Part shown: in pieces, positions 1 through 64,000 of the stretch | How positions within the stretch are numbered: the first letter of the stretch is position 1 | Layout: every line of letters starts with the position of its first letter | Assembly: GCA_964473825.1 (NCBI GenBank) | Contig: CAYYQL010000003.1 | Span: forward strand, 76,992 to 140,991 | Reading direction: 5' to 3' | Source: an uncultured archaeon | GTDB taxonomy: Archaea; Asgardarchaeota; Thorarchaeia; Thorarchaeales; Thorarchaeaceae | DNA: 64,000 nucleotides | Translations under genes and position numbers: made by a program | Notes under the pieces: generated by a model | Databases searched by the model: none | Seen by the model: the letters and a program-made list of their open reading frames with translations, nothing else | Told to the model about the DNA's origin: nothing

Positions 1-264
1 GGCGACATTCCGATGGCGATAATCCCTCGCACTGAAGAAATCACACTGCTTCAGCAAGATGGTTCCTTCAAGAAGGAGGAGCTCATTGAGGCGATACGCA
101 TGGGAGTCAACTCCTGTAAGTACCTTCACGAACTCCAGAAAGAGGCGCTCAAGCGAGCATACGCCAAGCGGGCTCCTCTGGATGATGACGAAGACGACGA
201 AGAATACGAGGACGACCTTGAGACGGATCTTGGGGAGTCTGACCTTCCTGAGGAGGAGGATTAG
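1..264 (+). CDS. rrp41: exosome complex exonuclease Rrp41, C-terminal fragment (5' end outside window) with D/E-rich tail
   Basis: Open in frame from the window edge. The C-terminal motif ...YLHELQKEALKRAY resembles the archaeal Rrp41 C-terminus. It lies directly upstream of Rrp42, as in the archaeal exosome operon. Confidence 0.5.
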   Translation, partial: GDIPMAIIPRTEEITLLQQDGSFKKEELIEAIRMGVNSCKYLHELQKEALKRAYAKRAPLDDDEDDEEYEDDLETDLGESDLPEEED

Positions 265-266
265 TA

Positions 267-1094
267 ATGGGAGATTTTAGTTCAGAAACAATAAGCCACA
301 TTGACCGGCACTATATCAAGACTCTTCTAGATAATGGAGAGCGGATTGATAATCGGGCCTTTGACGAATATCGTGATATCGAAATTGAAATCGGTCCAGT
401 CGCGGCCAAGGCGGAGGGTTCAGCAATTGCCAGATTGGGCGGCACGAGCGTCATTGCAGGAGTCAAGGTCCTTACAGGCCAGCCTTATCCAGACACGGCA
501 GATGAAGGTGTCATTATGGTGACAGCAGAGCTTGCCCCGATAGCCTCTCCTATGTTCGAGAGTGGTCCTCCCCGCGAGGACGCCATCGAGCTAGCAAGAG
601 TGGTTGACAGAGGCGTCAGAGAATCTGGAACAGTTGATACAAAGCAGCTGTGCATAGAAGAGGGCAAGCATGTGTACTTGATCTTCTGCGATTTGTATAC
701 GCTGGAATACGACGGCAATCTGATTGACGCATCGTCTCTGGCTGCAAATGCTGCACTCCTCGACACTCGATTCCCTGAGCTCAAGCTTGAGGATGACGAA
801 CTCGTTGAGACCGGCAAGATGATGAAGGTGCCTCTGAAGAACATGGCAATCGAATGCACCGCCTCAAAGATTGGGAATCACATGGTGATTGACCCGCACA
901 TCCGCGAGGAGATGGTGCAAGACTGCCGTCTTACGATGGCAATCGATGATGACGACAACTTCACGGCTCTGCAGAAGGGCGGTGGCATCGGTCCTATCTC
1001 GGTGGACAAGATTGAAGAGGCCATGGACATGGGCCTTGCACGTGCAAAGGATCTTCGAAAGTTAGTCATTGAGGCAACTAAGCGGAAGGACTAG
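267..1094 (+). CDS. rrp42: exosome complex subunit Rrp42 (RNase PH-like, inactive)
   Basis: 275-aa RNase-PH-fold sequence sitting in the operon position after Rrp41 and before L37ae. Confidence 0.8.
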   Translation: MGDFSSETISHIDRHYIKTLLDNGERIDNRAFDEYRDIEIEIGPVAAKAEGSAIARLGGTSVIAGVKVLTGQPYPDTADEGVIMVTAELAPIASPMFESGPPREDAIELARVVDRGVRESGTVDTKQLCIEEGKHVYLIFCDLYTLEYDGNLIDASSLAANAALLDTRFPELKLEDDELVETGKMMKVPLKNMAIECTASKIGNHMVIDPHIREEMVQDCRLTMAIDDDDNFTALQKGGGIGPISVDKIEEAMDMGLARAKDLRKLVIEATKRKD

Positions 1095-1257
1095 TCTAGT
1101 TGAGGACTGATTCTTGGTCTAGTGCCGAGTTTCAGTCAATTCTCAACTCATCGATAGATAGCCTAATAAGCACAGTCGATGGGCGACAAATCGACTCCGA
1201 TGGCCCATCAAAATCACTAACTGGAGTCGCATGACCAACTACTGGATATTGATAACA

Positions 1258-1680
1258 ATGGGAAGGACGAAGAAAGTTGGAAGCACAGGACGCTTCGGAG
1301 CTAGGTACGGCGCCAAATTGCGTCGAAGAGTACTGGACTTGGACCTGAGGCGACGTGAGCCAAATCGTTGCCCGGCCTGTGCAACAAAGGCCCTGAAGCG
1401 AAAGGCGGCGGGTCTTTGGGCATGCAGAAAGTGCGGTCTTGTGTTTGCTGGTGGTGCATATGTTCCATTCACAGACGCTGGCAAGGCAGCCAAGCGAGCA
1501 ATTGCTCAGAGAGTGTCTGATGATCTCCTTGCACTTCGAGATGAAGAGGGAGAGGAAGGTCTTCCCGAGTTCTTGCCCAATGTTGAAGATGAGCCAGTAA
1601 TAGAGTCTGAACCAGAAGTCATCGAGGCTGAAGACCTTATTCACAGCTTTGATGAGCCCTCAGAGGACGAGGAAGAATGA
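1258..1680 (+). CDS. rpl37ae: 50S ribosomal protein L37ae with a ~70-aa acidic C-terminal extension
   Basis: N-terminal MGRTKKVGSTGRFGARYGAKLRRR plus a C4 zinc ribbon (CPAC...CRKC) characteristic of L37ae. The D/E-rich tail is unusual. The start was taken at an internal ATG of the ORF at 1231. Confidence 0.85.
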   Translation: MGRTKKVGSTGRFGARYGAKLRRRVLDLDLRRREPNRCPACATKALKRKAAGLWACRKCGLVFAGGAYVPFTDAGKAAKRAIAQRVSDDLLALRDEEGEEGLPEFLPNVEDEPVIESEPEVIEAEDLIHSFDEPSEDEEE

Positions 1681-2248
1681 ATCCAAGGTTCGTACACAGT
1701 TGCTCCTGATAACCACCTCCCGTCGGACCTCCAATCGTGTTAGGTCCTTTGTCAGGGACCTGTCGTTTGTGTTTCCTGGTAGTGAGCGGTTCAACCGTGG
1801 CAGTATGAGCATGGCTGAATTGAAGGCACGTTTCAAGCAATCGGATTCAGATGCGGCTTTGGTTGTGACAACGTATCGTGGCAATCCCGGGAGGCTAAGA
1901 ATCTACTTCTCTGATGATGATACGGCCATAGTGCAGCTGTCTGGATGTGTCCTCCGGAGAGAGGTGCTGCCCGACTCCGACGTGCGTGTTAATAAGATAG
2001 TAAGACTCTCAGTAAGCTCAAAACCATCAGAACTCACCAAGAACATGGCCGATCTCTTGAAGAGAATGACCGGCATGGACTGGGTAGAAGAGAGCGCAGT
2101 CTATCCCTTGGGTCCTGAGCATTCTAACAACACAATTCTGCGTCTGCAAGACGCGGCATCGGGAATGACAGTATGGACTTACTATCACGCGCTTGATGCG
2201 GTAGAGATTGGTCCACGAATGACTGTGAGTGCATTAAGAGGGAAATAA
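1649..2248 (+). CDS. Brix-domain (Imp4/Brix family) ribosome biogenesis protein
   Basis: N-terminal ITTSRRTSNRVRSFVRDL pattern typical of Brix proteins, and the conserved operon position after L37ae. The start overlaps the end of L37ae and its true position is uncertain. Confidence 0.55.
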   Translation: MMSPQRTRKNESKVRTQLLLITTSRRTSNRVRSFVRDLSFVFPGSERFNRGSMSMAELKARFKQSDSDAALVVTTYRGNPGRLRIYFSDDDTAIVQLSGCVLRREVLPDSDVRVNKIVRLSVSSKPSELTKNMADLLKRMTGMDWVEESAVYPLGPEHSNNTILRLQDAASGMTVWTYYHALDAVEIGPRMTVSALRGK

Positions 2249-2250
2249 CA

Positions 2251-2520
2251 ATGGATGCTATCGTACTCGGGGGCGATGCTGTCATAGATATTGACATGGG
2301 ATCAGAGGAGAGAGCAAGGATTATCCTGCAGGCCCTCGAACCTGAAACCAGCGCGATTACTGATCGGTCGACAACCCACATTGCGTTGTCCGGGTCGCAG
2401 CTGATATTGAAGATATCCGCAGACGACCTGACTGCTATGCGTGCGGCAATCAATTCCTTTCTCTCTTGGATATCTGCATGCGAACGAATGCTGGATTCTG
2501 TCATAGGCCAAAATCCTTAA
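2251..2520 (+). CDS. pcc1: KEOPS complex subunit Pcc1
   Basis: 89 aa. C-terminal ...ADDLTAMRAAINSFLSWISACERMLD resembles the archaeal Pcc1 helix. The neighbourhood (exosome/prefoldin superoperon) is conserved. Confidence 0.65.
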   Translation: MDAIVLGGDAVIDIDMGSEERARIILQALEPETSAITDRSTTHIALSGSQLILKISADDLTAMRAAINSFLSWISACERMLDSVIGQNP

Positions 2521-2572
2521 GTTTCAACTTGGCTGGCGCAGTCTGAATATACCCCTTAACGAACGGGGGAGT

Positions 2573-2944
2573 ATGATTATCATGTCTCAACAGATACCTC
2601 CAGGACTTGAAGAGAAGATAAAACAGTACGAGAGTCTACGTCGTAGACACGAAGCACTCCAGGTGATGGTTCAAAGACAGCAGTCAGAACTCAATGAGCT
2701 TGAGGCCACTCTGGAAGAGCTTGGGAAGCAGCCAGACGATGCGGTAACATACAAGACAGTTGGTCAAGTCATGTTTCGTGTTGAAAAGAAGAAGATGGTT
2801 GATGAGATGAATGGCCGAAAGGGCACAATCAAGGAGAGCCTTGACAACTACAACAGTCGACTAGAGTCAACAACCACCAAATTGCAGGAACTTCAGAGCA
2901 ACATTCAGGTTGAGCTGGGAGCGCAGAACCTCAGGGTCCAGTGA
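2573..2944 (+). CDS. pfdB: prefoldin beta subunit
   Basis: 123-aa coiled-coil/beta-hairpin/coiled-coil layout (..KTVGQVMFRVEKKK..). Its position after Pcc1 is typical of the archaeal superoperon. Confidence 0.75.
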   Translation: MIIMSQQIPPGLEEKIKQYESLRRRHEALQVMVQRQQSELNELEATLEELGKQPDDAVTYKTVGQVMFRVEKKKMVDEMNGRKGTIKESLDNYNSRLESTTTKLQELQSNIQVELGAQNLRVQ

Positions 2945-3255
2945 CTGAGATGAACCCAGTACTGGAGATCGGCCTACCCACTCTTACAGAAGAGCATATC
3001 GAGGCACTTGCCCAAGATTGCGAGGCGGCTGTCACTCAGAGGCTTTTCATGGTGGTACCGGAAAAGAGTATATCCGATCTATCAGTCTCCTGTACACTGG
3101 AACTCGGTCCAGACGGTCAGCTTGACCTCGATCTTGAGATCATTCTCGAGCAACAGTATGAAACTGGTCATGCTCTGGACGATATTGTGAGTCAAGCCAC
3201 TGAGTATGGTTCGGCGTGGCTTGAGCAGAGGCTTCTGGAGATGAAGGCTGATTGA
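2941..3255 (+). CDS. DUF3194-like conserved archaeal protein (follows prefoldin beta)
   Basis: 104 aa, acidic, translationally coupled to pfdB by overlapping stop/start. DUF3194 genes commonly sit at this locus. Confidence 0.35.
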   Translation: MTEMNPVLEIGLPTLTEEHIEALAQDCEAAVTQRLFMVVPEKSISDLSVSCTLELGPDGQLDLDLEIILEQQYETGHALDDIVSQATEYGSAWLEQRLLEMKAD

Positions 3256-4250
3256 AACTGAGAGTGCTTCTGGAGAAGTCAAATAACATCCTTATTCTGG
3301 GTCATCAGAATGCGGATCCAGACGCGGTTTCATCGATGTATGCCTTGGCACAAGCATACCAGTATCTCAATCCTCAGGGTAGGTCTACGCTTGCATGTGA
3401 TGATGTGAGCAAGCTTTCTGTTCAAGTTCTAGAGCACTTTGACTGCCCTGTAGACATCATTGGAGATCCACATGGTGCTTTCGACTTGGTTGTGCTACTT
3501 GACACAAACAGTAGGTTGCAGCTCGGAGATGCCATTGCTTCTTATGTCAACGATCCTTCTCGAACAGTAATCATTGATCATCACGAGCCAAATCCCGAGA
3601 CCGAGCTCATCTCCGAGTTCATTATCTTAGATAGTGAGAAATCGTCCACATGCGAGATGATGGTAGATATCTTTCGAGAACTGGCCATGCCAATTGATGA
3701 TAAAACCGCGAATCTCCTGCTTGCTGGGATGTTGTTCGACACGCGTCGTTTCTTCTATGCCAATCGAGCCACCCTGGAGGCTGCAGTCATGCTAATCGAG
3801 AGTGGCGCCGACTATGACGAATGCGTCAAATCATTGATTTCTCGTCCAGAGCGTTCGGAGCGAATTGCTAGACTAAAGGCTGCTGGGAGACTCAAACTAC
3901 ATCAAATCGACAAGTGGATTGTGGTGACTTCCAAGGTAGGGGCGTATGAGGCAAGCTCATGTCGGGCATTGATTGATGTAGGGGCAGATGTTGCAATTGT
4001 GGGTGGGCGCCCTGCGAAGAATGTTGTGCGTTTGAGCTCAAGGAGTACCAGAGAGTTTTCAAGGGATACTGGTATCAACTTGGGAAGGGATGTGATGGAA
4101 CCCTTGGGCGAAATCATAGGTGGGACTGGTGGGGGTCATGCGAATGCTGCAGGCGCAAATGGTAATAGAAACTGTGGAAAAGCTTTGAAGCAGGCGGTAG
4201 AACTAATCCGTCAGGCTATCGCGTTGCAAGAAGAAGAAAACAGCTCATAG
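3252..4250 (+). CDS. DHH/DHHA1 family phosphoesterase (NrnA/HAN-like)
   Basis: N-terminal DHH region (ILGHQNADPDAVSS, DHHE) and a C-terminal DHHA1 GGGH motif (GGTGGGHANAAGA). Confidence 0.75.
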   Translation: MKLRVLLEKSNNILILGHQNADPDAVSSMYALAQAYQYLNPQGRSTLACDDVSKLSVQVLEHFDCPVDIIGDPHGAFDLVVLLDTNSRLQLGDAIASYVNDPSRTVIIDHHEPNPETELISEFIILDSEKSSTCEMMVDIFRELAMPIDDKTANLLLAGMLFDTRRFFYANRATLEAAVMLIESGADYDECVKSLISRPERSERIARLKAAGRLKLHQIDKWIVVTSKVGAYEASSCRALIDVGADVAIVGGRPAKNVVRLSSRSTREFSRDTGINLGRDVMEPLGEIIGGTGGGHANAAGANGNRNCGKALKQAVELIRQAIALQEEENSS

Positions 4251-4264
4251 GAGGAGCTGCGGCA

Positions 4265-5116
4265 GTGGGACTGATAGAGTTCAATGATTTCAGCTTCAAA
4301 TACGTCGGCTCAGACACCCTTGCTCTGAGAAAAGTGAACCTATCAGTAGAGCAAGGAGAATACGTCGTCGTAAGTGGCCCGTCCGGCTGTGGCAAGACTA
4401 CTCTCTGCAGGGCAATGAACGGACTCGTGCCCCAATTTCATAGAGGGTACATCGCAGGCAATGTCTTTGTTGACTCGAAGTCCACTCGTGACCATTCAGT
4501 GGCGGAGCTGGCCGGTACTGTGGGGCTGGTCTTCCAGAACCCATCTAATCAGCTTGTAACTTTGAATGTAGAGAAGGAGATCGCCTTTGGGCCTGAGAAT
4601 CTGGGTGTTGACCCGCTGGAGATACGTGAGAGAGTTGAACATCTAATCGACATCCTAGGACTGGAACACCTTCGTGAGAAACATCCTCATGAGATGTCGG
4701 GTGGCGAACAACAGCGAGTTGCCATGGCTGCAACTCTGGCTCTCAAACCTAAGGTCCTTGTTGCAGACGAGCCAACATCAAGCCTTGACCCACGGAGTGC
4801 TGAGCTCATCCTTGAGCTGATTGCAGAACAAAACCGCCAGGGGATGACTGTTGTTCTGGTTGAACATCGTCTCGATGTGGTTGCGAAGGATGCATCGAGG
4901 CTGGTTTTGATGAACAACGGATCGGTAGTTGCTGATGGAACCCCAAGAGAGGTCCTCCTCCTGGACATTTGTCAAGAGATAGGAATTGGCATACCGAAGG
5001 CCGTAGAGGTCTTCAAATGCCTCAGATCAAATGAGCTACACCTTTCTGAGGTACCTATGAGTGGGGCGGACTTGATACGAGTCTTTCGGGAGGTCATAGA
5101 ATATGATTCAGCTTGA
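4265..5116 (+). CDS. ecfA: ECF transporter ATPase component EcfA1 (CbiO-like)
   Basis: Walker A GPSGCGKTT, ABC signature LSGGEQQRVAMA, Walker B LVADEPTS. Confidence 0.85.
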   Translation: MGLIEFNDFSFKYVGSDTLALRKVNLSVEQGEYVVVSGPSGCGKTTLCRAMNGLVPQFHRGYIAGNVFVDSKSTRDHSVAELAGTVGLVFQNPSNQLVTLNVEKEIAFGPENLGVDPLEIRERVEHLIDILGLEHLREKHPHEMSGGEQQRVAMAATLALKPKVLVADEPTSSLDPRSAELILELIAEQNRQGMTVVLVEHRLDVVAKDASRLVLMNNGSVVADGTPREVLLLDICQEIGIGIPKAVEVFKCLRSNELHLSEVPMSGADLIRVFREVIEYDSA

Positions 5117-5927
5117 AGGCGTTCATTATATCTACGACGGCCTCTATCCCGCTTTGAATGGTGTTTCTCTTCAGATCGATGAAGGTGAATTGGTTGCCAT
5201 AATGGGTTCAAACGGGGCTGGCAAGACAACACTCCTCAAGCATCTCAATGGACTGCTCCGTCCACAGAAGGGACATGTCTTCTTGGATGGTGAAGAAACG
5301 AGCAAGTATTCAGTGGCGCAACTCTCCCGCCAGATAGGACTGGTGTGGCAGAACCCAGACCATCAGCTGTTTCTGGACTCGGTTCAGAAAGAGATAGTAT
5401 TCGGACTCGAGAATCTCGGATATGATGACAATGAGATTGTTCGGAGAAGCACTCGTACACTCGAGCAACTAGGGCTCTCACACCTGTCAGAACGTTCTCC
5501 CTTCTCGCTCTCAGGAGGGGAGAGAAAGAGGGTCGCTCTTGCATCCGTGCTAGCAATCGAGCCGCGTATATTGGCTCTCGATGAGCCCACTATTGGCCAA
5601 GACGCAAGACAAAAAGAACGACTGGCCGAGATACTCATCAAGCTGAAGGACGAAGGACGTACAATCATTGTTGTGACCCACGATATCGAGTTTGTGACTG
5701 AGCACTTCCCGCGCACGGTTGCCATGAGCGATGGTAGAATAGTGGCTGATGGGAATACCGCGTCGGTACTTAGCAATCGAGATATCATTGACAGATGCTC
5801 TCTGACTGTTCCCCAGATGACCGTAGTGGCTCAAGGCCTCCACGAGTTCTTTCCGGAGGTTTCGCTAAGGTTGGCTCATGTGAATGACATCGTTTCAGAG
5901 CTTCTCAGATTGGCAGGAGGGAACTAG
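5103..5927 (+). CDS. ecfA2: ECF transporter ATPase component EcfA2
   Basis: Walker A GSNGAGKTT, signature LSGGERKRVALA, Walker B LALDEPT. Arranged in tandem with EcfA1. Confidence 0.85.
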   Translation: MIQLEGVHYIYDGLYPALNGVSLQIDEGELVAIMGSNGAGKTTLLKHLNGLLRPQKGHVFLDGEETSKYSVAQLSRQIGLVWQNPDHQLFLDSVQKEIVFGLENLGYDDNEIVRRSTRTLEQLGLSHLSERSPFSLSGGERKRVALASVLAIEPRILALDEPTIGQDARQKERLAEILIKLKDEGRTIIVVTHDIEFVTEHFPRTVAMSDGRIVADGNTASVLSNRDIIDRCSLTVPQMTVVAQGLHEFFPEVSLRLAHVNDIVSELLRLAGGN

Positions 5928-6698
5928 ATGTCTTTTCTTGAGGTGTTCCAATATACCCGACAGGACTCGGTTATTCATAGGCTTGATCCGCGATCGAAAT
6001 TGGTGCTATCCACTGTTCTGGCCATGGCATCTCTTCTCTTCGTGAATATCCTTCCCTTGGTGATTCTCTTACTGGTTCTCATCCCTCTACTCGCCCTAGC
6101 CCGATCTCTACAACGCTGGATGAAGAGCATGAGAGGGCTCTCTGTCCTGATTCTCTTCATTGTCATCTTCAATACGTTGCTCTCCACGGTGGCAAACCCT
6201 TTCTCCTATTCGATTGCGCTCTCACTGCGTCTGATTGCCCTGATGAGCTCCTTCTCTTTGTTCTTTTTAACAGTCCATCCGGATGAGTTGTCTCAGGCCC
6301 TCATTCAGATGCATGTGAAGTTCGAGTTTGCCTTCGCCATGAGTATGGCAATGCGCTATGTTCCCACTCTTGGGCAGGAGGCCTATGCGATCATGGACGC
6401 ACAGAAGGCCAGAGGAGTGGAGCTGGACCGTGGGAACCTATTGAAGAGAATCCGCAACATAGTTCCCATCATAGTACCACTCATCATCGTATCAATTCGG
6501 AGGGCTTTGTCGATAGCCGAGAGTATGGAGTCTAGAGGATTTGGTGCATGCGAGAATCGTACCTATCTCGAGCAACTTGAGTTTACAACTAGGGACTGGG
6601 CACTGGTCATTGTGTCTATCATCTCACTCTGTTTCTTAGTCTATGTTAGACTCTACGTTCCTCTTCCCCCATGGATGTCTTGGGAACTACCACTGTAG
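5928..6698 (+). CDS. ecfT: ECF transporter transmembrane component EcfT (CbiQ family)
   Basis: Polytopic membrane protein with the conserved AxxARG motif (DAQKARGVE), located downstream of the two EcfA genes. Confidence 0.75.
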   Translation: MSFLEVFQYTRQDSVIHRLDPRSKLVLSTVLAMASLLFVNILPLVILLLVLIPLLALARSLQRWMKSMRGLSVLILFIVIFNTLLSTVANPFSYSIALSLRLIALMSSFSLFFLTVHPDELSQALIQMHVKFEFAFAMSMAMRYVPTLGQEAYAIMDAQKARGVELDRGNLLKRIRNIVPIIVPLIIVSIRRALSIAESMESRGFGACENRTYLEQLEFTTRDWALVIVSIISLCFLVYVRLYVPLPPWMSWELPL

Positions 6699-6778
6699 TG
6701 GGGGTTTTGGTTAACCCGAAACACAAAACGGAGAATCAATAACCTAGTTCTCTCATCAAGGTCTGTGGAGATGTTTCT

Positions 6779-8122
6779 TTGCTCCATGAAGAACGGATAG
6801 CACTACTGAATGATCTGCAACCTGCTGATGGTGACTACGTCCTGTACTGGATGCAGGCGTCCCAACGGTGTGAGTTCAACCATGCCTTGGAGTATGCCGT
6901 TCGGCGTGCAAACAAACTAGGTATGGGGCTCCTAGTCTTCTTCGGGCTCACTGATGATTTCCCTGAAGCAAACGCCAGGCATTACCGTTTCATGTTAGAG
7001 GGACTTTCAGAGACCGCATCCAGACTGGAAGAACTTGGCATCCGTTTTGTAGTTCAGAAGTGCTCACCGCCTGATGGGGTTGTGGATCTCTCCCAAGAGG
7101 CATCCCTTGTTGTTACCGACGCAGATTATCTTCAGCTTCAGAGAAGGTGGCAATCGGATGTCTCCTCCAGAATAGACGTACCCGTCTACCAAGTCGAAAG
7201 CAATGTTGTCGTACCTGTCGAGGTGGCATCTCAGAAGGAGGAATATGCCGCCTACACCTTCAGACCACGGATATCGAAGCACTTGGACAAGTATCTTGCG
7301 CCCTTAGAGATGTCACGAGTTAAGAAGTCGGCTCCAAGTCTAGAAACCGATTCACTTCCAATCCACGATGTCACGCAGGTTTTTGATGAGCTTAATTTGG
7401 ATGAGAGTGTAACCCCGGGCTGTCTTCGTGGTGGAGCAAAAGAAGCCGAGCGACTTCTGGGCACCTTTCTCCAGGAGAAGATTGACAGGTTCCCGGATTT
7501 ACGCAACGATCCTTCCAAGGACTATCTATCGCACCTGAGCCCTTACCTTCACTTTGGACAGATATCTCCACTCCAGATAGCACTTGAGGCGAAGTCCACT
7601 GAAAGCCCTGGATCTGACGTCTTCATCGAGGAACTAGTCATAAGAAGAGAGCTCAGCATGAACTTCGTATACTACAATACTCACTATAATGAACTGCAAG
7701 GACTACCAGACTGGGCCTTGACCACACTGGAGGAACACCGATATGATGATAGAGAGTATGTCTATACTCTAAAGGAGTTCGAAGAGGCAGAGACTCACGA
7801 TATCTACTGGAATGCGGCTCAGTCGGAAATGATGAAGACGGGAAAAATGCATGGTTACATGCGCATGTATTGGGGTAAGAAGATCCTAGAATGGTCTGAA
7901 ACCCCCGAGGATGCTCACAGTACCGCCCTGTATCTGAACAACAAGTACGAGATTGACGGGCGCGACCCGAATGGGTACACGGGTGTTGCCTGGTGCTTTG
8001 GCAAACACGATCGGGCTTGGCAGGAACGACCCATATTCGGTAAAGTGCGGTACATGAATGCCCGGGGACTAGAACGAAAGTTCGACATTGAAGAGTATGC
8101 CGAAAGGGTGGACTCCCTCTAG
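6779..8122 (+). CDS. phr: deoxyribodipyrimidine photolyase, class II (CPD photolyase)
   Basis: N-terminal LYWMQASQR..NHALEYA and the 447-aa length are typical of class II photolyases. Confidence 0.75.
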   Translation: MLHEERIALLNDLQPADGDYVLYWMQASQRCEFNHALEYAVRRANKLGMGLLVFFGLTDDFPEANARHYRFMLEGLSETASRLEELGIRFVVQKCSPPDGVVDLSQEASLVVTDADYLQLQRRWQSDVSSRIDVPVYQVESNVVVPVEVASQKEEYAAYTFRPRISKHLDKYLAPLEMSRVKKSAPSLETDSLPIHDVTQVFDELNLDESVTPGCLRGGAKEAERLLGTFLQEKIDRFPDLRNDPSKDYLSHLSPYLHFGQISPLQIALEAKSTESPGSDVFIEELVIRRELSMNFVYYNTHYNELQGLPDWALTTLEEHRYDDREYVYTLKEFEEAETHDIYWNAAQSEMMKTGKMHGYMRMYWGKKILEWSETPEDAHSTALYLNNKYEIDGRDPNGYTGVAWCFGKHDRAWQERPIFGKVRYMNARGLERKFDIEEYAERVDSL

Positions 8123-8169
8123 CCTCTCCCAACATGATTTATCTTAGATGAACGTGATATCTACGCACC

Positions 8170-8751
8170 ATGAATCTTGATGAGATCAGTCTTCCAGAAC
8201 GAGAATCATACATGGTCATGGACATACTGTCAGACCTCAAGCTCATAGAGGCGACGCCCACAGTCACCTATCAGGTGGCCTGTGATATCTTCTACTACGA
8301 ACTGAGGTGTTGCCGTGATGAGCTGGGCGATGATGCAACAATCTCTCAGGATCTCCAGCACATCATCGACTTCATGCAGAATGACTACGAACATATGTTG
8401 GTGACGGCAAAGCTTCATGAGGCTAGACACAAGCCGAAGGCAGCCATTGAGAATCTAGAGAACGGACTCTCCGATGAGACAAAGAACTACCAGCTCATCC
8501 ACTCCTCAGATCAGGTATGGCGTGCGCTTCAGTCTGCACAAGAAGCTCGGATGAGGGAGATTAAGCAATACAAGATGATGGAGAAGGGGATTCGGAAACA
8601 GATTGAGGAAGAGCCCAAGGACCCCGATCTTTACAACCAGCTCAGACTTCTACTCTGGATTCAAGGCAGATACAGAGCTGCAAAGAACGCGTACGTGAAA
8701 GCAACAAAATGGGGCTGGACACCCGAAACAAGCAAGCTGGTGGCTCTCTAA
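8170..8751 (+). CDS. hypothetical protein
   Basis: 193-aa ORF with no recognisable motif. Confidence 0.4.
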   Translation: MNLDEISLPERESYMVMDILSDLKLIEATPTVTYQVACDIFYYELRCCRDELGDDATISQDLQHIIDFMQNDYEHMLVTAKLHEARHKPKAAIENLENGLSDETKNYQLIHSSDQVWRALQSAQEARMREIKQYKMMEKGIRKQIEEEPKDPDLYNQLRLLLWIQGRYRAAKNAYVKATKWGWTPETSKLVAL

Positions 8752-8893
8752 CCACAAACTCAGATGCTCGGGGTCTTTGTGGACCCAATCGACTCTCTCA
8801 CGTGATAGTAGGACAACATATCCTAAAACAATACCAAAAAGGAGTGCCTGCGAAAAACAGGACAAAAGCGCCCTAACAAGAGTACTATGACTC

Positions 8894-9301
8894 TCAGCCC
8901 ATGTGTCTCTCGTTGCCAGGTATTGGTGGTACAGCGTATGTGAAGTACTGGAATTCGAGATCCCGACCCTCCGGGTCCTTGGCAAAGAACTGATAGATGC
9001 CATATTTTTGATTCTCTCGTGGTTCACATTCTGCAATCTCACTCAGAGACTCATACACCCTGCGGACTTTTTCTCTGGATGAGTAGTAGAGGGTGATCAT
9101 GATGTCCGTCTGTGCACTCTCCCGTTCGCAGAAACCCACCAGGAGATTGTCGTAACTCAGTATCTTGCAGTCGCCCTGGTCTAACCACATCTTCATGCCT
9201 ATCCTACTCTGGTAGAACTCAACAATCTCATCAAGTATCTCTGTACGAAGAAAGACTATTCCCGGCATCGATATCTCCACATGAAAGTATGATACTCTCA
9301 T
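8894..9301 (-). CDS. VOC family protein (glyoxalase/bleomycin-resistance fold)
   Basis: GIYQFFAKDPEGRDLEFQ motif typical of VOC/glyoxalase-I beta-alpha-beta-beta-beta modules. Confidence 0.55.
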   Translation of the reverse strand: MRVSYFHVEISMPGIVFLRTEILDEIVEFYQSRIGMKMWLDQGDCKILSYDNLLVGFCERESAQTDIMITLYYSSREKVRRVYESLSEIAECEPRENQKYGIYQFFAKDPEGRDLEFQYFTYAVPPIPGNERHMG

Positions 9302-9361
9302 TCACTTGAGAGGGGACTGATAATCTATTTGGAAACACACGTATTCCGCTATTACACACGA

Positions 9362-9892
9362 TCAGGTTTTGGCACCATAATAGGTGTACATATCGACAGG
9401 CTTGCCCGATATCTTGAGATACATCCATAGCTGCATTTTGTGCATGGCAAGATGACTGGTCATCTCCTGAAGACATTCTGGCCATGTCTTGGTCCCTTCT
9501 CTCTGATAGAATGGTTTCATCTTTGCTTCAAGAAAGTCCTTCTCGCTCATATCCTGAAAGAACGCTTTCGCGTACTCGAGCCCGCTGTCGAAATTTTCGA
9601 CCATTTCACTCACCGAGCTCCCGGTGAGCTCTTTCTCCAGTGCTTGCGCATCTTCAACCGTTGCGACTTCTCCCGAATATATTGCGGTATCAATTCGGGG
9701 AATCTGAGCTAGGTGATTCGCCAGCTCCTTCAGAGCCCTCAGATTATCCGATGGGGTGTAGAAGAGGTTCGTGCCCTCTGCCTTTGATAGCACAAATCGA
9801 GTCTGCCTTGCTTCTTCCAAAAACCCATCAAGAATGATATTTTTCGTGCTTGACATTGCATGATCTCCATTCGCCCTTTGACCGGAATCCAC
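9362..9892 (-). CDS. DinB/YfiT-like (DinB_2) metal-dependent protein
   Basis: Helical-bundle-like sequence with a conserved His pattern (..TSHLAMHKMQLWMYL..). Confidence 0.4.
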   Translation of the reverse strand: MDSGQRANGDHAMSSTKNIILDGFLEEARQTRFVLSKAEGTNLFYTPSDNLRALKELANHLAQIPRIDTAIYSGEVATVEDAQALEKELTGSSVSEMVENFDSGLEYAKAFFQDMSEKDFLEAKMKPFYQREGTKTWPECLQEMTSHLAMHKMQLWMYLKISGKPVDMYTYYGAKT

Positions 9893-10053
9893 TGGTAGGC
9901 CTCTCTATTTCATCCTATTCATTTGAGCGACCCATCGCAACCGTCTGTCCATGTGATGCAGTCAGGGAATCAAACATCTCAGAAGAATGACTGTCCTAGC
10001 CCATCAGATTCGAACTGCACATCATCTGCGGTCAATTTCTTCTCTTTGATACA

Positions 10054-10359
10054 CTACCTGCAGATGAACTCGAAATCATTGGTCATATTATGGCAGTAAG
10101 TGCAGATTGGCCTATCACAGAACTCACACTCAAAGAAATCTGCGTCCGCACTCTCGTAGCCACAGCTTTGACATCGCCCTCTGCGGGTATTGTCAAGGTC
10201 CGCCATATCTCTTAGCACTTTGTGTGCTGCGTTTCTTTCATCGTCTGTCATTGACCCGCCTGTTTGTGTATTGAACTCAGTGACCTTGGCATAGAACGCT
10301 CCAATTATCTCTTCTGAGATAACAATATTCCCCGTCCCTGTGTCTATTCTTTCAGTCAA
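10054..10359 (-). CDS. small zinc-ribbon protein (Cys-rich C-terminus)
   Basis: CQSCGY...CEFCDRPICTYC motifs. Confidence 0.45.
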   Translation of the reverse strand: MTERIDTGTGNIVISEEIIGAFYAKVTEFNTQTGGSMTDDERNAAHKVLRDMADLDNTRRGRCQSCGYESADADFFECEFCDRPICTYCHNMTNDFEFICR

Positions 10360-10394
10360 ACAATCTTAAATCGACTTGATTCTTATAGGGCGCC

Positions 10395-11063
10395 ATGGAT
10401 TTGGTTGTTTATTGGATACCGTTCTGGCTCTTTGCACTTACATTCATTGCCATTCGTATAAAGGGCAAGAGCGGAACGCCGTTGGCGACAATAATCAAGG
10501 CTGCACCTGCGTTATTGGCTGCCGCATTCGTACTGCTCTCTGATTCTTCCAACCCGTTCCACCAGCTGCTATCAGTATCTCTAATCTTTTGTGCATTTGG
10601 GGACATCGGGATGGAGTACAATATCCTACAGGGACTTGTCTTGTTTCTTATCGCGCATGTCTGCTACGTGGCAGCATTTCTACTTCAGAGCGCTATCTTG
10701 GGACCTACATTCCTGCCGCTGGTTGGATTCCTATTCGGCCTTGGTGCGCTGCTTGTCTACGTTGTTCTCTATCATCGTTACCTACAGACATCGGAGAGCC
10801 CAACGCCCCTTATTCATGCAGTTGATCTCTATGCTGTCGTCATCTCATTAACTGCCAGTTCTTCGTTGCTTCTATGGCTAACATCCAGCAGACTAATGGG
10901 AATCTTACCGTTTCTCGGTGCCTGTTTCTTCATCATTTCAGACTCTTTGATTGGCATCAAGGAGTTCCATCATCATTTCAATCGCGAGGAGCTGCTGGTT
11001 TTAGGAACCTACTATCTTGCTATCTTCCTCCTCTCCCTCTCTGCATCAATCAAAGCGTTTTGA
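10395..11063 (+). CDS. YhhN-family (lysoplasmalogenase-like) integral membrane protein
   Basis: About 7 TM helices and a conserved HxxY-like segment (LIAHVCYVAAF). The assignment is tentative. Confidence 0.4.
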   Translation: MDLVVYWIPFWLFALTFIAIRIKGKSGTPLATIIKAAPALLAAAFVLLSDSSNPFHQLLSVSLIFCAFGDIGMEYNILQGLVLFLIAHVCYVAAFLLQSAILGPTFLPLVGFLFGLGALLVYVVLYHRYLQTSESPTPLIHAVDLYAVVISLTASSSLLLWLTSSRLMGILPFLGACFFIISDSLIGIKEFHHHFNREELLVLGTYYLAIFLLSLSASIKAF

Positions 11064-11205
11064 GACCCACGAGGTGGGTTTCTGTAGGGAATACACGGTA
11101 TCCATGACTAATGAGTATCGCCCTCCTAGGTGACATCTCCGACCTTTGTGGAGAATGGGCTACAATTGAGTCATAATTCGGGAATGGAGGATGCCTTTTT
11201 AATGG

Positions 11206-11940
11206 GTGTTTGAAATGTCATACCGGGTGGATTCGTTGACACGATGGGCTGGAGTTTTGGAAAGACATAGGTATCTCCTCTCGTCTCTTCGACTGAGTGG
11301 GCTGGTCTTGTTTGTGGTGTGTTCCCTCTGCACTTGGATACCCCTGGTTGGCACTATCGTATGGACCGAGGAGATCAATGGAACGCCTCGGTTCATCTAC
11401 TCCACATACCTCGACTATGGTTGGGCGGTCTTCTTTACTGGGCTCACTTCGCTGGCTTTCCTGCTACTGTTTCTTGGCTCGACTGGTGCCTGCATATCGG
11501 AATCCAAGCTGGAGGGCTTCCTACCTATTCTCTCTCTCGCGGGTTTCACAACCGGAGTTACGAATCTCCTATCACTTCGGTATGACTGGGGTCGACCAGA
11601 CAGCAAGTTCTCGCTCGAGTATCTGGTCACATACGAGCTCCTCTGGCTCCTTACAACCATCCTTGTGGCCCTCTGGTTGACTGCCTTCGGGCTGGTCGTC
11701 TGGAGGAACTTGTCTTCGCATCTCGTCTACAAGATTCTCAGCGTGATCATTGTCGCAGGCGTACTCCTCTCCCTGCTTGGGTTCGTCCAGTCTGTAGTTC
11801 AAGGAACAGGAGGGCAGAGTTTCGGTCTTGGTCTGATGTATCCTATCTCTTTCTTGAGAGATTTCCTGATTGTTACACTGGCTACAGGCGCAATTTGCGA
11901 ACTACTCAATCTTGTGAATGAAGTCCGGTTGAGTCGATAG
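11206..11940 (+). CDS. integral membrane protein, function unknown
   Basis: Multiple hydrophobic helices and no recognisable motifs. Confidence 0.4.
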   Translation: MFEMSYRVDSLTRWAGVLERHRYLLSSLRLSGLVLFVVCSLCTWIPLVGTIVWTEEINGTPRFIYSTYLDYGWAVFFTGLTSLAFLLLFLGSTGACISESKLEGFLPILSLAGFTTGVTNLLSLRYDWGRPDSKFSLEYLVTYELLWLLTTILVALWLTAFGLVVWRNLSSHLVYKILSVIIVAGVLLSLLGFVQSVVQGTGGQSFGLGLMYPISFLRDFLIVTLATGAICELLNLVNEVRLSR

Positions 11941-11994
11941 ATGAACCGGATCGAATAGATTGCTCTGCCGACCAGAGCAGTGTCTAATTTCTTT

Positions 11995-13419
11995 TCAGAC
12001 CGAGAACTCTAAACCCTCTACCTTAAAGTATGGAAGCCGTATTGTGCTCTCTTGTGGTCCCATAAAGCTGCTTGTACTCATGATTCTCCTTTCTTTCGAC
12101 ATCATTGAAACATTCTTCAACATATCAAAGAACCTACCAGTGACCTGAATCTCTTTGAGAGTATTCGTTATTGCTCCATTCTCTATTAGCTGACCTCCCT
12201 TGATGGGACCAGCAAATACACCTGAAACGGGATCTGGGAACGCACTTACACGGGGAATCAATATTCCCTTCTTGACATCAGCAATCATCTCTTCTAGGCT
12301 TGCATCGCCTGCTGAAACATCAATATTCGTTACCCCAATATGAGGGGCCTGTCGATATGAGCCAGAGGCATGGCCCGTTGAATCCAAGTTCTCCCTGTTA
12401 GCAGAAAATGCATCAAACAAAGCGCCCTTGAATACGCCGCTTTCTACTATACTATGTCGCTGATGTGGGACTCCTTCTCTATCAAAAGGACTACTACCAG
12501 CCCTTGTTGGAAGAGTTCCGTCATCCACAACCGTGATATCATCAACAGCTACTTGTTCCCCCAATCGGTCCGCCAGGAAACTAGAACCACTCTGTATCTG
12601 ATTTGCACTTGCTGAGCGTTGGAGCACTACAAGCAGGTCTGACATGGCTTCAGGTGTTAGAATTGCAGGTCCAGAGAATCGTTTTCCCTTCTTTGCCCCG
12701 AGATTCTGCAGTACTCTTTCTGAAAAAAGATCTGTTGTGCCTTCAATGTCCGCATCAGAGAGATTGGTGACTGAGTAGTACATATAGTTGAAAGAACCTA
12801 CATTATCATCGTCAACGGCCATCCCAAAAAGGAGCCATTGAAGAAGTGTCTTCTTGTATTCTGCTTCAATTCCTCTTGATGAAGCAATAGCCCTATCGGT
12901 TGATTTGGCAGTCAAGAAACTCATAGAACCGATGGTAACTCTCTCGTCAAAGCCCTTGGCAGTATCTATGATCCTATTTCCAATGTTAAGAATATCCTCT
13001 GTTGAAAGTGTATCGATTTCCTTATCACAAAGAGTGGGCATAGAGTTGATGGGCTTCGGTTCCGGGAGTAAGTAGTAATCAGCAGATGGCGTTGACTTTG
13101 CAATGGATAATGCATCCAGAAGCCCCTTCTCCACTCTCTTGGTATCGAAAGAATTTACGCTTACGAATCCCAGAGACTTGTCTTTGAGAATACGGATTCC
13201 AACTCCCTGCAGGACACTACCCACCACGCTCTTTAAAGCACTATTTTCGAGGTTGACAGTATGAGATCGAGCTTGTTCTGCAAATACCTCAACCTCGTCA
13301 GCGCCAAGTGTCAGAGCCCTCTTGACGAAGGGTCTGATGAAATCAACCAATCTCTCCCCTATTCTAGCCACCTCCACCTGAAACAAGGGTTCTAGCACGG
13401 GTCGTGCCTCCTCCACCAT
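11995..13419 (-). CDS. pmbA: PmbA/TldE-family metalloprotease modulator
   Basis: TldD/PmbA-family architecture and length. It lies downstream of the TldD gene, and its start overlaps the end of TldD by 56 nt. Confidence 0.75.
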   Translation of the reverse strand: MVEEARPVLEPLFQVEVARIGERLVDFIRPFVKRALTLGADEVEVFAEQARSHTVNLENSALKSVVGSVLQGVGIRILKDKSLGFVSVNSFDTKRVEKGLLDALSIAKSTPSADYYLLPEPKPINSMPTLCDKEIDTLSTEDILNIGNRIIDTAKGFDERVTIGSMSFLTAKSTDRAIASSRGIEAEYKKTLLQWLLFGMAVDDDNVGSFNYMYYSVTNLSDADIEGTTDLFSERVLQNLGAKKGKRFSGPAILTPEAMSDLLVVLQRSASANQIQSGSSFLADRLGEQVAVDDITVVDDGTLPTRAGSSPFDREGVPHQRHSIVESGVFKGALFDAFSANRENLDSTGHASGSYRQAPHIGVTNIDVSAGDASLEEMIADVKKGILIPRVSAFPDPVSGVFAGPIKGGQLIENGAITNTLKEIQVTGRFFDMLKNVSMMSKERRIMSTSSFMGPQESTIRLPYFKVEGLEFSV

Positions 13420-14743
13420 CTACTTTCGCGAGCTGCCCCTTCCCGCAGTGCCCACAGCCCATTCCGAGCTTCCAGTCTTTGCCAATTGCGTCAATTGACA
13501 TGAGAACATCAAATGCATTACCAGTTAAGGCAAGGCTTCTCACCGGACTACCAATCTCGCCGTCCACAATCTCATAGGCTTGGGACATCTCAAACATAAA
13601 TTCTGCACTGCTGTCTGCCTGTCCTCCCCCAGGCTCTACGCAAAGATATCCGAAATCGATTCCCTCAAGTATCTCTTCGTACGAGAAATCGCCGGCCTCA
13701 AGGTAGGTATTCCTCATTCTGATAAGGGGTTCGACATTGTATTCAAATGCCCGCTCATTTCCGGTTGGTTCGACTCCGAAGTGATGTGCAGAGTGACGAC
13801 TGTGGAGGTATGACTTCATAACGCCCTTCTCAATAATGACCGTACTCTCAGATTGCACACCGGCGTCATCAACAGCTAACCATCCTGCTGCAGCCATCTG
13901 ATTTCCTGAATCAACCAGTGTCACCATTTCACTCGCAATTCTTTTCCCAATCTTCCCCTTTGCAGCACTACCAGCCATAACGAAGTCGCTCTCAACAGTG
14001 TGTCCAATGGCTTCATGACAAATGATGCCCACAACCGAGGGATGCATCACAACAGTCTGCTCTCCTCCTTTGGGGAAAGGTGCTTTCAGCAGTTTGATAG
14101 CGTAATCAGCAGCCTGCTTTGCCATCTCAGTTGGAGACCTATCAAAAATCTCCCATCCCCCCGTTATCCCGTGAGCAGAATATGCTGGGACAATAGTACC
14201 TCCTTCTGACGCCACTGCTCTAAGAATGAAATCCGGTCTACTATCTAATATCTCGACATCAGTGCCATCCGAGTTCATGATTATTCGATGGTTTTGAGGC
14301 ACTCTTAGCGATGTGAAGGAGCCACTAATCCTATTATCGTAGTCGTTGACAGTTTTGTCCGCTTCTTTGAAGAGCTCTACCATTTCTTCAATTGAATGAT
14401 TCTCAAACGGATCCTTTCCAAGGTTCGAGTAGGTACCCTCTACAGGTTCAATTGGTGCAAGCTCTACTTTCTCTTTCTTGCTCTTTGAAACAGCTGTGGC
14501 TGCTGATATGGCATTGTCGAGTGTTTCGTCTACTGACTTGAGATCAAGGATGCTCGTGCTTGCATAGCCCCAAGCGCCGTTTACTAGTACACGAATACCT
14601 ATCCCTGCAAAGTCATCTACAGTAGCCGTCTTCAGTTCTCCTTTCTCAATTAGAATTTGCGTGTTCATCCGTGAATGATATCGCGCTTCGACATGAACTC
14701 CACTAGGGGCATTGTCAAGGCTTCGGCGCACAAGTTCCTTCAT
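13364..14743 (-). CDS. tldD: TldD-family zinc metalloprotease
   Basis: HEAIGHTVESD (HExxxH) motif and TldD-like length. Confidence 0.8.
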   Translation of the reverse strand: MKELVRRSLDNAPSGVHVEARYHSRMNTQILIEKGELKTATVDDFAGIGIRVLVNGAWGYASTSILDLKSVDETLDNAISAATAVSKSKKEKVELAPIEPVEGTYSNLGKDPFENHSIEEMVELFKEADKTVNDYDNRISGSFTSLRVPQNHRIIMNSDGTDVEILDSRPDFILRAVASEGGTIVPAYSAHGITGGWEIFDRSPTEMAKQAADYAIKLLKAPFPKGGEQTVVMHPSVVGIICHEAIGHTVESDFVMAGSAAKGKIGKRIASEMVTLVDSGNQMAAAGWLAVDDAGVQSESTVIIEKGVMKSYLHSRHSAHHFGVEPTGNERAFEYNVEPLIRMRNTYLEAGDFSYEEILEGIDFGYLCVEPGGGQADSSAEFMFEMSQAYEIVDGEIGSPVRSLALTGNAFDVLMSIDAIGKDWKLGMGCGHCGKGQLAKVDGGGGTTRARTLVSGGGG

Positions 14744-15055
14744 CCCTCAGTCTCCTGTCCGAGAATACTGACCAATACTAATGTGGAACTCCTTAATAAG
14801 CAGTTATGGTGGCCCTATCCATCGCCTTATCAGTTGACTTCTTATCCTCTCGATCACCCAGAGGATTAGGGGAATGCCTACCCCCTCCGGGATTCACACT
14901 GGTGAAGCCTCCTGCTGATTCATTGTCAGACTTACCTCGCGTCGATGGCGACTTTGTGTGGGACTTCTGCAGTCGTCCCATTCCTTTATGAACAGGTAAT
15001 TCCATAGCTCTCTGCAGAAGAGAGTGATTCTGTGAGATTTGATATATCAGACGCA

Positions 15056-17047
15056 ATGACGGTCAGGCTCTCTAAGGAACTGCCTCCCTATCCCGATTTT
15101 GACCCGAAATACAGGCGGGCTCCTGACCGAGGGTATGACCTCAACCGTGACGATACGGTAACAGCAGTAAAGAACGCCCTGCGATATGTTCCCACGGAGC
15201 TACATGCACAGCTCGCTCCAGAGTTCTTAGAGGAGCTTATGAAACGGGGCAGAATCTATGCGTACCGCTATCGCCCTCCAAGCGCAATTAGGGCACGACC
15301 GACAGATGCGTATAAGGGAATCCTCGAGGCGCGAGCCATTCAAGTCATGATAGACAACAACTTGGATTTTGATGTTGCATTGTATCCGTACGAGCTCGTG
15401 ACGTACGGAGAGTCAGGACAGGTCATGCAGAATTGGCTGCAATACCGACTGGTCAAGAAGTACCTGGAGTCAATGGATGCAGAGCAGACTCTTGTTATGA
15501 GTTCAGGACACCCGCTTGGGCTATTTCCGTCGCGCCGAGAGGCTCCCAGGATGATTATCACAAATGGTCTAATGGTGGGTATGTTCGACACCCCTGAGGA
15601 CTTCCACTGGGCGACACAGATGGGTGTGGTCAACTATGGCCAAATGACGGCTGGGGGGCTCATGTATATCGGGCCACAAGGGATTGTGCACGGCACCTAC
15701 ATCACTCTTCTCAATGCGGGACGACAGTATCTGGACATTCCTGAGGACGAGGATTTGGCGGGGCGGGTGTACTTGACCTCTGGGCTTGGGGGGATGAGTG
15801 GTGCACAGGCTAAGGCCATTGAGATTGCAGGAGGTATTGGTGTCATTGCCGAGGTTGATAGGAGCCGTATAGAGACCCGCGGTAAACAGGGATGGCTCTC
15901 CAAATGGTCTGATGATTTAGAAGAGGTATTCGAATGGGTAGAGACACACCGCAAGAGTAAGGAGGCTGTTTCGATTGGCTATTACGGAAACATAGTCGAC
16001 CTGTGGAGGTACGTCGTTGATAACGAGGTTCCTATTGAGCTTGCCTCGGACCAGACCTCCTGCCATGCTGTATACGAGGGCGGATATACCCCACAGGGGG
16101 TTGGGTTTGAAGAGGGCCGAGAACTATTGAAGAGAGACCGTAACAAGTTCAAGAAGCTCGTCGACGAATCACTTGAGAGACAATTCAAGCTCATCAAGAC
16201 CATGGCCGAACGTGGGACGCACTTCTGGGACTACGGGAACAGCTTCATGAAGGCAGTATTCGATGCGGGGGTGAAAGAGATTGTCACGAACGGTTCGGAC
16301 ACGAAAGACGGCTTCATATTTCCCTCGTACGTCGAGGACATCATGGGCCCCATATGTTTTGACTATGGATATGGCCCATTTCGCTGGGTCTGTCTGAGTG
16401 GAAGACATGAGGATCTAGTGACCACCGACAAAGCAGCCATGTCCTGCATAGACCCAACGCGACGTGGCCAGGATCGAGACAACTATGTCTGGATTCGAGA
16501 TGCTGACGAGAACAACCTTGTCGTGGGTTCACAGGCCCGAATCCTCTATGCAGATGCAGAGGGTCGGATAGAGATCGCCCTGAAGTTCAATCAGCTTGTC
16601 CGAGAGGGTAAGGTTCAGCCCATCATGCTTGGTCGCGACCATCATGATACAGGCGGAACAGACTCCCCGTATCGAGAAACGTCGAACATCTATGACGGAA
16701 GCAACATCACCAGTGACATGGCGCATCACTGTTGGGCAGGCAATGTCGCCCGGGGCATGACAATGTGCGTCCTATCTAACGGCGGCGGTGTAGGGACAGG
16801 CAAGGCCATCAACGGAGGGTTCGGTCTAGTCCTTGATGGTAGTGAGAGAGTTGATTCCATCATCAAATCTGCCCTTGATTGGGATGTGAACTGCGGTGTC
16901 GCAAGGCGGGCATGGGCTCGAAATGACCATGCACTGGAAACTGCAATAAGATGGAACAAGAATCTCAAAGGCAGAGGGCAGATCACCGTGCCATTCATCC
17001 CAGAGGAAGGGCTTCTTGAAGAACTGGTGGACAAGAGATTAGACTAG
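15056..17047 (+). CDS. hutU: urocanate hydratase (urocanase), long ~660-aa form with an N-terminal extension
   Basis: Motifs YGQMTAGGLMYIGPQGIVHGTY, LTSGLGGMSGAQAKA, GPFRWVCLSG and MLGRDHHDTGG match urocanase. The ATG at 15056 lies inside the track ORF that begins with GTG at 15032. Confidence 0.85.
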   Translation: MTVRLSKELPPYPDFDPKYRRAPDRGYDLNRDDTVTAVKNALRYVPTELHAQLAPEFLEELMKRGRIYAYRYRPPSAIRARPTDAYKGILEARAIQVMIDNNLDFDVALYPYELVTYGESGQVMQNWLQYRLVKKYLESMDAEQTLVMSSGHPLGLFPSRREAPRMIITNGLMVGMFDTPEDFHWATQMGVVNYGQMTAGGLMYIGPQGIVHGTYITLLNAGRQYLDIPEDEDLAGRVYLTSGLGGMSGAQAKAIEIAGGIGVIAEVDRSRIETRGKQGWLSKWSDDLEEVFEWVETHRKSKEAVSIGYYGNIVDLWRYVVDNEVPIELASDQTSCHAVYEGGYTPQGVGFEEGRELLKRDRNKFKKLVDESLERQFKLIKTMAERGTHFWDYGNSFMKAVFDAGVKEIVTNGSDTKDGFIFPSYVEDIMGPICFDYGYGPFRWVCLSGRHEDLVTTDKAAMSCIDPTRRGQDRDNYVWIRDADENNLVVGSQARILYADAEGRIEIALKFNQLVREGKVQPIMLGRDHHDTGGTDSPYRETSNIYDGSNITSDMAHHCWAGNVARGMTMCVLSNGGGVGTGKAINGGFGLVLDGSERVDSIIKSALDWDVNCGVARRAWARNDHALETAIRWNKNLKGRGQITVPFIPEEGLLEELVDKRLD

Positions 17048-17052
17048 TCCCT

Positions 17053-17706
17053 TCAACATGTTCCTTCGCGGTTTGCCAAGAAGAGCCGTTTCTGTTTCTT
17101 GGAGCTTCTATCCGCAAGCCTTAGTGGTTCAGGGTAACCTTGCCGGGCGCATGCCCGTACGATCGAAACACAAGTCTGTAGAGCGACTCTATGGCCAACC
17201 GACACGTAGATTGGATTCTCTCTCTCCCCGAACCACAGAGCCATTCCCACAACCTCCCCTCGGTGAACAATCTTTGCCTGATTATCATCTCTCTCTTCAA
17301 TCTCGCCGAGAAGAAGACGCTTTGCAACTCCTATGGTCACAAGGTCTAACCTGACCCCAATATGGGATGCGAGACCAAATCTCCTCGGATGCAAGATTCC
17401 ATTTCCGTCCACAAGAACTGGTCCCGTTGGGCGGTCTTTCAACAGCAACTGCTCTAGAACTGGCCCTTCCCTCAAGTAGAACTGCTCTGGCACATACTCT
17501 TCCACTTCAGTTACTACAATCCGGGTTTCGCGGAGTGGTTTGTTGTTTGCGATATCGAGAGTCACCGCAGCTCCAAAAGCAAGACTCTCTTGATAGGCAA
17601 CATCAACGCCTGTCACATGATTCCTATTCAAGATGCTGTCATCTGTCCTGATGACGCTCTTACGGAGTCTATTCTGTTCTCCTTTGAGCCAACTTCTCAT
17701 TGACAA
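17053..17706 (-). CDS. nfi: endonuclease V
   Basis: GVDVAY..., DGNGILHPRRFGLASHIGV and IGVAK motifs. Confidence 0.8.
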   Translation of the reverse strand: MSMRSWLKGEQNRLRKSVIRTDDSILNRNHVTGVDVAYQESLAFGAAVTLDIANNKPLRETRIVVTEVEEYVPEQFYLREGPVLEQLLLKDRPTGPVLVDGNGILHPRRFGLASHIGVRLDLVTIGVAKRLLLGEIEERDDNQAKIVHRGEVVGMALWFGERENPIYVSVGHRVALQTCVSIVRACARQGYPEPLRLADRSSKKQKRLFLANREGTC

Positions 17707-17755
17707 ATCCCGCCTATTTCAACCCCCATAATTGAAGCGCGAAGATTTCCCTTGT

Positions 17756-18511
17756 CTACTTGAGATACTCCTCAATCACACCATGAGTTGCCTTCTTCCA
17801 TTCCACTGACTTCTTGGCAAGTTCCATAGCTATGTCGCCAGGGAGTGATTCGTCTTTAGAGTATTCTTCCATCTTCGACAGCCATGCGCTTGTCGTCAGT
17901 GAAGTGGGCTGAACTTCCTCGCCCTCAGTGGCTTTGATTAGCATCTCTCTTCCGTGTGCGACCTGAATGTAGATTGAGCTGAGCGGTGCTTTGTTGAGGA
18001 TCTCAAATACCAGTCGGTCCCAGCACATCTTTGCAGTCAACGCTCGTTTCAGTCTGCTTTGCTCGTCGTCGGGGAGTTCATTGTACTTCTGAACTGCGTC
18101 TTCGAAGCGTTCTGCGATTCCATCCACCATCGGTTTCAGTGCGGATTCATCCTCTCCCCATGCAGTGAATTCAACGGAGCGTTGAGCCTCTTCAACCCAT
18201 ATCCGTATCGTAACATCTCCATCATCCGACTTGACCGAAAATATTGCCTTACCCTTGAAAATTTGACTCTCGGCCTCGCTATACTCATTCAGGATTACCC
18301 CTGGTTTGCCGGCGACAGTATACCAGGCCAACCTGAATATAACTGACGACTCAGGTCGGTCATAGCTTAGAGTCCGTGAGATCTTGGGGCGATCATCCAT
18401 CTCTTCCAAGCGAACACTCCCGATGATATCTCTATGAAATTTTACCGAGTTCCTTATAGAGTTTGGCTGTCGCTCCCTCAACATCCTTTCTTCTTGCTCC
18501 AATTGCCGCAT
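17756..18511 (-). CDS. hypothetical protein co-oriented downstream of SepSecS (the start probably lies at an internal Met)
   Basis: 251-aa ORF on the same strand. The track ORF overlaps SepSecS by 80 nt, so the true start is probably MLRERQ or MDDRPK. No P-loop or other recognisable motif. Confidence 0.45.
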   Translation of the reverse strand: MRQLEQEERMLRERQPNSIRNSVKFHRDIIGSVRLEEMDDRPKISRTLSYDRPESSVIFRLAWYTVAGKPGVILNEYSEAESQIFKGKAIFSVKSDDGDVTIRIWVEEAQRSVEFTAWGEDESALKPMVDGIAERFEDAVQKYNELPDDEQSRLKRALTAKMCWDRLVFEILNKAPLSSIYIQVAHGREMLIKATEGEEVQPTSLTTSAWLSKMEEYSKDESLPGDIAMELAKKSVEWKKATHGVIEEYLK

Positions 18512-19754
18512 TCATCACGATGTAGCTATGAGGGTAGTTGTCTACAGATGACCCTCGTGCCCCTCTTTCTACTGCTCGGGGACCGGTCACTCTTCGCGTG
18601 TATAATCTCGCTCCCAGCTCATTGGCATCAATACCATCAAGGGTCATGGCACAGGAAATGGGGTTCTCAACTCTCAGGACTCTTTGGCCCAACTCGTCTG
18701 CCATCTCTGATAGTCTGGACTCCAGAAGTCTGCGGTTTATCTTCTGTTCCTCCATCAGCTCACGATACCCATCGTGACCGAGAACTAGAAGAGCGGCCAA
18801 TGTCTGCACAACTGGAGCCGCAGAGGCTCTTCCTGCATATGTTTCAGCAATACCCTCAATGCAAGCTTCATCGGGAGATACAACTACTGTTCCACCAACG
18901 GGTGTGAGAAAGTTCTTGTCATTGCTCTGAACAACGGCATCTACTCTACCAGCATCAACTGCGGATCTGACAGCCTCCATGATGGACTCGGATTGGACAC
19001 CATATGCATTGTTGATGACCATTGGTATATCTCTTTCTTGACAGACTCTTGCGATGGCCTTGATTGGATCTGACTCGCGGGGCGCGAAGAATGTGGTTGT
19101 TGCAAGTATTGCGCATTTGGTCTCTTGTGAAGCAGCTTTCTCCAAGCTATCTAGATCACACCTGACGGCATCTCCATCGATTTTCGTTTTGATGATGACC
19201 TCCTCGAGGCCGGCCATTGCTATGCCTCTTGTCGGAGACGTGTGGTCTATTCTAGGATAGAGGACGCGTCTGACACCGTATTTCATCCTCAGATACGAGA
19301 GTGTGAGGGAGATGGTCATGCCGGTAGACATCGGAAGGATCAGCCCGTCCCTAACATTTGGAAGCCCCAGCTTTCTTATGGCATCCAGCGCGATCTGATT
19401 GGCCAGCCTTTGCATGAGTGATGCCCCTGGGGCTTTTGGCTGCGGTGCGGTGATATGCCCGCTCCTTCCTATGCCATGGTTAAATCCTGCTGAGAGTTCT
19501 CCTATCAGGTTCGACGCTATTCTGCCCTCTCGCTCTCCCACTCGGGCTGCCTCAGGATCCTTATCCGAGTCCATTGATGAGAGAATCCTGAGCAACCACT
19601 CAACCTGAAGGTCCGTGAAACCTGTTGCAGGAAACTGTCTTCGATTGAGAAGATCCTTGATGGGAGACATCAACGATTCGAAAGTAACGCCTGCTCTTCG
19701 GCGGATGCTATCCGGTAGAGTATCCATCAACCTAGTGATAATCTCGTCATTCAT
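18432..19754 (-). CDS. O-phosphoseryl-tRNA(Sec) selenium transferase (SepSecS)
   Basis: DSDKDPEAARVGEREGR..GFNHGIGRSGHITAPQPKAPGAS and DAVVQSNDKNFLTPVGG closely match archaeal SepSecS. The length is 440 aa. Confidence 0.85.
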   Translation of the reverse strand: MNDEIITRLMDTLPDSIRRRAGVTFESLMSPIKDLLNRRQFPATGFTDLQVEWLLRILSSMDSDKDPEAARVGEREGRIASNLIGELSAGFNHGIGRSGHITAPQPKAPGASLMQRLANQIALDAIRKLGLPNVRDGLILPMSTGMTISLTLSYLRMKYGVRRVLYPRIDHTSPTRGIAMAGLEEVIIKTKIDGDAVRCDLDSLEKAASQETKCAILATTTFFAPRESDPIKAIARVCQERDIPMVINNAYGVQSESIMEAVRSAVDAGRVDAVVQSNDKNFLTPVGGTVVVSPDEACIEGIAETYAGRASAAPVVQTLAALLVLGHDGYRELMEEQKINRRLLESRLSEMADELGQRVLRVENPISCAMTLDGIDANELGARLYTRRVTGPRAVERGARGSSVDNYPHSYIVMNAAIGARRKDVEGATAKLYKELGKIS

Positions 19755-21148
19755 AGTTCAATTGTCTCCTTTCGTAGAATATCGAGCCGAACCTCTTCTC
19801 CGATCTCGACAGCATCTTCGAATGTTGCCGAAACCAAACCTCTTGTTCCAAAGGCTTGGCCGATAGTCCCATTGATGCCTGAGTCAGTAGTCACATTTCG
19901 CCCTTTTAGCCTCTCGGCCCCCTTCTTACTCGTTGCGAGTCCGATGAGTAAAGTATCTCTCTCGCGAACTCTCTCGACTCTACCTACTCTGGTACGTTTC
20001 CTGAACACTACGCGGTCATCTGAGCCATCCTCTATCTCTCCGGATCCGATGATTCTCATCTGATTAGCAGGAAAGTCTGTTCTCAGAAGTAGGACTTTCA
20101 TACCTCTCTCCGCAACTACCTTCTCTCTGAGTTTGAGGATGGCCATGAATCGAGGATTTGTGACTTCGGGTTGTAAGACTCTTCTGTCTTCAACGCGTTC
20201 GAAGGGTATGATTTCGCCTGTTGTGCTGGGCATGCCGACTGCCACACTCACTGTCATTCTCTCAGTCACCCGGCCGAGATATAGGGGGTTGATTGTGATT
20301 CTTGCAGTGACCAGACTTGAAGGCCGAACGGAGTCTGGCTCCGCTAGGTAGTCCCCTCTCTCTATATCTTCATGGCCAACATCGGGAATATTGACTCCTA
20401 TGCGATCCCCCGCTCTTGCTCGCTCTCGATCCTCTCCAAAGGTCTGTATTGTCCTGACTTTGGCATGCCATCCCTTGGGACAAACTTCTATGGTCGTGCC
20501 TTGTTCGAGTTCTCCTCTTACTATTGTGCCAGTGACTACTGTGCCATGACCTCGAACCGGGAATGCATGGTCGATGGGCATGAGGAGCGGGCCCGATACG
20601 TTTCGTTCTTTGGGATGTACTATCCTCTTGAGGGCCTCTTTCAGTTCATCTATTCCCCTCGAAGACTTTGCGGAACACCGAACATACTCAACATCCCGAA
20701 ATCTGGTTCCTGCCATCACTTCCCTCATGCGTTCTTCGGCCATATCGAGAGCAGACTCATCAACAAGGTCCGCTTTGGTTATTGCCACCACAATCGAGTC
20801 GATCTCCATTGCATCAAGAACAACCAGGTGCTCTCCGGTCTGTATCTTTGGCCCCTCGTCGGCAGCTACTGTCATGATTGCTGCATCAATGATGTTGGCT
20901 CCAGCCACAACACTTCTAATCAGATCTGCATGGCCAGGTGCATCTACCAGAGTCACAAGGTATGACTCTAGTCTGAACATAGTGAATCCCAAATCAATTG
21001 TGATTCCTCTCTCTTTGGATTGTGGATGCTTATCGAGACCTGCAGTTGATGTTTTCTCCGTGAGAGCCCTGGCAAGTTCTGTCTTTCCGTGGTCGATGTG
21101 TCCCATGAGGCCCACGTGTACAGGTACGAGTTCTTTCATCAGGAACAC
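19751..21148 (-). CDS. selB: selenocysteine-specific elongation factor (archaeal SelB)
   Basis: G domain GHIDHGKT, LVDAPGH and ITKAD motifs. The 465-aa length is short (archaeal/eukaryal type). Its stop overlaps the SepSecS start. Confidence 0.8.
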   Translation of the reverse strand: MFLMKELVPVHVGLMGHIDHGKTELARALTEKTSTAGLDKHPQSKERGITIDLGFTMFRLESYLVTLVDAPGHADLIRSVVAGANIIDAAIMTVAADEGPKIQTGEHLVVLDAMEIDSIVVAITKADLVDESALDMAEERMREVMAGTRFRDVEYVRCSAKSSRGIDELKEALKRIVHPKERNVSGPLLMPIDHAFPVRGHGTVVTGTIVRGELEQGTTIEVCPKGWHAKVRTIQTFGEDRERARAGDRIGVNIPDVGHEDIERGDYLAEPDSVRPSSLVTARITINPLYLGRVTERMTVSVAVGMPSTTGEIIPFERVEDRRVLQPEVTNPRFMAILKLREKVVAERGMKVLLLRTDFPANQMRIIGSGEIEDGSDDRVVFRKRTRVGRVERVRERDTLLIGLATSKKGAERLKGRNVTTDSGINGTIGQAFGTRGLVSATFEDAVEIGEEVRLDILRKETIEL

Positions 21149-21214
21149 CTATTCTTCACAGAGATTTCTTGATTTTAACCTTGGCCACTCACTGTTGTTC
21201 TGAATCTGTCCCCA

Positions 21215-21670
21215 ATGTATTACGAGGACTTTATTGGGGCATCCAATGAACACAGAATCATGGTGTCTAGATCTCTTGAGAAGATGATTCTCATTGCCGT
21301 CGGTCTTACCACCGCCGTGATGATTGGTGTTCCCGTACTCCTCTTCGCCATCAATAATCTGAACAGTGCAACTGAGTATGAGCTGGCGCGGCTATTCTCA
21401 GAGAAGGTGCATGAAGGAGTCACAAGGGTGGATAATGGCAGTTTGACACAGGTTCATTTTGATTTTACTGTTCCAGATGGAATTGAACTGATCTCAAACG
21501 GAAACACCCTTTCGATTTCTTATCGGAATGAGTACGGGGTCTTGGGCATCTGGACTGAAGATTATTCACATGATATACTCGTTGAGTATCCACCTGAAAC
21601 CGGCTACCAGTCTGTGACCATCAGGTTGGTTGATGACACATTGGTCATATCGTTTGCACCCGCAACGTAG
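21215..21670 (+). CDS. hypothetical membrane-anchored protein
   Basis: N-terminal TM helix followed by a beta-rich domain; no recognisable motif. Confidence 0.35.
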   Translation: MYYEDFIGASNEHRIMVSRSLEKMILIAVGLTTAVMIGVPVLLFAINNLNSATEYELARLFSEKVHEGVTRVDNGSLTQVHFDFTVPDGIELISNGNTLSISYRNEYGVLGIWTEDYSHDILVEYPPETGYQSVTIRLVDDTLVISFAPAT

Positions 21671-22826
21671 ATACTTCGCCATTTGCATCGTCATCATGTT
21701 TCAACACAACGTTTTTAATTATCTCTCAGGCTTTCGCCTTTCACAGTGCCTAAGGCGAGGACAGAGTGACATGGGCGAAAAAGCCGAAGAGTCCGAGACC
21801 ATTGACGAAGAGAAACCCTCTGAAGCAACCGGAATCAAGACCAAAGAAGAAGCCAAGGATAAGAAGCGCGAGCCTGTTCGCCGTAGACTAGCAGGGTCTT
21901 TGGGTCTGATTCTCAATGTACGCATGTTGCGAAGAGTGGTACAGATCATCTTCTTTCTGGGAATAAACGCTTACATCCTTACGGCATGGTTTGGTATGGA
22001 GCAAGTCACAGCATTCTGGACCGGTTTCAGGGATATACTACCAACATTGCCAATCATCGCACCCCTTGAGGCTCCCTTTGCTGTTCTAGCCGGTTCCTTT
22101 GATACTATACAGCGCGTCTTCACATCCGGAGCGTTTCCCTTCTTTACACTTGGAGCAATGATAATCATCCTCACCGTTATTGGCCGTGCAGGATGTGCTT
22201 GGGTATGCCCTATCGGCACAATTCAAGACTTCATCACACTTCCCAAGCGCACGAAGCTTAGACCCTCTCCTCAGACCGAAAAGGAGCTTCGTCGTATCAA
22301 GGCCTACGTCTTTATTATAGTCATGTTCTTCGCTGTATGGGTTGGAATCAGTGCATTGACGGGCACTGCGGATGTCCTCAGAACGGCACTGGGAATATTT
22401 GCAGACGCCGCTTTTGATCCTCTCAATCCTGCGTATATCCTCTTTGTCTTTGCTCCCGAGCAGATATGGCCCGAGAGCTTGGAAACACTCTGGTATCTGT
22501 TGTCATGGGACTTTGTTGTATGGCTTCAGTTTGGATTTGTTGTCGTCGTCTTCGTGATATCTTACTGGATTCCTAGATGGTTCTGCAGATGGCTATGTCC
22601 AGCTGGGTGGTTCTATGGTGTCTTCTCTCGGGACGCACTCATAGGCATTGGGCGAAACCCGGCTCGATGTACCCCGGACACATGCAACGTATGCGAGGAA
22701 GTATGTCCAATGAACATCCGAATACGCAAGTTTCCGTATCAACATATGTACAGTGCCGACTGCATTCTCTGCTTGGAATGTAAGAGTCACTGCCCCAACG
22801 GCGCTATCGAGCTCAGATTTTCCTAG
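21630..22826 (+). CDS. 4Fe-4S-binding polyferredoxin-like membrane protein (NapH/MauN-like); start probably ~21771
   Basis: TM helices plus repeated cysteine clusters (CPIGT, CPAGW, CNVCEEVCP, CILCLECKSHCP). Confidence 0.55.
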   Translation: MMTHWSYRLHPQRRYFAICIVIMFQHNVFNYLSGFRLSQCLRRGQSDMGEKAEESETIDEEKPSEATGIKTKEEAKDKKREPVRRRLAGSLGLILNVRMLRRVVQIIFFLGINAYILTAWFGMEQVTAFWTGFRDILPTLPIIAPLEAPFAVLAGSFDTIQRVFTSGAFPFFTLGAMIIILTVIGRAGCAWVCPIGTIQDFITLPKRTKLRPSPQTEKELRRIKAYVFIIVMFFAVWVGISALTGTADVLRTALGIFADAAFDPLNPAYILFVFAPEQIWPESLETLWYLLSWDFVVWLQFGFVVVVFVISYWIPRWFCRWLCPAGWFYGVFSRDALIGIGRNPARCTPDTCNVCEEVCPMNIRIRKFPYQHMYSADCILCLECKSHCPNGAIELRFS

Positions 22827-22837
22827 GAGTTTCTTGC

Positions 22838-23179
22838 TCAATCTCTCTCTGCTACCAGCTCGAATTCGTTTCGGTATTTGGCAAATCGTTCTAGCAGCTG
22901 ATGACCAACCTCCGTGAGGTTCGCTCCACCACCACCAACAGTTCCCCCTTTGTATGTCTCTAGGAGTCTGGTGTCGAGCTTCTTTTCGATTTTCCTGATG
23001 ACCCCCCAAGCGTATCTGTATGACATTCCAAGCTTTCTTGCCCCCTCAGTAATTGTGCCTGTTTCCTTTATGGCTTGAAGAATGGCATAAGCCCCGGGGC
23101 CAAACACGTATTGCCCATCTTTCTCAAGCCAGAGCTTCCAGTTCGGAAGCAACTCACGAACGATGTCTTCTTCTTTCAA
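22838..23179 (-). CDS. ModE-like winged-helix transcriptional regulator (N-terminal domain type)
   Basis: ..ILQAIKETGTITEGARKLGMSYRYAWGVIRKIEKKL.. matches the ModE N-terminal HTH. Confidence 0.55.
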   Translation of the reverse strand: MKEEDIVRELLPNWKLWLEKDGQYVFGPGAYAILQAIKETGTITEGARKLGMSYRYAWGVIRKIEKKLDTRLLETYKGGTVGGGGANLTEVGHQLLERFAKYRNEFELVAERD

Positions 23180-23233
23180 GAGATGGTTCTCCTAGACGGT
23201 ACAGTGTAGTACCTGTCCGCCTTTCTAAGTAAC

Positions 23234-23461
23234 TCAAGGGCCCCAACGGAGTCGTTCAGCCTTGGTATCTTGCTTGTAAGTCTTCTTCACAGTCTTCCAG
23301 TGATCTCTGCAGAGGTAGGTTTTCCGTTCACGCGGATCTTTGACTTTCAGACCCGCACCGTTTACACTCTTGCCGATTCGTGATGCTGAAAACGAGCGTT
23401 TGGCCGGCTTGTCACAACCTGCTATACTACAGACTTTCTTTGATCTGGCCAACTTGGTCAC
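23234..23461 (-). CDS. small basic zinc-finger protein
   Basis: CSIAGC...CRDH cysteine pattern, lysine-rich. Confidence 0.35.
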   Translation of the reverse strand: MTKLARSKKVCSIAGCDKPAKRSFSASRIGKSVNGAGLKVKDPRERKTYLCRDHWKTVKKTYKQDTKAERLRWGP

Positions 23462-23503
23462 TTCACCATCAAGCCGAGGATGTACATTATAACTATGACG
23501 GCG

Positions 23504-24496
23504 TTAGACTTGGTTCCCTTTAGGTGTCAAAAGGGACCCTTTGGAGAAATCAAACAGGACTTCCGTTTCAGAATCCAGTTTGAGCCGGACCAACTGGGTA
23601 TCTTCAACATCACCTATGATCACTGCATCCATTTCGTGTTTCGCGACGATATCTCTCAGGGCTTTCGTGTTCTCAGGTGTGACTGCAACGAGAAATCCCA
23701 ATGAAATATACATTCTCAGCCAATCTTCTAAGGCGATTGCTGGGGGACACGATACCTCTATTGCATCCAAGTCAATCAGAGCCCCGACGCCAGAGTACTC
23801 CACCATCATGCCTGCAGTTCCTATGATCCCTGCGGTCGATATGTCCTTTGAGGCCGTAACGAGCTGCTTGGCCGCAATGCTTGTCATGACCGCCAGTCGC
23901 TTTACGGTTTCATCAGAATCACGTTCAGTGACACTATCCCATCCAAGCCTGTAGTGTTCTCCTCTCTTGCCCTGTCTATCGTAGATCAAGACCAGTGTAT
24001 CCCCTGGAGTCGCACCTCCTGCTGTCAAGAGGTTTGTCTTCGAAACAGTTCCTGTTGCTGATCCAACCACATATGTTGAGCTTGATGCAGGGTTAGTGTG
24101 TCCTCTCACAATTGGAACCTTGAATCTATGAGAGCCTTCAATGAGCCCCTCCAGCAATCTCTCTCCTATCTTCTTGTTGGAGTAGGAGAGCGCGACCGCA
24201 AATGATGTGGGGACTCCTCCTGCTGCATAGATATCCATCACACTTGCAAGAACAGCATTGAACCCGGCTGCCTTGGGATGGTTGAGGCAGAGATCTTCCA
24301 CTATGGCATCGGTGGTCAGAAGAACAAAGTCGTCGCATGCAGTGCAAATGGCGGCTGAGTCTTCTCCCAGCGAATGAGGATACTCACCATCATATGACTC
24401 AGTTCGTAGTCGATGGATGATTCCTGGGAGTACATATTTGCGAGATATACCTTCAAACCCCTTCAGGAGTTTGACTATCTCATGTAGCCGACTCAA
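23504..24496 (-). CDS. AIR-synthase-related (PurM-like) protein; TTG start
   Basis: PurM N and C domains (GEDSAAI..., ...AAGGVP..). It has no GCGCK/Sec motif, so it is not SelD. Confidence 0.55.
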   Translation of the reverse strand: MSRLHEIVKLLKGFEGISRKYVLPGIIHRLRTESYDGEYPHSLGEDSAAICTACDDFVLLTTDAIVEDLCLNHPKAAGFNAVLASVMDIYAAGGVPTSFAVALSYSNKKIGERLLEGLIEGSHRFKVPIVRGHTNPASSSTYVVGSATGTVSKTNLLTAGGATPGDTLVLIYDRQGKRGEHYRLGWDSVTERDSDETVKRLAVMTSIAAKQLVTASKDISTAGIIGTAGMMVEYSGVGALIDLDAIEVSCPPAIALEDWLRMYISLGFLVAVTPENTKALRDIVAKHEMDAVIIGDVEDTQLVRLKLDSETEVLFDFSKGSLLTPKGNQV

Positions 24497-24523
24497 CCGA
24501 GATCACTCATTTCAGCGTATTCA

Positions 24524-24646
24524 CTACGGACTGAGAAACTCAATGGCAAAAGATGCTTGGTTCAGGAGAATCCCGATTCCAAGAAGCGACATACCAATCA
24601 TGAAAAAGATGAGCGCTCTAATCTCTGGACGGACCTCTTCGAACAC
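24524..24646 (-). CDS. candidate small single-TM protein, possibly Sec61-beta-like (40 aa, GTG start)
   Basis: Unlisted small ORF: MFEEVRPEIRALIFFMIGMSLLGIGILLNQASFAIEFLSP. The FEE...PE + TM arrangement is reminiscent of the archaeal Sec-beta C-terminus. The resemblance is weak. Confidence 0.2.
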   Translation of the reverse strand: MFEEVRPEIRALIFFMIGMSLLGIGILLNQASFAIEFLSP

Positions 24647-24715
24647 AATGAATCACCGTACGAGTCGCTCAGCCACCGCTGCTGCTTATAGGCATTACGG
24701 GATGACGACGCTATG

Positions 24716-25012
24716 CTAAAGTTTCTTTCGTATCTTCTTTACGTACTCCTTTGGAATCTCAGACGGATCCTGCCAGTCATCATCTTCATCAAGAAGAACT
24801 GGTTTCTCTGCCCTTCTGCACTTGCCTGTGTCAGTCATTTTGCGTTCTTTACACAGGCTGTACTGGCACCAGGGCCCGTCGCATTCATCATCAACCCATG
24901 TGCACCAATAGACCTTCTTTCCATGACGCTTAATCGTCTTCAATGCACTTGGTTTTCTCTCACACCGGAATCTCTCGCAGGCCGGTGTACAATCGGGAAG
25001 GTTCTCACTCAT
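24716..25012 (-). CDS. cysteine-rich small protein
   Basis: About 12 Cys in 98 aa, suggesting zinc binding. Confidence 0.4.
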   Translation of the reverse strand: MSENLPDCTPACERFRCERKPSALKTIKRHGKKVYWCTWVDDECDGPWCQYSLCKERKMTDTGKCRRAEKPVLLDEDDDWQDPSEIPKEYVKKIRKKL

Positions 25013-25044
25013 GCTGACAGTCTCCTCAGACTTGAGTCTTCTAG

Positions 25045-25830
25045 TTACGCTTCTTTAGCGGCCTCTATGATTTCTTCCAGACCTACTAATGCTCCATCAA
25101 TGATACTTATTGTTCTTTCCAGTTCATACTTGGCTGAAGTGTATTCAGTATCCGATATATCCCCTATCTTGAATTTGGCATCAAGACGACTCACGTTTCG
25201 TTGGATCTCTTTCCGACGGGACGACATCTCCTTGACCCACCCCTTCGACTCGTTAAGCTGCGACTTCAGCAGAGTCTTGAGTTGTTTTACTTCATCCACA
25301 AGTTCACGGCGCTGTTCTTCGTATACCACTGAGTCTAGTGTGTCCACAATCTCATCAAGCTTTGTGAGCTTTCCTTCGAAGAGTCTGAGATCTTGAGTGG
25401 TCTTCTCCAGAGGAACCATCCCCTTGACTTCAAGAAGGGCTCTTCTTCGTTCCTTCATCATCTCAAGAGACTTCCGGAGCTTCTCGGCTCTGGCCGTAAG
25501 AAGAGCTCGGTCGGCATGCTCCAGAGAGAGAGCTTGGCGTGTTGCCCTTGTCTGCTGGATAAGCCTGTCAAGCTCGCGATTGATGACGGCCAACTCCGCG
25601 TGGGCAAGCAATATGGCCAGTGTCTTCTTTTCGACGCCTTGAATGTTGAAGTTGAACTCAGGTAGTGAATCTGTAAAGGAGGTATCAGAAGACATATCCT
25701 CCGCATCTTCAAACTTCCTGGGAAGATGTATTTCGGTTTCTGAGGGCAAAATCTCTCCGCAGAACTTGCAGTACACCCCGGGTGGCACATCCAAGCCGCA
25801 TGCTGGGCACACAACAGATTTCTTAGGCAT
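25045..25830 (-). CDS. zinc-ribbon plus coiled-coil protein
   Basis: N-terminal CPACG..CKFCG ribbon followed by a long heptad-rich helical region. Confidence 0.45.
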   Translation of the reverse strand: MPKKSVVCPACGLDVPPGVYCKFCGEILPSETEIHLPRKFEDAEDMSSDTSFTDSLPEFNFNIQGVEKKTLAILLAHAELAVINRELDRLIQQTRATRQALSLEHADRALLTARAEKLRKSLEMMKERRRALLEVKGMVPLEKTTQDLRLFEGKLTKLDEIVDTLDSVVYEEQRRELVDEVKQLKTLLKSQLNESKGWVKEMSSRRKEIQRNVSRLDAKFKIGDISDTEYTSAKYELERTISIIDGALVGLEEIIEAAKEA

Positions 25831-25900
25831 AGGGACTCTCCGCCAATTTTATGAATATGCCAGGCTTAGGATGCCTGCTGCTGTTCGAACCTGGGCATTC

Positions 25901-26218
25901 TCACACTAGAGTCGCCAACTTGGCTGCAATCTGATCCAACTTGGCTTTGGAGTTGACGATTGTTTCTGCACCATAGGTTGGCAGTACCTTGAGTTCTTCA
26001 ATTAAGAGCGCAATTGCAACATTCGGTTCTATTTCCTTCTTATCAAACGAACCATCTGGGAATGTGATTGACGCTTCAATCCATTTCGTCTTCGTTTCAT
26101 CGGCAGGAAACAGGCAATATGCATAGTCGTCGTTGCTGCAGATGAAAGATGGTCTTTTTTCCCATGCTTCTGCTAATAGTGCGCCAAACTTCTTCGCGTT
26201 TTCTGCCTTGTTTGCCAT
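25901..26218 (-). CDS. hypothetical protein
   Basis: 105-aa ORF. Confidence 0.35.
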   Translation of the reverse strand: MANKAENAKKFGALLAEAWEKRPSFICSNDDYAYCLFPADETKTKWIEASITFPDGSFDKKEIEPNVAIALLIEELKVLPTYGAETIVNSKAKLDQIAAKLATLV

Positions 26219-26301
26219 TAAGGTTCACCATTGTAGTCTGGATGCAATCTAGCTGACCTCACAGCGACGCCTTATTTGTTTTGCTGGTTGTGCGAGTCCA
26301 G

Positions 26302-26868
26302 CTATGGTCTGTGCCAGACAAACGAATAATAGGCGATGTCGCCAGATTCCTTGACTGTTGCGATGATGAACTTCTTCCGGACACTGGTCGCCAGTCTTCC
26401 TGCTCTGACAATATCGAGAGGAGCAACACCCCTCTTCTGTGGAATCACATGGACCAGAAATGGTGCATGGTCGATTCCGGGTCCCTTCTCATAAACTGCG
26501 AAGTCAGTTCCGAACTTCAGCCCGGGACGTATGATGTAGCCCTTTTCTCTGAGCTGAGAGTATACAAGTAGTCTGTCTTTAAATTCGCCATCTTGGTCAA
26601 AACCAATCCGAACTAGGTCATTTTCCGACAAGAGCCGATCCTGAATTGGGTCATGCACACAGATACGGGCCTTTGCGACCAGAAAGGCACATTCAAGCAA
26701 TGATAGCTCGAGTGGCTTATCGAATTCAGGTGATTTTGGCTTTCTAATTCCCACTGGCTGTCCGAAGTATCCCTCTGCATAGAGCGCTGAACCATGTTCT
26801 GGATTCCAGACTATTGCTCGATCCACCGTAAACTCGGCCGTGACTTCACTCTTGCACTCAGGTACCAA
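26302..26868 (-). CDS. endA: tRNA-splicing endonuclease
   Basis: Signature GLKFGTDFAVY plus a downstream catalytic His/Lys region. 188 aa. Confidence 0.8.
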   Translation of the reverse strand: MVPECKSEVTAEFTVDRAIVWNPEHGSALYAEGYFGQPVGIRKPKSPEFDKPLELSLLECAFLVAKARICVHDPIQDRLLSENDLVRIGFDQDGEFKDRLLVYSQLREKGYIIRPGLKFGTDFAVYEKGPGIDHAPFLVHVIPQKRGVAPLDIVRAGRLATSVRKKFIIATVKESGDIAYYSFVWHRP

Positions 26869-26886
26869 ATATGTTCACGCATCCGC

Positions 26887-27570
26887 CTATGTATTCAGGG
26901 TTAGTGAGAGAGCACGGATAGTATTAGCGGCATCCTCACTCAGATTAGCCATCTCTTCTATTGTGTTGATGAAGTCACGCGTCCTCAGAATCGTAGCAAT
27001 TGGGATATCACTTGGATAGAGCTTGCTGACAACGTCTCTTACAAGAACGTCAATCTTTTTCTCTATCTTGCAGATATCGTCTGTCTTTGCAATGCTGTTC
27101 TCAATGTTCATAGACAGAAATCTTACGGCCTCTCTCTGGTTTGCAACAATGTCGTCAATCAGTTGAGCGAGCTGTTCAATACAGACCTTTAGTTTGCCAC
27201 TTGGTGTCCATTCCGAGGCGACAGCTGCGAGATGATAGCAGGCTATCTCAGCCCCGTCAATAAGCTTGTCATTGTAGTATACGAGGCGAAGCAAGTCCTC
27301 TCTCTGCATGAGCGAGTTGGCTGCTGCCAGTTGGTTCAGAATGGACCGCTTCAACTCATCACCCTTCTCTTCGTAACTGGTGATCTTCTGCAAGTCTTCT
27401 TTCTTTGCTGGTTCGCTCTTATCAAGCCATGTAGATATCACACTTGAAAGTACCTTGTGTGCGGATAAGGCAACTCGAAAGTGCTCGTCCAGCATCTGAG
27501 TTACATTTGCGAGTTCTCCACTCATATAACGACCATTATCCAACACCATCTTCGTGACGTCCCTGTACAA
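26887..27570 (-). CDS. DUF47 (PhoU-like, Pit-accessory family) protein
   Basis: Helical; the C-terminal ..INTIEEMANLSEDAANTIRAL.. is typical of DUF47. Confidence 0.45.
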   Translation of the reverse strand: MYRDVTKMVLDNGRYMSGELANVTQMLDEHFRVALSAHKVLSSVISTWLDKSEPAKKEDLQKITSYEEKGDELKRSILNQLAAANSLMQREDLLRLVYYNDKLIDGAEIACYHLAAVASEWTPSGKLKVCIEQLAQLIDDIVANQREAVRFLSMNIENSIAKTDDICKIEKKIDVLVRDVVSKLYPSDIPIATILRTRDFINTIEEMANLSEDAANTIRALSLTLNT

Positions 27571-27636
27571 GTTGCTGTCGGTTTAGGACCAGTTTTAAAT
27601 CTTCTTGACCCCCTCTAACGTCGGGAAATGGTGTAG

Positions 27637-28431
27637 ATGGAACCTTGGCAGATAGTATTGGCGCTGATTCAGGGTCTTGTTGAATGGCTGCCTATTAGCA
27701 GCGAGGGGCAAGTAGTTCTGTTTGCCTACAACTTCGGCAATGTGCCTCAGGAATCCCTGATATCCCTTGCAGTATGGCTTCATCTTGGTACCGCTCTTGC
27801 TGTGGTGGCCCGTTATCCTCGAGATATTCTGCACATACTCCTGTTACGAGACCGCAGTCTATTCAGACTGCTGCTCATTGCCACAGTTGGCACAGCCATG
27901 ACTGCAATCCCCCTTTACTTCGCCTTTAAAGCTGCAATGACTACATTCCAAGGAGAAGTACTCAACGTCGCAGTTGGAATCTTACTACTGGTGACGGCCT
28001 TGGTGCTGTATTTGCCCTCTCGCAGCAGCAATATTACATTAGATGAGAGCCATCGCGAACCAACCTCTCGTGAAGCACTGACAACTGGCCTCGTTCAAGG
28101 GTTCTCGGTCTTGCCTGGCCTGAGCCGATCAGGGCTCACAATCTCCGCCCTTCTCCTACAAAAGGTGGACAAGGAAAAGGCTCTTCGCTTCAGCTTTCTG
28201 ATAAGTGTGCCAGCTGTGCTCGGAATTCTCGGCGTTGAACTCCTCACAGGAGTGTGGCCACTTGCAGTAGTATCGGCCATCGACCTGTTCCTGATGGAGA
28301 TTATCGTTTTCGCGGCCGGTCTGTTATCGATGGAGGTATTGCTGAGAGTGGCCAAATCAATTAGCTTCTGGAAACTGTGCCTGGTCATCGGCACCATTGC
28401 AATCGTCTTTGGGCTCCCTGCGTTTTTCTAA
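27637..28431 (+). CDS. uppP: undecaprenyl-diphosphatase (UppP/BacA)
   Basis: Motif LVEWLPISSEGQ and 8 TM segments. Confidence 0.8.
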   Translation: MEPWQIVLALIQGLVEWLPISSEGQVVLFAYNFGNVPQESLISLAVWLHLGTALAVVARYPRDILHILLLRDRSLFRLLLIATVGTAMTAIPLYFAFKAAMTTFQGEVLNVAVGILLLVTALVLYLPSRSSNITLDESHREPTSREALTTGLVQGFSVLPGLSRSGLTISALLLQKVDKEKALRFSFLISVPAVLGILGVELLTGVWPLAVVSAIDLFLMEIIVFAAGLLSMEVLLRVAKSISFWKLCLVIGTIAIVFGLPAFF

Positions 28432-28435
28432 GTGT

Positions 28436-29251
28436 TCATGTTGAGCGTTTCTGAAACATGATGGCAATTGGAGAATTGGCCTTTCTCCATTCTGCCAGTT
28501 TTCCCTCATAGTCCAAGGGAATGGGGTGCCGTCCGTGATTTCCGATGATTACGAATAGGGTGTCCTTCCTGGCCTGTCGAAGAAGCACCTTGATCCAGTT
28601 ATCGGTTCTTCTCACAATCTTCTCCAGCAATGTCTTGGGTGGTGTTCGATGACCGTACTGGGCGTAGAGGCTCTCAAAATCAAGAAAGTGCATGAGCAAA
28701 AGCTCACTCTTGTAGATGTGTTTCGTGGCTTCGACATAGGTGGACATATCGTCTCTAGTATTGACAGTATAGACTGGGTCGAACTGGAAAACTTTCATGT
28801 CTTCTTCTCGGCATATCACGCGAGTAAACTTTCCGTAGTCTTTCACATAATCGATGAGGTGAAACCCCTGACTGCTATGAAGTAAGTGGTTCATTAGCGG
28901 CACTGCATACGGATCATCGGTCTCGATAAGCGCCAGAGCCTCAAGTTCTCTGATCATTGCCTCAGGCTTGTACACTACTGCTTCGAAAAGGCCGAAGTTA
29001 TCTATCACCACAACTACCATGGAAATCGGACTGAATCTTCTTGTTAGATTTTCATTAGGCTGGGGAAGCTCATCTGGAATCTCAATACCCATAAGCCTGA
29101 GTATAGTCGAGGTAAACTCCTCTGCATAGGATCTGACTTGGGGAAATGACATTGATTCGATGACACCACACGACGGATCATATCTCTCTTGAGTATTATC
29201 CGGCAGTATGCTGTAACACCTGTATCTACTAAAAGACCTTTCTCGGCTCAT
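28436..29251 (-). CDS. alkaline-phosphatase-superfamily metalloenzyme (nucleotide pyrophosphatase/phosphodiesterase-like)
   Basis: VVVIDNFG near the N-terminus and LFVIIGNHG near the C-terminus resemble the metal-ligand motifs of NPP/AP-family enzymes. Confidence 0.35.
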   Translation of the reverse strand: MSRERSFSRYRCYSILPDNTQERYDPSCGVIESMSFPQVRSYAEEFTSTILRLMGIEIPDELPQPNENLTRRFSPISMVVVVIDNFGLFEAVVYKPEAMIRELEALALIETDDPYAVPLMNHLLHSSQGFHLIDYVKDYGKFTRVICREEDMKVFQFDPVYTVNTRDDMSTYVEATKHIYKSELLLMHFLDFESLYAQYGHRTPPKTLLEKIVRRTDNWIKVLLRQARKDTLFVIIGNHGRHPIPLDYEGKLAEWRKANSPIAIMFQKRST

Positions 29252-29310
29252 CTGTACTGTTGCAGAAGGATTATTACACCACTGGATAGACTTCCTTTGA
29301 AGGCAGTGAA

Positions 29311-30273
29311 ATGACTCTCGAGAATATACTCTACAATGACCACATCAAGTTTGTCCTTTCGGGAGGAAAGGGAGGCGTCGGAAAGACCAGCTGCGCCGGC
29401 GCAATGGCGCTCATATCTGCAAATCGGGGCTTGCGAACTCTGGTACTATCAACGGATCCTGCTCATAGTCTCAGCGACAGCTTCAATCAAGACCTTACTG
29501 GTGGCGAGATGATTCCTATCAAGGGAGTCGATAACTTGTGGGGGATGGAACTAGACACTGAGAAGGGCATGAAGGAATTCCAAGAGAACCTCGGCTCATA
29601 TGGTGCAGGCCCTGAAGTGGAGATGGCAACTCAATTCATGGGTGGGATGGAGAGTATGGCCCCCCCTGGATCTGATGAGGCCATGGCATTCGGGAAGATA
29701 CTCGAGTTCATGGGTGATACGAGCTTCGATCGAGTGATATTTGACACGGCTCCTACAGGACATACGCTGAAGCTGCTTGAGCTTCCTGAGGTATTAGACA
29801 GTTGGTTGGGTAAGATTCTGACCTTACGACAAAGACTCAGCTCGATGGTCGCAGGCCTCAGAGGCATGTTCGGTGGTGGAGAGGAGGAGGATACCTCTTG
29901 GGAGATGTTGAAGCAGACGAAAGAGAAAATACGTCTTGCCAGGGTTGAGCTTGCAAATCCTGAGATGACTCAATTCGTAGTAGTCATGATTCCTGAGGCA
30001 ATGGCCGTCTTTGAGACCCAACGTCTCCTGGCAAGTCTTCATACTTGGGACATCCCTGCAAACAACATGATAGTGAATCAACTGATCCCTCCAAATCCGG
30101 ATTGTCCGTTCTGCTCTTCTAGGAGAGAGATGCAACAAGAGAATCTCAAGGACATTCGCGACATCTATGCCGATTTGGACATCACAGAGGTCCCCCTCTT
30201 TGCGGGTGAAATCCGGGGAATCGATGGCCTTAGAAGTCTCGGAAAGATATTGATTAACGATTTGGAGGAATAA
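29311..30273 (+). CDS. ArsA/Get3-family ATPase with CxxC motif
   Basis: P-loop GGKGGVGKT, a switch region, and CPFC (Get3-type zinc-coordinating CxxC). Confidence 0.75.
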   Translation: MTLENILYNDHIKFVLSGGKGGVGKTSCAGAMALISANRGLRTLVLSTDPAHSLSDSFNQDLTGGEMIPIKGVDNLWGMELDTEKGMKEFQENLGSYGAGPEVEMATQFMGGMESMAPPGSDEAMAFGKILEFMGDTSFDRVIFDTAPTGHTLKLLELPEVLDSWLGKILTLRQRLSSMVAGLRGMFGGGEEEDTSWEMLKQTKEKIRLARVELANPEMTQFVVVMIPEAMAVFETQRLLASLHTWDIPANNMIVNQLIPPNPDCPFCSSRREMQQENLKDIRDIYADLDITEVPLFAGEIRGIDGLRSLGKILINDLEE

Positions 30274-30276
30274 ACT

Positions 30277-30375
30277 GTGCGAGCCGCAACAAAGCGGAAA
30301 ATTGCTTCGATTCTGCTTGTAATCCTATTCTTGGTTTCTATCGTAGCCGCTCTGTATACGATGTACAAGGGTTAG
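30277..30375 (+). CDS. candidate 32-aa C-terminally anchored miniprotein (GTG start, GGAGG 8 nt upstream)
   Basis: Unlisted ORF MRAATKRKIASILLVILFLVSIVAALYTMYKG sitting 4 nt after the arsA/get3 stop. Confidence 0.25.
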   Translation: MRAATKRKIASILLVILFLVSIVAALYTMYKG

Positions 30376-30386
30376 AAGAGAACTCA

Positions 30387-30530
30387 CTAGTTGCTCTTTA
30401 CCCGCTTGACTACAGGAGGGCGAACCTTGTAGAGTATTCTTCCTCCGCAAAACGGGCACTTAACGCCCGGCAGGGTCTTGAGATCTTCTGGAGTAACTTC
30501 GTGTTTGCAGTTGTGACATATGTATACCAT
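30387..30530 (-). CDS. rpoP: DNA-directed RNA polymerase subunit P (Rpo12/RpoP)
   Basis: MVYICHNC...KCPFCGGRILYK zinc ribbon, 47 aa, taken from an internal Met of the track ORF 30387..30590. Confidence 0.65.
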   Translation of the reverse strand: MVYICHNCKHEVTPEDLKTLPGVKCPFCGGRILYKVRPPVVKRVKSN

Positions 30531-30602
30531 GATGACCCGCCTCGTCTGTTCAGATTTTGAGTTGCACATATGAAGCTTTGCTTTGGGCATTGGAGCTCTC
30601 CA

Positions 30603-32186
30603 TTAGTCTTGGCTGATAACTACTCCCTTCACTAGGCCCGCGCTTATGATCTCTTCAATCTTAACTCGGACTAGAGTCCCGGGTGAGTAGCCCCCGCTGA
30701 CAGTCATGAGGGGTCCATCTCTCAACGGATAAACCATAGTGTAGCCATGGTGGTTGAACGAGGGTTCAGCAGCAATGCCTCTGATAGTTTTGCCTACGTA
30801 GTCTTTCTTCTTCTGATAGTTAATCTCCTCTGCAACTCTTCTGAGTCGTTTTCCTATCGGGTCACTTTCGGATGCACTTGGGAACTCTTCAAAGGCGGAA
30901 CCCGGCAAGGCCCTGAAGCCGTAGAGAATGATTCTCTCTGCCCCAGCCTTACTCAATTCCCTCATCATGTGCTCGGAATCTCTCACCGTTTTCTCGTTTT
31001 CACCTGGCAATCCATAGATGAAGTAGACGTAGGGATGCATCTTGTATTTCACAGCTGTTCGGACCGCACCCAGGACATCAGCTGGCTCCCCACATTTTCC
31101 AATCTGTTCTGCGTGTTCCGCCGAGCCCGTTTCAATGCCAATATTGGGGGATATATGCGATAGCACCCCGGATATTCTTCGTGCAACTCGCTCAGAGAAA
31201 AGGCAGGCCTTCATGTTCTCAATACTGATGTGACAATCCCCATCCGAAACCTCGGGAATCTCTACTAGGGTTTTCAGCAGGTCGCTGATTGCATCGATAT
31301 TGGCTGGCGGTTCGCACGGATTCGTCACTGGATATAATCCTCGTGAATAGTCCAGGAAATCGGGAGATTCCAATACGATTCTGTGCACTCCGAGTTCAAC
31401 GAGCTCCCTGACCTCCGCCACCACGCTCTCTCTAGGTCTGCTCCGCGGTGGCCCCCATATATTCGGGACACTGCAGAAGCCGCAACCGGGAGGAATTCCT
31501 TCAGGACAGCTTTGCCGAGAGGCACTCTCAGAGAAGTCACAGTTTCCGCAATGGCTGCATTCTCGCCCATCAGGAAGTGCGATTTTGGTTCTGTTGAAGT
31601 TGGAACACCCTCGTACCGTTTCTACGTAGACTCTGCTAGCCTGATAAGACTTGTAATCTATGACGCGTAATGTGGAGGGCGGAAACTCCCTCCACAGCAC
31701 ATCTTCGGGTATGTGTATTCTCTCTCCTGTAAATATGGGGTTGTTGCCTTCGAGGTACGCAACACCTCTGATTTCCGTCAGGTCTATCTCATCATGAAGC
31801 ATGCCCCTATCCACCAGCTGGGCAAGTGTTTCTTCACCTTCACCAACAACCAGCACATCCGGCCTGCACTCTTGAAGTGTGTTCCGCCAATCAGTGGCAA
31901 TGGGTCCACCGAGTAGTACTTTTCCATTCGGCCTTGCATGTTTCCATATCGCAACGAATCTGCTAATGACCGGCAGATCCATGTTCATGCCACTAATCGC
32001 ACAGTGACTGTATCCTTTCAGAATTCTCTTCGCAGTGAGAATCTCCTCAATCCTGTGAATCCGACATGATATGTCAGCTCTCTCGAAAACGCCTGCTATG
32101 GCACGCGGCCCACAGCCGATGGAATCCCGTGAGCTGCTCCTTGTTCCGTGGCCAGCACTTAGCGCGTCAACGATGACTACTGACAT
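30603..32186 (-). CDS. radical SAM protein with an MTTase/B12-like N-domain and a C-terminal TRAM-like domain
   Basis: Cys cluster ...CPEGIPPGCGFCSV, an additional Cys-rich insert, and a C-terminal beta-barrel (TRAM-like) segment. Confidence 0.5.
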   Translation of the reverse strand: MSVVIVDALSAGHGTRSSSRDSIGCGPRAIAGVFERADISCRIHRIEEILTAKRILKGYSHCAISGMNMDLPVISRFVAIWKHARPNGKVLLGGPIATDWRNTLQECRPDVLVVGEGEETLAQLVDRGMLHDEIDLTEIRGVAYLEGNNPIFTGERIHIPEDVLWREFPPSTLRVIDYKSYQASRVYVETVRGCSNFNRTKIALPDGRECSHCGNCDFSESASRQSCPEGIPPGCGFCSVPNIWGPPRSRPRESVVAEVRELVELGVHRIVLESPDFLDYSRGLYPVTNPCEPPANIDAISDLLKTLVEIPEVSDGDCHISIENMKACLFSERVARRISGVLSHISPNIGIETGSAEHAEQIGKCGEPADVLGAVRTAVKYKMHPYVYFIYGLPGENEKTVRDSEHMMRELSKAGAERIILYGFRALPGSAFEEFPSASESDPIGKRLRRVAEEINYQKKKDYVGKTIRGIAAEPSFNHHGYTMVYPLRDGPLMTVSGGYSPGTLVRVKIEEIISAGLVKGVVISQD

Positions 32187-32324
32187 TCTATTGAAAGAAG
32201 CTCAGCTTACTCCTCTTTACTCTTGTCAATGTCCTCTCTCTTCCCCCGCAGTTGCACTTATATGGCACTCTCACATCTATGGGTCTATCAACTTCAAGAA
32301 AAAATACATTTCAGGAGTCAGTAA

Positions 32325-32666
32325 ACTCTGTCCGATGAAGGTGGAATTTGTCCCAATTGCGGTCTCCCTACAGATCTGTGCGTGTGTGAGACCATAGCGC
32401 AAGAAGAAGCTCGAATAACCGTGACTGTCGAACGAAGAAAGTGGGGGAGAATGACCACTGTTGTCGAAGGCTTTGATAAAAATATAGACCTTGGTGATAT
32501 GGCCACGAAGCTGAAAAGCAAGCTTGCGTGCGGCGGTGCCGCGAAGCGTGGACATGTGGAACTCCAAGGCGACCATCGCGGTGTGATTGTTGATGTTCTT
32601 TCCAAGATGGGTTTCCCTGAGGAGTCAATCAATGTCGACTGGTCATTCAAGGGTGGACGAAGATAG
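32325..32666 (+). CDS. sui1: translation initiation factor SUI1 (aSUI1/eIF1); start codon unresolved
   Basis: GICPNCGLPTDLCVCE zinc ribbon followed by ..TTVVEGF...ELQGDHRG... The frame has no ATG/GTG/TTG upstream of the ribbon. Confidence 0.75.
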   Translation, partial: TLSDEGGICPNCGLPTDLCVCETIAQEEARITVTVERRKWGRMTTVVEGFDKNIDLGDMATKLKSKLACGGAAKRGHVELQGDHRGVIVDVLSKMGFPEESINVDWSFKGGRR

Positions 32667-32733
32667 GGCCAATCATGAAGATTCGTTGTTCAAAGACCTA
32701 GGTGTTCTAGCAGAGGCTGTGGCAACTATCTTG

Positions 32734-33702
32734 CTATCTTCCAGTCGATTTCGCATCGATTTCGAGTACTTCAACGATCTCCTTGTAGCGATTCCTCACA
32801 GTAACCTCTGTGACACGGGCCACTTCGGCAATCTCTCGTTGTGTCTTTCTTTCATCGAGCATTATTGAGGCAACATAGATTGCAGCTGCAGCAAGGCCAA
32901 GCGGATCTCTTCCAATTGTCAGTCCCTTCTCGCGGCTCTGCTGGAGTATTTCTACAGTTCTCAGTTGTACAGGACTTGATAGATCCAGTTGGGACGCAAA
33001 CCGGGAGATGTAGTCAATAGGATTGGACAGAGGTATCTTAACATTCAAGCTTCTCAACAGCAGACGATAACACTGTCCGAGTTTCTTCTTGTCGATTCTT
33101 GAAACATCGGCAACCTCGTCAAGAGGTCGGGGTTTGATTCGCATCCGACAAGCGGCATATAGGGTAGCTGCAACCATGGCCTCGATTGAGCGTCCTCTGA
33201 CAAGTTTCTTGATGATAGATTTTCTATAGAGTACGGCTGCAAGCTCCCTGATTGGTTTCGGAATGCCAAGTTGGGATGATAGCCTCTCCAACTCCGACAT
33301 TGCCTGAGCTAGGTTTCTGTCCATTGAGCTATGCACGCGTGAACGTATCTGCCATTTCCTCAGCCTGTAAACCTCAGATCTCCGTCGGGGGCTCAACTTC
33401 CTACCCGAAGTATCTCTGTCCCTCCAATCAATTACTGTGGAGAGACCCTTATCGTGAACGGTGTACCTCATAGGGGAACCGACGCGACTTCTTGCCTCTG
33501 CCTCTTCAGCGGTGAAGGATCTCCACTCAGCACCAGAATCAATGTGATGATCTGATAGAACAAGGCCACATCCCCCACATACTCTCTCACCACGAGCGAG
33601 GTCTTCAACGACAAGCTCAGAAGCGCACTCCGGGCAAACGGTCTTTTCTGTTGGCTCAGGAATACCTTCTTTCTCAGTGGAATAGCCATGTACGCTCTTC
33701 AC
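32734..33702 (-). CDS. tfb: transcription initiation factor IIB (TFB)
   Basis: N-terminal zinc ribbon CPEC...CGGCG, a B-reader, and two cyclin repeats. Confidence 0.9.
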   Translation of the reverse strand: MKSVHGYSTEKEGIPEPTEKTVCPECASELVVEDLARGERVCGGCGLVLSDHHIDSGAEWRSFTAEEAEARSRVGSPMRYTVHDKGLSTVIDWRDRDTSGRKLSPRRRSEVYRLRKWQIRSRVHSSMDRNLAQAMSELERLSSQLGIPKPIRELAAVLYRKSIIKKLVRGRSIEAMVAATLYAACRMRIKPRPLDEVADVSRIDKKKLGQCYRLLLRSLNVKIPLSNPIDYISRFASQLDLSSPVQLRTVEILQQSREKGLTIGRDPLGLAAAAIYVASIMLDERKTQREIAEVARVTEVTVRNRYKEIVEVLEIDAKSTGR

Positions 33703-33917
33703 ACAAATCTCCCCTAGAGTGTGAATGAGATGTTGGAACTGCAGAATGTCAAGGCAGAATCAAGGTATCTATGCAGCTCCCATTACTCAACTTAACACAG
33801 GCGAAAGAACGCTTTTAACGGTTGCGAAGGACGGTTTCCTAATGGACATTCTGCCCATCCTAGAGAAACTCGCTCCGATTTCTTGGACACTCTCGGTATT
33901 CCTTTTTCGGAACTGAA

Positions 33918-34871
33918 CTATGTTGTCTGCTCGTAGCCATCCTCGGTCACAATCACTGTGTGCTCATGTTGAGAAACAAGCTCTTCCTTGTCTTCAGCAA
34001 GGATGTTGTGCGCTATCAGAGCACCATTCTGTCGAAGCTCACGGATAGCCATTTTGAGTTCGGCGTTCTTCATCTCCTTTGCTACCCATCTCTCTGCAAA
34101 AGGAAACTCCTGATACTTGCGTCGAGCAATGGCGAGAAACTTCTTTGAACCGCGAAATCTCACTGGGACTCTGATTGGAAGTAGCTGGTAGATCAATGGA
34201 TTTGGAAGATCGCTGACGTTACCCGAACCTGTACTGGCGAAGGTCTCAATCGCATAGACTTCTCCTGCTTCAACCAGCACCTCTGATTTGCCGGACACAC
34301 AGGGCACTTGCTTATCTGAGTGAAGTTCGTACTCTTGGAGCTGATGTCCTGATAGTTGCTTTACTGGCTGGAAACCTGCACTCTGAATGGTGTCTTCAAT
34401 CAATGCACCGATGGTGTTCAGCTTGGCACCGGGCCGCATCATCTTGATCGCCACAGTGGTTGCATCTTCTGCAGCCTTAACAAGGTCTTGATGGTCTGGA
34501 TTGAGAGCAACAGTGAAGGCGCTATCAGAAATACAACCGTCAATATGTGCGCCACAGTCGATTGTTACCAGATCCCCTTCCTGAATTACTGTTTCATCAT
34601 CTAATGGCGAGGTATAGTGTGCTGCCACATGATTTAGAGCCACATTGCACGGAAATGCGATTCCTGTAGCGCTTTCCAAGATATGCTTTTCAACGGCTTC
34701 AACAATATCTAAGACCTTAACATCGGGCTCAACCATCCTCCGGGCAATATCAAGCGCATCCTTTGCCACAATCCCTGCTCTCCGCCACTTCTCCCACTCA
34801 TCCTCCGGCTCTTCGTTCTCGGTGGTCTTTTCTTTTGTTTCGGATGATTCTTTATCTGACACCACTATCAC
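33918..34871 (-). CDS. map: methionine aminopeptidase, type II
   Basis: Pita-bread-fold motifs (..DCGAHIDGCISD..) and a typical archaeal MetAP2 length. Confidence 0.8.
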   Translation of the reverse strand: MIVVSDKESSETKEKTTENEEPEDEWEKWRRAGIVAKDALDIARRMVEPDVKVLDIVEAVEKHILESATGIAFPCNVALNHVAAHYTSPLDDETVIQEGDLVTIDCGAHIDGCISDSAFTVALNPDHQDLVKAAEDATTVAIKMMRPGAKLNTIGALIEDTIQSAGFQPVKQLSGHQLQEYELHSDKQVPCVSGKSEVLVEAGEVYAIETFASTGSGNVSDLPNPLIYQLLPIRVPVRFRGSKKFLAIARRKYQEFPFAERWVAKEMKNAELKMAIRELRQNGALIAHNILAEDKEELVSQHEHTVIVTEDGYEQTT

Positions 34872-34931
34872 CTATGCTACTGTTTCATCTCGATAGAAGC
34901 CTAATATCACATAAAACTGACGGAAAGACAC

Positions 34932-35357
34932 TTACAGCACGCTTGCTATTCTCGTAGCAATGCGGCTCATCATAAAGAACAAGTACCCTATATTTGCGCG
35001 TTTGTTGGTGAGAACGGCCAGTAATGCATCCTCTCCTGCATTACAAATCACCACATAACCGTCGTCACCCTCGACAAGCATGCGAACCAGCTCTCCGCGT
35101 TTTAGCTCACCGAAGACCTTCCGTGTGGACATGTCTATCTGTGTTGCACGACCAGCAATCACATCCTCCTCTGGAACCATGCCCTTGTCAGTCCCTGAGG
35201 GATAGTGGGATTGTATCGTAAGCCCCTGTGATTTTGAGATTATCATGCTGGCCTCTATGTTCCCTTGGGAGGCTCGGCTTAGGTCCTCAAGAAGTTCATT
35301 CAGCATTTCAGTCTTGCTTGACAATGTGCTTTCCTCCCTTGGGTATCGTTCTGTCAA
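34932..35357 (-). CDS. roadblock/LC7 (MglB-like) domain protein
   Basis: 141 aa, alpha-beta-alpha roadblock-like pattern (...DGYVVICNAGEDALLAVL...). Confidence 0.5.
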   Translation of the reverse strand: MTERYPREESTLSSKTEMLNELLEDLSRASQGNIEASMIISKSQGLTIQSHYPSGTDKGMVPEEDVIAGRATQIDMSTRKVFGELKRGELVRMLVEGDDGYVVICNAGEDALLAVLTNKRANIGYLFFMMSRIATRIASVL

Positions 35358-35374
35358 TGACCAAGCTCGGATAT

Positions 35375-36148
35375 TTAAACTCTCTTGGAACCCGCATCCT
35401 TCAGTGCTTTGATGATTTCGGCAAGCCCCTTTCCATCATCCTTTGGAACCTGCTCCTCTATATAGGTGCCCTGAACGACAATTGACGCTCCTGAATCTAT
35501 GGCGCCAGCAACCGCTGCTGGGTCGTTGAACCCTCCACCCGTAATGACTGGGATATCCACAAACTGAGATACCGTGCTGATGATTTCCGAGGGCACACCG
35601 CCCCCTTCTGCGCCGCTTCCCCCCTCCAAGTAGACCAACTTGAAGCCCATGAACTGGGCTGCTAGCGCATACATCAGGACAATCTTCGGCTTGTCTCTTG
35701 GAAAGACCTTTGCGTCACCGACCCATGCTGCGGTCTTTCCGGGTGCAATCAATAGATATCCCATTGGGATGGTCTCTATGCCGGAGAGTCGAACCTTTCC
35801 CGCCCCTAAAGCCTGCGCCCCAATAATCCAATAGGGGTTTGTGCTATTCAGCAGACTCATGAAGAACATAGCATCCGCGTGTTCGGAAACGCCTGTGATG
35901 TTACCTGGAAATAGAATGGTGGGAATCTCAACCGCTTCTGTGATGGCTCTTACAGAATCGTCAATCACGCCGAAGATCGTACTACCTCCGATCATGATGG
36001 CATCTGTGCCTGCCTTCTCGGAGAGCTGTGCCAATTCAACAACCGTTTCTGTGGTCATCTTCAATGGATCCGGATCCAAGAGGGAGAAATGAAGTGCGCC
36101 CTCTCTGTCGATCTTGTTTCTGATGTACTTCCACACCTTTCCGGTCAT
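35375..36148 (-). CDS. geranylgeranylglyceryl phosphate synthase (GGGPS/PcrB family)
   Basis: LLDPD, IMIGGS and GGG TIM-barrel motifs. Confidence 0.8.
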   Translation of the reverse strand: MTGKVWKYIRNKIDREGALHFSLLDPDPLKMTTETVVELAQLSEKAGTDAIMIGGSTIFGVIDDSVRAITEAVEIPTILFPGNITGVSEHADAMFFMSLLNSTNPYWIIGAQALGAGKVRLSGIETIPMGYLLIAPGKTAAWVGDAKVFPRDKPKIVLMYALAAQFMGFKLVYLEGGSGAEGGGVPSEIISTVSQFVDIPVITGGGFNDPAAVAGAIDSGASIVVQGTYIEEQVPKDDGKGLAEIIKALKDAGSKRV

Positions 36149-36313
36149 GACATCTTCTCCGTGGGCTGAAGGCTTCGCCTTTATCGTTGCTTTTTATCGT
36201 TTTGGTGAGATAGTTGAGAGTTTTCGACTAATCGCGAAAGGAACGGCATGATTCAATCCTTCTTCTGTGAGCCTGAACACCCGACTGCGAGAGGCTGGGA
36301 CCTGAATTTCTAG

Positions 36314-36931
36314 TCAGGTTTTTGGAGTCATCCTTCCAGTCCGCTTCATGTATTCTCTGTACTCATCACCAAACTGATCCAGAAGCATCTCTTCCTCCCT
36401 CTTCGCGATGGAGTAGTACGCAGGTATCCCGAATAGCATGACTGTGGTCACTATGGATGGAATTAAGAGAAAGAGCCCCATGAAGCAGATGGCATAAGAA
36501 GTGTAAGAGGGATGTCTGACCCACCGATATGGTCCATTCGTAATCAGAACGTGCTCCTGACTCATCGCCCATGAAGATGCCATGTCGTTTCTTACCCACC
36601 GGGACCAAGCATGGATTGGAATTCCCACCACAATGAGAAACAATCCCGCCAGCCAAATTGCTGGGAGAGGATTGAAGAGCGGAATCAATGCCAATAGGAT
36701 GCCCCTGCCAAGCACGCCCACCCATTCTAGAGTCAGCATCAATACCAAGGCAAATGATAGTAGGGTACTGATCATTGCCGCAATCATCGGTAGAGAGCCT
36801 ACTGTGTAATCAGATTGTTGTAGGTTCACCTCATCACGCCGTACCTTCTTCCAGTCAAGGTAGACATGCATAAGGACATCTCCTAACGCGAGAAACGATA
36901 TCAAAGGACCAACAAGATTGATGTCTAACAT
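36314..36931 (-). CDS. isoprenylcysteine carboxyl methyltransferase-family (ICMT/PEMT-like) membrane methyltransferase
   Basis: GPYRWVRHPSYT motif and multiple TM helices. Confidence 0.6.
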   Translation of the reverse strand: MLDINLVGPLISFLALGDVLMHVYLDWKKVRRDEVNLQQSDYTVGSLPMIAAMISTLLSFALVLMLTLEWVGVLGRGILLALIPLFNPLPAIWLAGLFLIVVGIPIHAWSRWVRNDMASSWAMSQEHVLITNGPYRWVRHPSYTSYAICFMGLFLLIPSIVTTVMLFGIPAYYSIAKREEEMLLDQFGDEYREYMKRTGRMTPKT

Positions 36932-37226
36932 GTGGTTACAATAGCCTTGGGGCTTTTGAGGCTTGCATTCTTAGCAGAGCAAGCACATCCTGCCCATCCG
37001 AGTCTTCGTGGGATAAGAAGTGCTGCTAAACCCATATTCTGGTCTTGTATGCCTCAGACTATTCACCTGAATCCTTCAGTTGATAACTATAGCACAACCT
37101 GTGCTTCGGCATAATCCGCAACGCTTTATTACCTCAATCCCAGTCTTCGCAAGACGTATCGCCAACTGGCCGACGGCTGCAAATCACAATGCGCCAAAGC
37201 TAGAGGGTGTATCCGAGGAGAACAAA

Positions 37227-39188
37227 ATGCCTGAATCAAGAATCGGCGTCTTCCTGTGCCATTGTGGCAGTAACATAGCAGGCGTCGTGGACATACCCAC
37301 CGTGATGGAAGAAGTCAAGACTATTCCTGATGTTGTTCATGTTGAAGATTACAAATACGTGTGTTCCAAGCCAGGCCAACAGATTGTCAAAGACAAAATC
37401 AAAGAACACAAACTGAACCGCATTGTGATTGGGGCATGCTCCCCAAGAATGCATGAACTGACTTTCAGACAGACAATGCGTGAGGGCGGTCTCAACCCCT
37501 TCCTTCTAGAGATTGCCAATCTCCGTGAACACGACAGTTGGATTCATTCGAATGACCCCGAGGCCGCCACCGAAAAGGCGGTCGATCTGGTTCGTATGGC
37601 CGTGGCTCGTGCTAGACTTCTGGAACCTCTTGAGGAATCTGAGGTCGATATCAGGAAGTCAACACTGATAATCGGAGCAGGAATAGCTGGGATCTCGGCG
37701 GCACTGGACTTGGCAGATGCTGGTTTCAAGGTATATCTTGTGGAGAGAGAACCGAGCATAGGCGGAAAGATGGCACGACACGATAAGACATTTCCAACTC
37801 TTGATTGTTCAAGCTGTATCCTCACGCCCAGAATGGCTGAGGCTGGAGCTCACCCAAATATTGAGATTCTAACAATGGCCGAAGTTGAAAATGTCGACGG
37901 TTATGTTGGGAATTTCGAGGTCACTGTCAAACAGAAGCCGAGATACGTTATAGAAGACAAATGCACCTCCTGTGGCGATTGCTCTGACGTATGCCCCGTT
38001 GACATTCCTGCTGAGTTTGACGCTAATCTCACGTATCGTAAGGCAATCTACATCCCATTTGCTCAGGCTGTGCCTTCGGCTTATCTGCTCGATATGAACA
38101 GCTGCCTTGGCGTGGATGCAGTTCGTTGCGGCAAATGCAAGGATGCATGTGAGGCTGAAGCAATCAACTATGATGATTCTCTCAGTATCATCAAGTTAGA
38201 AGTGGGAACTATTATTGTTGCAACAGGTTTCGACATCTTTGATGCAACCCAGAAGGAGGAGTATGGATACGGCGAGTTTGCAAACGTTGTGAACATCATG
38301 GAGATGGAGCGCATGTTGAGTGCTGCTGGTCCCACCGAAGGTCATGTAGTTCGCCCCTCCGATTCTCAGGAGCCGAAGAAAATAGTCTACATCCAGTGCG
38401 TCGGCAGCCGAGATGAAAAGACGAACAAGTATTGCTCCCGAATCTGTTGCATGACAGCTATCAAGCAGGCACGAATGATACGTGACAAGACAGGGGCGCA
38501 GATTTATCTCTTCTATATTGACCTCAGGACCTTCGGCAAAGGCTATGAAGAGTTCTATGAAGAAACTGCCTCGGCGGGTGTAACTTTCATTCGAGGCAGG
38601 GTTGGTGAGATTATCGAACAGGCCGATCACGGCTTGGTCGTAAGAGGAGAAGACACCTTACTTGGCAAACCCATCCAGCTTGAGGATGTTGATCTTGTTG
38701 TTCTCTCGACTGGAGTTGTCCCGTCGCAGGGGGCCAAGAGCATCGCGAAGATTCTCAATCTCAGCCAATCGCCTGATGGATTTCTGATGGAGGCACATCC
38801 CAAACTTAGACCAGTAGACAGCTTCAATGATGGTATCTTTGTTGCTGGCATGGCTCAAGGCCCAAAGGACATCCCTGATACCGTTGCACAAGCGAAGGCT
38901 GCATCCTCGGGAGCGATGTCTCTTATGGGCAAGGGCCGGATTACCGTTGAACCCTACTACACCATTGTGGATGAGGACAAGTGTGCGGGTTGTAGGGTCT
39001 GTGTTTCTGTGTGTCCTTACAACGCAGTGACCATAAACGAGCGAGGAATGGCGAATGTCAACCCAGCTCTCTGCAAGGGGTGTGGTACCTGCACGTCTAC
39101 ATGTCCAAGCGGGGCAATGAAATCACAGCACTATACTGACGGCCAGATATCTGCAATGATAAAGGAGTATCTGTCGGTCCATGAATAA
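37227..39188 (+). CDS. hdrA: HdrA-like FAD/Fe-S flavoprotein (heterodisulfide reductase subunit A family)
   Basis: N-terminal CHCGSNIAG, FAD motif GAGIAGISAA, inserted ferredoxin CTSCGDCSDVCP...CGKCKDAC, and C-terminal 2x[4Fe-4S] CAGCRVCVSVCP...CKGCGTCTSTCP. The start was taken at an internal ATG of the track ORF at 37080. Confidence 0.75.
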   Translation: MPESRIGVFLCHCGSNIAGVVDIPTVMEEVKTIPDVVHVEDYKYVCSKPGQQIVKDKIKEHKLNRIVIGACSPRMHELTFRQTMREGGLNPFLLEIANLREHDSWIHSNDPEAATEKAVDLVRMAVARARLLEPLEESEVDIRKSTLIIGAGIAGISAALDLADAGFKVYLVEREPSIGGKMARHDKTFPTLDCSSCILTPRMAEAGAHPNIEILTMAEVENVDGYVGNFEVTVKQKPRYVIEDKCTSCGDCSDVCPVDIPAEFDANLTYRKAIYIPFAQAVPSAYLLDMNSCLGVDAVRCGKCKDACEAEAINYDDSLSIIKLEVGTIIVATGFDIFDATQKEEYGYGEFANVVNIMEMERMLSAAGPTEGHVVRPSDSQEPKKIVYIQCVGSRDEKTNKYCSRICCMTAIKQARMIRDKTGAQIYLFYIDLRTFGKGYEEFYEETASAGVTFIRGRVGEIIEQADHGLVVRGEDTLLGKPIQLEDVDLVVLSTGVVPSQGAKSIAKILNLSQSPDGFLMEAHPKLRPVDSFNDGIFVAGMAQGPKDIPDTVAQAKAASSGAMSLMGKGRITVEPYYTIVDEDKCAGCRVCVSVCPYNAVTINERGMANVNPALCKGCGTCTSTCPSGAMKSQHYTDGQISAMIKEYLSVHE

Positions 39189-39257
39189 GGGATGCTTCTG
39201 TCCTCTCAGTCACCTATGTCAATCGACGCATGAGTCCCCCTTGGAGCGATGTGAGAA

Positions 39258-39887
39258 ATGGATGAATCGGACCTGACAGTTGCAGTTCTTGCCGGCGGGA
39301 ATTCAAGCCGTTTCCAGATGGAGAAAGCACTGGCCCCATTCAATGGTCGTCCGCTTGTAAAACATATGATAGACACTGCCAGTACAATCTCTCCCAATAC
39401 GTTACTCGTACTCAATGCAGAACAAGAGACTGCCCAATTCGAAGAGGTGCTTGGGAGCGTACGAGTTGTTCGTGATCCTGAGGACTCGGTCAAGAGTGCG
39501 CTGACTGGAGCAGTCACTGCATTCGAGTTCGCTGAGACTCGATACACACTTCTTCTCCCCGTCGACACACCTCTCGCGAACACCACACTTCTGAGAATGC
39601 TTGGAGACCTTGCTCCAGGCCATGGTGCAGTTGTCCCTTCTTGGCCTTCTGGATATATCGAACCCCTTCATGCTGTCTATCTCTCAGAGCATGCATATGC
39701 TAACGGTCTGGATGTGCTGGAATCAGGAAAACACCGGATGAGCGATCTGCTGGATAGGCTTCGGAATGTTCTCTTCATATCAACGGCCATCTTGGAGCAG
39801 TTTGATCCGGAACTAAACACTTTCAAGAATCTCAACACCCCTGCTGAGCTTCGCGAGCTGGAGAGCATCTTAGCCAAGCGACGCTAG
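39258..39887 (+). CDS. mobA: molybdenum cofactor guanylyltransferase-like (MobA family NTP transferase)
   Basis: LAGGNSSRF...KAL..FNGRPL N-terminal motif. Confidence 0.65.
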   Translation: MDESDLTVAVLAGGNSSRFQMEKALAPFNGRPLVKHMIDTASTISPNTLLVLNAEQETAQFEEVLGSVRVVRDPEDSVKSALTGAVTAFEFAETRYTLLLPVDTPLANTTLLRMLGDLAPGHGAVVPSWPSGYIEPLHAVYLSEHAYANGLDVLESGKHRMSDLLDRLRNVLFISTAILEQFDPELNTFKNLNTPAELRELESILAKRR

Positions 39888-40972
39888 ACCGGAATGTTCT
39901 CGTGTCTAATCCGGCAGGTGCCTTCGTGTCCTACCATGCAGGGCCCATAGGGGTCAGCCGGGGTACAGCGTTCTCCAAAGAGTGGACAATCCACCGGGTC
40001 GACCATGCCGAGAATCACCTTGTGACAGAGACAACCCGGCAGAATATCAACTGATTCGATTGGAGGGAAGTCATACTTCTCTCTCGCGTCAAAATCCGAG
40101 AATTGTTCTTTCAGGAAGTATCCCGAGTCTCTGATTATGCCTAGCCCTCTCCATGGTGCATCTCGAAGGTCGAAGGTATCGCTGAGAGCCTTCTGTGCTG
40201 CTGGATTTCCTCCAGGTCTCACGACACGTCTGTATTCATTCTCTGATTCTGCTCTCCCCTCTTCTAACTGGACTAGTATCATGCGGATGCTCTCCAGAAC
40301 ATCTAGAGGCTCAAATCCCGCCGCCACGCATGGCACATGATATTTGCTTGCTAAGGGTTGAAAGACCTCTGTTCCAGTGACTACACTAACATGTCCGGGA
40401 GTGATGAAACCATCAACTGCAAATCCCTCAATATTCATCAGAAGATCCATGGCGGGTGGAATGACCTTGAGAGAAGTGAGCACAGAGAGGTTCTCAGGAG
40501 GAGTGCGAAGCACTTCCAAAGCTATTGTCGGCGCTGTTGTTTCGAAACCCGCCGCAACGAAGATGACCTCCTTGTTTGGGTTGTCCGCTGCTATTTTGAC
40601 TGCCTCGTTCGCGCCATAGACAACTCGGACATCTGCCCCTTCAGCCTTCTCTCGGGCTAGAGAGGAATCTGTTGAAGGAACACGTATCATATCTCCGAAG
40701 GTTGCAACAATATGACCTCTTCGGGCAAGCTCAATGGCCATGTCAACATCTTCGGCCGCGCAGACACAGACTGGACAGCCAGGACCAGCGACCAGTTCTA
40801 TTGTCTGGGGAAGAAGGGATCGAATGCCATTGCTACTTATAGTATCTTCATGGGTTCCGCATACGTGCACGATTCTGAAATGTCGGTTCCGACTCAATCT
40901 CCTGATTTCATCTACAACCGCGTGAGCATATCTAGCATCTCGAAATCCACTCTGTTCAAGCATGGGCCCCAT
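39884..40972 (-). CDS. hypD: [NiFe]-hydrogenase maturation factor HypD
   Basis: CGTHE, GPGCPVC, GFETT and a C-terminal C..C..C cluster. The start was taken at an internal Met of the track ORF, which ends at 41095. Confidence 0.8.
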   Translation of the reverse strand: MGPMLEQSGFRDARYAHAVVDEIRRLSRNRHFRIVHVCGTHEDTISSNGIRSLLPQTIELVAGPGCPVCVCAAEDVDMAIELARRGHIVATFGDMIRVPSTDSSLAREKAEGADVRVVYGANEAVKIAADNPNKEVIFVAAGFETTAPTIALEVLRTPPENLSVLTSLKVIPPAMDLLMNIEGFAVDGFITPGHVSVVTGTEVFQPLASKYHVPCVAAGFEPLDVLESIRMILVQLEEGRAESENEYRRVVRPGGNPAAQKALSDTFDLRDAPWRGLGIIRDSGYFLKEQFSDFDAREKYDFPPIESVDILPGCLCHKVILGMVDPVDCPLFGERCTPADPYGPCMVGHEGTCRIRHENIPV

Positions 40973-41200
40973 GTCCGACTCATACCGGAAAGCTATGAAT
41001 AAAAGAAATCTGCTTGAGGCCACTACTCCTGATAATAATCTGTTTCTTACAGTTTGGTGAGTGAGCCTCCCCTGTAAGAGACTTCTGCGTTCCACCCCTC
41101 CCCTGCCAGCGTCCAGAGCGGGATGTCAGCAAGGGGGGGAATCTTACATATATCTGACACTCTTGTCTGACAGATTAACTAGGAAAAGGGGGTATTTTCA

Positions 41201-41503
41201 CTACTCCTGAACCATATCGTCAAGTATCACAAGCGCTTCTCCGATGGATATGGATAGTCTTGTTGCCAGTTCTCTCGGACTGATATCTGGTTCTACGGGT
41301 ACGATGTTCTCTCTCACGTATCCCGAAAGATTCGCATATAGTGGGCTTCTGTGTGTGGTTTCAACCAGAATGTTCCAGAGTGGATGTGTCTTGAAGTTCG
41401 CCTTGTCAATATCAATTCCCCTTGTCGAGGGGTATTTTTGCTCGACATGTTCGGAGCTAGGAACAACCTCGTTGTTGGGTTTCGTCAGTCTCTCTTGCTT
41501 CAC
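41201..41503 (-). CDS. hypothetical protein with a C-terminal HTH-like segment
   Basis: ..ISPRELATRLSISIGEALVILDDM.. resembles a winged-helix recognition helix. Confidence 0.35.
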   Translation of the reverse strand: MKQERLTKPNNEVVPSSEHVEQKYPSTRGIDIDKANFKTHPLWNILVETTHRSPLYANLSGYVRENIVPVEPDISPRELATRLSISIGEALVILDDMVQE

Positions 41504-41724
41504 GTGCGAATCCTTCCCGGCATGTACGGTTACCCGTTCTTTTCAAAGCTCGCTCAACTTGAATAAAAGGATTAGGGCATCAAGCAGCCATGGCCGGAGA
41601 ATCGCGCTAAATGCAAGGCAGTTGATGGTCACTTCAACTATGCTACTGCAATGAATGCCTTGTAGTAAGGTTTAACAATGAATCGTCCGAGCAAGCACAA
41701 GACATACTGACCAATCGGTCAGCA

Positions 41725-42039
41725 TTGGGGTTTGGAATTATATTGCCAAGTGGCATACGAAGAATCGTTCTGGACGTTTTGAAACCTCACACTCCTCGTC
41801 TCACAGATCTTGCACTCATGATTACGAGAGACGAACATGTGAACGGACTGAACATCTCTCTGAAAGAAGTCGACCAAAACACTGAGAGCATAGCTATCAC
41901 AATCGAGGGCGATGACATTAGGTATGAGACTATCAAAGAGATTCTGGAGCAAGCAGGTGCAGTGATTCATTCAATCGATCAGGTCGTTGCAGGGAAGGAA
42001 TTCGTTGAGGAAGTAACCCTCCAACCGGAGAATAGCTGA
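41725..42039 (+). CDS. DUF211-family archaeal protein
   Basis: IRRIVLDVLKPH ... IEGDDI ... IHSIDQVV pattern. Confidence 0.45.
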   Translation: MGFGIILPSGIRRIVLDVLKPHTPRLTDLALMITRDEHVNGLNISLKEVDQNTESIAITIEGDDIRYETIKEILEQAGAVIHSIDQVVAGKEFVEEVTLQPENS

Positions 42040-42102
42040 ACCGATGTACGGGTCAAATCAGACATGTAAACGGATGTGTCTGGTCTGCAATGAACCGTAT
42101 TC

Positions 42103-42528
42103 TTAGGGGTTGTTTCCAAACTCATCTGTCACTCTTCGCAGCGACGAACTGCTGAGTGACTTATCAACAAGATGAATCCCCTCCTCGGTGAGAGTTCCTT
42201 TGACGTAGAATCGGCCAGCGGACTGGATATAGCAGAGCCCTTTCTCCTTGAGCCTTCGAAGACTTGCCAGGACGATCTGAGTGAGCTCTTCATCAGTTAG
42301 TTGTGGCGTACCCGTGGGAGACTGTACAATCTCGGTCATCGTGAGAACATTCTTCATACTGGATAGTTGGCGCCTGTTGTTGTCGTATGGGTTGGAGTAG
42401 AGCCAGAGTAGAACTATCAGGTCCACTATACCCAAGCCGATGTCAGGGTTTCGGCGTAGCATCCTCTTTGCCACTAGTTCTACCATTGGCATTGTTTCAC
42501 TTCTATTGTCTTCGGCAGTGCTATTCAC
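42103..42528 (-). CDS. hypothetical protein (winged-helix-like)
   Basis: 141-aa ORF. Repeat copy A lies immediately upstream of its start. Confidence 0.35.
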   Translation of the reverse strand: MNSTAEDNRSETMPMVELVAKRMLRRNPDIGLGIVDLIVLLWLYSNPYDNNRRQLSSMKNVLTMTEIVQSPTGTPQLTDEELTQIVLASLRRLKEKGLCYIQSAGRFYVKGTLTEEGIHLVDKSLSSSSLRRVTDEFGNNP

Positions 42529-42717
42529 CGTTCATTGTATGTTGGACGAACTTGAACACCAGAGAGTTGTCCTCCCAGGTAACGGTACTGGGTGGTCTCC
42601 GTCGTGGTCAGCGATGTTGTGTGAGGGACCAGCTCTCAATCATGGGCTGGAGGATATAAACTCTTACGCTGAAATGTCCACCTTTGTCCAAGTTTTCTGT
42701 AGCTGTTGGTGTAACCA
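42525..42717. repeat. intergenic repeated element, copy A (~190 bp)
   Basis: Aligns with 45285-45476 at about 88% identity overall and about 94% in the 3' 120 nt. No conserved reading frame. Confidence 0.8.
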
Positions 42718-42722
42718 TCGAG

Positions 42723-43439
42723 TCAGTCAATCAGACTCACTATGCCAGGTTCTGGCTGATATATATCACCGGAATTCATGAGCCGATCGAGGGAGGAGAA
42801 CACCGAGTTCTCCGATATCGACTCCTTACTGTAGTGCTTGACAATCCTTCTTACAGGAAGGCGTCCGCCATGCTCTCTGAGCAGTCTTAGAATGCTCTTC
42901 GACACATCGACTTCTCGAGTAACGTCTTCCGAATTCTCCCCGGAGGTGCCAACCAGTTTCACCGACCAAGGACGCGGAAAAATGAGAATGCCACGGTTTC
43001 CGAGTTTAGTGAGCTGTTCTTCTACCCAGTCCCATTCGAGTTGATACTTGGAACTGAGTTCTTCTATTCGGTTCAGAGAGCAACTCTGTCTTCGAGCCTC
43101 CCGTTCTAGGAGTTTCATGAGTCTCTTTGTCTTGCCTGTTGGTAATTCTCGCCCCTCAGAATCGTCCGAGATGTCTCCAGCATCTATGGGCTCACTCGGG
43201 ACAAGTTCGCGCACCCTATCCTTGGAGCGTTCCACCGCCTTCTTGAATTCATCACTGCTGCCTGCGTTGAACTCTTTGGTTGCCTTTGTGGCTGCGTGTT
43301 GATCATCGAACATTGCAACCGATGCCTTTGAGATGTCGATAAGCTTACCACAATAGCTACATCTTCTGCGCTTCTGGCCCACCGGCGCATTGGTGAATCG
43401 ATGGCATTTGGGACACATGAATACAAAGAACGGCTTCAC
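42723..43439 (-). CDS. N-terminal zinc-ribbon (DUF1922-like) plus C-terminal winged-helix protein
   Basis: MCPKCHRF...RRRCSYCGK ribbon followed by a helical/wH region. Confidence 0.45.
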   Translation of the reverse strand: MKPFFVFMCPKCHRFTNAPVGQKRRRCSYCGKLIDISKASVAMFDDQHAATKATKEFNAGSSDEFKKAVERSKDRVRELVPSEPIDAGDISDDSEGRELPTGKTKRLMKLLEREARRQSCSLNRIEELSSKYQLEWDWVEEQLTKLGNRGILIFPRPWSVKLVGTSGENSEDVTREVDVSKSILRLLREHGGRLPVRRIVKHYSKESISENSVFSSLDRLMNSGDIYQPEPGIVSLID

Positions 43440-43476
43440 CCAGTTTCACCTAGCTCGTTACTTCATCAGCGTAGAC

Positions 43477-43487
43477 GGTATATAACC
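43477..43487. promoter_or_regulatory. near-palindromic TATA-like element GGTATATAACC in a divergent intergenic region
   Basis: AT-rich box between the divergently oriented genes at 43439(-) and 43557(+). Confidence 0.3.
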
Positions 43488-43556
43488 AGTACTCTCCATG
43501 AACACATGAATAGCATTATATCGTAGAGACCAGGCGTGCCCCCTTGAGGCTGAAGC

Positions 43557-43775
43557 ATGGCACGGAAGGCAAAGCGAATTGTAATTGCCGCTGAACTCTG
43601 CAAGGGTTGTCATATCTGTATATCGGCATGTCCCTTTGGAGTGCTGAAGAAGGGGGATAAGGTGGACAACAGGGGTTTCTATTTGCCAGAGGTCAGCGAC
43701 ATTGATGCATGCAGAGTGTGTCGACTTTGCGAAATGGAGTGTCCAGACTTCGCAATCACGGTAGTTGAGGACTGA
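43557..43775 (+). CDS. 2x[4Fe-4S] ferredoxin
   Basis: CKGCHICISACP and CRVCRLCEMECP motifs. Confidence 0.8.
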   Translation: MARKAKRIVIAAELCKGCHICISACPFGVLKKGDKVDNRGFYLPEVSDIDACRVCRLCEMECPDFAITVVED

Positions 43776-43881
43776 TTCTGACTGACTTCATTCCACGAAT
43801 AAAATATGGAGTCAAATAATACACAGGGTAATATAACACCGGATTCATTGAGATACGAGTTCAGACCATCGAAGGTGCGGA

Positions 43882-44448
43882 TTGTTGAGTGATAGCAGAG
43901 TCAGGATGTTACTGGAACTGCGGAGGGAGCTTGAGGACGAGCTTGAGAAGCTAAAGGAGAGAATCCAGCAACTCGAGAGTTACACCAAAGCACTTGACGC
44001 CACAATTGGAGCGAGTAGTTTCTCAACAGCACAGGCTGCGTTGGCAGCTGAAGAACCTGAGCAGAGGGATATCATGGAGGAGGTTCCGTCCAAGGGGCCC
44101 CGGACTCTAGGGATCAAGCACAAGTCGAAGGACCTAGAACTTGCCACCATGCAGGTCACAGAGGATGAGATAGCAATCACCCCGGCCCCTCACGCATTGT
44201 ATGATATCAAGCGAGGAGCATTCGCCAGATTCTTTGTGGAAAGAATCCTGGGCGGTTTTCAACAGGAGGACAAACATCGTGTGGAAAATGGGGAAATAGA
44301 ATGGGAGGATTCTTTCGATTTTGATATCCAAGCGGAGGACAGCATTCTCCAGGGAATCTTCATCCGCAACTACGGGGGAGAGGAACGACTGGAAGAAATT
44401 CGGAATGCACTAAGATGGGCACTTGAAAAGACATATCGTCCACGCTAG
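43882..44448 (+). CDS. hypothetical protein (N-terminal coiled coil)
   Basis: 188-aa ORF. Confidence 0.35.
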   Translation: MLSDSRVRMLLELRRELEDELEKLKERIQQLESYTKALDATIGASSFSTAQAALAAEEPEQRDIMEEVPSKGPRTLGIKHKSKDLELATMQVTEDEIAITPAPHALYDIKRGAFARFFVERILGGFQQEDKHRVENGEIEWEDSFDFDIQAEDSILQGIFIRNYGGEERLEEIRNALRWALEKTYRPR

Positions 44449-44561
44449 ACAGCAGGGCAAAAAGGCGCGTTCTACACTTACCTCAGTTTCCGATGCAAAA
44501 CGGATATATCCTTGGCAACTGAAACGTTTGTTGCCTATGTTGACACGAAGGAGAGGTAGCA

Positions 44562-45188
44562 GTGCATTACGATGACGAGGCGCATCCCGGATTCAACCCC
44601 CACGACGTGGTTAATATCGTACGAGATGCGCACGAGTATTTCAAGGAGAGTAATGTCGATGAACGATATGAGGCAGTGGCCTTAGATCTCATCCGGAGGT
44701 ATGTGTCAACAGAGGGAAGGCCACGGGAACTTGAACCACTCTATGCAGCCTCTCTTTACTTGGTGACTCGACATCCCTGGAGCCACCCCAACCCCCTCAC
44801 AAGAACCGAGTTCGCCAGTAAACTCCGGATCAAAGAGTCGAGTTTAGAGTGGTATACTGAGTCTATCATTGAGAAGCTTGGATTCGAGGTCTTTCATGAC
44901 CATGGCCAGCTACCTTTCTACATAGACCCAAGAGGAACTATCTCGAGTGTCATTAACTCCGTGGTAAGGACGAGTGTAAGCGAAGAAGTGGTCTTGGGTA
45001 TTGTGAGAGGGGGGGCTGTGGCACCAAGTGCGCTCGCAGAAAGAATAGTGGAACGCCTCTGCAGAATCGTGAAGATTCTTCCAAATGCCTTCGAGAGAGA
45101 TTTGTTCACAATAGTAGAGAAGAAGATAGAAGAACAGAGTGGGCGACTACTTGCTGAGCTAAAGCAAGGTGCAGCAATGGGACTCTAG
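44562..45188 (+). CDS. hypothetical protein, possible single cyclin-like/TFB-core-like fold
   Basis: ..LYAASLYLVTR..PLTRTEFASKLRIKESSLEWYTESIIEKLGF resembles a TFB cyclin repeat. The resemblance is weak. Confidence 0.3.
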   Translation: MHYDDEAHPGFNPHDVVNIVRDAHEYFKESNVDERYEAVALDLIRRYVSTEGRPRELEPLYAASLYLVTRHPWSHPNPLTRTEFASKLRIKESSLEWYTESIIEKLGFEVFHDHGQLPFYIDPRGTISSVINSVVRTSVSEEVVLGIVRGGAVAPSALAERIVERLCRIVKILPNAFERDLFTIVEKKIEEQSGRLLAELKQGAAMGL

Positions 45189-45284
45189 CTAATCCGAGTG
45201 GTCAACACCGCGTGGACTCAACAGTCAGACCGTAACTCAGACGGAATATTTGGCATCGGATTCGGTGTCTGGTTCTAAGAGGAA

Positions 45285-45476
45285 TCGTTCATTGTATGTT
45301 GGACAGACTTAGACACCGGAGAGATGTTCCCCCGGGTAACGGCGTTGGGTGTTTTCCGTCGTGGTCAGCGATGCTGTGTGAGTGACCAGCTCTCAATCAT
45401 GGGCTGGAGGATATAGACTCCTATGCTGAGATGTCCAACTTTGTCCAAGTTTTCTGTAGCTGTTGGTGTACCCTAT
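45285..45476. repeat. intergenic repeated element, copy B (~190 bp)
   Basis: Direct repeat of 42525-42717. Confidence 0.8.
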
Positions 45477-45510
45477 ATGTAAGATTCTTGCCTTCTGGAT
45501 GTGGCAATTG

Positions 45511-45526
45511 GTAATGTTTAAATGTG
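45511..45526 (+). promoter_or_regulatory. candidate BRE/TATA (AATGTTTAAATG) for the uL22-led ribosomal operon
   Basis: TTTAAAT box about 215 nt upstream of the uL22 ATG, at the head of a 546-nt intergenic region. Confidence 0.4.
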
Positions 45527-45735
45527 AACTATTTTGGCATCTGAGTGTCGCTCTCTGATAGTGACTGTTCGGAACGGAAGGAAGCAGTGCAGGTTCTTGA
45601 TTCTGCTCGCGGAAGTGGCCTGTATACGTGTGCCGGAGGTTCTGGGTAGCCATTGAGGGTGCCATGATGAGGAGACTACCTACCAATAGCGGAAGGTGAG
45701 CTTTTCATAGGTCACAAGACCAGAAGTGAGGTACC

Positions 45736-46200
45736 ATGCCGTCGTACAGATACAGCATAATTGGCATTGACCCGGACAGGACTGCCATAGCCAGCGGAAG
45801 AAACATGCGATGTTCGCCAAAACATGCGAGAGAAGTGTGTGAGGCCATTCGTGGCATGATGCTCGATAAGGCGATTGAGTTGCTTGAGGAAGTCATTGAG
45901 GAGAAGGCATGGATTCCGTACAAGCGCCACAAGAAGAAGAGAGCGCATCATTCTGGCATGAAGAAATGGCATACTGGTGGCCATCCAGTGAAGGCATCCC
46001 AGAGAATTCTGAGAGTGCTGAGAAATGCAGAGGCCAACGCAGACAACAAGGGTCTAGACATTGATCGTCTGAGAATTATGCATGCCGCAGCTCACAGAGG
46101 CAGGACATACAAGAAGTATATCGAACGCGCCTTTGGGCGGAGTACCCCCTATAACGAGAATACAACACATGTGGAGATTGTTCTAGAAGAGGTGTCATAG
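45736..46200 (+). CDS. rpl22: 50S ribosomal protein uL22
   Basis: Archaeal L22 sequence and position directly before S3. Confidence 0.9.
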   Translation: MPSYRYSIIGIDPDRTAIASGRNMRCSPKHAREVCEAIRGMMLDKAIELLEEVIEEKAWIPYKRHKKKRAHHSGMKKWHTGGHPVKASQRILRVLRNAEANADNKGLDIDRLRIMHAAAHRGRTYKKYIERAFGRSTPYNENTTHVEIVLEEVS

Positions 46201-47112
46201 TTGTCGGCAGTTAAGTACTTCATCGAACGCAACACTCGCAAGCTAGCTCTTGATGAATTTCTGAACCGTGAGCTCAACGCTGCAGGTTATGGTGGCCTTG
46301 AGATTCGGAAGATGCCCATGAGGACAGAGGTAGTGATTTACTCCTCTCGTCCAGGTGTCGTTATCGGACGCAGAGGGTCCAAGGTTCGTGAATTGACTTA
46401 CATACTTGAAACAGAATTCGGTATAGAGAACATTCAGATCGAGGTCAGTGAGATTGAGAATCCTTGGCTCAATGCTCAGGTTATGGCCTCTAGACTGGCA
46501 AGACAGCTTGAACGAGGCGTTCGCTTCCGTAGAATGGCTTACTGGATTCTAAGGCGGATTATGCGTGCAGGCGCTCTTGGCTGTGAGATTGTTGTGAAGG
46601 GCAAGTTATCCAGTCGTAGAGGACGGTACCAGAAGTTTAAGCAATCCACCGTTGCAAAGACTGGAGAACCTGCTGACACATTCGTTGATTCGTCCTATGA
46701 TAAGGCTGTTCTCAAACCTGGTGTTACTGGCATCAAGGTCAGCATAATGAAACCCGGCGCCAAACTGCCTGGTGTTGTTCATGTGAAGAAACCAAAGCAC
46801 AGAGAGGAGCCAGAACCACAACTTCTCAAAGAACCTACAGAAGAAGAGGAACCTGACGAAGAGGCTGTTGAGGAAGGCCTTGAGGGAATCACTGACATGG
46901 ATGAACTTCGCGAGTTAGAAGAGCTTGACGCTTTGGAGCTTGTTGAGGATGCTGAACTGGAGGCAGAACAGCGTGAGACTCCGCCGCCAAAGCCAGAGGA
47001 AACCTCAGACGACACTCCTGACCAAGAGGCGCCTTCAGAGGAGGCCCCCTCTGTTGATCTGGAAGAACTAGAAGAGCTTGACGACCTTGATACCGAAGGA
47101 GAGGATGAATAA
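46201..47112 (+). CDS. rps3: 30S ribosomal protein uS3 with a ~90-aa acidic C-terminal tail (TTG start)
   Basis: KH domain (..GGLEIRKMPMRTEVVIY..). The C-terminal third is an E/D/L-rich low-complexity region. Confidence 0.9.
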   Translation: MSAVKYFIERNTRKLALDEFLNRELNAAGYGGLEIRKMPMRTEVVIYSSRPGVVIGRRGSKVRELTYILETEFGIENIQIEVSEIENPWLNAQVMASRLARQLERGVRFRRMAYWILRRIMRAGALGCEIVVKGKLSSRRGRYQKFKQSTVAKTGEPADTFVDSSYDKAVLKPGVTGIKVSIMKPGAKLPGVVHVKKPKHREEPEPQLLKEPTEEEEPDEEAVEEGLEGITDMDELRELEELDALELVEDAELEAEQRETPPPKPEETSDDTPDQEAPSEEAPSVDLEELEELDDLDTEGEDE

Positions 47113-47324
47113 TGGCTCGGTTGACTCCGCGAGACATCCGCAATTTGACTCCAGAAGAGAGATCCAAGCGCTTAGAGGATCTCTACAACGAACTATCCAC
47201 CATTAGGATAGAACTGGCAACAGGAGGCGGCAGTGAGAATCCATATAGAATTCGAGCCATACGGCGAGCCATTGCACGAATTCTTACGATTCAGAGAGAA
47301 GTGGAACTGGAGGGCGAAAGATGA
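47112..47324 (+). CDS. rpl29: 50S ribosomal protein uL29
   Basis: 70 aa, helical; sits in the S3-L29-S17 position. Confidence 0.85.
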   Translation: MARLTPRDIRNLTPEERSKRLEDLYNELSTIRIELATGGGSENPYRIRAIRRAIARILTIQREVELEGER

Positions 47325-47602
47325 TCACACCTGAGAGTCTTGTTCAGCATGAACTTGTCGGACTTCATCTGCATATAGTGGAGTCAACTGACCCCACTTG
47401 CATTTGTCGTGCAGGCACAGTCGTAAATGAGTCAAGGAATATGCTGTACATTCGCACACCGGAGAACCTGATTCGAGTTGCAAAGAATCAGAGCGTATTC
47501 GAAATCGAGTTACCCAATAAGAAAATTGTGAGGGTTGATGGACGACTGCTTGAAGGCCGTCCAGAGCAACGTCTGAAGAAACCCCTCGATAGGAGATGGT
47601 AA
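47321..47602 (+). CDS. rnp1: ribonuclease P protein component 1 (Rpp29/Pop4)
   Basis: 93 aa; ..LVGLHLHIVESTDP..GTVVNESRNMLYI.. Sm-like fold. The position between L29 and S17 is typical. Confidence 0.75.
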   Translation: MITPESLVQHELVGLHLHIVESTDPTCICRAGTVVNESRNMLYIRTPENLIRVAKNQSVFEIELPNKKIVRVDGRLLEGRPEQRLKKPLDRRW

Positions 47603-47961
47603 TGATGGCTGACAAGAAACAGAAAGTTCGCAACATAGGTATCCCGAATGTGGAACCTCCTGAGAAGGTGTGTGATGATCCACTCTGTCCATTCCACGGC
47701 AGTCTCCCTGTCAGAGGCCGCATCATGGAGGGCACGGTCACCAGCACGAAGATGCATAATGCAATCACATTTCAGACAGACTACCTTGGTCTTGTGAAGA
47801 AGTACTCCAGATACGAACGACGTCGGTCCAAGAAACACGCACACTTGCCTGATTGTATCGATGTTCAGATGGGCGACTCAGTGAAGGTGGTTGAATGTCG
47901 TCCGATAAGTAAGACAATCTCATGTGTTGTTGTTTCCGCTTGGAAGCCCGAGGAGGAATAG
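47596..47961 (+). CDS. rps17: 30S ribosomal protein uS17
   Basis: OB-fold S17 sequence (..GRIMEGTVTSTKM..VKVVECRPISK..). Confidence 0.9.
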   Translation: MVMMADKKQKVRNIGIPNVEPPEKVCDDPLCPFHGSLPVRGRIMEGTVTSTKMHNAITFQTDYLGLVKKYSRYERRRSKKHAHLPDCIDVQMGDSVKVVECRPISKTISCVVVSAWKPEEE

Positions 47962-47964
47962 AAC

Positions 47965-48387
47965 ATGTCGCGTAAAGTTGGTAGAGGAATTCGGAAATTT
48001 GTTCCTAGGATAGCACGTGGCCTTCCCATAGGGGCCAAAGTGATATGCGCAGATAACTCTGGTGCAAAAGTATTGCGGATACTAACAGTACTTGGTTACA
48101 AAGGCAAACTCAGGAAGATTGGGAAAGCCGGCGTTGGCGATTGTGTCAATGTATCAGTTCTGAAAGGCAAACAGGATCTCAGAAAGCAGGTGTTGCAGGC
48201 TGTGATTGTCAGGCAGAAACAGTCCTACAGACGACCTGATGGAAGTTGGATGCAGTTTGAGGACAACGCGGCCGTTCTGATCAAGCCTGGTGGAGAACCG
48301 CAGGGCTCAGAGCTTCGAGGACCTATGGCGAGAGAAGTGACTCTGAAGTGGCCAAGGGTGGCAGCTATTGCATCGAAGATTGTGTGA
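47965..48387 (+). CDS. rpl14: 50S ribosomal protein uL14
   Basis: ..KVICADNSGAKVLRI.. motif. Confidence 0.9.
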   Translation: MSRKVGRGIRKFVPRIARGLPIGAKVICADNSGAKVLRILTVLGYKGKLRKIGKAGVGDCVNVSVLKGKQDLRKQVLQAVIVRQKQSYRRPDGSWMQFEDNAAVLIKPGGEPQGSELRGPMAREVTLKWPRVAAIASKIV

Positions 48388-48392
48388 GGTTG

Positions 48393-48785
48393 ATGATATT
48401 GACAAAGAAAACCAGTCCAAAATCTCCCCGCAAGCAGAGAAGACGAATTCACAAGTCGCCACTGCACGCTCACAAGAACATGTTGAGGTGTAGACTTGAT
48501 GAGTTCCTGCAAGAAGAGCATGGATTTCGGTCTTTACTGGTCAAGAAGGGTGATCTGGTTCGTGTTATGAGGGGCCAATTCCGAGAGATTGAGGGGAAAG
48601 TAACTCGTGTGGACTATAGTGCTGTCAGAGTATACATTGATGCGGCCAGCATCACTAAGGCTGATGGCAAAGAAGCTCCCATACCCATCCATCCGTCAAA
48701 CCTCAAGATTGTGAAATTGGAGCTGGATGACGAGAGAAAGAAGCGTATCGAACAGAAGATGATTGAATCTGTGGAGGCAGAGTGA
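48393..48785 (+). CDS. rpl24: 50S ribosomal protein uL24
   Basis: KOW motif KKGDLVRVMRGQFREIEGKVT. The internal ATG was chosen as start. Confidence 0.85.
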   Translation: MILTKKTSPKSPRKQRRRIHKSPLHAHKNMLRCRLDEFLQEEHGFRSLLVKKGDLVRVMRGQFREIEGKVTRVDYSAVRVYIDAASITKADGKEAPIPIHPSNLKIVKLELDDERKKRIEQKMIESVEAE

Positions 48786-48786
48786 A

Positions 48787-49542
48787 ATGGCGAGAAGAGG
48801 TCAAAAGAAGCATCTCAAGCGACTACCTGCACCGAAGCATTGGCCAATCAAGAGGAAACACGGAAAGTTCACAACCCGGACTATTCCTGGACCGCATCCT
48901 AAGGAAGAATCGCTAACTCTGGCTATATTACTCCGGGAAGTTCTAGGATACGCTGAAACCATGAGAGAGGTAAAGACCATTCTATCTGGCGGACAGGTCA
49001 TGATAGATGGGCGGGTTCGGAAAGATCCCAGATACCCTGTTGGAGTCATGGATGTAATTCGGATTGAGTCCTCCAACGAGTTATTTAGGCTGCTCCCAAA
49101 GGTTCGTGGCGGCCTGAGACTTGTGAGTATTGATGAGTCAGAGGCATCATTCAAACTATGCCGCATTGAGAAGAAGATGATGGTTCCTGGAGGCAGACTG
49201 CAGCTGACACTTCATGATGGAAGAAACATCCTTCTTCCTGAAGGAAGCAAGTCCTCAGATTTCAATACCCTTGATACAGTAAAGATTGGCGTTCCAGATC
49301 AGGACTACATGTCCACCATACCACTCGAGAAGGCTGTCTATGCCGTAGTCAGCCGTGGTAAGAACGTAGGTATCGAAGGTAAGATAGTATCCATTGAACG
49401 CCGTTTCGGATCTCATGCCAGTATAGTCAGGCTTCAGGATGCTGAGGGCAACCAGGTCCAGACTGCTCTTGAGTATATATTCGTCCTTGGAAAGGATCAG
49501 CCCGAAGTTTCTCTTGCTTCAATCGGAGGTGCTGCTGAATGA
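48787..49542 (+). CDS. rps4e: 30S ribosomal protein eS4
   Basis: MARRGQKKHLKRLPAPKHWPI.. N-terminus plus a KOW region. Confidence 0.9.
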   Translation: MARRGQKKHLKRLPAPKHWPIKRKHGKFTTRTIPGPHPKEESLTLAILLREVLGYAETMREVKTILSGGQVMIDGRVRKDPRYPVGVMDVIRIESSNELFRLLPKVRGGLRLVSIDESEASFKLCRIEKKMMVPGGRLQLTLHDGRNILLPEGSKSSDFNTLDTVKIGVPDQDYMSTIPLEKAVYAVVSRGKNVGIEGKIVSIERRFGSHASIVRLQDAEGNQVQTALEYIFVLGKDQPEVSLASIGGAAE

Positions 49543-50132
49543 GCTCAAGTCCAGACGAATTGACACCAAATCAGGAAGTAATCTTGGAGGAATGGGAATC
49601 AACTCCCATGCGGCAACCGTTCATATCCAAGGTTGTCGTTGATATTTGTACTGGAGGCGGTGATGATCTTAACAGAGCTGCCACCATACTAGAGAATATT
49701 ACCGGTCAGAAGCCTGCACAGTCGCGGGCCAAACAGACCGTAAGAGAATTCGGCATTAGACGGAAAGAGGCAATCGCCGTCAGAGTGACACTTCGTCACG
49801 AAAAAGCGATTGACTTCCTCAAGAGAACACTTGAGGCGAAAGAAAAGACCTTACTGATTCGCAACTGGGACGAATCCGGTAATTTTGCCTTTGGAATAAG
49901 CGAACATATCGACATTTCCGGTGTGAAATACGACCCGAATCTTGGTATTCAGGGCATGAATGTCACTGTCTGTGTCGAACGCCCAGGTTACAGAGTGAAG
50001 AAACGAAGAAGAAGAAACGCTAGAATCCCGTATAGGCACAGGGTCACACCCGAAGAGAGTATGGTTTTCATCAAAGCGGAGTTCGGAGTTGAGATCCTTG
50101 AGAAGGAGCGAGAACGCACCTATCTGTTTTGA
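49539..50132 (+). CDS. rpl5: 50S ribosomal protein uL5
   Basis: Archaeal L5 sequence and conserved order. Confidence 0.9.
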   Translation: MSSSPDELTPNQEVILEEWESTPMRQPFISKVVVDICTGGGDDLNRAATILENITGQKPAQSRAKQTVREFGIRRKEAIAVRVTLRHEKAIDFLKRTLEAKEKTLLIRNWDESGNFAFGISEHIDISGVKYDPNLGIQGMNVTVCVERPGYRVKKRRRRNARIPYRHRVTPEESMVFIKAEFGVEILEKERERTYLF

Positions 50133-50140
50133 GGTGATCC

Positions 50141-50317
50141 ATGATGAGTAAATCGAGCAAAGATTCTGATAAGAAGCGCAAGAAAATGGGCAAAGGCAGT
50201 AGAAGATGTATACGCTGTGGAACTCACCAAGGAATCATCCGCTCCTACGGATTGAACATATGCCGGCGCTGTTTCAGAGAAACGGCTGAGAAGCTGGGAT
50301 TTCGGAAGTATAGCTAG
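50141..50317 (+). CDS. rps14: 30S ribosomal protein uS14 (type Z, zinc-binding)
   Basis: Unlisted 58-aa [61 protein letters not shown] with the CxxC...CxxC motif. Confidence 0.9.
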
Positions 50318-50331
50318 GAGGTATCGAGAGA

Positions 50332-50724
50332 ATGACACTACTAGACCCACTGGCAGATGCAATGTCTACTATCCATAACAGTGAACTTGTGGGCAAACCA
50401 GAGGTTGTTGTCAGACCTGCATCAAGCCTGATCGAACGTGTATTGCGTGTCATGCAGTCAAGGGGTTACATCGGTGAATTCGAGAAGATTGATGATGGAA
50501 AGGCCGGAAGATTGAGAATTCAACTCATGGGCCGCACAAACAAATGTGGAGTCATCAAGCCAAGATTGCCTGTGAGACGTGACGGGTTTGAGAGATTCGA
50601 GAAGAGATTCCTCCCGGCGTACAACTTCGGGATTCTAATCGTGACTACTCCGCAAGGAGTAATGACCCATGAAGAGGCAAAGCGTCGTGGAATTGGTGGC
50701 AGACTGCTGGCTTACGTGTACTAG
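50332..50724 (+). CDS. rps8: 30S ribosomal protein uS8
   Basis: [18 protein letters not shown].. N-terminus. Confidence 0.9.
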
Positions 50725-50735
50725 GAGGTTACAAG

Positions 50736-51302
50736 ATGTCCAAAACAGACTCACTGTATGAACAACGGATAGAGATTCCGGATGAAGTTCAAGTAGAGGT
50801 AGATGGGAAGACCGTCAAGGTCAGCGGCCCCAAGGGGACACTTGAAAGAAGATTTCCTGAACCACAGACTGTCATTGACTTGGAAGGTAACGAGTTAGTT
50901 GCAGGAACCCCCATCGCAAGAAAACACACAAAGGCTCTGGTCGGAACAGTGGTTGCTCATGTACGAAACATGATTGTTGGAGTAGTACACGGGTATACCT
51001 ACGAGATGAAAGTGGTATACTCGCACTTCCCAATCAACGTCGAGATTCATGGCGATGAGGTATGGATTAAGAACTTCATCGGAGAGCGAGGAACGAGAAA
51101 AGCTCGGATTATGGGTGACGCGGATGTCAAGGCCCTTGAGGACGAAGTGATAATCGATGGGATAGACATCGAGGACGTTTCTCAGACTGCAGCTAATATA
51201 CAACTGGCCTGTAACATCCCTGACAAAGATCGTCGAATATTCCTTGACGGGATATACGTCATCAAGAAGCGAAAAGGCGAACATGTGAAATCAATTGTCT
51301 AG
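50736..51302 (+). CDS. rpl6: 50S ribosomal protein uL6
   Basis: Two-domain L6 sequence. Confidence 0.9.
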   Translation: MSKTDSLYEQRIEIPDEVQVEVDGKTVKVSGPKGTLERRFPEPQTVIDLEGNELVAGTPIARKHTKALVGTVVAHVRNMIVGVVHGYTYEMKVVYSHFPINVEIHGDEVWIKNFIGERGTRKARIMGDADVKALEDEVIIDGIDIEDVSQTAANIQLACNIPDKDRRIFLDGIYVIKKRKGEHVKSIV

Positions 51303-51313
51303 GAGGCCACAGA

Positions 51314-52282
51314 ATGTCGAAGAAATCGAAGAAAACAGCGGCAGGAAATTCACTTGACATTCCACTTGAGGAACTACCGGGAGTAGGTGACAAGACTCGC
51401 CAAGAGCTCGTCAAAGCCGGCTACAAATCTGTTCGTGCAATAGCAGAAGCTGATCCCTCTAAGCTGGCTGAGAAGGTAGACGGAGTGGGCGATGTCACAG
51501 CCCAAAAGATGATTGATGCAGCCATGGAGCTAGTCAAAGATGCGTCACTTCAGGAACTACCGGGAGTGGGTGACAAGACTCGCCAAGGGCTCGTCAAGGC
51601 TGGTTATAAGCTTCTAAGCAAGATTGCAGAAACTGATCCGTCCGAACTGGCCGAGAAGGTAGATGGAGTCGGCGAGGCCACAGCCAAGAAGATTGTGAAG
51701 GCAGCAAAGAAGATGTCTAAGGCGCCTGCTGTGGAGAAGACGCCCGAGAAAGAAGCGGAAGAGAAACCGGCGCCAAAGAAGCCTGCCAAGAAGGCAAAAC
51801 CGGCCAAGAAAACGCCTAAACCAAAACCATCTGAACAGCGAGTCGACTCTCGTCTTGTTAGACTTGCTCGTGAGAAGAGACGCCGAAAACCTGCTTTCAG
51901 AAATGTACAATCACACAGATGGAAGCGTGTTAAGGACTCGTGGAGGAAGGTGCGGGGCATCGATAGTGCGGTACGTGAGAAGAAGAAAGGCAGACCTGCA
52001 ATGGTCAATGCTGGTTACCGTACCCCTAAGGCTGTCAGAGGCTTGCATCCGTCGAACTTGGAAGAAGTACTGGTCTATCGCCCTGCGGATTTGGACGGCC
52101 TCGACCCTGATATCCATGCAGTTCGCATCGGCGGAACCGTGGGGATGCGGAAGAAACAGGCCATAATCAAGAAAGCTGACACAATGATGCTTAGAGTACT
52201 CAATCCAGGTGCACCAGAAGATCTCATGGAAGAGGACCTCTTCACTGAGCTCGATGTCATGGATGAACTGGAGGTTGACTAG
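51314..52282 (+). CDS. rpl32e: 50S ribosomal protein eL32 with an N-terminal tandem helix-hairpin-helix extension and a lysine-rich linker
   Basis: The C-terminal core ..RWKRVKDSWRKVRGIDS..GYRTPKAVRGLHPS.. is L32e. The N-terminus carries two ~60-aa LxELPGVGDKTRQxLVKAGYK repeats. Confidence 0.85.
   Translation: MSKKSKKTAAGNSLDIPLEELPGVGDKTRQELVKAGYKSVRAIAEADPSKLAEKVDGVGDVTAQKMIDAAMELVKDASLQELPGVGDKTRQGLVKAGYKLLSKIAETDPSELAEKVDGVGEATAKKIVKAAKKMSKAPAVEKTPEKEAEEKPAPKKPAKKAKPAKKTPKPKPSEQRVDSRLVRLAREKRRRKPAFRNVQSHRWKRVKDSWRKVRGIDSAVREKKKGRPAMVNAGYRTPKAVRGLHPSNLEEVLVYRPADLDGLDPDIHAVRIGGTVGMRKKQAIIKKADTMMLRVLNPGAPEDLMEEDLFTELDVMDELEVD
51366..51729 (+). repeat. 182-nt tandem duplication inside the eL32 N-terminal extension (two HhH modules)
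   Basis: cttgaggaactaccgggagtaggtgacaagactcgccaag... recurs at 51548 with about 80% nucleotide identity. Confidence 0.7.
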
Positions 52283-52283
52283 A

Positions 52284-52730
52284 ATGAATCTTACTGCTCA
52301 GAAACGATTGGCTGCTGAAGTGCTGAAAGTTGGCATATCCCGAGTATGGATTGATCCTGACTTTCAAGATGAAGCCTCTCTGGCAATAACTAAGGATGAT
52401 ATTCGCAGACTTATTGACGAAGGGGCAATTCAGAAGAAACAGAAGCGCGGGGTGAGCCGCGGCAGAGCAAGACACGCTATCGAACAGCGCCGAAAAGGCC
52501 GGAGAAGCGGTCCTGGGCGAAAGAAGGGTCATGCAACATCAAAGCTGTCTGGTAAGGATCGTTGGATGCGGAAGATACGACCAATCCGACGTGAATTGAA
52601 GAAGCTTCGAGATGAAGGAACAATATCGCCCGGCGTCTATCGTGATTTGTATATGAAAGCAAAGGGCAATGTCTTCAGAAGCACTGCTCACCTGAGGACG
52701 TACATATCAGAGCGAAATCTGGAGGAATGA
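52284..52730 (+). CDS. rpl19e: 50S ribosomal protein eL19
   Basis: [25 protein letters not shown].. N-terminus. The internal ATG was taken as start. Confidence 0.9.
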
Positions 52731-53497
52731 AGATAGTGGCACACGGTCCCACATACAGGGTCAAGTTTAGAAGACGGCGAGAGGGTAAGACTAACTACTA
52801 TCGTCGTCGCAGACTGTTATTATCCAGAAAGCCCCGTCTTGTGGTTCGAAAGACCAATAACGCAACCATTGTACAGTTTGTTGTCGCGAAGGCAATCGGT
52901 GATGAGACTATAGCTACAGCTGTATCAGACGAGCTCACTGATCATGGCTGGGTGGCGGGAACGGCAAATATGCCTGCTGCCTATCTCACTGGTCTACTAG
53001 CCGGACGACGTGCAAAGAGCCGTGGTATTGATGAAGCCATACTAGATGTTGGACTTCACCCTCCAATCCGTGGTTCGAAGATATATGCCGCCCTCAATGG
53101 TGTTCTCGACGCCGACGTTCCTGTAGCACACGATCCAGAGGTTCTTCCATCAGAAGAAAGGATTCGAGGTGAGCATATCGTCGAAGCCTTTGAGCACTTC
53201 TCTGATGAGTCTGAGAATCCAGTTTTCAATAATGTTGGTTCACGCAAGACGAACATAACAACCATTCCAAAGAAGTTTGATGCTGTTCGGGATGCGATAC
53301 TAAATATCCCCGCATCAGAACTGAAGAAAAAGAAGAAGAAGACCCCGAAAGAAACGAAGCCTTCAAAGCCCAAAGGGGAGAAGAAACCCAAGAAGGAAAA
53401 GAAGGCAAAGGCTCCGCGAGCCAAGCCCACAGAAGCCAAGCCAAAGAAACTACTATCTCGTGGTAAGAGTAAGAAGGGCAGGAAACGCAAGAAATAG
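52727..53497 (+). CDS. rpl18: 50S ribosomal protein uL18 with a ~60-aa lysine-rich C-terminal tail
   Basis: The L18/L5e core is followed by [28 protein letters not shown]... Confidence 0.85.
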
Positions 53498-53510
53498 GGG
53501 ATGAATCAAG

Positions 53511-54182
53511 ATGAGCAGAAAACGTAGACAATCCCGCAGCGACCATGACCCCATCCAAGACTGGGAACCCAAGACCAATTTGGGGATGCTGGTGAAGGAA
53601 GGGCACATCAACAGCATAGAAGATATAATTGAGAACAACTACACAATCCGAGAGTCTGAGATTGTCGATGTGCTGTTTCCTGATCTTCGGCAGGAGGCTG
53701 TGGATGTTACCCTTGTTCAACGACAATCAGATAGTGGTCAACAGAGGAGTTTCAGAATCACCGTTGTTGTTGGTAACGGGGAGGGCATTATTGGTCTAGG
53801 TATGGGTAAGGCTCCCGAGTTTGTGCCCGCAATCCGGGCTGCCGAGACCCGAGCCAAGATGAACATCACCCTCTTTCGTAGAGGCTGTGGCTCTTGGGAA
53901 TGCCGATGTGATGAACCACATAGTGTTCCCTTCGAGGTGGTAGGTCGCTCTGGATCAGTGAAGGTGACTCTCAGACCGGCCCCCAAAGGCACAGGGCTTG
54001 TAACCGCAGATGTTGGGAAGATTGTGCTTCGAATTGCCGGCTTACATGATGTATGGTCCATAACAAAGGGTCGGTCGCGATCCTCCTCGAATTTCGCGAA
54101 GGCTTTCGTTGACGCCTTGACCAAGACATACCGCGTGTTGCCCCCTCAAGAATGGGCTATTACAGGAGCGTATGATCAATGA
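53511..54182 (+). CDS. rps5: 30S ribosomal protein uS5
   Basis: dsRBD-like N-domain plus the S5 C-domain (..VVVGNGEGIIGLGMGKA..). Confidence 0.9.
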   Translation: MSRKRRQSRSDHDPIQDWEPKTNLGMLVKEGHINSIEDIIENNYTIRESEIVDVLFPDLRQEAVDVTLVQRQSDSGQQRSFRITVVVGNGEGIIGLGMGKAPEFVPAIRAAETRAKMNITLFRRGCGSWECRCDEPHSVPFEVVGRSGSVKVTLRPAPKGTGLVTADVGKIVLRIAGLHDVWSITKGRSRSSSNFAKAFVDALTKTYRVLPPQEWAITGAYDQ

Positions 54183-54664
54183 CCGATGAAGACAGTCCAG
54201 TTGTTCTGGCCATTCGGGTTAGAGGTCAGGTGCGAGTTCGTCCTCAAATCAAGTATACCTTGGATAAACTCAAGCTTGGCAGGTTACATCATGCCAGGAT
54301 ACTGAAAATGACTCCGAGTGTCCGCGGAATGATCACCAAAGCAAAGGACTATCTAACATGGGGCGAAGTTGACGAAGCAACAGTAGTCAAACTGCTAGAG
54401 AAACGAGGTAGGCTCTCAGGTAACCGTCGACTTACTGACGGATACGTTAAGGAGCACTCTAACTACAAATCAATCAAGGCCTTTGCAAAGGCGATTGCAG
54501 CTGGAGAGGCAGATCTGTATGCAGTTGATGGCGTTAAGCCGATTTTTAGGCTGACTCCCCCCTCTGGAGGATATGACGGCAAGACTGCTCTGTCTTTTGA
54601 GGTGGGCGGCGCGACTGGCTATCGCGGAGAAGCCATAAGCGAATTGGCTATGAAGATGATATAG
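54179..54664 (+). CDS. rpl30: 50S ribosomal protein uL30
   Basis: ..LAIRVRGQVRVRPQIKYTLDKLKL.. motif. Confidence 0.85.
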   Translation: MTDEDSPVVLAIRVRGQVRVRPQIKYTLDKLKLGRLHHARILKMTPSVRGMITKAKDYLTWGEVDEATVVKLLEKRGRLSGNRRLTDGYVKEHSNYKSIKAFAKAIAAGEADLYAVDGVKPIFRLTPPSGGYDGKTALSFEVGGATGYRGEAISELAMKMI

Positions 54665-54676
54665 AGGTGCAAGACA

Positions 54677-55225
54677 ATGACTTGGCGCGATCCCAATGAT
54701 GACGAACGTGACGACCCTCGGAAGCTGTTCCGAAAGTGGTTTGGTTCCTTCTTCTCAGATGATATGTTCAGGCAGATGGAGGAGATGATGGAACGCATGG
54801 TCAGAAACATGGACCAAGGTCCGATGTTCGACAGGAAAGAGCTCGAGGAGTTCATGCGTTCACCAAACGCTATTAATCCATTTGTAATGGGGTTCTCAGT
54901 GCGGATAGGACCTGATGGAAAACCAGTCGTTCAAAGATTTGGAAACTCTCTTCCCGAGGATGAGCGAGCCGGTCCGCAGGGCACAATAGAACCACTTGTG
55001 GACGTCCTAGAGGAAGATGATGAGGTTGTTGTGGTCGCTGAAGTGCCTGGTGTCGGGAGCGACGAGATCGGCGTCAAGGTCAGGGGTAAGACACTAACAA
55101 TTCATACAGATAACCCTCAGAGACCGTATCACAAAGAGATTCAGTTGCCCGTCGATGTCAAGAAGGGGGACGCAAGTTCTTCCATCCGGAATGGGGTTCT
55201 AGAAGTCCGGCTCAAGAAATCATGA
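54677..55225 (+). CDS. Hsp20/alpha-crystallin family small heat-shock protein
   Basis: Alpha-crystallin domain (..DVLEEDDEVVVVAEVPGV..IRNGVLEVRLKK). It sits between uL30 and uL15 with 12- and 9-nt spacers. Confidence 0.7.
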   Translation: MTWRDPNDDERDDPRKLFRKWFGSFFSDDMFRQMEEMMERMVRNMDQGPMFDRKELEEFMRSPNAINPFVMGFSVRIGPDGKPVVQRFGNSLPEDERAGPQGTIEPLVDVLEEDDEVVVVAEVPGVGSDEIGVKVRGKTLTIHTDNPQRPYHKEIQLPVDVKKGDASSSIRNGVLEVRLKKS

Positions 55226-55234
55226 TCAAAGGAG

Positions 55235-55705
55235 TTGCTGAGGATGACACGAAAGAGAAAATCGAAGAAGATTAACAAGATGCGTGGCCGTAGGGCTGCA
55301 GGTTATGGTTTCAGTGCAGGCCACAGAGCGTCTGGACAAAGGGGCGGCAAGGGCAACGCCGGTACCAAGAAGCATCATTATATCAAGACAGTGACCAAAG
55401 ACCCTCGCTATTTCGGGAAATGGGGTTTCAAACGACCACAGAGAATCGTTGAAGAGACTACAGTCCTCAATATCGGTGAGATTGATGCTATGGCCGATAA
55501 ATACGTCGAGAGAGGTATCGCTGAGAAAAATGGCAAACGTTACATCATTGATGTGTCCAAGATAGGTGTCGAGAAAGTCCTGGGATCGGGACAGGTCACC
55601 AAGAAGATAGACCTAAAGGGTGCAGAGAAACTGAGTACACGAGCGAAGCAGAAGATTCTCGACGTTGGCGGTACAATTGACCTGCTAGAAGAAGAGTCTG
55701 CATGA
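55235..55705 (+). CDS. rpl15: 50S ribosomal protein uL15
   Basis: ..GRRAAGYGFSAGHRASGQRGGKGNAG.. motif. Confidence 0.9.
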   Translation: MLRMTRKRKSKKINKMRGRRAAGYGFSAGHRASGQRGGKGNAGTKKHHYIKTVTKDPRYFGKWGFKRPQRIVEETTVLNIGEIDAMADKYVERGIAEKNGKRYIIDVSKIGVEKVLGSGQVTKKIDLKGAEKLSTRAKQKILDVGGTIDLLEEESA

Positions 55706-55710
55706 ATAGT

Positions 55711-55743
55711 GGAGGGCGTCGCCCCTCTTTCCATTTCTTTTAC
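55711..55743 (+). terminator. GC hairpin (GGAGGGCG-tc-GCCCCTC) followed by a T-rich tract after uL15
   Basis: Perfect 7-8-bp stem immediately 3' of the uL15 stop, then TTTCCATTTCTTTTACTC. Confidence 0.45.
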
Positions 55744-56017
55744 TCTTGATTTCAGATGAGCGATAGGTTATGTTGGAATTGCAGTGATTGGTCATAGACA
55801 GTTTCATACAACTTGGAGACTTACAGACAATAATCCGAGAGAGCTGACAAGACACTTTTCAGCTCAGTACAATAGAATAAGCATTAGCTCAACCTGAAAA
55901 GATGCCCCCTTGGGGATCCACTTCATCGACGTATGCAGCCCCGGTGTCCAGTACTGTGCAACTCGTAATGAATAGAGCTACTCTTCTCTATACAGCCTGC
56001 TTGCTAGCACTGTACTG

Positions 56018-56043
56018 TTATTATAGACCACTAGCTTTAAAGG
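56018..56043 (+). promoter_or_regulatory. AT-rich TATA-like boxes (TTATTATAG / CTTTAAAGG) upstream of secY
   Basis: Located about 95-120 nt upstream of the probable secY start, within a 432-nt noncoding gap. Confidence 0.3.
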
Positions 56044-56137
56044 CATTCATCAGCTCGAAGCCAAAAAGCAACCCTGCAGGAGACTTTGAGGTATGCCATC
56101 GACGTTTCTTCGAATCCTGAGCCCGGCGGTTCGTATA

Positions 56138-57592
56138 ATGCCCGAGGTAAAGGCGCCAGATAGAGAGGTCTCGTTCCGTGAGAAGGCTGTATGGACCATC
56201 GTTGTTCTCATAATCTTCTTGGTTATGAGCCATATGCCTCTGTATGGAGTCAACAAAGATGTCGGGACTGACTATCTGTGGGCCATGCGAGTCATTCTAG
56301 CCAGTACACGTGGAACATTGATGGAGCTTGGAATAGGACCAATTGTCACTGCAGGACTTGTTATGCAGCTCCTCTCAGGTTCAAAAATAATCGATGTTGA
56401 CTATAGCGATCCTGAAGATCGAGCCCTGTTCACAGGTGGCCAGAAAGTACTTGCAATGTTGATGACTGGCTTTCAGGCTTTTGCCTACCTCGTGGGAGGA
56501 GCATATGGTGAGCTCCAACCTACTCAAGAGGTCATAGTGTTTCTGCAGCTCTTTGTTTCTGGAGTCGTCGTCATTCTCATGGACGAGCTCATCCAGAAGG
56601 GATGGGGTCTTGGGTCCGGTGTGTCCCTGTTTATCATGACGAATGTTGCAGGACAAGTAATCTTCAACTCTCTTGACACTCTCAACACAGAAGCTGTAGC
56701 ACCAACAGGCTATCCGGAGGGTGGCACTGGCCTGCCAAAGGGTATCATAGCAGCTCTTATCTCCAACATCCTGCGAGTATTCGGTGTAGGCAGTGAGGTC
56801 TATCCCCCTGTAGATTTCACTTGGTTGTTCTTCAGAGACGGGTATAATCCAAGCATATTTGCACTGCTGGTGACCATTGGAATCCTCTTCGGTGTTTTGT
56901 GGATGGAGAGTGTGAGAGTCGAAGTACCGCTACAGTACGCACGATACCGCGGAATGAAGGCTAGGTATCCTATCAAACTGCTCTATACCTCGAATATACC
57001 TGTCATTCTTGCACAGGCTCTCTTTGCAAACATACTATTCTTTGCACAGATCATCTTCACCAACTTCAATCAAGATGGGACTAACCCGTTCCTCAGCTGG
57101 ATTGGGGTCTTTGAGCAACAGGAGGGCAGTACACAGATGGTGGCCACTGCAGGCCTATCGCGGTACATCACGCCGCCTCAGGGCCTCATGGTATTCACCC
57201 AACCAGATGGCATACTACATGTGTTATTCTATGCGGGATTCATGATCCTGTTATGTTGGGGATTCAGCACCATCTGGGTTGAGATAAGCGGCATTGCTCC
57301 ACGCGATGTATCTCGCCAGCTGCTGGGCTCAGGATACATTGTTCCTGGATTCAGAAGGAGCGAAAAGGTCTTGGAGCGATTGCTTCAGCGCTACATCCCA
57401 ATTGTTGCAGGACTTGGCGGTTTCCTAATTGGAGTTCTTGCGTCCTTTGCTGATGTTCTCGGGGCGCTCGCCAGTGGTACTGGTATACTGCTCATGGTGT
57501 CTATTATCAAGCAATACTACGAGCAGATTGCAAAAGAACAGCTTGCAGAAATGGGTGGCGAAGGAGTATCAGGCCTACTAGGAATTCTGTAG
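56138..57592 (+). CDS. secY: preprotein translocase subunit SecY
   Basis: 10-TM SecY sequence. The N-terminal MPEVKAPDREVSFREKAVWT matches archaeal SecY starts; the track ORF begins at 56093. Confidence 0.9.
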   Translation: MPEVKAPDREVSFREKAVWTIVVLIIFLVMSHMPLYGVNKDVGTDYLWAMRVILASTRGTLMELGIGPIVTAGLVMQLLSGSKIIDVDYSDPEDRALFTGGQKVLAMLMTGFQAFAYLVGGAYGELQPTQEVIVFLQLFVSGVVVILMDELIQKGWGLGSGVSLFIMTNVAGQVIFNSLDTLNTEAVAPTGYPEGGTGLPKGIIAALISNILRVFGVGSEVYPPVDFTWLFFRDGYNPSIFALLVTIGILFGVLWMESVRVEVPLQYARYRGMKARYPIKLLYTSNIPVILAQALFANILFFAQIIFTNFNQDGTNPFLSWIGVFEQQEGSTQMVATAGLSRYITPPQGLMVFTQPDGILHVLFYAGFMILLCWGFSTIWVEISGIAPRDVSRQLLGSGYIVPGFRRSEKVLERLLQRYIPIVAGLGGFLIGVLASFADVLGALASGTGILLMVSIIKQYYEQIAKEQLAEMGGEGVSGLLGIL

Positions 57593-57779
57593 AATTGGGG
57601 CCTATCCATGGTCCCAGTGCCCCTCTCTCACTCAGTTCACCGGCACTGACTGGCTTACAGATCCTTGTGCATGCATATAAGCTGGTCTCAGCCACTCATA
57701 AGCGAACTATCCACAGAATGATATATATCAATGACAAACCGTCGCATCGATTAGACGCTAAGAACAAGGTGAGAACGAA

Positions 57780-58367
57780 TTGAGTGACAATAGTGTGGTC
57801 ATTGTAACGGGAATCCCTGGCGTGGGTAAGACTACTGTGATTGACAAGGCTGTGGAGATGGTCAAGAAGAAACACGGCGAAGAGGTATTGGTACTGAACT
57901 TCGGTACCGAGATGTTCGAGGCAGCGTCCGCAAAAAATCTGGTCAAAGACCGCGACGAAATGAGGAAGATGTCATCTGACAAACAGAGAGAGATTCAGAA
58001 GTCTGCGGGGGAACGTATTGCCGAGAAGGCAAAGAGCTCGAGAGTCATCGTTGACACACATACCCTGATTCAGACCAACAATGGATTCCTCATCGGACTA
58101 CCTGAGTGGGTTGCCAAAGCCATTTCGCCTAAGACCGTGGTCCTGGTAGAGGCCGATCCCGATAACATTGCTGCTCGTAGAAGTGATGATCCAACACGCG
58201 AACGTGATATGCAGGCAGTGGAGAGCATCAAGGTGCATCAAGAGATGTGTCGAGCAGCAGCAGTGTCTGTAGGGACATTGACTGGTGCTACCGTAAGGAT
58301 AATCAAGAATCGTCAAGGTCAGGTTGACATGGCAGCTCTCGAGCTCCACGATACGTTGATGGAGTAG
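57780..58367 (+). CDS. adkA: adenylate kinase, archaeal type
   Basis: P-loop GIPGVGKTT; the archaeal AdkA family follows secY. TTG start. Confidence 0.85.
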   Translation: MSDNSVVIVTGIPGVGKTTVIDKAVEMVKKKHGEEVLVLNFGTEMFEAASAKNLVKDRDEMRKMSSDKQREIQKSAGERIAEKAKSSRVIVDTHTLIQTNNGFLIGLPEWVAKAISPKTVVLVEADPDNIAARRSDDPTRERDMQAVESIKVHQEMCRAAAVSVGTLTGATVRIIKNRQGQVDMAALELHDTLME

Positions 58368-58375
58368 GTGACCTA

Positions 58376-58933
58376 ATGCAAGACATACTAGTCATTCTGA
58401 GCAATTGGCTCTACGCGACCTTTCATGAGCCTCCGATGTCAGGTTTACTCATCGTGGCCACATCCCTCTTTGTGACAAGTCTCAGTAACTTGGCTATGAA
58501 GCGGTTCTCTGATATGCGCCGTCTGAAGAGATACCAGACAGAAATCAAGCAGTACCAAGAGATGACGAAGAAGGCAGAAGAGACCCAGAATGAGAAACTC
58601 CTCAGGAAAGTCCGGAGACGAAAAGCATACATCGATCGGATTCAGCGTGAGATGCTCGGAGCACGGTGCAAACCCTCCCTGTTTTTCATAGTCCCCTTCA
58701 TGCTAATCTTCTCGCTATTGAGCGGATTCTACACTGACCCCGTCACAGGTGGCTCTGAAGTTGTTGCTGTCATCCCCTTCAATGTTCAGAAGCTTCTCCC
58801 GTTTCTCGATGGATACATCGGGACGGCCGTAGGCGGTGGATTCGGCCTATATTTCTACGCGTTCTACATGCTGGTTGGTTTTGGTCTAGGCCAGATAGTC
58901 CAGCGTGTAATGGGCGTGTCTCTCACAGGTTAG
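58376..58933 (+). CDS. DUF106-family membrane protein (archaeal Oxa1/YidC/EMC3-like insertase)
   Basis: 3-TM plus coiled-coil topology. Its position after adk is conserved in archaea. Confidence 0.65.
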   Translation: MQDILVILSNWLYATFHEPPMSGLLIVATSLFVTSLSNLAMKRFSDMRRLKRYQTEIKQYQEMTKKAEETQNEKLLRKVRRRKAYIDRIQREMLGARCKPSLFFIVPFMLIFSLLSGFYTDPVTGGSEVVAVIPFNVQKLLPFLDGYIGTAVGGGFGLYFYAFYMLVGFGLGQIVQRVMGVSLTG

Positions 58934-58941
58934 AACTCAGA

Positions 58942-58980
58942 GCTGGGGCACTTCAGCCCCTCGCTTCTGACTTCTATTCG
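58942..58980 (+). terminator. hairpin GCTGGGGC-acttca-GCCCC followed by a pyrimidine/T-rich stretch
   Basis: Stem-loop 8 nt after the DUF106 stop. Confidence 0.3.
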
Positions 58981-59075
58981 CCTCCATCTCAGCTGGTACA
59001 AGGTCTACCGTTCTCCTTAAAAGTAAAGGCAGCCCGTGGACGCTAGAAGCGATGATTTCCAATCGGTGATATGAG

Positions 59076-59345
59076 ATGCCCCGTCCAGGATTCTTGACCA
59101 AAGGTAGAGCCAACAGAAAGATAACGACACCCGGAAGCCGTACAGTAGTACACCGTCGCAATTTCTACCGTTCCTCTGGAACGTGTGCCCTCTCCGGTGT
59201 AGCCATGCAGCTTCCAAAGAACGCTAAGAACAGTCTGAGCTACAAGTCGAGCAAGTCATCAAAACGACCGAATAGGCCCTATGGCGGATATGCGACAGCT
59301 ACGGCTATGCGTCGGGGCATAATACGAGCGGCCAGAGATATTTAG
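59076..59345 (+). CDS. rpl34e: 50S ribosomal protein eL34
   Basis: MPRPGFLTKGRANRKITTPGSRTVVHRR.. plus a zinc-ribbon-like CA..SG. Confidence 0.85.
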   Translation: MPRPGFLTKGRANRKITTPGSRTVVHRRNFYRSSGTCALSGVAMQLPKNAKNSLSYKSSKSSKRPNRPYGGYATATAMRRGIIRAARDI

Positions 59346-59346
59346 G

Positions 59347-59892
59347 ATGAACCGCGTCATTACCATCGGAGGGCTGCACGGGACCGGTAAGAGCTCAGTT
59401 GCAGACCGCTTAGCTAATCACTTCAGTCTGAGGCGGGTGTCAGCAGGAGATATCTTCAGACAATTGGCTGCTGAACGAAATATGAGCTTGGCAGAATTCA
59501 GCAGGCATGCTGAGAAGAATGAGGATATCGATCGCCTCCTTGATGACACGCTTCGGAGAGAAGCAGAGAAAGGCGATGTTGTACTCGACGGACAGCTTGC
59601 AGGGTGGATGGCAGGTGACAATGCGGACCTCAAGATTCTGCTCACTGCACCTCTTGAGACTCGGGTTGCCCGGATTGCTGACCGGGATGACATACCGTAC
59701 GAGGAGGCTCGACGAGAGACAATAACACGTGAGGGCAGCGAACGAGCGCGCTATCAGGAGTACTATGGCATTGATATCTCGGATCCATCAATCTATGATG
59801 TTGTTCTGAACACAGCCAAATACGACCTCGATGGTGTAGTTGGTGTTCTGATTAGTGCAATTGAAACATATTACGAAAGATCTGCCAAGTGA
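59347..59892 (+). CDS. cmk: cytidylate kinase, archaeal type
   Basis: P-loop GGLHGTGKSS; sits in the conserved adk-DUF106-L34e-cmk-L14e cluster. Confidence 0.8.
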   Translation: MNRVITIGGLHGTGKSSVADRLANHFSLRRVSAGDIFRQLAAERNMSLAEFSRHAEKNEDIDRLLDDTLRREAEKGDVVLDGQLAGWMAGDNADLKILLTAPLETRVARIADRDDIPYEEARRETITREGSERARYQEYYGIDISDPSIYDVVLNTAKYDLDGVVGVLISAIETYYERSAK

Positions 59893-60018
59893 CCGCATCT
59901 AGCGTAAGGCTCTTATTGAGAGTGCGAGTGCGAAGCTTATTCTCCCAGTTTCCCGGGATGAACATTCGAGGTGACTCAGAATGATTCGGTTGACCGGGAC
60001 AGGTTGAGGTGTAATATC

Positions 60019-60300
60019 ATGAATCTATTCGAACCAGGTAGAATTTGCGTTAAGACTATGGGACGAGAAGCAGGCAGCTTCTGCGTCGTTGTTGAAAGAG
60101 AGGATAACAGATACGTAACCATCACTGGCCCGAAGCGTATCAATGGTGTTCGGCGTCGCAGATGCAATACTCGTCATCTAGAACCGATTGACCAGATGTT
60201 GGAGATATCTTCAGGGGCTGAAGACGACGAGATTGTAAATGCTTTAGAAGAGGCTGACCTCGTTGAACAGTTCCGAATGAGAATCAGGATTGAGGAATAG
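60019..60300 (+). CDS. rpl14e: 50S ribosomal protein eL14
   Basis: KOW motif ..PGRICVKTMGREAGSFCVVV..; the internal ATG was taken as start. Confidence 0.8.
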   Translation: MNLFEPGRICVKTMGREAGSFCVVVEREDNRYVTITGPKRINGVRRRRCNTRHLEPIDQMLEISSGAEDDEIVNALEEADLVEQFRMRIRIEE

Positions 60301-60332
60301 CCTTATCCCTTTCCAGGCCGTGTGTTCCCATT

Positions 60333-61334
60333 ATGCCGAATCTACTCCCCGCTGACAAACAGAGAGAAATCATTATACGGGCTGAGGATACCACAAATGC
60401 AGAGTACGGATTCAATGCACCCAAGGATATTCCTGTTGAGCAATTGTTGCAGAACGGCGTCATAAATCTTGACAAACCATCGGGGCCCACCAGTCATGAG
60501 ATTGCCACATGGGTCGGACGGATTCTAAATGTGGACAAAACCGGACATTCAGGAACACTCGACCCTGCAGTGACGGGAATTCTTCCTGTTGGCATAGGTG
60601 ATGCGACAAAGGCAATGCAGGCTCTACTCCCTGCAGGAAAGGAATACGTGTGTGTTCTTGAACTCCATAAGAAGACACCTGAAGAAGATATTCGAGGCGT
60701 GATAGAGGAGTTCACGGGGAAGCTGTACCAGAAGCCTCCTCTTAGGTCATCCGTTAGGAGAATACTGCGGGTGAGAGAGGTATACTACAACGAGATACTA
60801 GAAATCCGGGGACGGCTTGTACTGTTTCGGGTAGGATGTCAGGCCGGGACCTACATCCGAAAACTATGTTTTGACATTGGCGAGGCACTGGGGAGCGGTG
60901 GGCATATGCGCGAGCTCAGGAGAACCCGCGTTGGTAAGTTCCGCGAGGATGAACATCTATGTACGCTTCACGACCTCACTGATGCATATCATTTCTGGAA
61001 AGAGGACGGTGACGAAACAGATATTCGGAAGTTCGTTCTTCCCGTGGAGAGCGCTTTAGCTCATCTCCCTGAAATGGTGATTAGAGACAGCGCCGTGGCC
61101 GCTCTCTGTCACGGTGCGGATTTGGCCGCCAATGGTGTCCTGCGCCTCAGTACAGGTATCCAGCCTGATGACTTGGTCGCCGTCAGGACGCTCAAGGGGG
61201 AGGCTGTCTGCCTCTCTACTGCGAAGATGAAGAGCGACAACATTGCAAAATCTAAGAGCGGCATTGTAGCTGTGACTGACAGAGTCTTGATGGAACGAGG
61301 ACGATATCCGAGAATGTGGCAATCCAAAGAGTGA
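60333..61334 (+). CDS. cbf5: H/ACA RNP pseudouridine synthase Cbf5 (TruB family with PUA domain)
   Basis: ..NLDKPSGPTSHE..., GTLDPAVTGILPVGIG (catalytic Asp), and a C-terminal PUA domain. Confidence 0.9.
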   Translation: MPNLLPADKQREIIIRAEDTTNAEYGFNAPKDIPVEQLLQNGVINLDKPSGPTSHEIATWVGRILNVDKTGHSGTLDPAVTGILPVGIGDATKAMQALLPAGKEYVCVLELHKKTPEEDIRGVIEEFTGKLYQKPPLRSSVRRILRVREVYYNEILEIRGRLVLFRVGCQAGTYIRKLCFDIGEALGSGGHMRELRRTRVGKFREDEHLCTLHDLTDAYHFWKEDGDETDIRKFVLPVESALAHLPEMVIRDSAVAALCHGADLAANGVLRLSTGIQPDDLVAVRTLKGEAVCLSTAKMKSDNIAKSKSGIVAVTDRVLMERGRYPRMWQSKE

Positions 61335-61747
61335 TCGTTTCTCATGTACTAAAGCGAATATTGATTTACTAGTACGGGGACCAGTACGTGGCCCTGGAGC
61401 GAAAGCGCAACTGACGGTACTCATCATTCTGATGAGAGCTGAGGAAGCTCCCAACTACAGTCGGTGCCGGTCCTGTGCAAGCAGGGAGGTGAGAGCCTCG
61501 CTCTGGGAACAGAAACGACACCTCCAAGCCACAAATGACAATGATGCGGAAGTTGAATCCGTTGAGAAGTGTCTTGGTCCGGTTGAAACGACCCATCACC
61601 GTGTAGCAACTCCAAGAATACATCGTTGACGTGCCGACCCGAGGTGTAGGGTAGGAGGCTTAGTCTGATGTTGCAAGGTTCTCGCGTGGCAACACGCCTG
61701 AACGGAACAGAATTGGGGCTATTCTTCGGACCAGGGCCAATCCCATT

Positions 61748-62281
61748 TCAGATATCGTTCATGAACTCCTTCTGGACTTGAACCACTTGAGTACTATCCT
61801 TACACTCTGAATAGACTTGAAGAGGTTCCTTGTTCAGAGTGAGAAATGTTGGCCCCCACTTGAAGACCGACATGAGGTCCTCTGCCTGGTTCTTGAAGCC
61901 CATGATATAGAGGGCCGCAGCCACAGCCTCAGCAGTTGATAATTTGATTGGCTTGTATGTATTGACTGGATTGGCTGCAACGAGATACGGTAGAGCCCTT
62001 TGTCGTGTGCTCCAAGTCTGGGCAAATATCTCTTCAGCCCTTTTCCACGAGCAGTCCAGTGCGACAATTCCCGATTTCACCGCATGAACAGAATCTTCTC
62101 TTGAGAGAGCTCTCTCCGATACCGGATTCAGGACAATACTCTTGCGCGGAATCTTCCCGGTCGAATGGACAATTTCGGCCCTACCCATCCGTACAAGCCG
62201 TAGTCCTGTGCATTTCTTGGGATCGCACTGTGCAGCGTGATAGATGATTACCCGGATTTTCTGTGATTTCGCCATATACAT
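61748..62281 (-). CDS. tsr3: 16S rRNA aminocarboxypropyltransferase Tsr3 (DUF367)
   Basis: ..AQCDPKKCTGLRL.. N-terminal motif typical of Tsr3. Confidence 0.7.
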   Translation of the reverse strand: MYMAKSQKIRVIIYHAAQCDPKKCTGLRLVRMGRAEIVHSTGKIPRKSIVLNPVSERALSREDSVHAVKSGIVALDCSWKRAEEIFAQTWSTRQRALPYLVAANPVNTYKPIKLSTAEAVAAALYIMGFKNQAEDLMSVFKWGPTFLTLNKEPLQVYSECKDSTQVVQVQKEFMNDI

Positions 62282-62342
62282 CCAACTGACCTTTCGGAAG
62301 AGATTTCAACATTCCCCTTTTCCCCGATTAGTTGTGCTCGGT

Positions 62343-62621
62343 ATGCCTGCAGACCCAGAACATGCGTGCGAGATATGTGGCGAACCAGTGGTTGAGCTGC
62401 ATATATGCCGCATGTGCGGGGCTCCTGTATGCAACCAGTGCTGGATTGCGGGCGATCAGATATGCATTATCTGTATGGAAACGCGATGCCGTATATGCAA
62501 GGAATATCACGCATCTCGTGCTTGTGACGCATGTGGTCAACTCGTATGCGAGGATCACGGTCAACGGATTGATGCAGCTACGGTGTGTGAGGTGTGTTTG
62601 AAAGACCAAGCTAAACCCTGA
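62343..62621 (+). CDS. cysteine-rich multi-zinc-ribbon small protein
   Basis: About 16 Cys/His in ~92 aa arranged as repeated CxxC pairs. Confidence 0.45.
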   Translation: MPADPEHACEICGEPVVELHICRMCGAPVCNQCWIAGDQICIICMETRCRICKEYHASRACDACGQLVCEDHGQRIDAATVCEVCLKDQAKP

Positions 62622-62722
62622 TAACATCGGGTTGCAGTCATTCATCCCCTCTGATTGCTGTCTACATCGCACAACAATGGTATTATTACCACCTTCTCTT
62701 CTACTCATCTTGCGTGAGAAGA

Positions 62723-64000
62723 ATGGCCGTTGAAATACATCTCGGACTTGATGACATAGATAGCCCACGAGGAGGATGCACGACCCATTTTGCCAGTCTG
62801 CTTGTTGAGAGGCTATCCGCGGATGGGGTTCAATGGCTTGACTACCCGAATCTCATACGCTTGAATCCTAATGTTCCGTATAGGACTCGTGGAAATGGTG
62901 CTGTCGCGTTGAGGTTCAAGAGCGATGAGAAATACGCGAAGAATGTGCTTGAGATCGTACGGGAGATATTCCCCTCCTATATAGAGCGTGGCTATCGCAA
63001 TACCAATCCTGGAGTAGTCTTGGTGCTTGGAAGACCCACGGAAGAGATACGTGAATTCGGCGAGAAGGCGTTGTGGCGTGTCCAACCACTGGGAAATGTA
63101 CGTACGATGCTCATAGAGAACGATATTCCCCATATCGCGTCTGGAAACGGGAGAGGTCTCATTGGCGCAGTATCTGCCATCGGTAATGTCCTAGATGATG
63201 ATTATACGTATGAGTTTATTGCCTATCGGAGCGCCGAATTGAATGATGAAGAGCGCGGAGTCGATCCTGTTTCGGTTGCAGAGATGAACAGAAAAATGGG
63301 GGACAAGACCTTTGCCAATGTAGATGAATCAACTGGACAGGTTCTGATACAGCCAAATGGACCCGATCCAGTTTTGTTCGGCATCCGTGGCAACGAAGCT
63401 GAAGATGTGAAGGAAGCCGCATCTATGGTAGATTCAGAGCAGACTGTTGAAAGATGGACTATATTTCGGACGAATCAAGGAACAGACGCTCACCTGTCTA
63501 ATCTTCTGAAGATCAACAAATTGCGGCCATATCTCTCCGCGAGGGTGCGCGGCGAAGTTTCGAAGGACCCGCGAATGATAGTAGGTGGACACGTTATCTT
63601 CGAGATAGAGGACGAATCCGGTTCGGTTGAGTGTGCTGCCTATGAGCCCACTGGAGAGTTTCGGGAGATCGTGCAGAAACTCATCCCGGGTGATTTGGTC
63701 GAGTTGCACGCCGGTGTGAGGCCAGCATCTCGACAACACGAGCTCACACTGAATGTGGAGGGCATGATGATTGTACAACTCACAGAGCATGTTGAAGAGG
63801 CGAATCCAACCTGCCCCGACTGCGGAAAACGGATGAAGAGTGCCGGACGAAAAAAGGGATACAAATGCCCAAACTGTGGCTTGAAGGCCCCAGATGCCAA
63901 GCGGGTGAAGAGCATTCTTCCTCGGGAAATCAATACAGGTCTCTATCTCCCTCCTGCACGCGCGCAAAGACATCTAACAAGGCCTCTCGGCCGTCAGCCG
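62723..64000 (+). CDS. tiaS: tRNA(Ile2) 2-agmatinylcytidine synthetase TiaS, 3'-truncated by the window end
   Basis: Not in the ORF track because no stop occurs within the window. Translation gives MAVEIHLGLDDIDSPRGGCTTHF..., GRGLIGAVSAIG, VIFEIEDESGSVECAAYEPTGEF and CPDCGKRMKSAGRKKGYKCPNCG, which match the TiaS kinase, OB and zinc-ribbon domains. Confidence 0.85.
   Translation, partial: MAVEIHLGLDDIDSPRGGCTTHFASLLVERLSADGVQWLDYPNLIRLNPNVPYRTRGNGAVALRFKSDEKYAKNVLEIVREIFPSYIERGYRNTNPGVVLVLGRPTEEIREFGEKALWRVQPLGNVRTMLIENDIPHIASGNGRGLIGAVSAIGNVLDDDYTYEFIAYRSAELNDEERGVDPVSVAEMNRKMGDKTFANVDESTGQVLIQPNGPDPVLFGIRGNEAEDVKEAASMVDSEQTVERWTIFRTNQGTDAHLSNLLKINKLRPYLSARVRGEVSKDPRMIVGGHVIFEIEDESGSVECAAYEPTGEFREIVQKLIPGDLVELHAGVRPASRQHELTLNVEGMMIVQLTEHVEEANPTCPDCGKRMKSAGRKKGYKCPNCGLKAPDAKRVKSILPREINTGLYLPPARAQRHLTRPLGRQP

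Follow-up and report, generated by a model that had tools for sequence, protein, structure and literature searches.

A known type of Thorarchaeal selenocysteine gene pair and the Asgard-only gene beside it

Introduction

Does a gene pair for selenocysteine decoding, found in a 64-kb stretch of Asgard archaeal DNA (here called the window), belong to a working system, and what is the third gene that follows it? SepSecS, a PLP enzyme, uses selenophosphate to turn O-phosphoseryl-tRNA(Sec) into Sec-tRNA(Sec), and aSelB·GTP binds Sec-tRNA(Sec) and brings it to SECIS-programmed UGA codons. The selenocysteine machinery of Thorarchaeia and Lokiarchaeia has been described (Mariotti et al. 2016, PMC4989117; Huang et al. 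2024, PMC11227280); it has the same archaeal/eukaryal-type EFSec and SecS, and the same Asgard-only hypothetical protein, as the window. Since selenocysteine use is already documented in Thorarchaeota—in 77% of Thorarchaeia (PMC11227280)—the gene pair itself is ordinary for its lineage, diagnostic but unsurprising. We consider below the gene directly downstream (here called X) and the components missing from their usual place.

Results

The aSelB-SepSecS pair

Three co-oriented minus-strand genes occupy positions 17756-21148: aSelB, SepSecS and X (Table 1). The open reading frames of the first two were recovered at 19751-21148 and 18432-19754, just as a preliminary description of this DNA had placed them; X lies inside the same interval and went unmentioned there. 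Relatives and the Logan gene call prefer the ATG start of aSelB over its GTG. A TATA-like TTAAAA at 21173-21178, ~25–30 nt ahead of the GTG, may represent the archaeal promoter of aSelB.

Table 1. Features of the operon and its flanks (window coordinates).
Feature	Position	Strand	Details
aSelB/EFSec	19751..21148	-	465 aa from GTG 21148; 462 aa from ATG 21139
SepSecS (O-phosphoseryl-tRNA(Sec) selenium transferase)	18432..19754	-	440 aa
ATGA stop/start overlap aSelB/SepSecS	19751..19754	-	direct sequence reading
Gene X (NF045535)	17756..18400	-	214 aa; profile match, homologue lengths
Divergent intergenic region upstream of aSelB	21149..21214	-	66 nt; direct sequence reading
Endonuclease V	17053..17706	-	PF04493, 161 bits

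The junction between the two genes reads ...CTATGAATG..., where the stop codon of aSelB and the start codon of SepSecS share the four nucleotides ATGA, and an AGGAGA Shine-Dalgarno-like motif is located 11 nt upstream of this overlap. That the two genes overlap had been claimed before and is plain from the sequence; an overlap (4–26 nt) is also kept in 48 of 51 related loci. The ATGA arrangement suggests that aSelB and SepSecS are translationally coupled.

Both proteins are what they had been proposed to be. The aSelB frame scores 288.5 bits against the NCBIfam selB model TIGR00475 (cutoff 242.25), while it stays far under the cutoffs of the models for EF-Tu, EF-1alpha and aIF2-gamma. Its Pfam domains are GTP_EFTU, GTP_EFTU_D2 and aSelB_III (PF21440, 43 bits; cutoff 19), and residues 10-460 align full-length with Methanococcus maripaludis SelB (4AC9; E = 1.6e-94). 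All GTPase motifs from G1 to G4 are present: GHIDHGKT(16), RGITID(47), DAPGH(69) and TKAD(124). With archaeal-type domains III and IV, the protein lacks the bacterial winged-helix SECIS-binding extension, and its 465 residues match the TIGR00475 profile, which is of bacterial length (581 positions), at positions 2-296 only.

SepSecS, for its part, reaches 472.2 bits against TIGR03531 (cutoff 224.85) and 403.7 bits against PF05889, as compared to 19.8 bits against the SepCysS model, whose cutoff is 301. It aligns full-length with M. maripaludis SepSecS (2Z67; E = 2.8e-105). Residues R75, R97, S98 and Q105 correspond to R72, R94, S95 and Q102 of the methanogen enzyme, and H171, D279, K280 and R309 to H166, D277, K278 and R307. 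The PLP lysine (K280), the three active-site arginines (R75, R97, R309), Q105 and H171 are thus all kept, the Gln and His being those that are essential in M. maripaludis; every catalytic residue tested is intact, including all mutationally validated ones. The two window proteins and their M. maripaludis counterparts accordingly share full-length homology, domain plan and catalytic residues. Taken together, this confirms the pair as a genuine Thorarchaeal (Asgard) selenocysteine operon of an already-known type.

Gene X: an Asgard-only protein with a confidently predicted fold

The third gene starts 31 nt after the SepSecS stop codon. It is listed as the open reading frame 17756-18511; because homologues are 214–216 aa long, the start is placed at the ATG at 18400, and the cell probably does not use the longer frame. 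The product matches NCBIfam NF045535 (Sel_Asgard, "putative selenocysteine system protein") with 230.2 bits against a cutoff of 132. Huang et al. had already noted an Asgard-only hypothetical protein near secS, efSec and pstk, and termed the family Asgard-exclusive (PMC11227280). In line with this, our search of 1.84 billion proteins yielded just 29 representatives, none of them outside Asgard-type contigs.

X has no Pfam match. When all 34 members of its alignment were searched against Pfam at E <= 10, only scattered single matches appeared; among these, a SelB-wing match in one member (E = 0.067) was rejected as chance. A profile of the family retrieved nothing below E = 0.7 from the PDB sequences. 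The AF2 model (pLDDT 93.6, pTM 0.90) had no Foldseek match in the PDB at E <= 1e-3, the weak top matches being RnlA, AlkA and KA1, so that the predicted fold, while confident, is one for which there is no solved homologue. The model comprises two domains: a helix-grip/TBP-like alpha+beta domain, then a four-helix bundle bearing the family-invariant residues D128, Y144, R151, E152, W201 and K202. A HEPN-like reading of this C-terminal bundle was rejected on inspection of the alignment, which lacks the Rx4-6H motif. A selenium-carrier role for the conserved Cys of 'CWDR', a Thorarchaeal motif, was likewise rejected because distant members lack this residue. Given the acidic pI (4.9) and fold matches of a generic kind only, the structure points to no mechanism.

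Is X tied to selenocysteine?

In 60 Thorarchaeal loci, as in the distant loci L079-L084, X is the next gene after SepSecS, with an intergenic gap of 14–52 nt in 57 of 59 loci. Across the distant homologues, this adjacency recurs amid different neighbourhoods and gene orders: aSelB-SepSecS-X-tRNASec-PSTK in L079, aSelB-SepSecS-X in L081 and L082, and tRNASec-SepSecS-X in L083 and L084. Other distant homologues stand alone, apart from any selenocysteine genes. In seven Thorarchaeal loci, moreover, aSelB, SepSecS and PSTK are lost or degraded and tRNA-Sec is absent or decayed, and X is intact; they belong to the MAGs JBHIAE01, JBHLRV01, JAGXOC01, JBHLRZ01, JAWAQK01, DAOVDG01 and SOKL01. The omega of X after such loss, measurable in one pair of selenocysteine-less loci, is 0.097, compared to a median of 0.096 in selenocysteine-positive lineages. 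A protein search returned no SepSecS at 69%–85% identity to the sister clade, an observation that is only suggestive of a genome-wide lack of SepSecS in the selenocysteine-less MAGs.

Could X then have nothing to do with selenocysteine? It might be an Asgard housekeeping protein whose ancestral partner is the divergent membrane protein ORF151, with aSelB-SepSecS and tRNASec-PSTK inserted around it and the arrangement since preserved by synteny inertia. An ORF151-like gene is indeed divergently paired with X, with no selenocysteine genes, in the selenocysteine-less Thorarchaeal loci and in the distant locus L072, and both the stand-alone homologues and the unchanged constraint after selenocysteine loss fit this scenario. 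Furthermore, synteny extends over the entire neighbourhood in Thorarchaeota, flanking block included, and adjacency is therefore weaker as evidence within this group. Synteny inertia, however, does not readily explain the short-gap SepSecS-X adjacency of L081, L082, L083 and L084, where the flanks are unrelated and the other selenocysteine genes reordered. The narrow gaps point to co-transcription, and NCBI curators and Huang et al. independently made the same association. We consider an unrelated X possible, and rather unlikely. From these sequence comparisons, X appears to be linked to SepSecS, yet—given its survival of selenocysteine loss in relatives—not to be exclusively selenocysteine-dedicated. 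On the most likely reading, to which we give about even chances, X has no catalytic activity of its own and acts as a partner protein, at the SepSecS step or later.

The locus downstream of X

What happened to the remaining genes of the locus? We compared the window with 69 reference loci. The usual Thorarchaeal arrangement is aSelB-SepSecS-X-tRNASec with PSTK convergent; tRNA-Sec occupies this canonical locus in 54 loci and PSTK in ~52, and both lie within 1 kb downstream in ~50 other Thorarchaeal species. The closest relatives of the window are two Thorarchaeota MAGs, L002 (CAZLEV01) and L003, whose X proteins are 93% and 84% identical to that of the window. In these three, tRNA-Sec and PSTK are missing, with endonuclease V and urocanase in their place. 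Endonuclease V starts 49 nt after X on the same strand, at the site that tRNA-Sec and PSTK occupy in other Thorarchaeota, and is found downstream of X nowhere else in the comparison. It marks a rearrangement breakpoint and is not itself part of the selenocysteine system; the absence of tRNA-Sec and PSTK from the locus is a derived trait, peculiar to the small clade formed by these three.

Such a break might herald the end of selenocysteine use, with aSelB and SepSecS persisting as non-functional leftovers or in some repurposed form once tRNA-Sec and PSTK had gone. Neither of the latter two is indeed found at its usual site or anywhere else in the 64 kb, and selenocysteine has repeatedly been lost in Thorarchaeota, as the seven loci with deletion or decay attest. 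Where the loss is real, though, the genes themselves are deleted or fragmented (as in L027), whereas in the window, L002 and L003 both reading frames are intact. All catalytic residues and GTPase motifs of the window proteins are conserved. Relative to L002 and L003, omega is 0.11–0.19 for aSelB and 0.06–0.15 for SepSecS, that is, 0.06–0.19 overall at a dS of up to about 1.7. We therefore regard a relic operon as improbable: by this measure, both genes appear to be still under purifying selection, and the rest of the system is for that reason probably located elsewhere in the genome.

A mis-assignment of the two reading frames—aIF2-gamma or EF-1alpha plus some generic PLP enzyme (SepCysS or MfnA, for instance)—is next to inconceivable: the EF-Tu, EF-1alpha, aIF2-gamma, SepCysS and MfnA models do match, as expected of superfamily relatives, but two- to fourfold under their cutoffs. 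The proteins do clear the thresholds of the selB and SepSecS equivalog models, Pfam finds the aSelB-specific domain III, and the alignments to the solved archaeal proteins are full-length, that to 4AC9 reaching into the C-terminal region, so that both alternative identities, which the preliminary description had named as refuting ones, are ruled out.

Components absent from the 64 kb

The preliminary description had recognized no tRNA-Sec, PSTK, SelD or selenoprotein gene in the window, and our searches bear this out. Neither ARAGORN nor Rfam (E <= 5) detected a tRNA-Sec in the 64 kb, nor did nhmmer with a profile of 54 tRNA-Sec genes from Thorarchaeota. At both the gathering threshold and E <= 5, Rfam returned only RNase P RNA from the 64 kb, and neither tRNA-Sec nor SECIS. 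For PSTK, no window match to the L079 protein in tblastn fell below E = 0.13, though this query recovers PSTK in ~52 related loci. Nor was there a KTI12 or AAA_33 match in the window reading frames scanned individually, mainly those of at least 120 aa outside the ribosomal-protein genes. Searches (tblastn) with Thorarchaeal SelD and FrhA-U detected neither SelD nor an FrhA/VhuU-type selenoprotein in the 64 kb.

Scans for TGA read-through likewise revealed no convincing in-frame-TGA pair of reading frames in the 64 kb. The candidates were antisense or overlap artefacts only and were rejected, among them a 107-codon read-through after Tsr3 (61748-62281), which crosses the gene for RNase P RNA in antisense. 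The HdrA-like frame is uninterrupted, as had been reported. The AIRS-like ('PurM-like') frame at 23504-24496 is not SelD: considered as an unconventional SelD, it was rejected on a TIGR00476 score of 48.6 bits, the cutoff being 125. It matches the methanogenesis-marker-2 model and the sll0787 AIR-synthase-like model best, though at sub-cutoff scores, and the Thorarchaeal SelD query did not match it at E <= 10 in tblastn. A complete pathway in the source genome would need tRNA-Sec, PSTK, SelD and selenoprotein genes outside the 64 kb.

Discussion

How might the locus work? The gene content, conservation and selection described above make it very probable that the window carries a functional three-gene operon, aSelB-SepSecS-X, of a Thorarchaeota-type Asgard archaeon, the rest of the selenocysteine system being encoded elsewhere. 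Translational coupling through the ATGA overlap would tie production of the Sec-tRNA(Sec)-forming enzyme to that of the factor carrying its product. X, 31 nt downstream of SepSecS, would be co-transcribed and would serve as a non-catalytic partner at or after the SepSecS step, though not for selenocysteine alone. The ancestral locus, aSelB-SepSecS-X-tRNASec with PSTK convergent, would have been broken right after X in the window clade, which would probably mean that other parts of the genome encode tRNA-Sec, PSTK, SelD and the selenoproteins.

Thorarchaeal relatives of the same lineage are 60–93% identical; unlike other Thorarchaeota, the window clade has tRNA-Sec and PSTK detached from the locus. 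In Lokiarchaeum, the machinery genes were reported from separate contigs, EFsec and tRNAsec excepted (PMC4989117), and selenocysteine gene neighbourhoods differ between Methanococcales and Asgard archaea (PMC11227280).

The clade that bears X has eukaryote-like SECIS elements, and no SBP2 has been found in it (PMC4989117, PMC11227280). Might X fill this gap? Like SBP2 and SECp43/TRNAU1AP, it is lineage-specific, non-enzymatic and genetically tied to SepSecS and EFSec, and a functional analogy is conceivable on these grounds. X could then be an Asgard-specific protein that takes part, together with SepSecS and EFSec, in making or decoding selenocysteine, either as an escort of tRNA-Sec/Sec-tRNA(Sec) or as a link between SECIS and EFSec, in the role of SBP2/SECp43. 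To our knowledge, a role of this type has never been assigned in any archaeon. X shows no likeness to SBP2 or SECp43/TRNAU1AP in sequence or fold, however, having neither an L7Ae nor an RRM domain and a pI of 4.9, and it persists without the selenocysteine machinery. We consider this specific role doubtful, and a broader part as a partner of SepSecS remains our preferred reading.

What, then, does the locus tell us? The aSelB/SepSecS pair chiefly marks the organism as a selenocysteine-using Thorarchaeote, as expected for its clade. It is the third gene that could matter here. That X outlives repeated loss of the machinery under unchanged selection, as measured in one pair, tempers its curated name 'selenocysteine system protein'. 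Being small, Asgard-only and tied closely to SepSecS, and with a confident structural model to hand, X is an obvious candidate to test for a link between SECIS and EFSec.

aSelB and SepSecS share an operon with a third gene

Positions 17756-21148 are occupied by three consecutive minus-strand ORFs, two of which had been assigned in the preliminary description to aSelB and SepSecS, with the stop of the former overlapping the start of the latter. The first ORF scores 288.5 bits against TIGR00475, the curated NCBIfam selB equivalog (cutoff 242.25), while the models for EF-Tu, EF-1alpha and aIF2-gamma all fall two- to four-fold under their own cutoffs. Pfam recognizes GTP_EFTU, domain 2 and archaeal SelB domain III, the G1-G4 motifs are present, and residues 10-460 match the solved SelB of Methanococcus maripaludis (4AC9; phmmer, E = 1.6e-94) in a full-length alignment that extends through the C-terminal region. 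The second ORF reaches 472 bits with TIGR03531 (cutoff 224.85) and 404 bits with PF05889, and over its entire length it matches the SepSecS of M. maripaludis (2Z67, E = 2.8e-105). All residues on which activity of the latter depends according to mutagenesis, K278, D277, R72, R94, R307, Q102 and H166 (Araiso et al., PMC2275076), have counterparts here (K280, D279, R75, R97, R309, Q105 and H171, respectively).

The stop codon of SelB and the start codon of SepSecS have an ATGA in common (...GAACTATGAATGAC...), and an AGGAGA motif lies 11 nt upstream of this overlap, which suggests coupled translation of the two genes. A TTAAAA box 25-30 nt before the SelB start, inside the 66-nt divergent intergenic region, is a plausible candidate for an archaeal promoter. 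Given the ORF identities, the matched residues and the ATGA overlap, the original observation is correct in every testable detail, and the pair was correctly interpreted.

What had been overlooked is the third gene of the operon, here called X. Its enclosing ORF is listed as 17756-18511; nearly all of its 211 database homologues, however, measure 211-217 aa and align from M38, so the true gene is probably the shorter one (Table). Pfam finds no domain in X, which scores 230 bits (cutoff 132) against NCBIfam NF045535 ("Sel_Asgard, putative selenocysteine system protein"). The family is tiny: of 1.84 billion representative proteins screened with its profile, only 29 match. Huang et al. (2024) devote one sentence to a protein of this kind, Asgard-exclusive, hypothetical and often found near secS, efSec and pstk (PMC11227280).

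Table. Features of the window and of reference loci (window positions unless a locus or protein is named)
Feature	Position	Strand	Remarks
Endonuclease V	17053-17706	-	downstream of X, same strand
X	17756-18400	-	214 aa; starts 31 nt after SepSecS stop; NF045535
X, N-terminal domain	residues 6-108		beta-alpha-beta4-alpha (AlphaFold2 model)
X, C-terminal domain	residues 111-213		four-helix bundle (AlphaFold2 model)
SepSecS	18432-19754	-	440 aa; TIGR03531, PF05889, 2Z67 alignment
aSelB/EFSec	19751-21148	-	465 aa; TIGR00475, Pfam, 4AC9 alignment
ORF151, membrane-anchored	21215-21670	+	block beside Sec operon
NapH-like membrane ferredoxin	21630-22826	+	block beside Sec operon
ModE-like HTH protein	22838-23179	-	block beside Sec operon
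AIR-synthase-like protein	23504-24496	-	block beside Sec operon
Cys-rich 98-aa ORF	24716-25012	-	block beside Sec operon
HdrA2-like gene	37080-39188		uninterrupted; 937 bits, exception-level cutoff 1100
RNase P RNA, archaeal	61395-61733	+	152 bits
Degenerate tRNA-Sec pseudogenes	L024 10686-10776; L046 10657-10747		8-10 substitutions breaking helices
Loci L079, L080			aSelB-SepSecS-X-tRNASec-PSTK
Loci L081, L082			aSelB-SepSecS-X
Loci L083, L084			tRNASec-SepSecS-X; aSelB 5 kb off, other strand

The canonical Thorarchaeal locus is split in the window clade

The closest homologues of X, SepSecS and SelB all come from Thorarchaeota MAGs, the best reference loci for X being L002 (93% identity) and L003 (a Thorarchaeota MAG, 84%). 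An archaeal ribosomal-protein/SecY cluster and Roadblock/LC7 are compatible with this assignment. Elsewhere in the window, a 322-aa ORF (51314-52282, +) is an apparent fusion of ribosomal protein L32e (residues 192-297) to N-terminal helix-hairpin-helix repeats (HHH_5, residues 18-70), and the RNase P RNA is flanked by Cbf5/TruB (60333-61334) and a Tsr3/DUF367 gene (61748-62281, -). With Sec use in 77% of Thorarchaeia (Huang et al., PMC11227280), the aSelB/SepSecS pair is expected in this lineage.

We mapped the window proteins onto 69 reference-genome loci fetched via X. Intact SepSecS lies directly upstream of X in 60 of them, with SelB next upstream; of the 51 loci in which the SelB-SepSecS junction could be scored, 48 show an overlap of 4-26 nt, and 14-52 nt separate SepSecS from X in 57 of 59. 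Downstream of X, at a median distance of ~44 nt, ARAGORN places a 91-nt tRNA-Sec in 54 loci, highly conserved (L004-L069, e.g. L029 10686-10776), with anticodon TCA and an encoded 3' CCA end, followed straight away by a convergent PSTK in ~52 (tblastn, L079 PSTK as query). These gene orders define a canonical locus, aSelB -> SepSecS -> X -> tRNA-Sec <- PSTK, which holds four of the five known Sec machinery components plus X. The five-gene block at 21215-25012 adjoins the operon in ~50 Thorarchaeota species and is kept where SelB and SepSecS are lost. In L014, a small FrhA/VhuU-type selenoprotein gene (20296-20445, -), which shares 84% identity with a Thorarchaeal sequence from the literature, sits ~10 kb from the Sec locus.

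In the window and its two closest relatives, L002 and L003, neither tRNA-Sec nor PSTK follows X; endonuclease V and urocanate hydratase take their place, a detachment specific to this clade that the present analysis adds. As the preliminary description had it, PSTK, SelD, tRNA-Sec and in-frame-UGA selenoprotein genes are absent from the 64 kb: no tRNA-Sec was found by an nhmmer profile of 54 Thorarchaeal genes, by ARAGORN or by Rfam at E <= 5; a PSTK query gave nothing better than E = 0.13, and Thorarchaeal SelD and FrhA/VhuU-type selenoprotein queries (from the supplement of Huang et al.) nothing better than E = 1; and two scans for ORFs continuing through TGA returned overlap artefacts only. 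Among these, a Sec read-through of Tsr3 (107-codon open frame beyond its TGA stop) was rejected, the frame being antisense to RNase P RNA. The "PurM-like" gene at 23504-24496, described as an uninterrupted non-Sec form, is placed outside SelD by profile searches, among AIR-synthase-like proteins of the methanogenesis-marker-2/sll0787 type. The HdrA-like gene is likewise uninterrupted; it precedes a MobA-like nucleotidyltransferase and hypD (block 37080-41095), and no frhD/vhuD partner, typical of selenoprotein hdrA, adjoins it. Despite the split locus, SelB and SepSecS are still under purifying selection in the clade (omega 0.06-0.19; dS up to ~1.7). We infer that the missing tRNA-Sec, PSTK and other components lie elsewhere in the genome.

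X probably outlives the selenocysteine trait

The adjacency of SepSecS and X goes beyond Thorarchaeal synteny: four very remote homologues of X (profile E 1e-71 to 1e-6) also come directly after SepSecS, in unrelated neighbourhoods with other gene orders (Table). In the distant lineages of L081 and L082, aSelB is immediately preceded by a conserved ~360-aa protein (L081 789-1871; L082 1799-2881; 47% mutual identity) that has no precomputed Pfam match and is absent from the window; by our own reading, its GS...DxD motif may resemble a nucleotidyltransferase.

Conversely, SelB, SepSecS and PSTK are missing from six Thorarchaeal loci (L012, L015, L024, L041, L046 and L061) and remain only as fused fragments in L027. 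tRNA-Sec is absent from these seven or, in L024 and L046, a pseudogene, yet X is intact in every one. In the Sec-less sister loci L012/L015, omega of X (0.097) is indistinguishable from the median of 28 Sec-positive pairs (0.096). A database-wide SepSecS search with the sister clade's protein returned nothing between 69% and 85% identity, which is suggestive of real loss in the L012/L015 genomes. Loss or decay of the Sec locus is spread over at least five distinct Thorarchaeal lineages and takes forms from clean deletion and the fused fragments of L027 to the degenerate tRNA-Sec pseudogenes.

Some distant X homologues stand alone. That of L072 is divergent from an ORF151-like gene, as in the Sec-less Thorarchaeal loci. 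Those of L071, L075 and L078 are each followed by a ~70-aa ORF on the same strand (L071 818-1036; L075 8695-8910; L078 8699-8911). We read X as functionally tied to SepSecS, in a role that outlives the Sec trait and is thus not exclusive to it.

AlphaFold2, with a 34-sequence alignment, models X confidently as two domains (pLDDT 93.6, pTM 0.90; N-domain by itself, pLDDT 93.3). Fold matches are generic and include helical bundles such as CheA-P1 and Vps28-CTD. Only F22, D128, Y144, R151, E152, W201 and K202 are invariant family-wide; Cys126 of Thorarchaeal X is not kept. Neither the model nor the conserved residues of this acidic protein (pI 4.9) point to catalysis or a classical RNA-binding surface. 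Our guess is that a protein-protein adaptor or escort would be the most economical option.

Place of the operon in selenocysteine decoding

In the archaeal/eukaryal pathway, SerRS charges tRNA-Sec, PSTK phosphorylates the charged tRNA, SepSecS swaps the phosphate for selenium from SelD-derived selenophosphate, and EFSec·GTP delivers Sec-tRNA(Sec) to SECIS-marked UGA codons. SepSecS and aSelB of the operon correspond to the third and fourth of these steps. The operon is a known kind of system, common in its lineage. It would gain in significance should X turn out to be the recoding or escort factor that is so far missing in archaea.

What the first reader, a model, noticed from the sequence alone, without database searches (positions are those of the whole stretch)
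42525..45476. Diverged ~190-bp element present twice as direct repeats around a 2.6-kb gene block
Positions 42525-42717 and 45285-45476 align end to end (begins CGTTCATTGTATGTTGGAC, ends GTAGCTGTTGGTGTA). Identity is about 88% overall and about 94% in the 3' 120 nt, whose core is CCGTCGTGGTCAGCGATG.TGTGTGAG.GACCAGCTCTCAATCATGGGCTGGAGGATATA. Substitutions are not codon-periodic and copy B has stops in every frame, so the element is noncoding. One copy is in the divergent upstream region of the gene at 42103-42528. The other is in the long leader region before the uL22 ribosomal operon. Together they flank four genes: a DUF1922-like zinc-ribbon/wH protein, a ferredoxin, and two hypotheticals. 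Possibilities are a small structured RNA family, a MITE-like mobile element, or remnants of att or LTR-like boundaries of an old insertion.
Basis: seen in the sequence. Interest (0 to 1): 0.65.

Follow-up and report, generated by a model that had tools for sequence, protein, structure and literature searches.

The report
Young short interspersed repeat in Thorarchaeota
The two ~185-base repeats are real, non-coding copies of a short DNA element found only in one Thorarchaeota lineage; at least one copy inserted recently, the genes between them were always there, and nothing suggests a functional RNA, so this is a modest, fairly ordinary case of small mobile-like DNA.

Summary
The repeat is confirmed, with slightly shifted coordinates: A is 42528/9-42712/3 and B is 45286-45470, gapless, 88% identical, same orientation. 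The window is from a Thorarchaeota (Asgard) MAG. A sister-species genome (GCA_964558645.1, locus L044) has the same gene order but lacks copy A. There the two flanks abut, so A is an exact 185-bp insertion with no target-site duplication, placed in the 45-nt spacer of a two-gene operon. At site B, L044 keeps only about 52 nt matching B's right end, at a neutral level of divergence (69%). The 2.6-kb block between the copies is not an insertion. All relatives have it, and it is merely inverted in this lineage. The element is non-coding, has no Rfam hit and no significant fold. It carries 17-nt subterminal inverted repeats built from TTGGACA heptamers. Assembly-graph breaks in independent metagenomes imply at least one more A-like copy outside the window. 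A second small insertion (X, 41033-41198, 12-bp target duplication) shares a ~60-nt module with B. Best reading: a young, lineage-restricted, MITE-like interspersed repeat that is probably neutral. It fails the tests for classical MITE and for IS200/IS605 membership. No other copy was recovered from public collections.

The parts
42528..42712 (+). Copy A: exact 185-nt insertion into the intercistronic spacer between the 238-aa gene (stop at 42723, minus strand) and the 129/127-aa gene (start 42492/42486, minus strand)
   Evidence: L044 positions 8155|8156 are contiguous (...GCTATTCA|AACCATCG...), whereas the window has 185 extra nt there, with no duplicated and no lost target bases. L023 also shows an empty site.
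45286..45470 (+). Copy B: 185 nt homologous to A, between the 208-aa gene stop (45188) and the uL22 promoter
   Evidence: Alignment. L002/L044 lack its first ~135 nt but have 52 nt that are 69% identical to its last 52 nt.
42542..42558 (+). Left subterminal inverted-repeat arm of A (TTGGACGAACTTGAACA; two TTGGACA-like heptamers 10 nt apart)
   Evidence: the repeat finder I1; 13/17 complementary to 42675-42691; 11 of 300 shuffles reach this.
42675..42691 (+). Right subterminal inverted-repeat arm of A (TGTCCACCTTTGTCCAA)
45299..45315 (+). Left subterminal inverted-repeat arm of B (TTGGACAGACTTAGACA)
   Evidence: 14/17 complementary to 45432-45448; 1 of 300 shuffles reaches this.
45432..45448 (+). 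Right subterminal inverted-repeat arm of B (TGTCCAACTTTGTCCAA; tandem 10-mer TGTCCAACTT/TGTCCAAGTT)
45192..45285 (+). 94-nt lineage-specific spacer immediately left of B; absent from L002/L044
   Evidence: Borderline similarity in direct orientation to junction J1. No other match.
45471..45492 (+). Short stretch right of B, absent from L044/L002. It continues the homology of B's right end with the reverse complement of element X (exact 14-mer at 45474-45487).
41033..41198 (+). Element X: a second lineage-specific 166-nt insertion, between the 100-aa gene stop and the HypD start. Its right end (reverse complement) shares a ~60-nt module with the right end and flank of B.
   Evidence: Absent in L044 and L023. 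rc(X) versus the B region scores 16.5, reached by 1 of 300 shuffles. Logan contigs from two samples break inside it at 41171.
41021..41032 (+). Left copy of the 12-nt target-site duplication of X (CACTACTCCTGA); the right copy is at 41199-41210
   Evidence: the repeat finder D1, 100% identical. The site is single in L044 (CACTACTCTGAA) and L023.
42103..45188 (.). Five-gene block (129, 238, ferredoxin, 188/180, 208 aa) that is inverted in the window/L044/L002 lineage relative to other Thorarchaeota. It is ancestral, not inserted.
   Evidence: Gene orders (ancestral order) versus (inverted, as in the window).
45493..45735 (+). uL22 operon promoter (TTTAAAT 45517-45523) and ~190-nt conserved leader. 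It bounds site B on the right and is not part of the element.
   Evidence: 97% identical to L044, ~90% to L023, conserved in six loci.

Best explanation
The repeat is a young, non-coding, short interspersed DNA element confined to one species-level lineage of Thorarchaeota. It most likely spreads, or spread, as a non-autonomous mobile element copied at the DNA level by a function encoded elsewhere. Shown: copy A is a precise 185-bp gain. It arose after the split from the sister species, inside a 45-nt operon spacer, 35 nt upstream of the downstream gene's start codon. It caused no target duplication or loss. Shown: copy B sits in a compound, fast-evolving spacer between the 208-aa gene and the uL22 promoter. 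Its right ~52 nt already existed in the common ancestor with the sister species and has drifted at the neutral rate. Shown: the four genes between the copies are ancestral neighbours that were inverted earlier, so the 'flanking' arrangement is coincidental. Inferred: at least one more A-like copy, and a second copy of the related element X, exist outside the window. Inferred: the paired TTGGACA heptamers in inverted subterminal arms are the sites recognised by whatever protein mobilises the element. Inferred: both insertions sit in permissive intergenic sites and are selectively neutral, neither RNA genes nor regulators.
For: Exact empty site for A in L044, polarised by outgroups L023, L003 and L007, which also lack it. 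The insertion edges coincide with the A/B homology edges to within 1 nt. The element is non-coding: stops in all frames of B, and a six-frame peptide query against 5.8 billion proteins found nothing. Subterminal 17-nt inverted repeats made of phased heptamers occur in both copies. Neutral divergence between window and L044 is ~20% at 4-fold sites and 27% in spacer J1. A-B divergence of 12% is therefore compatible with copying after the split, and the 69% identity of L044's fragment to B's right end is compatible with neutral orthology. Further copies are implied by the assembly graph. A k=31 graph of the window alone predicts unitigs 1-42656, 42684-45413 and 45441-end. The latter two ends are matched exactly by L001, L048 and L049. 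But contigs L046/L047, from two samples, span 41171-42608. That requires another sequence sharing A positions 51-80, which include A-specific bases where B differs, and another sharing X's right end. A second small insertion with a 12-bp target duplication lies 1.3 kb away and shares a module with B, so small insertions were active in this lineage.
Against: Only two copies are directly seen, and they are 2.6 kb apart. No further copy was recovered from GTDB representative genomes, JGI metagenomes or IMG/VR with exact 18-24-mers, nor by nhmmer in about 150 kb of related loci. There are no inverted repeats at the very termini and no target-site duplication for A. No transposase or integrase lies in the 64-kb window. 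At site B the indel relative to L044 (45192-45420 plus 45474-45492) does not coincide with the A/B unit. B's boundaries are therefore not independently defined, and A could simply be a one-off copy of part of that spacer. The third copy is inferred from contig end points, not seen.
Confidence: 0.55

Rival explanations
1. One-off, non-transpositional duplicative insertion. A 185-nt stretch of the neutral spacer at site B was copied into a break in the 238-129 spacer 2.6 kb away, by template-switching or synthesis-dependent repair. There is no mobile family, and the inverted heptamer arms are incidental.
For: The copies are close together and in the same orientation, with no target duplication and no terminal inverted repeats. 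B's right end is ancestral, and B continues to be homologous with X beyond the A/B boundary, so A looks like a partial copy of a longer pre-existing sequence. The indel at site B is not congruent with the A/B unit. The junctions allow 0-1 nt (left) and 1-3 nt (right) of microhomology, by direct reading of the alignment.
Against: Logan contigs from two samples end at A position 80, where B cannot cause a branch, which implies a third A-like sequence (validated). The copied unit is bracketed near-symmetrically by a statistically unusual inverted repeat. A neighbouring insertion X with a genuine 12-bp target duplication shows that insertional activity occurred in the lineage.
Confidence: 0.22
2. 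A small structured RNA gene, or cis-acting RNA, that has been duplicated. The better-conserved 3' 118 nt would be the functional core.
For: The 3' part is significantly better conserved between A and B than the 5' part (93% versus 80%, p=0.009). Several A/B differences keep predicted pairs through G-U on the plus strand, and one pair is compensatory. A strong local hairpin, CCAGCTC-N8-GGGCTGG, is identical in both copies.
Against: No Rfam match at E<=10. Fold energies are not better than shuffles, and the MFE structures differ between copies. The minus strand gives equally many 'supporting' pairs. The element is absent at site A in the sister species and all relatives. The shared right end of B is only 69% identical between sister species, while the adjacent uL22 leader is 97% identical. 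The two copies have opposite relations to neighbouring genes, and no shared promoter lies at the homology boundary.
Confidence: 0.1
3. A portable cis-regulatory module. For example, a promoter could be carried on the minus strand (TTTATATCC at 42648-42640) that now drives the 129-aa gene independently of the 238-aa gene. Alternatively the heptamers could form a binding-site array for a local transcription factor.
For: There is a TATA-like box on the minus strand of A about 150 nt upstream of the 129-aa gene start (direct reading). Paired heptamers at helical phasing resemble operator arrays.
Against: The TATA-like box is weaker in B (TCTATATCC), where the minus strand faces the 3' end of a convergent gene. 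The heptamer pair is not enriched elsewhere in the window. Relatives express the same operon without it, with spacers of 0-51 nt.
Confidence: 0.06
4. att or LTR-like boundaries left by integration of the 2.6-kb gene block.
For: Direct repeats flank a gene block.
Against: The block is conserved between DUF211 and uL22 in relatives at 55-95% protein identity. L044 has the block with no copy A. There is no integrase. The repeats are 12% diverged, and A is younger than the block.
Confidence: 0.01

Closest known systems
MITEs (miniature inverted-repeat transposable elements) of archaea and bacteria, e.g. the Sulfolobus SM elements, and modular intergenic repeats such as Correia/BOX/RUP elements (recalled from general knowledge)
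   Same: Short (166-185 nt), non-coding and intergenic. There is presence/absence polymorphism with a clean empty site. Inverted repeats lie near both ends. The structure is modular and shared between related elements (A/B and X). No transposase lies inside. The distribution is restricted to one lineage.
   Different: The inverted repeats are subterminal (13 and 25 nt in from the ends), not terminal. Copy A has no target-site duplication. Only two copies are seen directly. No autonomous partner is known.
IS200/IS605-derived non-autonomous elements (PATEs); features as described in PMC10055086. The family is the most abundant IS family in archaea and is present in >65% of Asgard genomes (PMC13343696).
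   Same: Insertion without terminal inverted repeats and without target duplication; small and gene-less; the host phylum is rich in the parent family.
   Different: There are no stable, conserved subterminal hairpins at either end on either strand. No shared transposon-adjacent motif lies next to the two copies (TTCA versus GAAT; reverse orientation GGTT versus GGGT). There is no omega-RNA-like or other Rfam match. No TnpA/TnpB gene is in the window.
Templated or 'filler' insertions made during break repair (general knowledge)
   Same: A single short copy of nearby DNA inserted precisely, without target duplication, in the same orientation, with at most 1-3 nt of junction microhomology.
   Different: Graph evidence points to a further copy elsewhere. 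The copied unit is bracketed by an inverted repeat. A related neighbouring insertion (X) has a real target duplication.

Membership tests
Classical MITE | Short, non-coding, no transposase inside | tested here: met
   185 nt. Stops in every frame of B. No protein match for any frame.
Classical MITE | Terminal inverted repeats at the very ends | tested here: not met
   The termini CGTTCATTG... and ...GTTGGTGT are not complementary. The only inverted repeat is subterminal, 13/17-14/17.
Classical MITE | Target-site duplication flanking each copy | tested here: not met
   A is inserted between adjacent L044 bases with no duplicated bases. In contrast, X has a 12-bp duplication.
Classical MITE | Multiple dispersed copies in the genome | tested here: inconclusive
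   Two copies in 64 kb. A third is inferred from contig ends. None was recovered from public collections.
Classical MITE | Empty sites in related genomes (insertion polymorphism) | tested here: met
   Site A is empty in L044/L045, L023, L003, L004 and L007.
Classical MITE | Autonomous element with matching ends | not testable with these tools
   No transposase in the window. The rest of the genome is unavailable.
IS200/IS605-derived PATE | No terminal inverted repeats and no target duplication | tested here: met
IS200/IS605-derived PATE | Subterminal imperfect palindromes (hairpins) at both ends on the same strand | tested here: not met
   DNA folds of the 65-nt ends of both copies on both strands give z from -0.4 to +1.1, and the structures are not conserved between copies.
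IS200/IS605-derived PATE | Conserved 4-5-nt transposon-adjacent motif at the left end of every copy | tested here: inconclusive
   The flanks differ (A TTCA, B GAAT; reverse orientation GGTT versus GGGT). B's boundary is not independently defined, and there are only two copies.
IS200/IS605-derived PATE | Omega-RNA-like structured RNA at the right end (frequent, not obligatory) | tested here: not met
   No Rfam match at E<=10 and no significant fold.
Structured small RNA family | Conservation and covariation across species | tested here: not met
   Absent in the sister species at site A. The shared part of B is 69% identical, while the adjacent leader is 97%. Two copies give one compensatory pair on either strand.
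Structured small RNA family | Thermodynamic stability above background, or a match to a known family | tested here: not met
   z from -0.05 to -1.3. Rfam gives nothing.
Structured small RNA family | Discrete transcript | not testable with these tools
   No expression data.
att/LTR boundaries of an integrated element | The enclosed block is absent from relatives, and the repeats are absent together with it | tested here: not met
   The block is present in all relatives; in L044 it is present without copy A.
att/LTR boundaries of an integrated element | Integrase or recombinase within or next to the block | tested here: not met
   Pfam finds a weak DUF1922 match, ferredoxin, and two proteins with no family.
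Diversity-generating retroelement TR/VR pair | Mismatches confined to adenines of one copy; reverse transcriptase nearby | tested here: not met
   The 22 differences are 17 transitions of all types and 5 transversions. No RT domain in the neighbours.

The most novel reading that the evidence does not exclude
A/B and X could belong to an undescribed class of modular, gene-less mobile elements of Asgard (Thor) archaea. They would insert precisely, sometimes without any target duplication, using phased TTGGACA-type heptamer arrays rather than terminal inverted repeats or IS200/IS605 hairpins. That would imply a transposition or recombination mechanism, and a trans-acting enzyme, not yet assigned to any IS family. 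They would have been active recently enough to distinguish sister species.
Probability: 0.15. Interest if true: 0.5.

Novelty: new member of a known kind. Interest (0 to 1): 0.3.

Why it matters
Short non-autonomous repeats have hardly been described in Asgard archaea. My literature search for miniature inverted-repeat elements in Asgard found nothing relevant. A lineage-specific element with clean empty sites in a sister species is a useful marker of recent genome dynamics in Thorarchaeota. It also explains why short-read assemblies of this population break at exactly these points, which can mislead binning and synteny analysis around the ribosomal-protein operon. The work also corrects an attractive but wrong reading: the gene block is not a mobile island. 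Beyond that, the biological consequence appears small, because both copies sit in permissive spacers and seem to drift neutrally.

Tried and rejected
1. Known RNA family: the Rfam gathering scan of the whole window found only archaeal RNase P at 61395-61733, and E<=10 scans of 42300-45800 and 40900-42400 found nothing relevant.

2. Stable RNA structure: not significant on either strand. Two-sequence alifold cannot tell the strands apart.

3. Coding or pseudogene origin: no frame is open in both copies. A chimeric six-frame peptide query found no protein. B against the neighbouring 129-aa gene is not significant at DNA or protein level.

4. More copies by exact seeds:
- GTDB representative genomes, 18-mer: 15 chance bacterial hits.
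- JGI metagenomes, 24-mer: 0 hits. 19-mer: 10 chance hits. The best, L034, is a 35%-GC contig with a bacterial-type response regulator.
- IMG/VR, three seeds: only seed-length matches.

5. nhmmer with A+B, the shared module, X and the 94-nt stretch against the window and the relatives' loci: nothing new.

6. Inversion mediated by inverted element copies: J1 against rc(A) or rc(B) is not significant.

7. Homology of the junction spacers to L023's DUF211-208 spacer: not significant.

8. IS200/IS605-type end hairpins: absent.

9. Transposase or integrase in the window: none among 36 ORFs scanned.

10. tRNA-derived origin or tRNA att site: no tRNA in the window.

11. DGR template/variable repeat: the substitution pattern does not fit.

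12. SecY-adk spacer as a further copy: not significant.
Full report
OBSERVATION. The two copies are real. A gapless alignment joins 42529-42713 to 45286-45470 on the same strand. There are 22 differences in 188 aligned columns (88%): 17 transitions and 5 transversions. Fourteen fall in the first 70 nt and eight in the last 118 nt (Fisher p=0.009). Homology stops abruptly on both sides. These are the only two copies in the 64-kb window (BLAST word 7; nhmmer --max).

ORGANISM AND CONTEXT. uL22 homologues place the window in a Thorarchaeota (Asgard) MAG whose NCBI contig is 153,639 bp. Pfam confirms the neighbours: a weak DUF1922 match in the 238-aa protein, a 2x[4Fe-4S] ferredoxin, two proteins with no family, DUF211 upstream and uL22 downstream. 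The gene next to copy A really starts at 42492/42486 (MPMVELV...). The 127-aa form is the one on record.

THE GENE BLOCK IS ANCESTRAL AND INVERTED, NOT INSERTED. In four other Thorarchaeota loci (L003/L004, L007, L023) the order is DUF211(+), 205-208 aa(-), 188 aa(-), ferredoxin(-), 231-238 aa(+), 127-146 aa(+), uL22(+). The window has DUF211(+), 129(-), [A], 238(-), ferredoxin(+), 188(+), 208(+), [B], uL22(+). So the whole five-gene block is inverted. The same inverted order occurs in L002 and in L044/L045, the 245-kb contig of GCA_964558645.1. Genes of L044 are 90-97% identical to the window at the nucleotide level and 80% identical at 4-fold degenerate sites, which fits a sister species. 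The inversion therefore predates the split and is unrelated to copy A. This removes the att/LTR reading.

SITE A. In L044 the bases ...GCTATTCA|AACCATCG... are adjacent (positions 8155|8156). In the window they are separated by exactly 185 nt, 42528-42712. No base is duplicated and none is lost. The more distant L023 also shows an empty site, and L003 and L007 have spacers of 48 nt or overlapping genes there. Copy A is therefore a derived, precise insertion made in the window's lineage after the split from L044. Its edges coincide with the A/B homology edges to within one base. It lies in the intercistronic spacer of the 238-129 operon, 35 nt upstream of the 129-aa start. By direct reading, the Shine-Dalgarno-like GAAGTGA is kept, and there is no run of more than three T on the mRNA strand, so read-through is probably tolerated (inference).

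SITE B. L002 and L044 have 56 nt between the 208-aa stop and the conserved uL22 promoter, where the window has 301 nt. They lack 45192-45420, which is the 94 nt plus the first ~135 nt of B, and they lack 45474-45492. They keep 52 nt that align without gaps to the last 52 nt of B at 67-69% identity (nhmmer E=0.07 across all loci, but at the orthologous position and in register). I first read this as too diverged to be orthologous, because the flanks are 94-97% identical. Those flanks are a coding gene and a strongly constrained promoter/leader. Neutral sites between the two genomes are only 80% (4-fold sites) and 73% (spacer J1) identical. The fragment is therefore compatible with plain orthology. 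So the right end of B existed in the common ancestor and has drifted neutrally. Whether the remaining 229 nt were gained in the window lineage or deleted in the sister lineage cannot be polarised, because genomes outside this clade do not have this junction. Either way, the indel at site B is not congruent with the 185-nt unit, so B's boundaries are defined only by its homology to A.

ANATOMY. The element has no inverted repeat at its very ends. It has a 17-nt inverted repeat placed 13 nt from the left end and about 25 nt from the right end. In A the arms are 42542-42558 and 42675-42691, 13/17 complementary. In B they are 45299-45315 and 45432-45448, 14/17 complementary. That score is reached by 11 of 300 dinucleotide shuffles for A and 1 of 300 for B. 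Each arm consists of two TTGGACA-like heptamers 10 nt apart. All four arms match TGTCCAANNNTGTCCAA with at most two mismatches, but the pattern is not enriched elsewhere in the window. As RNA, neither strand folds better than shuffles (z -0.05 to -1.3), and the two copies give different optimal structures. Consensus folding of two sequences gives one compensatory pair on each strand and cannot discriminate. Rfam gives nothing even at E<=10. DNA folding of the terminal 65 nt shows no stable or conserved end hairpins.

MORE COPIES: DIRECT SEARCHES FAILED, INDIRECT EVIDENCE IS POSITIVE. Exact-seed scans of GTDB representative genomes, JGI metagenomes and IMG/VR returned only chance matches. The source MAG itself is evidently not in those collections. 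A six-frame peptide query found no called ORF over any other copy.

The Logan contigs of this population are nevertheless informative, because they break wherever a 31-mer is shared. A k=31 de Bruijn graph built from the window alone predicts unitigs 1-42656, 42684-45413 and 45441-end. L001 is exactly 42684-45413, and L048 and L049 both start exactly at 45441, so the reasoning holds. But the contig to the left of A, recovered identically from SRR7048220 and SRR15699983, spans 41171-42608 rather than running to 42656. Its end requires another sequence that is identical to A over positions 51-80. That stretch contains five A-specific bases where B differs. The other sequence must also differ from A at position 50, where A and B agree. 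This is neither B nor an A/B chimera. A co-occurring close relative would fragment the whole region, which is not seen. The simplest reading is a third, A-like paralogous copy outside the window.

A SECOND SMALL INSERTION. The other end of that contig, 41171, falls inside a stretch of the window that L044 and L023 lack. This is a 166-nt insertion, X, at 41033-41198, flanked by a perfect 12-nt direct repeat CACTACTCCTGA. The repeat occurs once in the empty sites, so it is a target-site duplication. X lies between the 100-aa gene and HypD, and it makes the HypD ORF look 44 codons too long. The contig break implies that X also has another copy elsewhere. The reverse complement of X's right end aligns with B from about position 144, through the A/B boundary, into the 19 nt right of B, including an exact 14-mer (score reached by 1 of 300 shuffles). 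X and B therefore share a ~60-nt module, and B's own sequence continues where A stops. So A is best seen as derived from a B-like source, or from another family member, rather than the reverse.

INTERPRETATION. The evidence supports a young, lineage-restricted family of short, non-coding, insertion-generated repeats: MITE-like in behaviour, with a modular relationship to a second element. I put 0.55 on a trans-mobilised, non-autonomous element. I put 0.22 on a one-off repair-templated copy of neutral spacer DNA. That rival explains the lack of terminal repeats and target duplication, the proximity of the copies, and the non-congruent indel at B. It does not explain the inferred third copy or the bracketing inverted repeat. 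A structured RNA (0.10) is disfavoured by the absence of conservation, of fold signal and of any Rfam match. A portable regulatory module (0.06) rests only on a TATA-like box and the heptamers. The att/LTR idea is refuted.

On family membership, the element fails the defining tests of classical MITEs (terminal inverted repeats, target duplication). It also fails the test of IS200/IS605-derived PATEs (subterminal hairpins; features as in PMC10055086). It shares with IS200/IS605 the duplication-free insertion mode, and that family is the commonest IS family in Asgard genomes (PMC13343696). No transposase or integrase lies in the window.

LIMITS. Copy number, consensus ends and target preference cannot be established without the rest of the genome or the reads. 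The third copy is inferred, not seen. The polarity of the difference at site B is unresolved. The similarity between junction J1 and the 94 nt left of B is only borderline after multiple tests (6/1000 and 16/1000 shuffles).

Noticed in passing
window 41021-41210: Element X: a 166-nt lineage-specific insertion (41033-41198) with a perfect 12-bp target-site duplication, CACTACTCCTGA. It is absent from L044 and L023. Logan contigs from two samples break inside it at 41171, which implies further copies elsewhere. It shares a ~60-nt module with the right end and flank of copy B.
   Followed up: partly
window 42103-45188 (junctions 42040-42102 and 45189-45492): The five-gene block between DUF211 and uL22 is inverted in the window/L002/L044 lineage relative to four other Thorarchaeota loci (L003, L004, L007, L023). 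No inverted repeats were found at the junctions that could have mediated the inversion.
   Followed up: partly
window 45493-45735: The uL22 operon promoter (TTTAAAT at 45517-45523) and a ~190-nt leader are 97% identical to the sister species and ~90% identical to L023, more conserved than the neighbouring coding DNA. An alignment of six Thorarchaeota loci gives a ~120-nt long-range stem structure with 7 pairs showing compensatory change. There is no Rfam match. This is a candidate conserved ribosomal-protein leader or ncRNA.
   Followed up: partly
window 39884-41095 (-): The HypD ORF is listed as 403 aa, but relatives have 359 aa. The extra N-terminal ~44 codons run into element X and are spurious. 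The true start is near 40964.
   Followed up: yes
window 42040-42102 versus 45228-45285: The 63-nt junction after DUF211 (J1) shows borderline similarity, in direct orientation, to the 94 nt just left of copy B (reached by 16/1000 shuffles; 6/1000 with L044's J1). This is unexplained and may be chance after multiple tests.
   Followed up: partly
window ~57573-57779 (SecY-adenylate kinase spacer): Logan contig L048 is 12,162 nt long, starts at 45441 and so ends at about 57602, 10 nt after the SecY stop. The window-only k=31 graph predicts no break there. This may mark another repeated sequence. The 187-nt spacer is not significantly similar to A/B or X. Only one sample shows it, so a coverage drop is not excluded.
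   Followed up: partly
window 61395-61733 (+): Archaeal RNase P RNA (RF00373, 151.9 bits, E=5e-43), complete.
   Followed up: no
window 18432-21148 (-): Adjacent genes for SepSecS (O-phosphoseryl-tRNA(Sec) selenium transferase) and the archaeal selenocysteine-specific elongation factor aSelB, so this Thorarchaeon carries selenocysteine-incorporation machinery.
   Followed up: no
window 46201-47112 (+): uS3 carries a ~100-residue, strongly acidic (E/D-rich) C-terminal extension. Homologues in the relatives have similar lengths (286-309 aa).
   Followed up: no

Follow-up and report, generated by a model that had tools for sequence, protein, structure and literature searches.

Why should a gene encoding a small heat-shock protein (sHSP) lie inside a ribosomal protein operon? 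The question is raised by an open reading frame (ORF) of the Hsp20 family between the genes of uL30 and uL15 in an uncultured member of the Thorarchaeaceae (GenBank assembly GCA_964473825.1, contig CAYYQL010000003.1), analyzed here within a stretch of 64,000 nucleotides that we refer to as the window. An earlier note on this DNA had taken the arrangement to be unreported in archaeal ribosomal protein clusters, but it was already published in 2023, when Tirumalai, Sivaraman, Kutty, Song, and Fox (Archaea 2023:5512414; PMC10833476) described an HSP20-family gene added to the S10-spc cluster in Thorarchaeotes bin8, bin27, FW25, and BC and in Odinarchaeote LCB, assigned it to COG0071, and suggested horizontal transfer. 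The insertion involves the same gene family, cluster, and phylum as ours, and the uL30-Hsp20-uL15 order is the same in the bin8 (CP070658) and bin27 (CP070761) genomes. The arrangement as such is thus known, and the present analysis contributes refinements, not a discovery. The 2023 study covered four thorarchaeal genomes and Odinarchaeote LCB, whereas 73 species representatives and 17 metagenome loci found through uL15 were compared here. What appears to go beyond that study is that the insertion is fixed across the class and missing from the nearest outgroup sampled, that the spacers are linked to Shine-Dalgarno motifs, and that the protein has lost its C-terminal tail and become more acidic; selection and codon usage matching those of the neighboring genes are added here.

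The explanation that we favor, and judge to be probable though some way from certain, is that the gene encodes a Thorarchaeota-specific, tail-less Hsp20 that is expressed as a cistron of the ribosomal protein operon and acts as a constitutive holdase in the form of small oligomers. If production of the protein indeed keeps pace with that of ribosomes and its activity is constitutive, an sHSP would have been turned from a stress storage cage into a housekeeping holdase, one that may even serve ribosome biogenesis.

Identity of the inserted gene

Hsp20 is the penultimate gene of a tightly packed array that runs in the order uL22 (45736), uS3, uL29, Rpp29, uS17, uL14, uL24, eS4, uL5, uS14, uS8, uL6, eL32, eL19, uL18, uS5, uL30, Hsp20, and uL15 (Table 1). 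The uL29 gene was assigned by position only, from a gene-sized interval between uS3 and Rpp29. The genes for uS5, uL30, uL15, and SecY are all on the plus strand, as is Hsp20, and secY and adk lie downstream of uL15. The observation of the earlier note is confirmed. A profile of the Hsp20 family detected no second copy within the 64-kb window.

Table 1. Features of the Hsp20 locus, in coordinates of the window
Feature	Position	Strand	Description
Rpp29	47321-47602		Between uL29 and uS17
uS5	53511-54182	+	Pfam Ribosomal_S5 and S5_C; 4-nt overlap with the start of uL30
uL30	54179-54664	+	NCBIfam NF004711, 177 bits; TIGR01309 (uL30_arch), 158 bits; directly 5' of Hsp20
Shine-Dalgarno-like GAGGTG	54664-54669	+	First base shared with the 3'-terminal base of the uL30 stop codon; 7 nt upstream of the Hsp20 ATG
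Hsp20 gene	54677-55225	+	182 aa, 20.9 kDa, pI 4.95, ATG start; tail-less thorarchaeal member of the archaeal Hsp20 family
N-terminal region, aa 1-62	54677-54862	+	Acidic tip, then Met/Phe-rich helices; helices predicted at residues 14-22, 28-45, and 53-61 (AF2, low pLDDT)
Conserved beta-hairpin module, aa 63-92	54863-54952	+	NPFV[FM]GFSxxxGPDGKPxxQRFGN; invariant alignment columns; strands predicted at residues 72-77 and 83-88
Alpha-crystallin domain, aa 105-182	54989-55222	+	Ends ...NGVLEVRLKKS; without C-terminal extension or I-x-I motif
Shine-Dalgarno-like GGAG	55231-55234	+	9 nt before the uL15 ATG
uL15	55244-55705	+	153 aa from ATG 55244; Pfam Ribosomal_L27A; alignment A6; last gene of the packed array
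Terminator-like element	55711-55752	+	Hairpin GGAGGGCGTCGCCCCTC(T), then T-rich tract; consensus scan; kept in locus L009
Conserved secY leader	56018-56092	+	TATA-like box CTTTAAAGG; almost 100% identical in loci L009 and L008

The ORF was originally read as an alpha-crystallin/Hsp20 protein of 182 residues, and profile and structure matches agree with that reading. The alpha-crystallin profile search, named at the time as a possible refutation, gave 37.5 bits for Pfam PF00011 (HSP20) over residues 110 to 181, against a cutoff of 20.8 bits. NCBIfam NF041800 ("archaeal heat shock protein Hsp20") matched residues 28 to 181 with 148.6 bits (cutoff, 140 bits); positions 5 to 149 of the 162 profile positions were aligned, and the last 13, which make up the tail, were unmatched. 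The sequence profile match to Protein Data Bank entry 4RZK, the alpha-crystallin domain of Sulfolobus solfataricus Hsp20.1, had an E value of 7.7e-24. In the AF2 model, the alpha-crystallin domain (pLDDT of ∼85, compared to <55 for the N-terminal half) had 4RZK as its best Foldseek match (51% identity, rmsd of 1.2 Å, TM of 0.84), and many further sHSP structures were matched at a probability of 1.0. The immunoglobulin-like beta-sandwich fold by which sHSPs are recognized was thus found by PF00011, AF2, and Foldseek alike.

In a collection of 5.8 billion proteins, >120 clusters of full-length orthologues were found; the best 120 matches were 52 to 95% identical, and those with a name among them all came from Candidatus Thorarchaeota or unclassified Asgard archaea. 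The ratio dN/dS was 0.063 in comparison with locus L008 and 0.103 in comparison with locus L009, within the range of 0.03 to 0.14 seen for the flanking genes, and Hsp20 is therefore under strong purifying selection. Because of these orthologues and the dN/dS of 0.06 to 0.10, the ORF at 54677 to 55225 is a real gene, far beyond chance. Over ∼70 thorarchaeal species, the median identity to the window was 57% for Hsp20, compared to 60 to 63% for uL18, uL30, and uL15. Within the protein, identity was 69% for the alpha-crystallin domain and 66% for the N-terminal hairpin, and the region of residues 1 to 62 was 45 to 49% identical across Thorarchaeota.

Upstream of the alpha-crystallin domain, the protein has an N-terminal arm of 104 residues, of the hydrophobic or flexible kind seen in sHSPs. 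Its helices are predicted at low pLDDT, and its conservation within Thorarchaeota is unusually high for an sHSP. Residues 1 to 62 are presumed to be the client-binding arm; W3, R19, W21, F25, F31, E36, and M38 are invariant in a 14-sequence alignment (A1), and the whole protein contains 10 Met and 10 Phe residues. The family hairpin motif, P[FY][FV][YFM]GFSxxxGP[DE]GKPxxxxFGN, is present at residues 67 to 90, and the same module occurs in canonical archaeal Hsp20s from Desulfurococcales, Nitrosomirales, and Thermoplasmata. The thorarchaeal proteins are colinear over their full length with these canonical Hsp20s, with a variable linker between the hairpin and the short alpha-crystallin domain.

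The closest characterized relatives are the Hsp20s of Sulfolobales (Hsp20.1, 4RZK; S. acidocaldarius Saci_0922; NF041800), which share the Met-rich N-terminal helices, the hairpin (PFVYGFSxxxGPDGKPxxxFGN), and the short alpha-crystallin domain. In contrast to them, the thorarchaeal protein has no I-x-I extension and is more acidic. Methanocaldococcus jannaschii Hsp16.5 (1SHS) and S. tokodaii StHsp14.0 (3AAB/3VQK) have the same beta-sandwich (Foldseek probability of 1.0, 28 to 33% identity), but alignment gaps show the domain of the thorarchaeal and Hsp20.1 type to be ∼10 to 14 residues shorter in the loop between beta5 and beta7. It is through this loop, the beta6 region, that Hsp16.5 and StHsp14.0 dimerize by strand swapping. 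The thorarchaeal protein also differs from these two in having no cage-building I-x-I tail. The ORF is probably a lineage-specific orthologue of the archaeal Hsp20 of the Sulfolobus Hsp20.1/Saci_0922 family (NF041800).

Distribution and origin of the insertion

The comparison of the uL30-uL15 junction in related genomes, which the earlier note had called for, found Hsp20 in all thorarchaeal-type loci examined. First, the order uL30-Hsp20-uL15-secY was seen in three independent contexts from metagenome-assembled genomes (MAGs). Second, GTDB species were scanned by one genome each, a set that includes the closed chromosomes CP070658 (bin8) and CP070761 (bin27), and 73 of 73 thorarchaeal-type loci had uS5-uL30-Hsp20-uL15 on one strand. 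Third, as the GTDB scan had used Hsp20 itself as its seed, JGI metagenomes were then scanned with uL15 as the seed; Hsp20 was directly upstream of uL15 in 17 out of 17 Thorarchaeota-like loci, whereas in all five of the more distant archaeal loci from the same scan uL30 abutted uL15 and Hsp20 was absent. One of these five, L110, encodes a uS5 that is 64% and a SecY that is 61% identical to those of the window. At the other extreme is L009, in which Hsp20 is 96% and the flanking genes are 93 to 99% identical to the window, so that the two represent essentially the same species. The flanking genes are also 83 to 95% identical to those of the thorarchaeal MAG TEKIR_12S. Not a single loss of Hsp20 was found in ∼90 thorarchaeal-type loci. 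The uniform synteny within Thorarchaeota, together with the absence of the gene from the nearest outgroup sampled, means that the insertion is a fixed trait of Thorarchaeota. It was probably fixed in their common ancestor, toward the 3' terminus of the S10-spc operon.

At 50% identity, the thorarchaeal-type proteins fall into one cluster, and the protein of the window is one of this set of ribosomal-operon Hsp20s. As a clean synapomorphy, the uL30-Hsp20-uL15 junction can serve to mark Thorarchaeota in metagenomes. A chaperone gene has here been stably inserted into an operon that ranks among the most conserved in biology, which is rare, and an entire Asgard class is defined by it. Other nonribosomal genes, namely, secY and those for adenylate kinase, the RNase P protein Rpp29, and SUI1/aIF1, are likewise stably embedded in ribosomal protein operons and presumably cotranscribed. 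However, these passengers are kept across most archaea, whereas the Hsp20 slot is found in one class only and, in the literature, in Odinarchaeote LCB as well. A further contrast is with the canonical relatives of Hsp20, which stand alone or lie in heat-shock clusters.

As to the origin of the gene, its GC content, GC3, and codon usage were indistinguishable from those of the neighboring genes. A recent horizontal transfer was considered and rejected on these grounds and on that of the class-wide presence of the gene. In an exhaustive HMMER search of 1.84 billion representatives at 50% identity, the thorarchaeal family appeared as one cluster, with 391 bits, and the next match scored 130 bits at 46% identity. 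The canonical Hsp20 family comprises >5,000 clusters, the named members of which are mostly from TACK archaea (Nitrososphaerales, Desulfurococcales, and Bathyarchaeia). In a neighbor-joining tree without bootstrap, the thorarchaeal Hsp20s were monophyletic with a Thermoplasmata-like sister group, and the sister sequences are located in Hsp20-HTH-Hsp20-GrpE-DnaK-DnaJ heat-shock clusters. Both an ancient transfer into the thorarchaeal stem and vertical descent with subsequent relocation would fit these data.

Transcriptional context of the gene

In the window, the spacer between uL30 and Hsp20 is 12 nt long, as given in the earlier note (stop codon TAG at 54662 to 54664, ATG at 54677). The 9-nt spacer reported between Hsp20 and uL15 had assumed a TTG start at 55235 and needed revision. 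The corresponding codon is TAG in L009, and the conserved start of uL15 is therefore the ATG at 55244, which gives a spacer of 18 nt.

Several trends across Thorarchaeota bear on whether the gene is read together with its neighbors. First, both spacers are short. In ∼50 distinct loci the one upstream of Hsp20 measured 9 to 22 nt, most commonly 10 nt, and the one downstream was mostly 11 to 19 nt, most commonly 16 nt. Second, Shine-Dalgarno-like motifs recur in both of them. GAGGTG or GGTG was present in the uL30-Hsp20 spacer of nearly all of these loci, often as TGA-GGTG over the stop codon, and GGAG was present before uL15 in most. Third, neither spacer contained a run of five or more T residues in the 49 loci tested, and a scan for bacterial-type promoters and terminators found nothing in the spacers above the shuffled expectation. 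Finally, TATA-like motifs were not more frequent in the 60-nt regions preceding Hsp20 and uL15 than in coding-sequence controls, although this search with the archaeal consensus is a crude test, and the promoter rules of Asgard archaea are poorly known. A promoter/terminator pair isolating the gene from its neighbors, which had been named as a possible refutation of cotranscription, was thus not found in the spacer and TATA scans.

The picture is different on the far side of uL15. The first terminator-like signal in the window, a GC hairpin at 55711 to 55728 followed by a T-rich tract, lies just 3' of this gene. Of the 387-nt spacer between uL15 and secY, the last ∼75 nt are near-invariant among the window, L009, and L008 (83% related), and the remainder diverges. 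This conserved leader, with its CTTTAAAGG box, implies that secY has a promoter of its own. Across Thorarchaeota, the uL15-secY gap ranges from ∼60 to >2,000 nt and secY is inverted once, whereas the uL30-Hsp20-uL15 block shows no such variation. An Rfam scan of the window detected RNase P RNA only and nothing in the uL15-secY gap, and no tRNA was found in the window.

Because the spacers are short and carry Shine-Dalgarno motifs, lack T runs, and show no TATA enrichment, and because the codon usage and dN/dS of Hsp20 are like those of its neighbors, it is well supported that Hsp20 is part of a polycistronic uL22 to uL15 unit. The earlier claim of cotranscription with the ribosomal protein genes therefore stands as far as sequence alone can carry it. 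In this arrangement, Hsp20 would be the penultimate cistron of the uL22 to uL15 transcript, with translation starting from a Shine-Dalgarno site of its own, and its output would track ribosome synthesis rather than a heat-shock regulon. The missing promoter signal and the ribosomal operon context argue for expression that is coupled to growth rather than induced by stress. A literature search for thorarchaeal transcriptomes with heat-shock genes, or for counts of sHSPs in Asgard archaea, returned nothing usable.

Another explanation would be that Hsp20 is an ordinary stress sHSP that entered the operon by a chance insertion, proved hard to excise, and is driven by an internal stress promoter within the 3'-terminal part of uL30. 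Archaeal operons often contain internal promoters, and the family is a classical heat-shock family, with relatives in GrpE-DnaK-DnaJ clusters that include an HTH regulator. Horizontal acquisition was also the interpretation of Tirumalai et al. (PMC10833476), but the gene shows no trace of foreign composition. Nor did the region upstream of Hsp20 show TATA-like enrichment over the controls, and there is no regulator gene near it. The conserved spacers and Shine-Dalgarno motifs and the lack of any loss in 90 thorarchaeal-type loci are not what a hitchhiking gene would lead one to expect, and the protein has been remodeled, by loss of the tail and acidification, in comparison with its stress-type relatives. 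We consider this explanation unlikely.

Loss of the tail and predicted mode of action

The most distinct departure of the thorarchaeal proteins from their relatives is at the C terminus. None of 120 thorarchaeal-type Hsp20s had a C-terminal tail; they end in RLKK[A/S..], 5 to 6 residues past NGVLE[VI], and the protein of the window stops 5 residues after NGVLEV and thus does not have the I/V-x-I/V extension of sHSPs, the motif of which docks into the groove between beta4 and beta8 of an adjacent dimer. By contrast, all 111 of the canonical relatives that could be scored had a tail of 15 to 20 residues ending in [IV]x[IV], for instance, IEIE, IKVE, or VTVE; an example of a canonical tail is ...KKKEEGEFIEIK. 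The charged C-terminal linker ending in I-x-I/V that is typical of NF041800 is likewise absent from the thorarchaeal protein, which is best filed as a tail-less subfamily and not as a functional equivalog of NF041800. The tail loss had not been remarked on in the earlier note. A second, modest difference is in charge; the median pI of the thorarchaeal proteins is 4.8 and their net charge −11, compared to 5.6 and −3 for the canonical ones. The residues that line the groove between beta4 and beta8 have been kept, with Y151, L157, and P158 invariant and K153 nearly so.

Large sHSP oligomers are built by the I-x-I motif, which links the dimers together, and in Sulfolobus sHSPs it is the dimer that is considered active (reviewed in PMC9133787). 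The Sulfolobus protein assembles into 24-mers, from which active dimers are released by dissociation (PMC9133787), whereas the thorarchaeal Hsp20 is predicted not to build such cages. Without the tail that tethers dimers into 12- or 24-mer storage cages, it would probably exist as dimers or small oligomers, which correspond to the active holdase form of the Sulfolobus sHSPs, and its beta4-beta8 groove would be unoccupied. Since the I-x-I tail is lost and the protein is more acidic, a constitutively active holdase in small-oligomer form is suggested. Such a protein would be a constitutive, ATP-independent holdase that is "open," rather than a heat-activated storage cage, and its acidic surface (the median pI given above) would suit basic, aggregation-prone clients, such as new ribosomal proteins or nascent chains. 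The tail-less thorarchaeal Hsp20 lends itself readily to a biochemical comparison with the Sulfolobus Hsp20.

The same features can be read in a more specific way, namely, that the protein is a dedicated ribosome-linked factor. It would then be a chaperone restricted to one or a few ribosomal proteins in their free state, or else a protein that takes part in ribosome assembly or associates with the ribosome. Its vacant beta4-beta8 groove would bind an I-x-L- or I-x-I-like peptide of a partner, in analogy to the dedicated ribosomal protein chaperones of eukaryotes. The strict class-wide synteny beside uL30 and uL15 would fit such a role, as would the similar evolutionary rates of Hsp20 and the flanking ribosomal proteins, but the argument rests on adjacency, and secY, adk, Rpp29, and SUI1 ride in ribosomal protein operons without binding the ribosome. 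The N-terminal region is unusually conserved for an sHSP; however, its conserved hairpin and helices are common to canonical, nonribosomal Hsp20s. The loss of the protein's own I-x-I tail with retention of the groove-lining residues, and its greater acidity, also point in this direction. The C terminus of the thorarchaeal uL15, GG[TS][IVL]D[LIV]P.E, is of the I-x-L type. To our knowledge, a GGxIxL C terminus is generic to uL15 in all domains; this motif therefore carries little weight and cannot be taken as a Thorarchaeota-specific coadaptation. On balance, a ribosome-linked factor seems to us rather improbable. We are still more doubtful of the particular claim that the thorarchaeal Hsp20 is not a general stress chaperone but a dedicated chaperone or ribosome-associated factor, for free ribosomal proteins or for ribosome assembly, that is cotranslated with its clients from one mRNA. 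If that claim were true, it would be an archaeal counterpart of a kind so far known only in eukaryotes, and one that arose in an Asgard lineage. The least credible explanation, that the locus is a misassembly, a chimeric contig, or a spurious ORF, draws on chimeric assemblies with the thorarchaeal Hsp20 alpha-crystallin domain in the public protein library (P0300 and P0317) and on the caution about Asgard MAG assembly quality in the 2023 paper (PMC10833476), but it is effectively refuted because the same order recurs in ∼90 independent assemblies from different studies, the closed chromosomes CP070658 and CP070761 among them, and because the gene is under strong purifying selection.

The tail is also missing elsewhere. 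Among the representatives at 50% identity, 24 tail-less Hsp20s were found, including proteins of Micrarchaeota and Altiarchaeales. The three genomic contexts examined for such variants, from DPANN and other lineages, were all nonribosomal. This means that loss of the tail is not by itself tied to location in the ribosomal protein operon.

The uL15-secY junction and the genes beyond it

Thorarchaeota have several times lost or widened the uL15-secY linkage, whereas the uL30-Hsp20-uL15 block is never interrupted. For instance, secY is inverted in one Thor locus (L042), and gaps of ~0.6 to 2.2 kb separate the two genes in three others (L027, L030, and L077). In the window, a GC hairpin followed by a T-rich tract lies directly 3′ of uL15, and the spacer had no match in Rfam. 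The middle of this spacer is diverged or deleted in the two relatives whose Hsp20 proteins are 96% and 83% identical, and the final ~75 nt ahead of the secY ATG, including CTTTAAAGG, are near-identical in both. This conserved stretch looks like a secY promoter and 5′ leader.

Downstream of secY in the Thor genome L003, a gene for an EMC3/TMCO1-like membrane protein (PF01956) is found directly 3′ of adenylate kinase. Such a gene close to secY hints at a module for membrane insertion.

Coordinates of features in the window and in related Thor loci
Feature	Location	Strand	Remarks
Two upstream ORFs	window 43882-44448 and 44562-45188		
Gap before uL22	window 45189-45735		547 nt
uL22	window 45736-46200		first gene of packed ribosomal array
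Rpp29 (RNase P protein subunit)	window 47321-47602	+	uL29-Rpp29-uS17
eL32 fusion	window 51314-52282	+	322 aa; Pfam HHH_5 (N-terminus, 92 bits) and Ribosomal_L32e
uL18	window 52727-53497	+	256 aa
uL15-secY spacer	window 55706-56092		387 nt
185-aa ORF	window 58376-58933	+	candidate counterpart of L003 PF01956 gene, at same position
Archaeal RNase P RNA	window 61395-61733	+	Rfam RF00373, 151.9 bits
eL32 fusion, relatives	L003 823-1614; L005 581-1609		Pfam annotation
PF01956 gene	L003 7593-8156		
Inverted secY	L042 6242-4743		
Canonical Hsp20 clusters	L088 851-6159; L089 2794-5098		

Hsp20 relatives outside the operon

In a neighbor-joining tree, the canonical Hsp20 proteins nearest the Thor clade came from two loci, L088 and L089. 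Their gene order is Hsp20-HTH regulator-Hsp20-GrpE-DnaK-DnaJ, the L089 contig stopping just past GrpE. The cluster is a duplicated sHSP pair on both sides of a putative heat-shock regulator. Two proteins of the 50%-identity representative library (P0300 and P0317) join an unrelated N-terminus to a Thor Hsp20 alpha-crystallin domain (69 to 71% identical). Chimeric assembly or gene mis-calling is the most likely origin of both, rather than a genuine domain fusion.

Other features of the ribosomal array

Although uS19-uL22 has been described as belonging to the conserved core cluster, no uS19 ORF was found upstream of uL22 in the window. The gap preceding uL22 lacks a sizeable ORF on the + strand, and the two ORFs farther upstream gave no Pfam match.

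The C-terminal tail of the window uL18 is ~70 aa long, Lys-rich, and of low complexity. Two NCBI Thor MAGs (L001 and L002) have no uL18 gene called at the corresponding site, and uL18 of Thor bin8 and bin27 was annotated as a pseudogene (Tirumalai et al. 2023, PMC10833476). Because the window ORF is intact, these calls probably reflect an annotation problem due to the Lys-rich tail.

In the window eL32, two N-terminal helix-hairpin-helix repeats are followed by a Lys/Pro/Ala-rich linker and then the Ribosomal_L32e domain. The same fusion (263 to 342 aa) occurs in two further Thor genomes, L003 and L005. Finally, the array contains a gene for an RNase P protein subunit, Rpp29, and the RNase P RNA itself lies ~6 kb downstream of the ribosomal cluster.

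Follow-up and report, generated by a model that had tools for sequence, protein, structure and literature searches.

Complete rnpB gene for an archaeal type A RNase P RNA between cbf5 and tsr3 in a Thorarchaeota-like Asgard archaeon

The 413-nt spacer at positions 61335-61747 of the 64-kb stretch of DNA analysed here (hereafter, the window) almost certainly holds rnpB, the gene for the catalytic RNA of RNase P, of a Thorarchaeota-like Asgard archaeon. RNase P RNA is the ribozyme subunit of RNase P, the enzyme that processes precursor tRNAs at their 5′ ends. The gene (61389-61739, + strand) is complete, approximately 351 nt long, and of archaeal type A, and its family membership, fold, conservation, and gene order are matters of direct observation. 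The Rfam model of archaeal RNase P RNA, RF00373, matched positions 61395-61733 (+) with 151.9 bits, against a gathering threshold of 84 (E 5e-43), and was aligned from end to end (model positions 1-288 of 288). A first-pass annotation of this DNA had flagged the spacer as a candidate structured non-coding RNA gene and suggested an Rfam cmscan, the search that has now settled the question. It had also considered RNase P RNA, only to set this identity aside on the grounds that the spacing of the conserved strands did not fit; the uninterrupted alignment to the covariance model overturns this objection, and the identity is RNase P RNA after all.

The spacer is bounded on the left by the Cbf5 ORF (cbf5, 60333-61334, +; Pfam domains TruB_N, TruB_C_2, PUA, and DKCLD) and on the right by the Tsr3 ORF (tsr3, 61748-62281, −; Ribo_biogen_C and Fer4_RLI), which is convergent with cbf5, and these domains bear out the names originally given to both flanks. 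It had been singled out for its length, rightly so given that the median gap in a crude ORF map of the window is 60 nt and that no more than 8 of 77 gaps are longer than 300 nt. Further gaps of this size in the map include 43440-43881, 55706-56092, and 17707-18058, some of which may hold ORFs shorter than 90 aa. The description of the spacer as GC-rich is correct in that its GC content (52.5%) lies above the window mean (49.1%) and among the top 6% of 413-nt windows, but the enrichment is mild. Outside of rnpB, the spacer comprises 54 nt upstream and 8 nt downstream, which leaves no room for a second RNA gene.

Besides RF00373, no Rfam family reached its gathering threshold anywhere in the 64-kb window, and at a permissive cut-off (E ≤ 10) nothing else credible was found on either strand of 61250-61850. 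The two snoRNA matches returned at this cut-off are at chance level (E ~6; 16 and 12.6 bits for gathering thresholds of 40 and 35), derive from yeast and fungal C/D models, and lie mostly within the flanking ORFs. The signal recognition particle (SRP) RNA, to which some strands had been likened, yielded no match at gathering in the window nor at E ≤ 10 in 61250-61850. An H/ACA or other guide sRNA, encoded beside the gene of its partner protein, had been put forward initially on account of the proximity of cbf5 and the presence of hairpins, and these two features are all that speaks for it. No H/ACA family was matched at E ≤ 10 in 61250-61850, the best guide-RNA family match (E ~6) is far below gathering, and the hairpins are explained by the RNase P model, with rnpB filling ~351 of the 413 nt. 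We consider a guide RNA at this position very improbable.

The rnpB assignment is further documented by related genomes, a comparison that had also been proposed from the outset. RF00373 matches of 115-172 bits were found in 14 of the 19 closest loci, and in 13 of these 14 (Thorarchaeota-like genomes) rnpB follows cbf5 immediately and in the same orientation, the exception being locus L016, where the match is upstream of cbf5 and on the opposite strand. A search with nhmmer confirmed the RF00373-positive loci, and recovered an additional cut-off rnpB start in locus L007. No rnpB was found downstream of cbf5 in locus L004 (Thorarchaeota SMTZ1-45; 3190-7190), where a gene for a 1312-aa membrane protein on the opposite strand takes its place, and the cbf5-rnpB linkage is therefore not universal in the group. 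Likewise, no rnpB was found within 4 kb in the cbf5 loci of methanogens, Baldrarchaeota, and Odinarchaeota (L018-L080). The alignment of 14 sequences has a mean column identity of 80%, and its CR-I to CR-V blocks are invariant.

All five conserved regions are present in the window RNA in canonical order, and are invariant or nearly so across the 14 sequences: GAGGAAGCUCC at 61441, ACAGAAACGACAC at 61510, UUGAAACG at 61583, AGCAA at 61605, and ACAGAAUUGGGGCUA at 61707. Two of the strands first noted as similar to RNase P RNA are genuine parts of it, GAGGAAGCUCC corresponding to CR-I/P4 and ACAGAAAC (61510-61517) to CR-II, and the string GAGGAAGCTCC is indeed found at 61441-61451. To evaluate the fold, we drew up a complete structure manually, pseudoknots P4 and P6 included, guided by the Rfam alignment and by covariation, and counted pairs over the 14 sequences; a hand-built structure was used because RNAalifold does not represent pseudoknots and had wrongly paired the P2 3′ strand with J5/7. 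Standard pairs occupy 94.0% of 1473 cells, a share that drops to 35-44% once the 3′ partners are displaced by 1-3 columns, both sides have changed at 71 of the 106 pairs, and none of 500 shuffles reached any of five measures. Folded on its own, the window sequence gains little stability over shuffled versions (z = −1.87), so that the identification rests on the family match and the covariation rather than on thermodynamics; a weak z score is usual for large pseudoknotted RNAs.

In the catalytic domain, the 5′ strand of helix P1 (61389-61405, +) pairs with 61722-61739 (15 pairs, 12 with both-side changes, 98% paired). P1 extends 6 bp past the RF00373 model, to 61389/61739, and this extension covaries; its 3′ strand (61722-61739, +) ends 8 nt short of the stop codon of the convergent tsr3. 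The P2 5′ strand (GCAAC, 61407-61411, +) pairs with GUUGC at 61670-61674; at alignment columns 25-301, 8 sequences have GC and 6 have AU, and columns 23-303 and 26-300 covary as well. The GC-GAAA-GC string from which a GNRA-capped hairpin had been proposed is present at 61399-61406, but forms no hairpin: its bases form part of P1 and P2 on their 5′ sides, with partners at the 3′ end of the RNA, and the longer string GCGAAAGC cited for this hairpin falls in the P1 5′ strand. The second hairpin reported from the sequence, CTCATCA-ttc-TGATGAG at 61420-61436, is real and constitutes the upper part of P3 (61415-61441, +), which consists of 4 bp, an A-A mismatch, and the perfect 7-bp helix CUCAUCA/UGAUGAG, with both-side changes at 6 of 11 pairs. 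CR-I (GAGGAAGCUCCCAA, 61441-61454, +), a part of the catalytic core, contains the 5′ strand of the P4 pseudoknot, in which 61446-61454 pairs with 61713-61720 (+; 8 pairs, 5 with both-side changes, 98% paired) and the bulged U61449 is invariant in the 14-sequence alignment. The P5 5′ strand (CUAC, 61455-61458, +) pairs with GUAG at 61603-61606 according to the RF00373 alignment, and covariation is apparent when the alignment is read directly (CUAC/GUAG, CUGC/GCAG, and CUCA/UGAG); P5 is only 70% paired in the count because MAFFT misaligned some of the columns. The P6 pseudoknot, a hallmark of type A, joins 61460-61465 (GUCGGU) to 61633-61638 (GCCGAC) (+; 6 pairs, 4 with both-side changes, 95% paired).

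The specificity domain (61467-61602, +) is composed of P7, P8 (61472-61485, +; GCAA loop), P9 (GAGA loop), P10/11, CR-II (ACAGAAACGACAC, 61510-61522, +), P12, and CR-III (UUGAAACG, 61583-61590, +), and its helices P7-P12 are 90-100% paired with both-side changes in each. Within P12, a K-turn-like motif (AAUGAUGCGG/CCGUUGAG, 61540-61549 and 61559-61566, +) matches the Rfam consensus and, judging from its sequence and this consensus, appears to resemble the K-turns bound by L7Ae. Downstream of this domain, the CR-IV core AGCAA (61605-61609, +), aligned to GCAAG in the model, lies in the P5/P15 junction and is invariant in all 14 sequences. It is followed by the region of P15 (CUCC/GGAG) and P16 (61610-61657, +), in which the P16 loop carries the P6 3′ strand; both sides have changed at 5 of the 6 pairs of P16 (61619-61624 with 61643-61648, +) and at 3 of the 4 pairs of P15. 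In the conserved AGGGUA of the internal loop L15 (61648-61653, +), GGGU is invariant in all 14 sequences, while the flanking bases differ in the divergent L016 (CGGGUG). CR-V (61707-61720, +) consists of ACAGAA and then the P4 3′ strand UUGGGGCU, and its motif occurs a single time in the 64-kb window.

This pattern of substitution bears directly on two explanations in which the spacer would hold no RNA gene. A spacer consisting solely of the flanking genes' 3′ UTRs, as had been suggested initially, together with their terminators, would agree with the convergent orientation of cbf5 and tsr3; however, it is contradicted by the 80% column identity observed across genomes in which Cbf5 itself is 60-94% identical, and by compensatory changes at 71 helix positions, which are not expected for UTRs, and we hold this explanation to be hardly credible. 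ORFs can also be drawn mechanically through the spacer, at 61432-61629 (+, 65 aa), 61369-61623 (−, 84 aa), and 61056-61454 (−, 132 aa), but the 65-aa and 84-aa ORFs are without a Pfam match, in line with the original impression that no convincing ORF is present, and the 132-aa ORF overlaps the cbf5 3′ end in antisense over most of its length. Since substitutions also follow the paired RNA helices, and the indels in hairpin loops are not multiples of three, we assign a small protein-coding gene a practically negligible probability.

Two relatives carry duplicated pieces of the rnpB 3′ end. In locus L012, a 2-kb segment of two genes, encoding a 403-aa BNR/Ycf48-like ORF and a 172-aa ORF, lies between rnpB and tsr3 and is flanked on both sides by the same 20 nt of the CR-V core, repeated without mismatch (GAACAAAATTGGGGCTACTC; 5375-5394 and 7398-7417), and the gene order is otherwise that of the window (rnpB, tsr3, cysteine-rich ORF). 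Metagenome contig Ga0114923_10000091 (L101) harbors a Thor-like rnpB at 3419-3764 and, over 3711-9102, the final ~56 nt of rnpB four times in direct orientation, a unit spanning the P19 loop and CR-V up to the P1 3′ strand. The first copy is the resident 3′ end, whereas the extra copies (3780-3835, 5585-5640, and 9047-9102) share 86-93% mutual identity and bear the P1 3′ strand of another lineage; the copies bracket single large minus-strand ORFs of 550 aa (no Pfam match) and 1078 aa (leucine-rich repeats). Insertion of foreign DNA into 3′ ends is known for tRNA and tmRNA genes, and both arrangements look like foreign DNA inserted at the rnpB 3′ end, in L101 as a series of cassettes or elements with att-like repeats. 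No integrase was seen in the L012 or L101 pieces (12 kb for L101). In the window, the repeated 3′ end occurs as a single copy.

These partial 3′ fragments indicate that pieces of rnpB can be duplicated in this lineage, and hence lend some plausibility to the idea that the window copy is a decayed or redundant pseudogene, with a working gene elsewhere in the genome. However, the window copy is full length and retains every conserved region, the two pseudoknots, and the P4 bulged U intact, and it occupies an orthologous position common to 13 relatives. No second rnpB copy or fragment was found within the 64-kb window, and we give a pseudogene no more than a very slim chance. We instead interpret the window rnpB as an ordinary housekeeping gene, one further member of a well-known family.

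The ends of rnpB given here (61389 and 61739) are those of helix P1. An AT-rich box (AATATTGATTTA, 61357-61368, +) precedes the first base of P1 by ~21-32 nt, and relatives display a conserved box (CTTTTTAT) ~22-29 nt upstream of the P1 start, compared to which the window box is less canonical. On sequence grounds, we interpret AATATTGATTTA as a putative archaeal TATA box of rnpB. The conservation of a TATA-like box at a promoter-like distance suggests that a dedicated promoter lies between the cbf5 stop codon and rnpB, and that the RNA is probably transcribed from this promoter just past the end of cbf5. On the 3′ side of rnpB, no clear or strong oligo-T terminator tract was detected.

The Cbf5 protein of the window is 94% identical to that of an uncultured archaeon MAG, 67-76% identical to those of named Thorarchaeota/Promethearchaeota MAGs, and 51-61% identical to those of Baldrarchaeota, Odinarchaeota, and methanogens, which led us to assign the window to a Thorarchaeota-like Asgard archaeon. 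Upstream of rnpB, at 59076-61334 (+), lies an archaeal gene string of L34e, cytidylate kinase, likely L14e, and cbf5, a classical archaeal gene order; L34e and cytidylate kinase have Pfam matches, and the likely L14e, with no Pfam match at 1e-3, was recognised by its sequence. On the other side, a gene for TiaS, the tRNA(Ile2) agmatidine synthetase (62723-63997, +), runs past the window end and displays TiaS_TCKD, TiaS_FLD, OB-fold, and TiaS zinc-ribbon domains. Taken together, cbf5, rnpB, tsr3, and TiaS form a small cluster of genes for RNA processing and modification. A short ORF rich in cysteine, with several CxxC pairs (62244-62621, +), is divergent from tsr3 and has a weak B-box zinc-finger match (E 7e-4, under the Pfam cut-off), and a shorter, 87-aa homologue occupies the equivalent place in L012 (8063-8326). 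ARAGORN detected no tRNA genes in the 64-kb window.

The RNA adopts the archaeal type A fold, in which P1-P5, P15/P16, and the P4 and P6 pseudoknots form the catalytic domain, and P7-P12 with CR-II and CR-III form the specificity domain. By homology, it is expected to assemble with the archaeal RNase P proteins Pop5, Rpp30, Rpp21, Rpp29, and L7Ae into a holoenzyme that would cleave the 5′ leader off pre-tRNAs. On the same basis, P4 together with CR-I, CR-IV, and CR-V would build the metal-binding active site, the CR-II/CR-III module would recognise the T-stem-loop of the tRNA, and the tRNA 3′ end (RCCA) may be bound through pairing to the conserved L15 GGU. The transcription start, expression, protein partners, and activity of the RNA are aspects that we infer. 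For genome annotation, the value of this assignment is that a long, seemingly “empty” spacer corresponds to an essential housekeeping gene, with nothing unexplained left there.

The single departure from the Rfam consensus is a hairpin at the position of P19 (61678-61703, +), a 26-nt insert relative to RF00373 capped by a GNRA loop (GCAA), which extends the distance between the end of the P2 3′ strand (61674) and CR-V (61707) to 32 nt, compared to 4 nt in the model. Its stem has 11 positions, 9 of them paired in the window sequence, with a 2x2 internal loop. Both-side changes are found at 10 of the 11 stem pairs when the 14 sequences are compared, and every one of them retains the GNRA loop with its closing G-C pair; the covariation establishes that the helix is real. 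To our knowledge, the structurally characterised archaeal RNase P RNAs do not carry a hairpin at this position. We evaluated its distribution by scanning metagenome contigs with a P19-independent pattern (CR-II...CR-III...GCAA), which yielded 120 loci (L081-L200), of which 20 out of 20 sampled were full-length RF00373 matches. P4 and P2 could be placed by script in 81 of the 120 loci, corresponding to 57 clusters at ≥85% identity. In this sample, which carries no taxonomic labels and is biased by the scan pattern, the P19 position is at least 14 nt long and foldable as a hairpin in 44 of the 57 clusters (14-57 nt, often GNRA-capped), and at most 6 nt long in 12. The possibility that the hairpin represents an Asgard-specific, eukaryote-like novelty was rejected given these 44 metagenomic clusters and the listing of P19 as present in archaeal type A (PMC2858038 Table 3). 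A hairpin this common in uncultured archaea carries no particular message on eukaryote ancestry.

The same hairpin may be relevant to the architecture of the holoenzyme. The RNase P of Methanocaldococcus jannaschii (M. jannaschii) is a dimer, P19 has been argued to clash with its RNA dimer, and an engineered P19 stem rendered the enzyme monomeric and less active (Wan et al. 2019, PMC6565675). By analogy, a natural hairpin at this position could block RNA-RNA dimer packing of the M. jannaschii type, such that the Thorarchaeota holoenzyme would be monomeric like the eukaryal one; this reading, which derives from the engineered-P19 experiment of PMC6565675 only, is a tentative one that we deem rather unlikely. 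If true, other environmental archaeal RNase Ps with a P19-position hairpin would be monomeric too, and the dimeric architecture would be a peculiarity of an archaeal minority. In this way, the widespread occurrence of the hairpin bears on the generality of the dimeric holoenzyme.

Searches of the literature for RNase P together with Thorarchaeota found no papers, and for RNase P RNA together with Asgard found nothing on RNA structure. We compared the window RNA to known classes of RNase P RNA. With archaeal type A RNAs (RF00373, including those of Pyrococcus and Methanothermobacter), it shares P1-P12, P15, P16, and the P4 and P6 pseudoknots, along with CR-I to CR-V, the bulged U of P4, the GGU of L15, and the K-turn-like motif in P12. 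It differs from the type A model by a P1 that is 6 bp longer, a P3 lengthened to 11 bp with an A-A mismatch, a P2 of merely 5 pairs, the 26-nt GNRA-capped hairpin added between the P2 3′ strand and CR-V, and the pair beside the bulged U, which is C-G here (GAGGAAGCUCC) and G-C in the consensus (GAGGAAAGUCC). Archaeal type M RNAs, as in the cryo-EM structure from M. jannaschii (PMC6565675), share the catalytic core, the S-domain, and presumably the same five protein partners. However, type M is devoid of P6, P8, P16, and P17 (PMC2858038 Table 3) and of the RCCA-binding loop L15 (PMC2858038 Table 3; PMC6565675), whereas we count all of these elements as present in the window RNA, and the presence of P6, P8, P16, and the GGGU of L15 identifies it as type A rather than type M. 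In addition, where the P19 stem of M. jannaschii was engineered, the window RNA possesses a natural stem at the P19 position.

Bacterial type A RNAs (RF00010) share the overall core, the P4 and P6 pseudoknots, and the GGU of L15, and both models belong to Rfam clan CL00002, of which the archaeal model is the member reported for this locus. Unlike bacterial type A, the window RNA does not include P13, P14, or P18, and its J2/3 (UGA) has the archaeal length of 3 nt. With the RNAs of eukaryal nuclear RNase P and RNase MRP, it shares a helix between the P2 3′ strand and the P4 3′ strand/CR-V, based on the location of P19 reported for these RNAs (PMC6565675, PMC10966300). Nevertheless, it retains P5, P6, P15/P16, and L15, which are lost or reduced in the eukaryal RNAs, and it lacks their P3 internal-loop domain. 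Overall, Thorarchaeota possess a conventional type A RNase P RNA, which is not eukaryote-like except for the hairpin at the P19 position.
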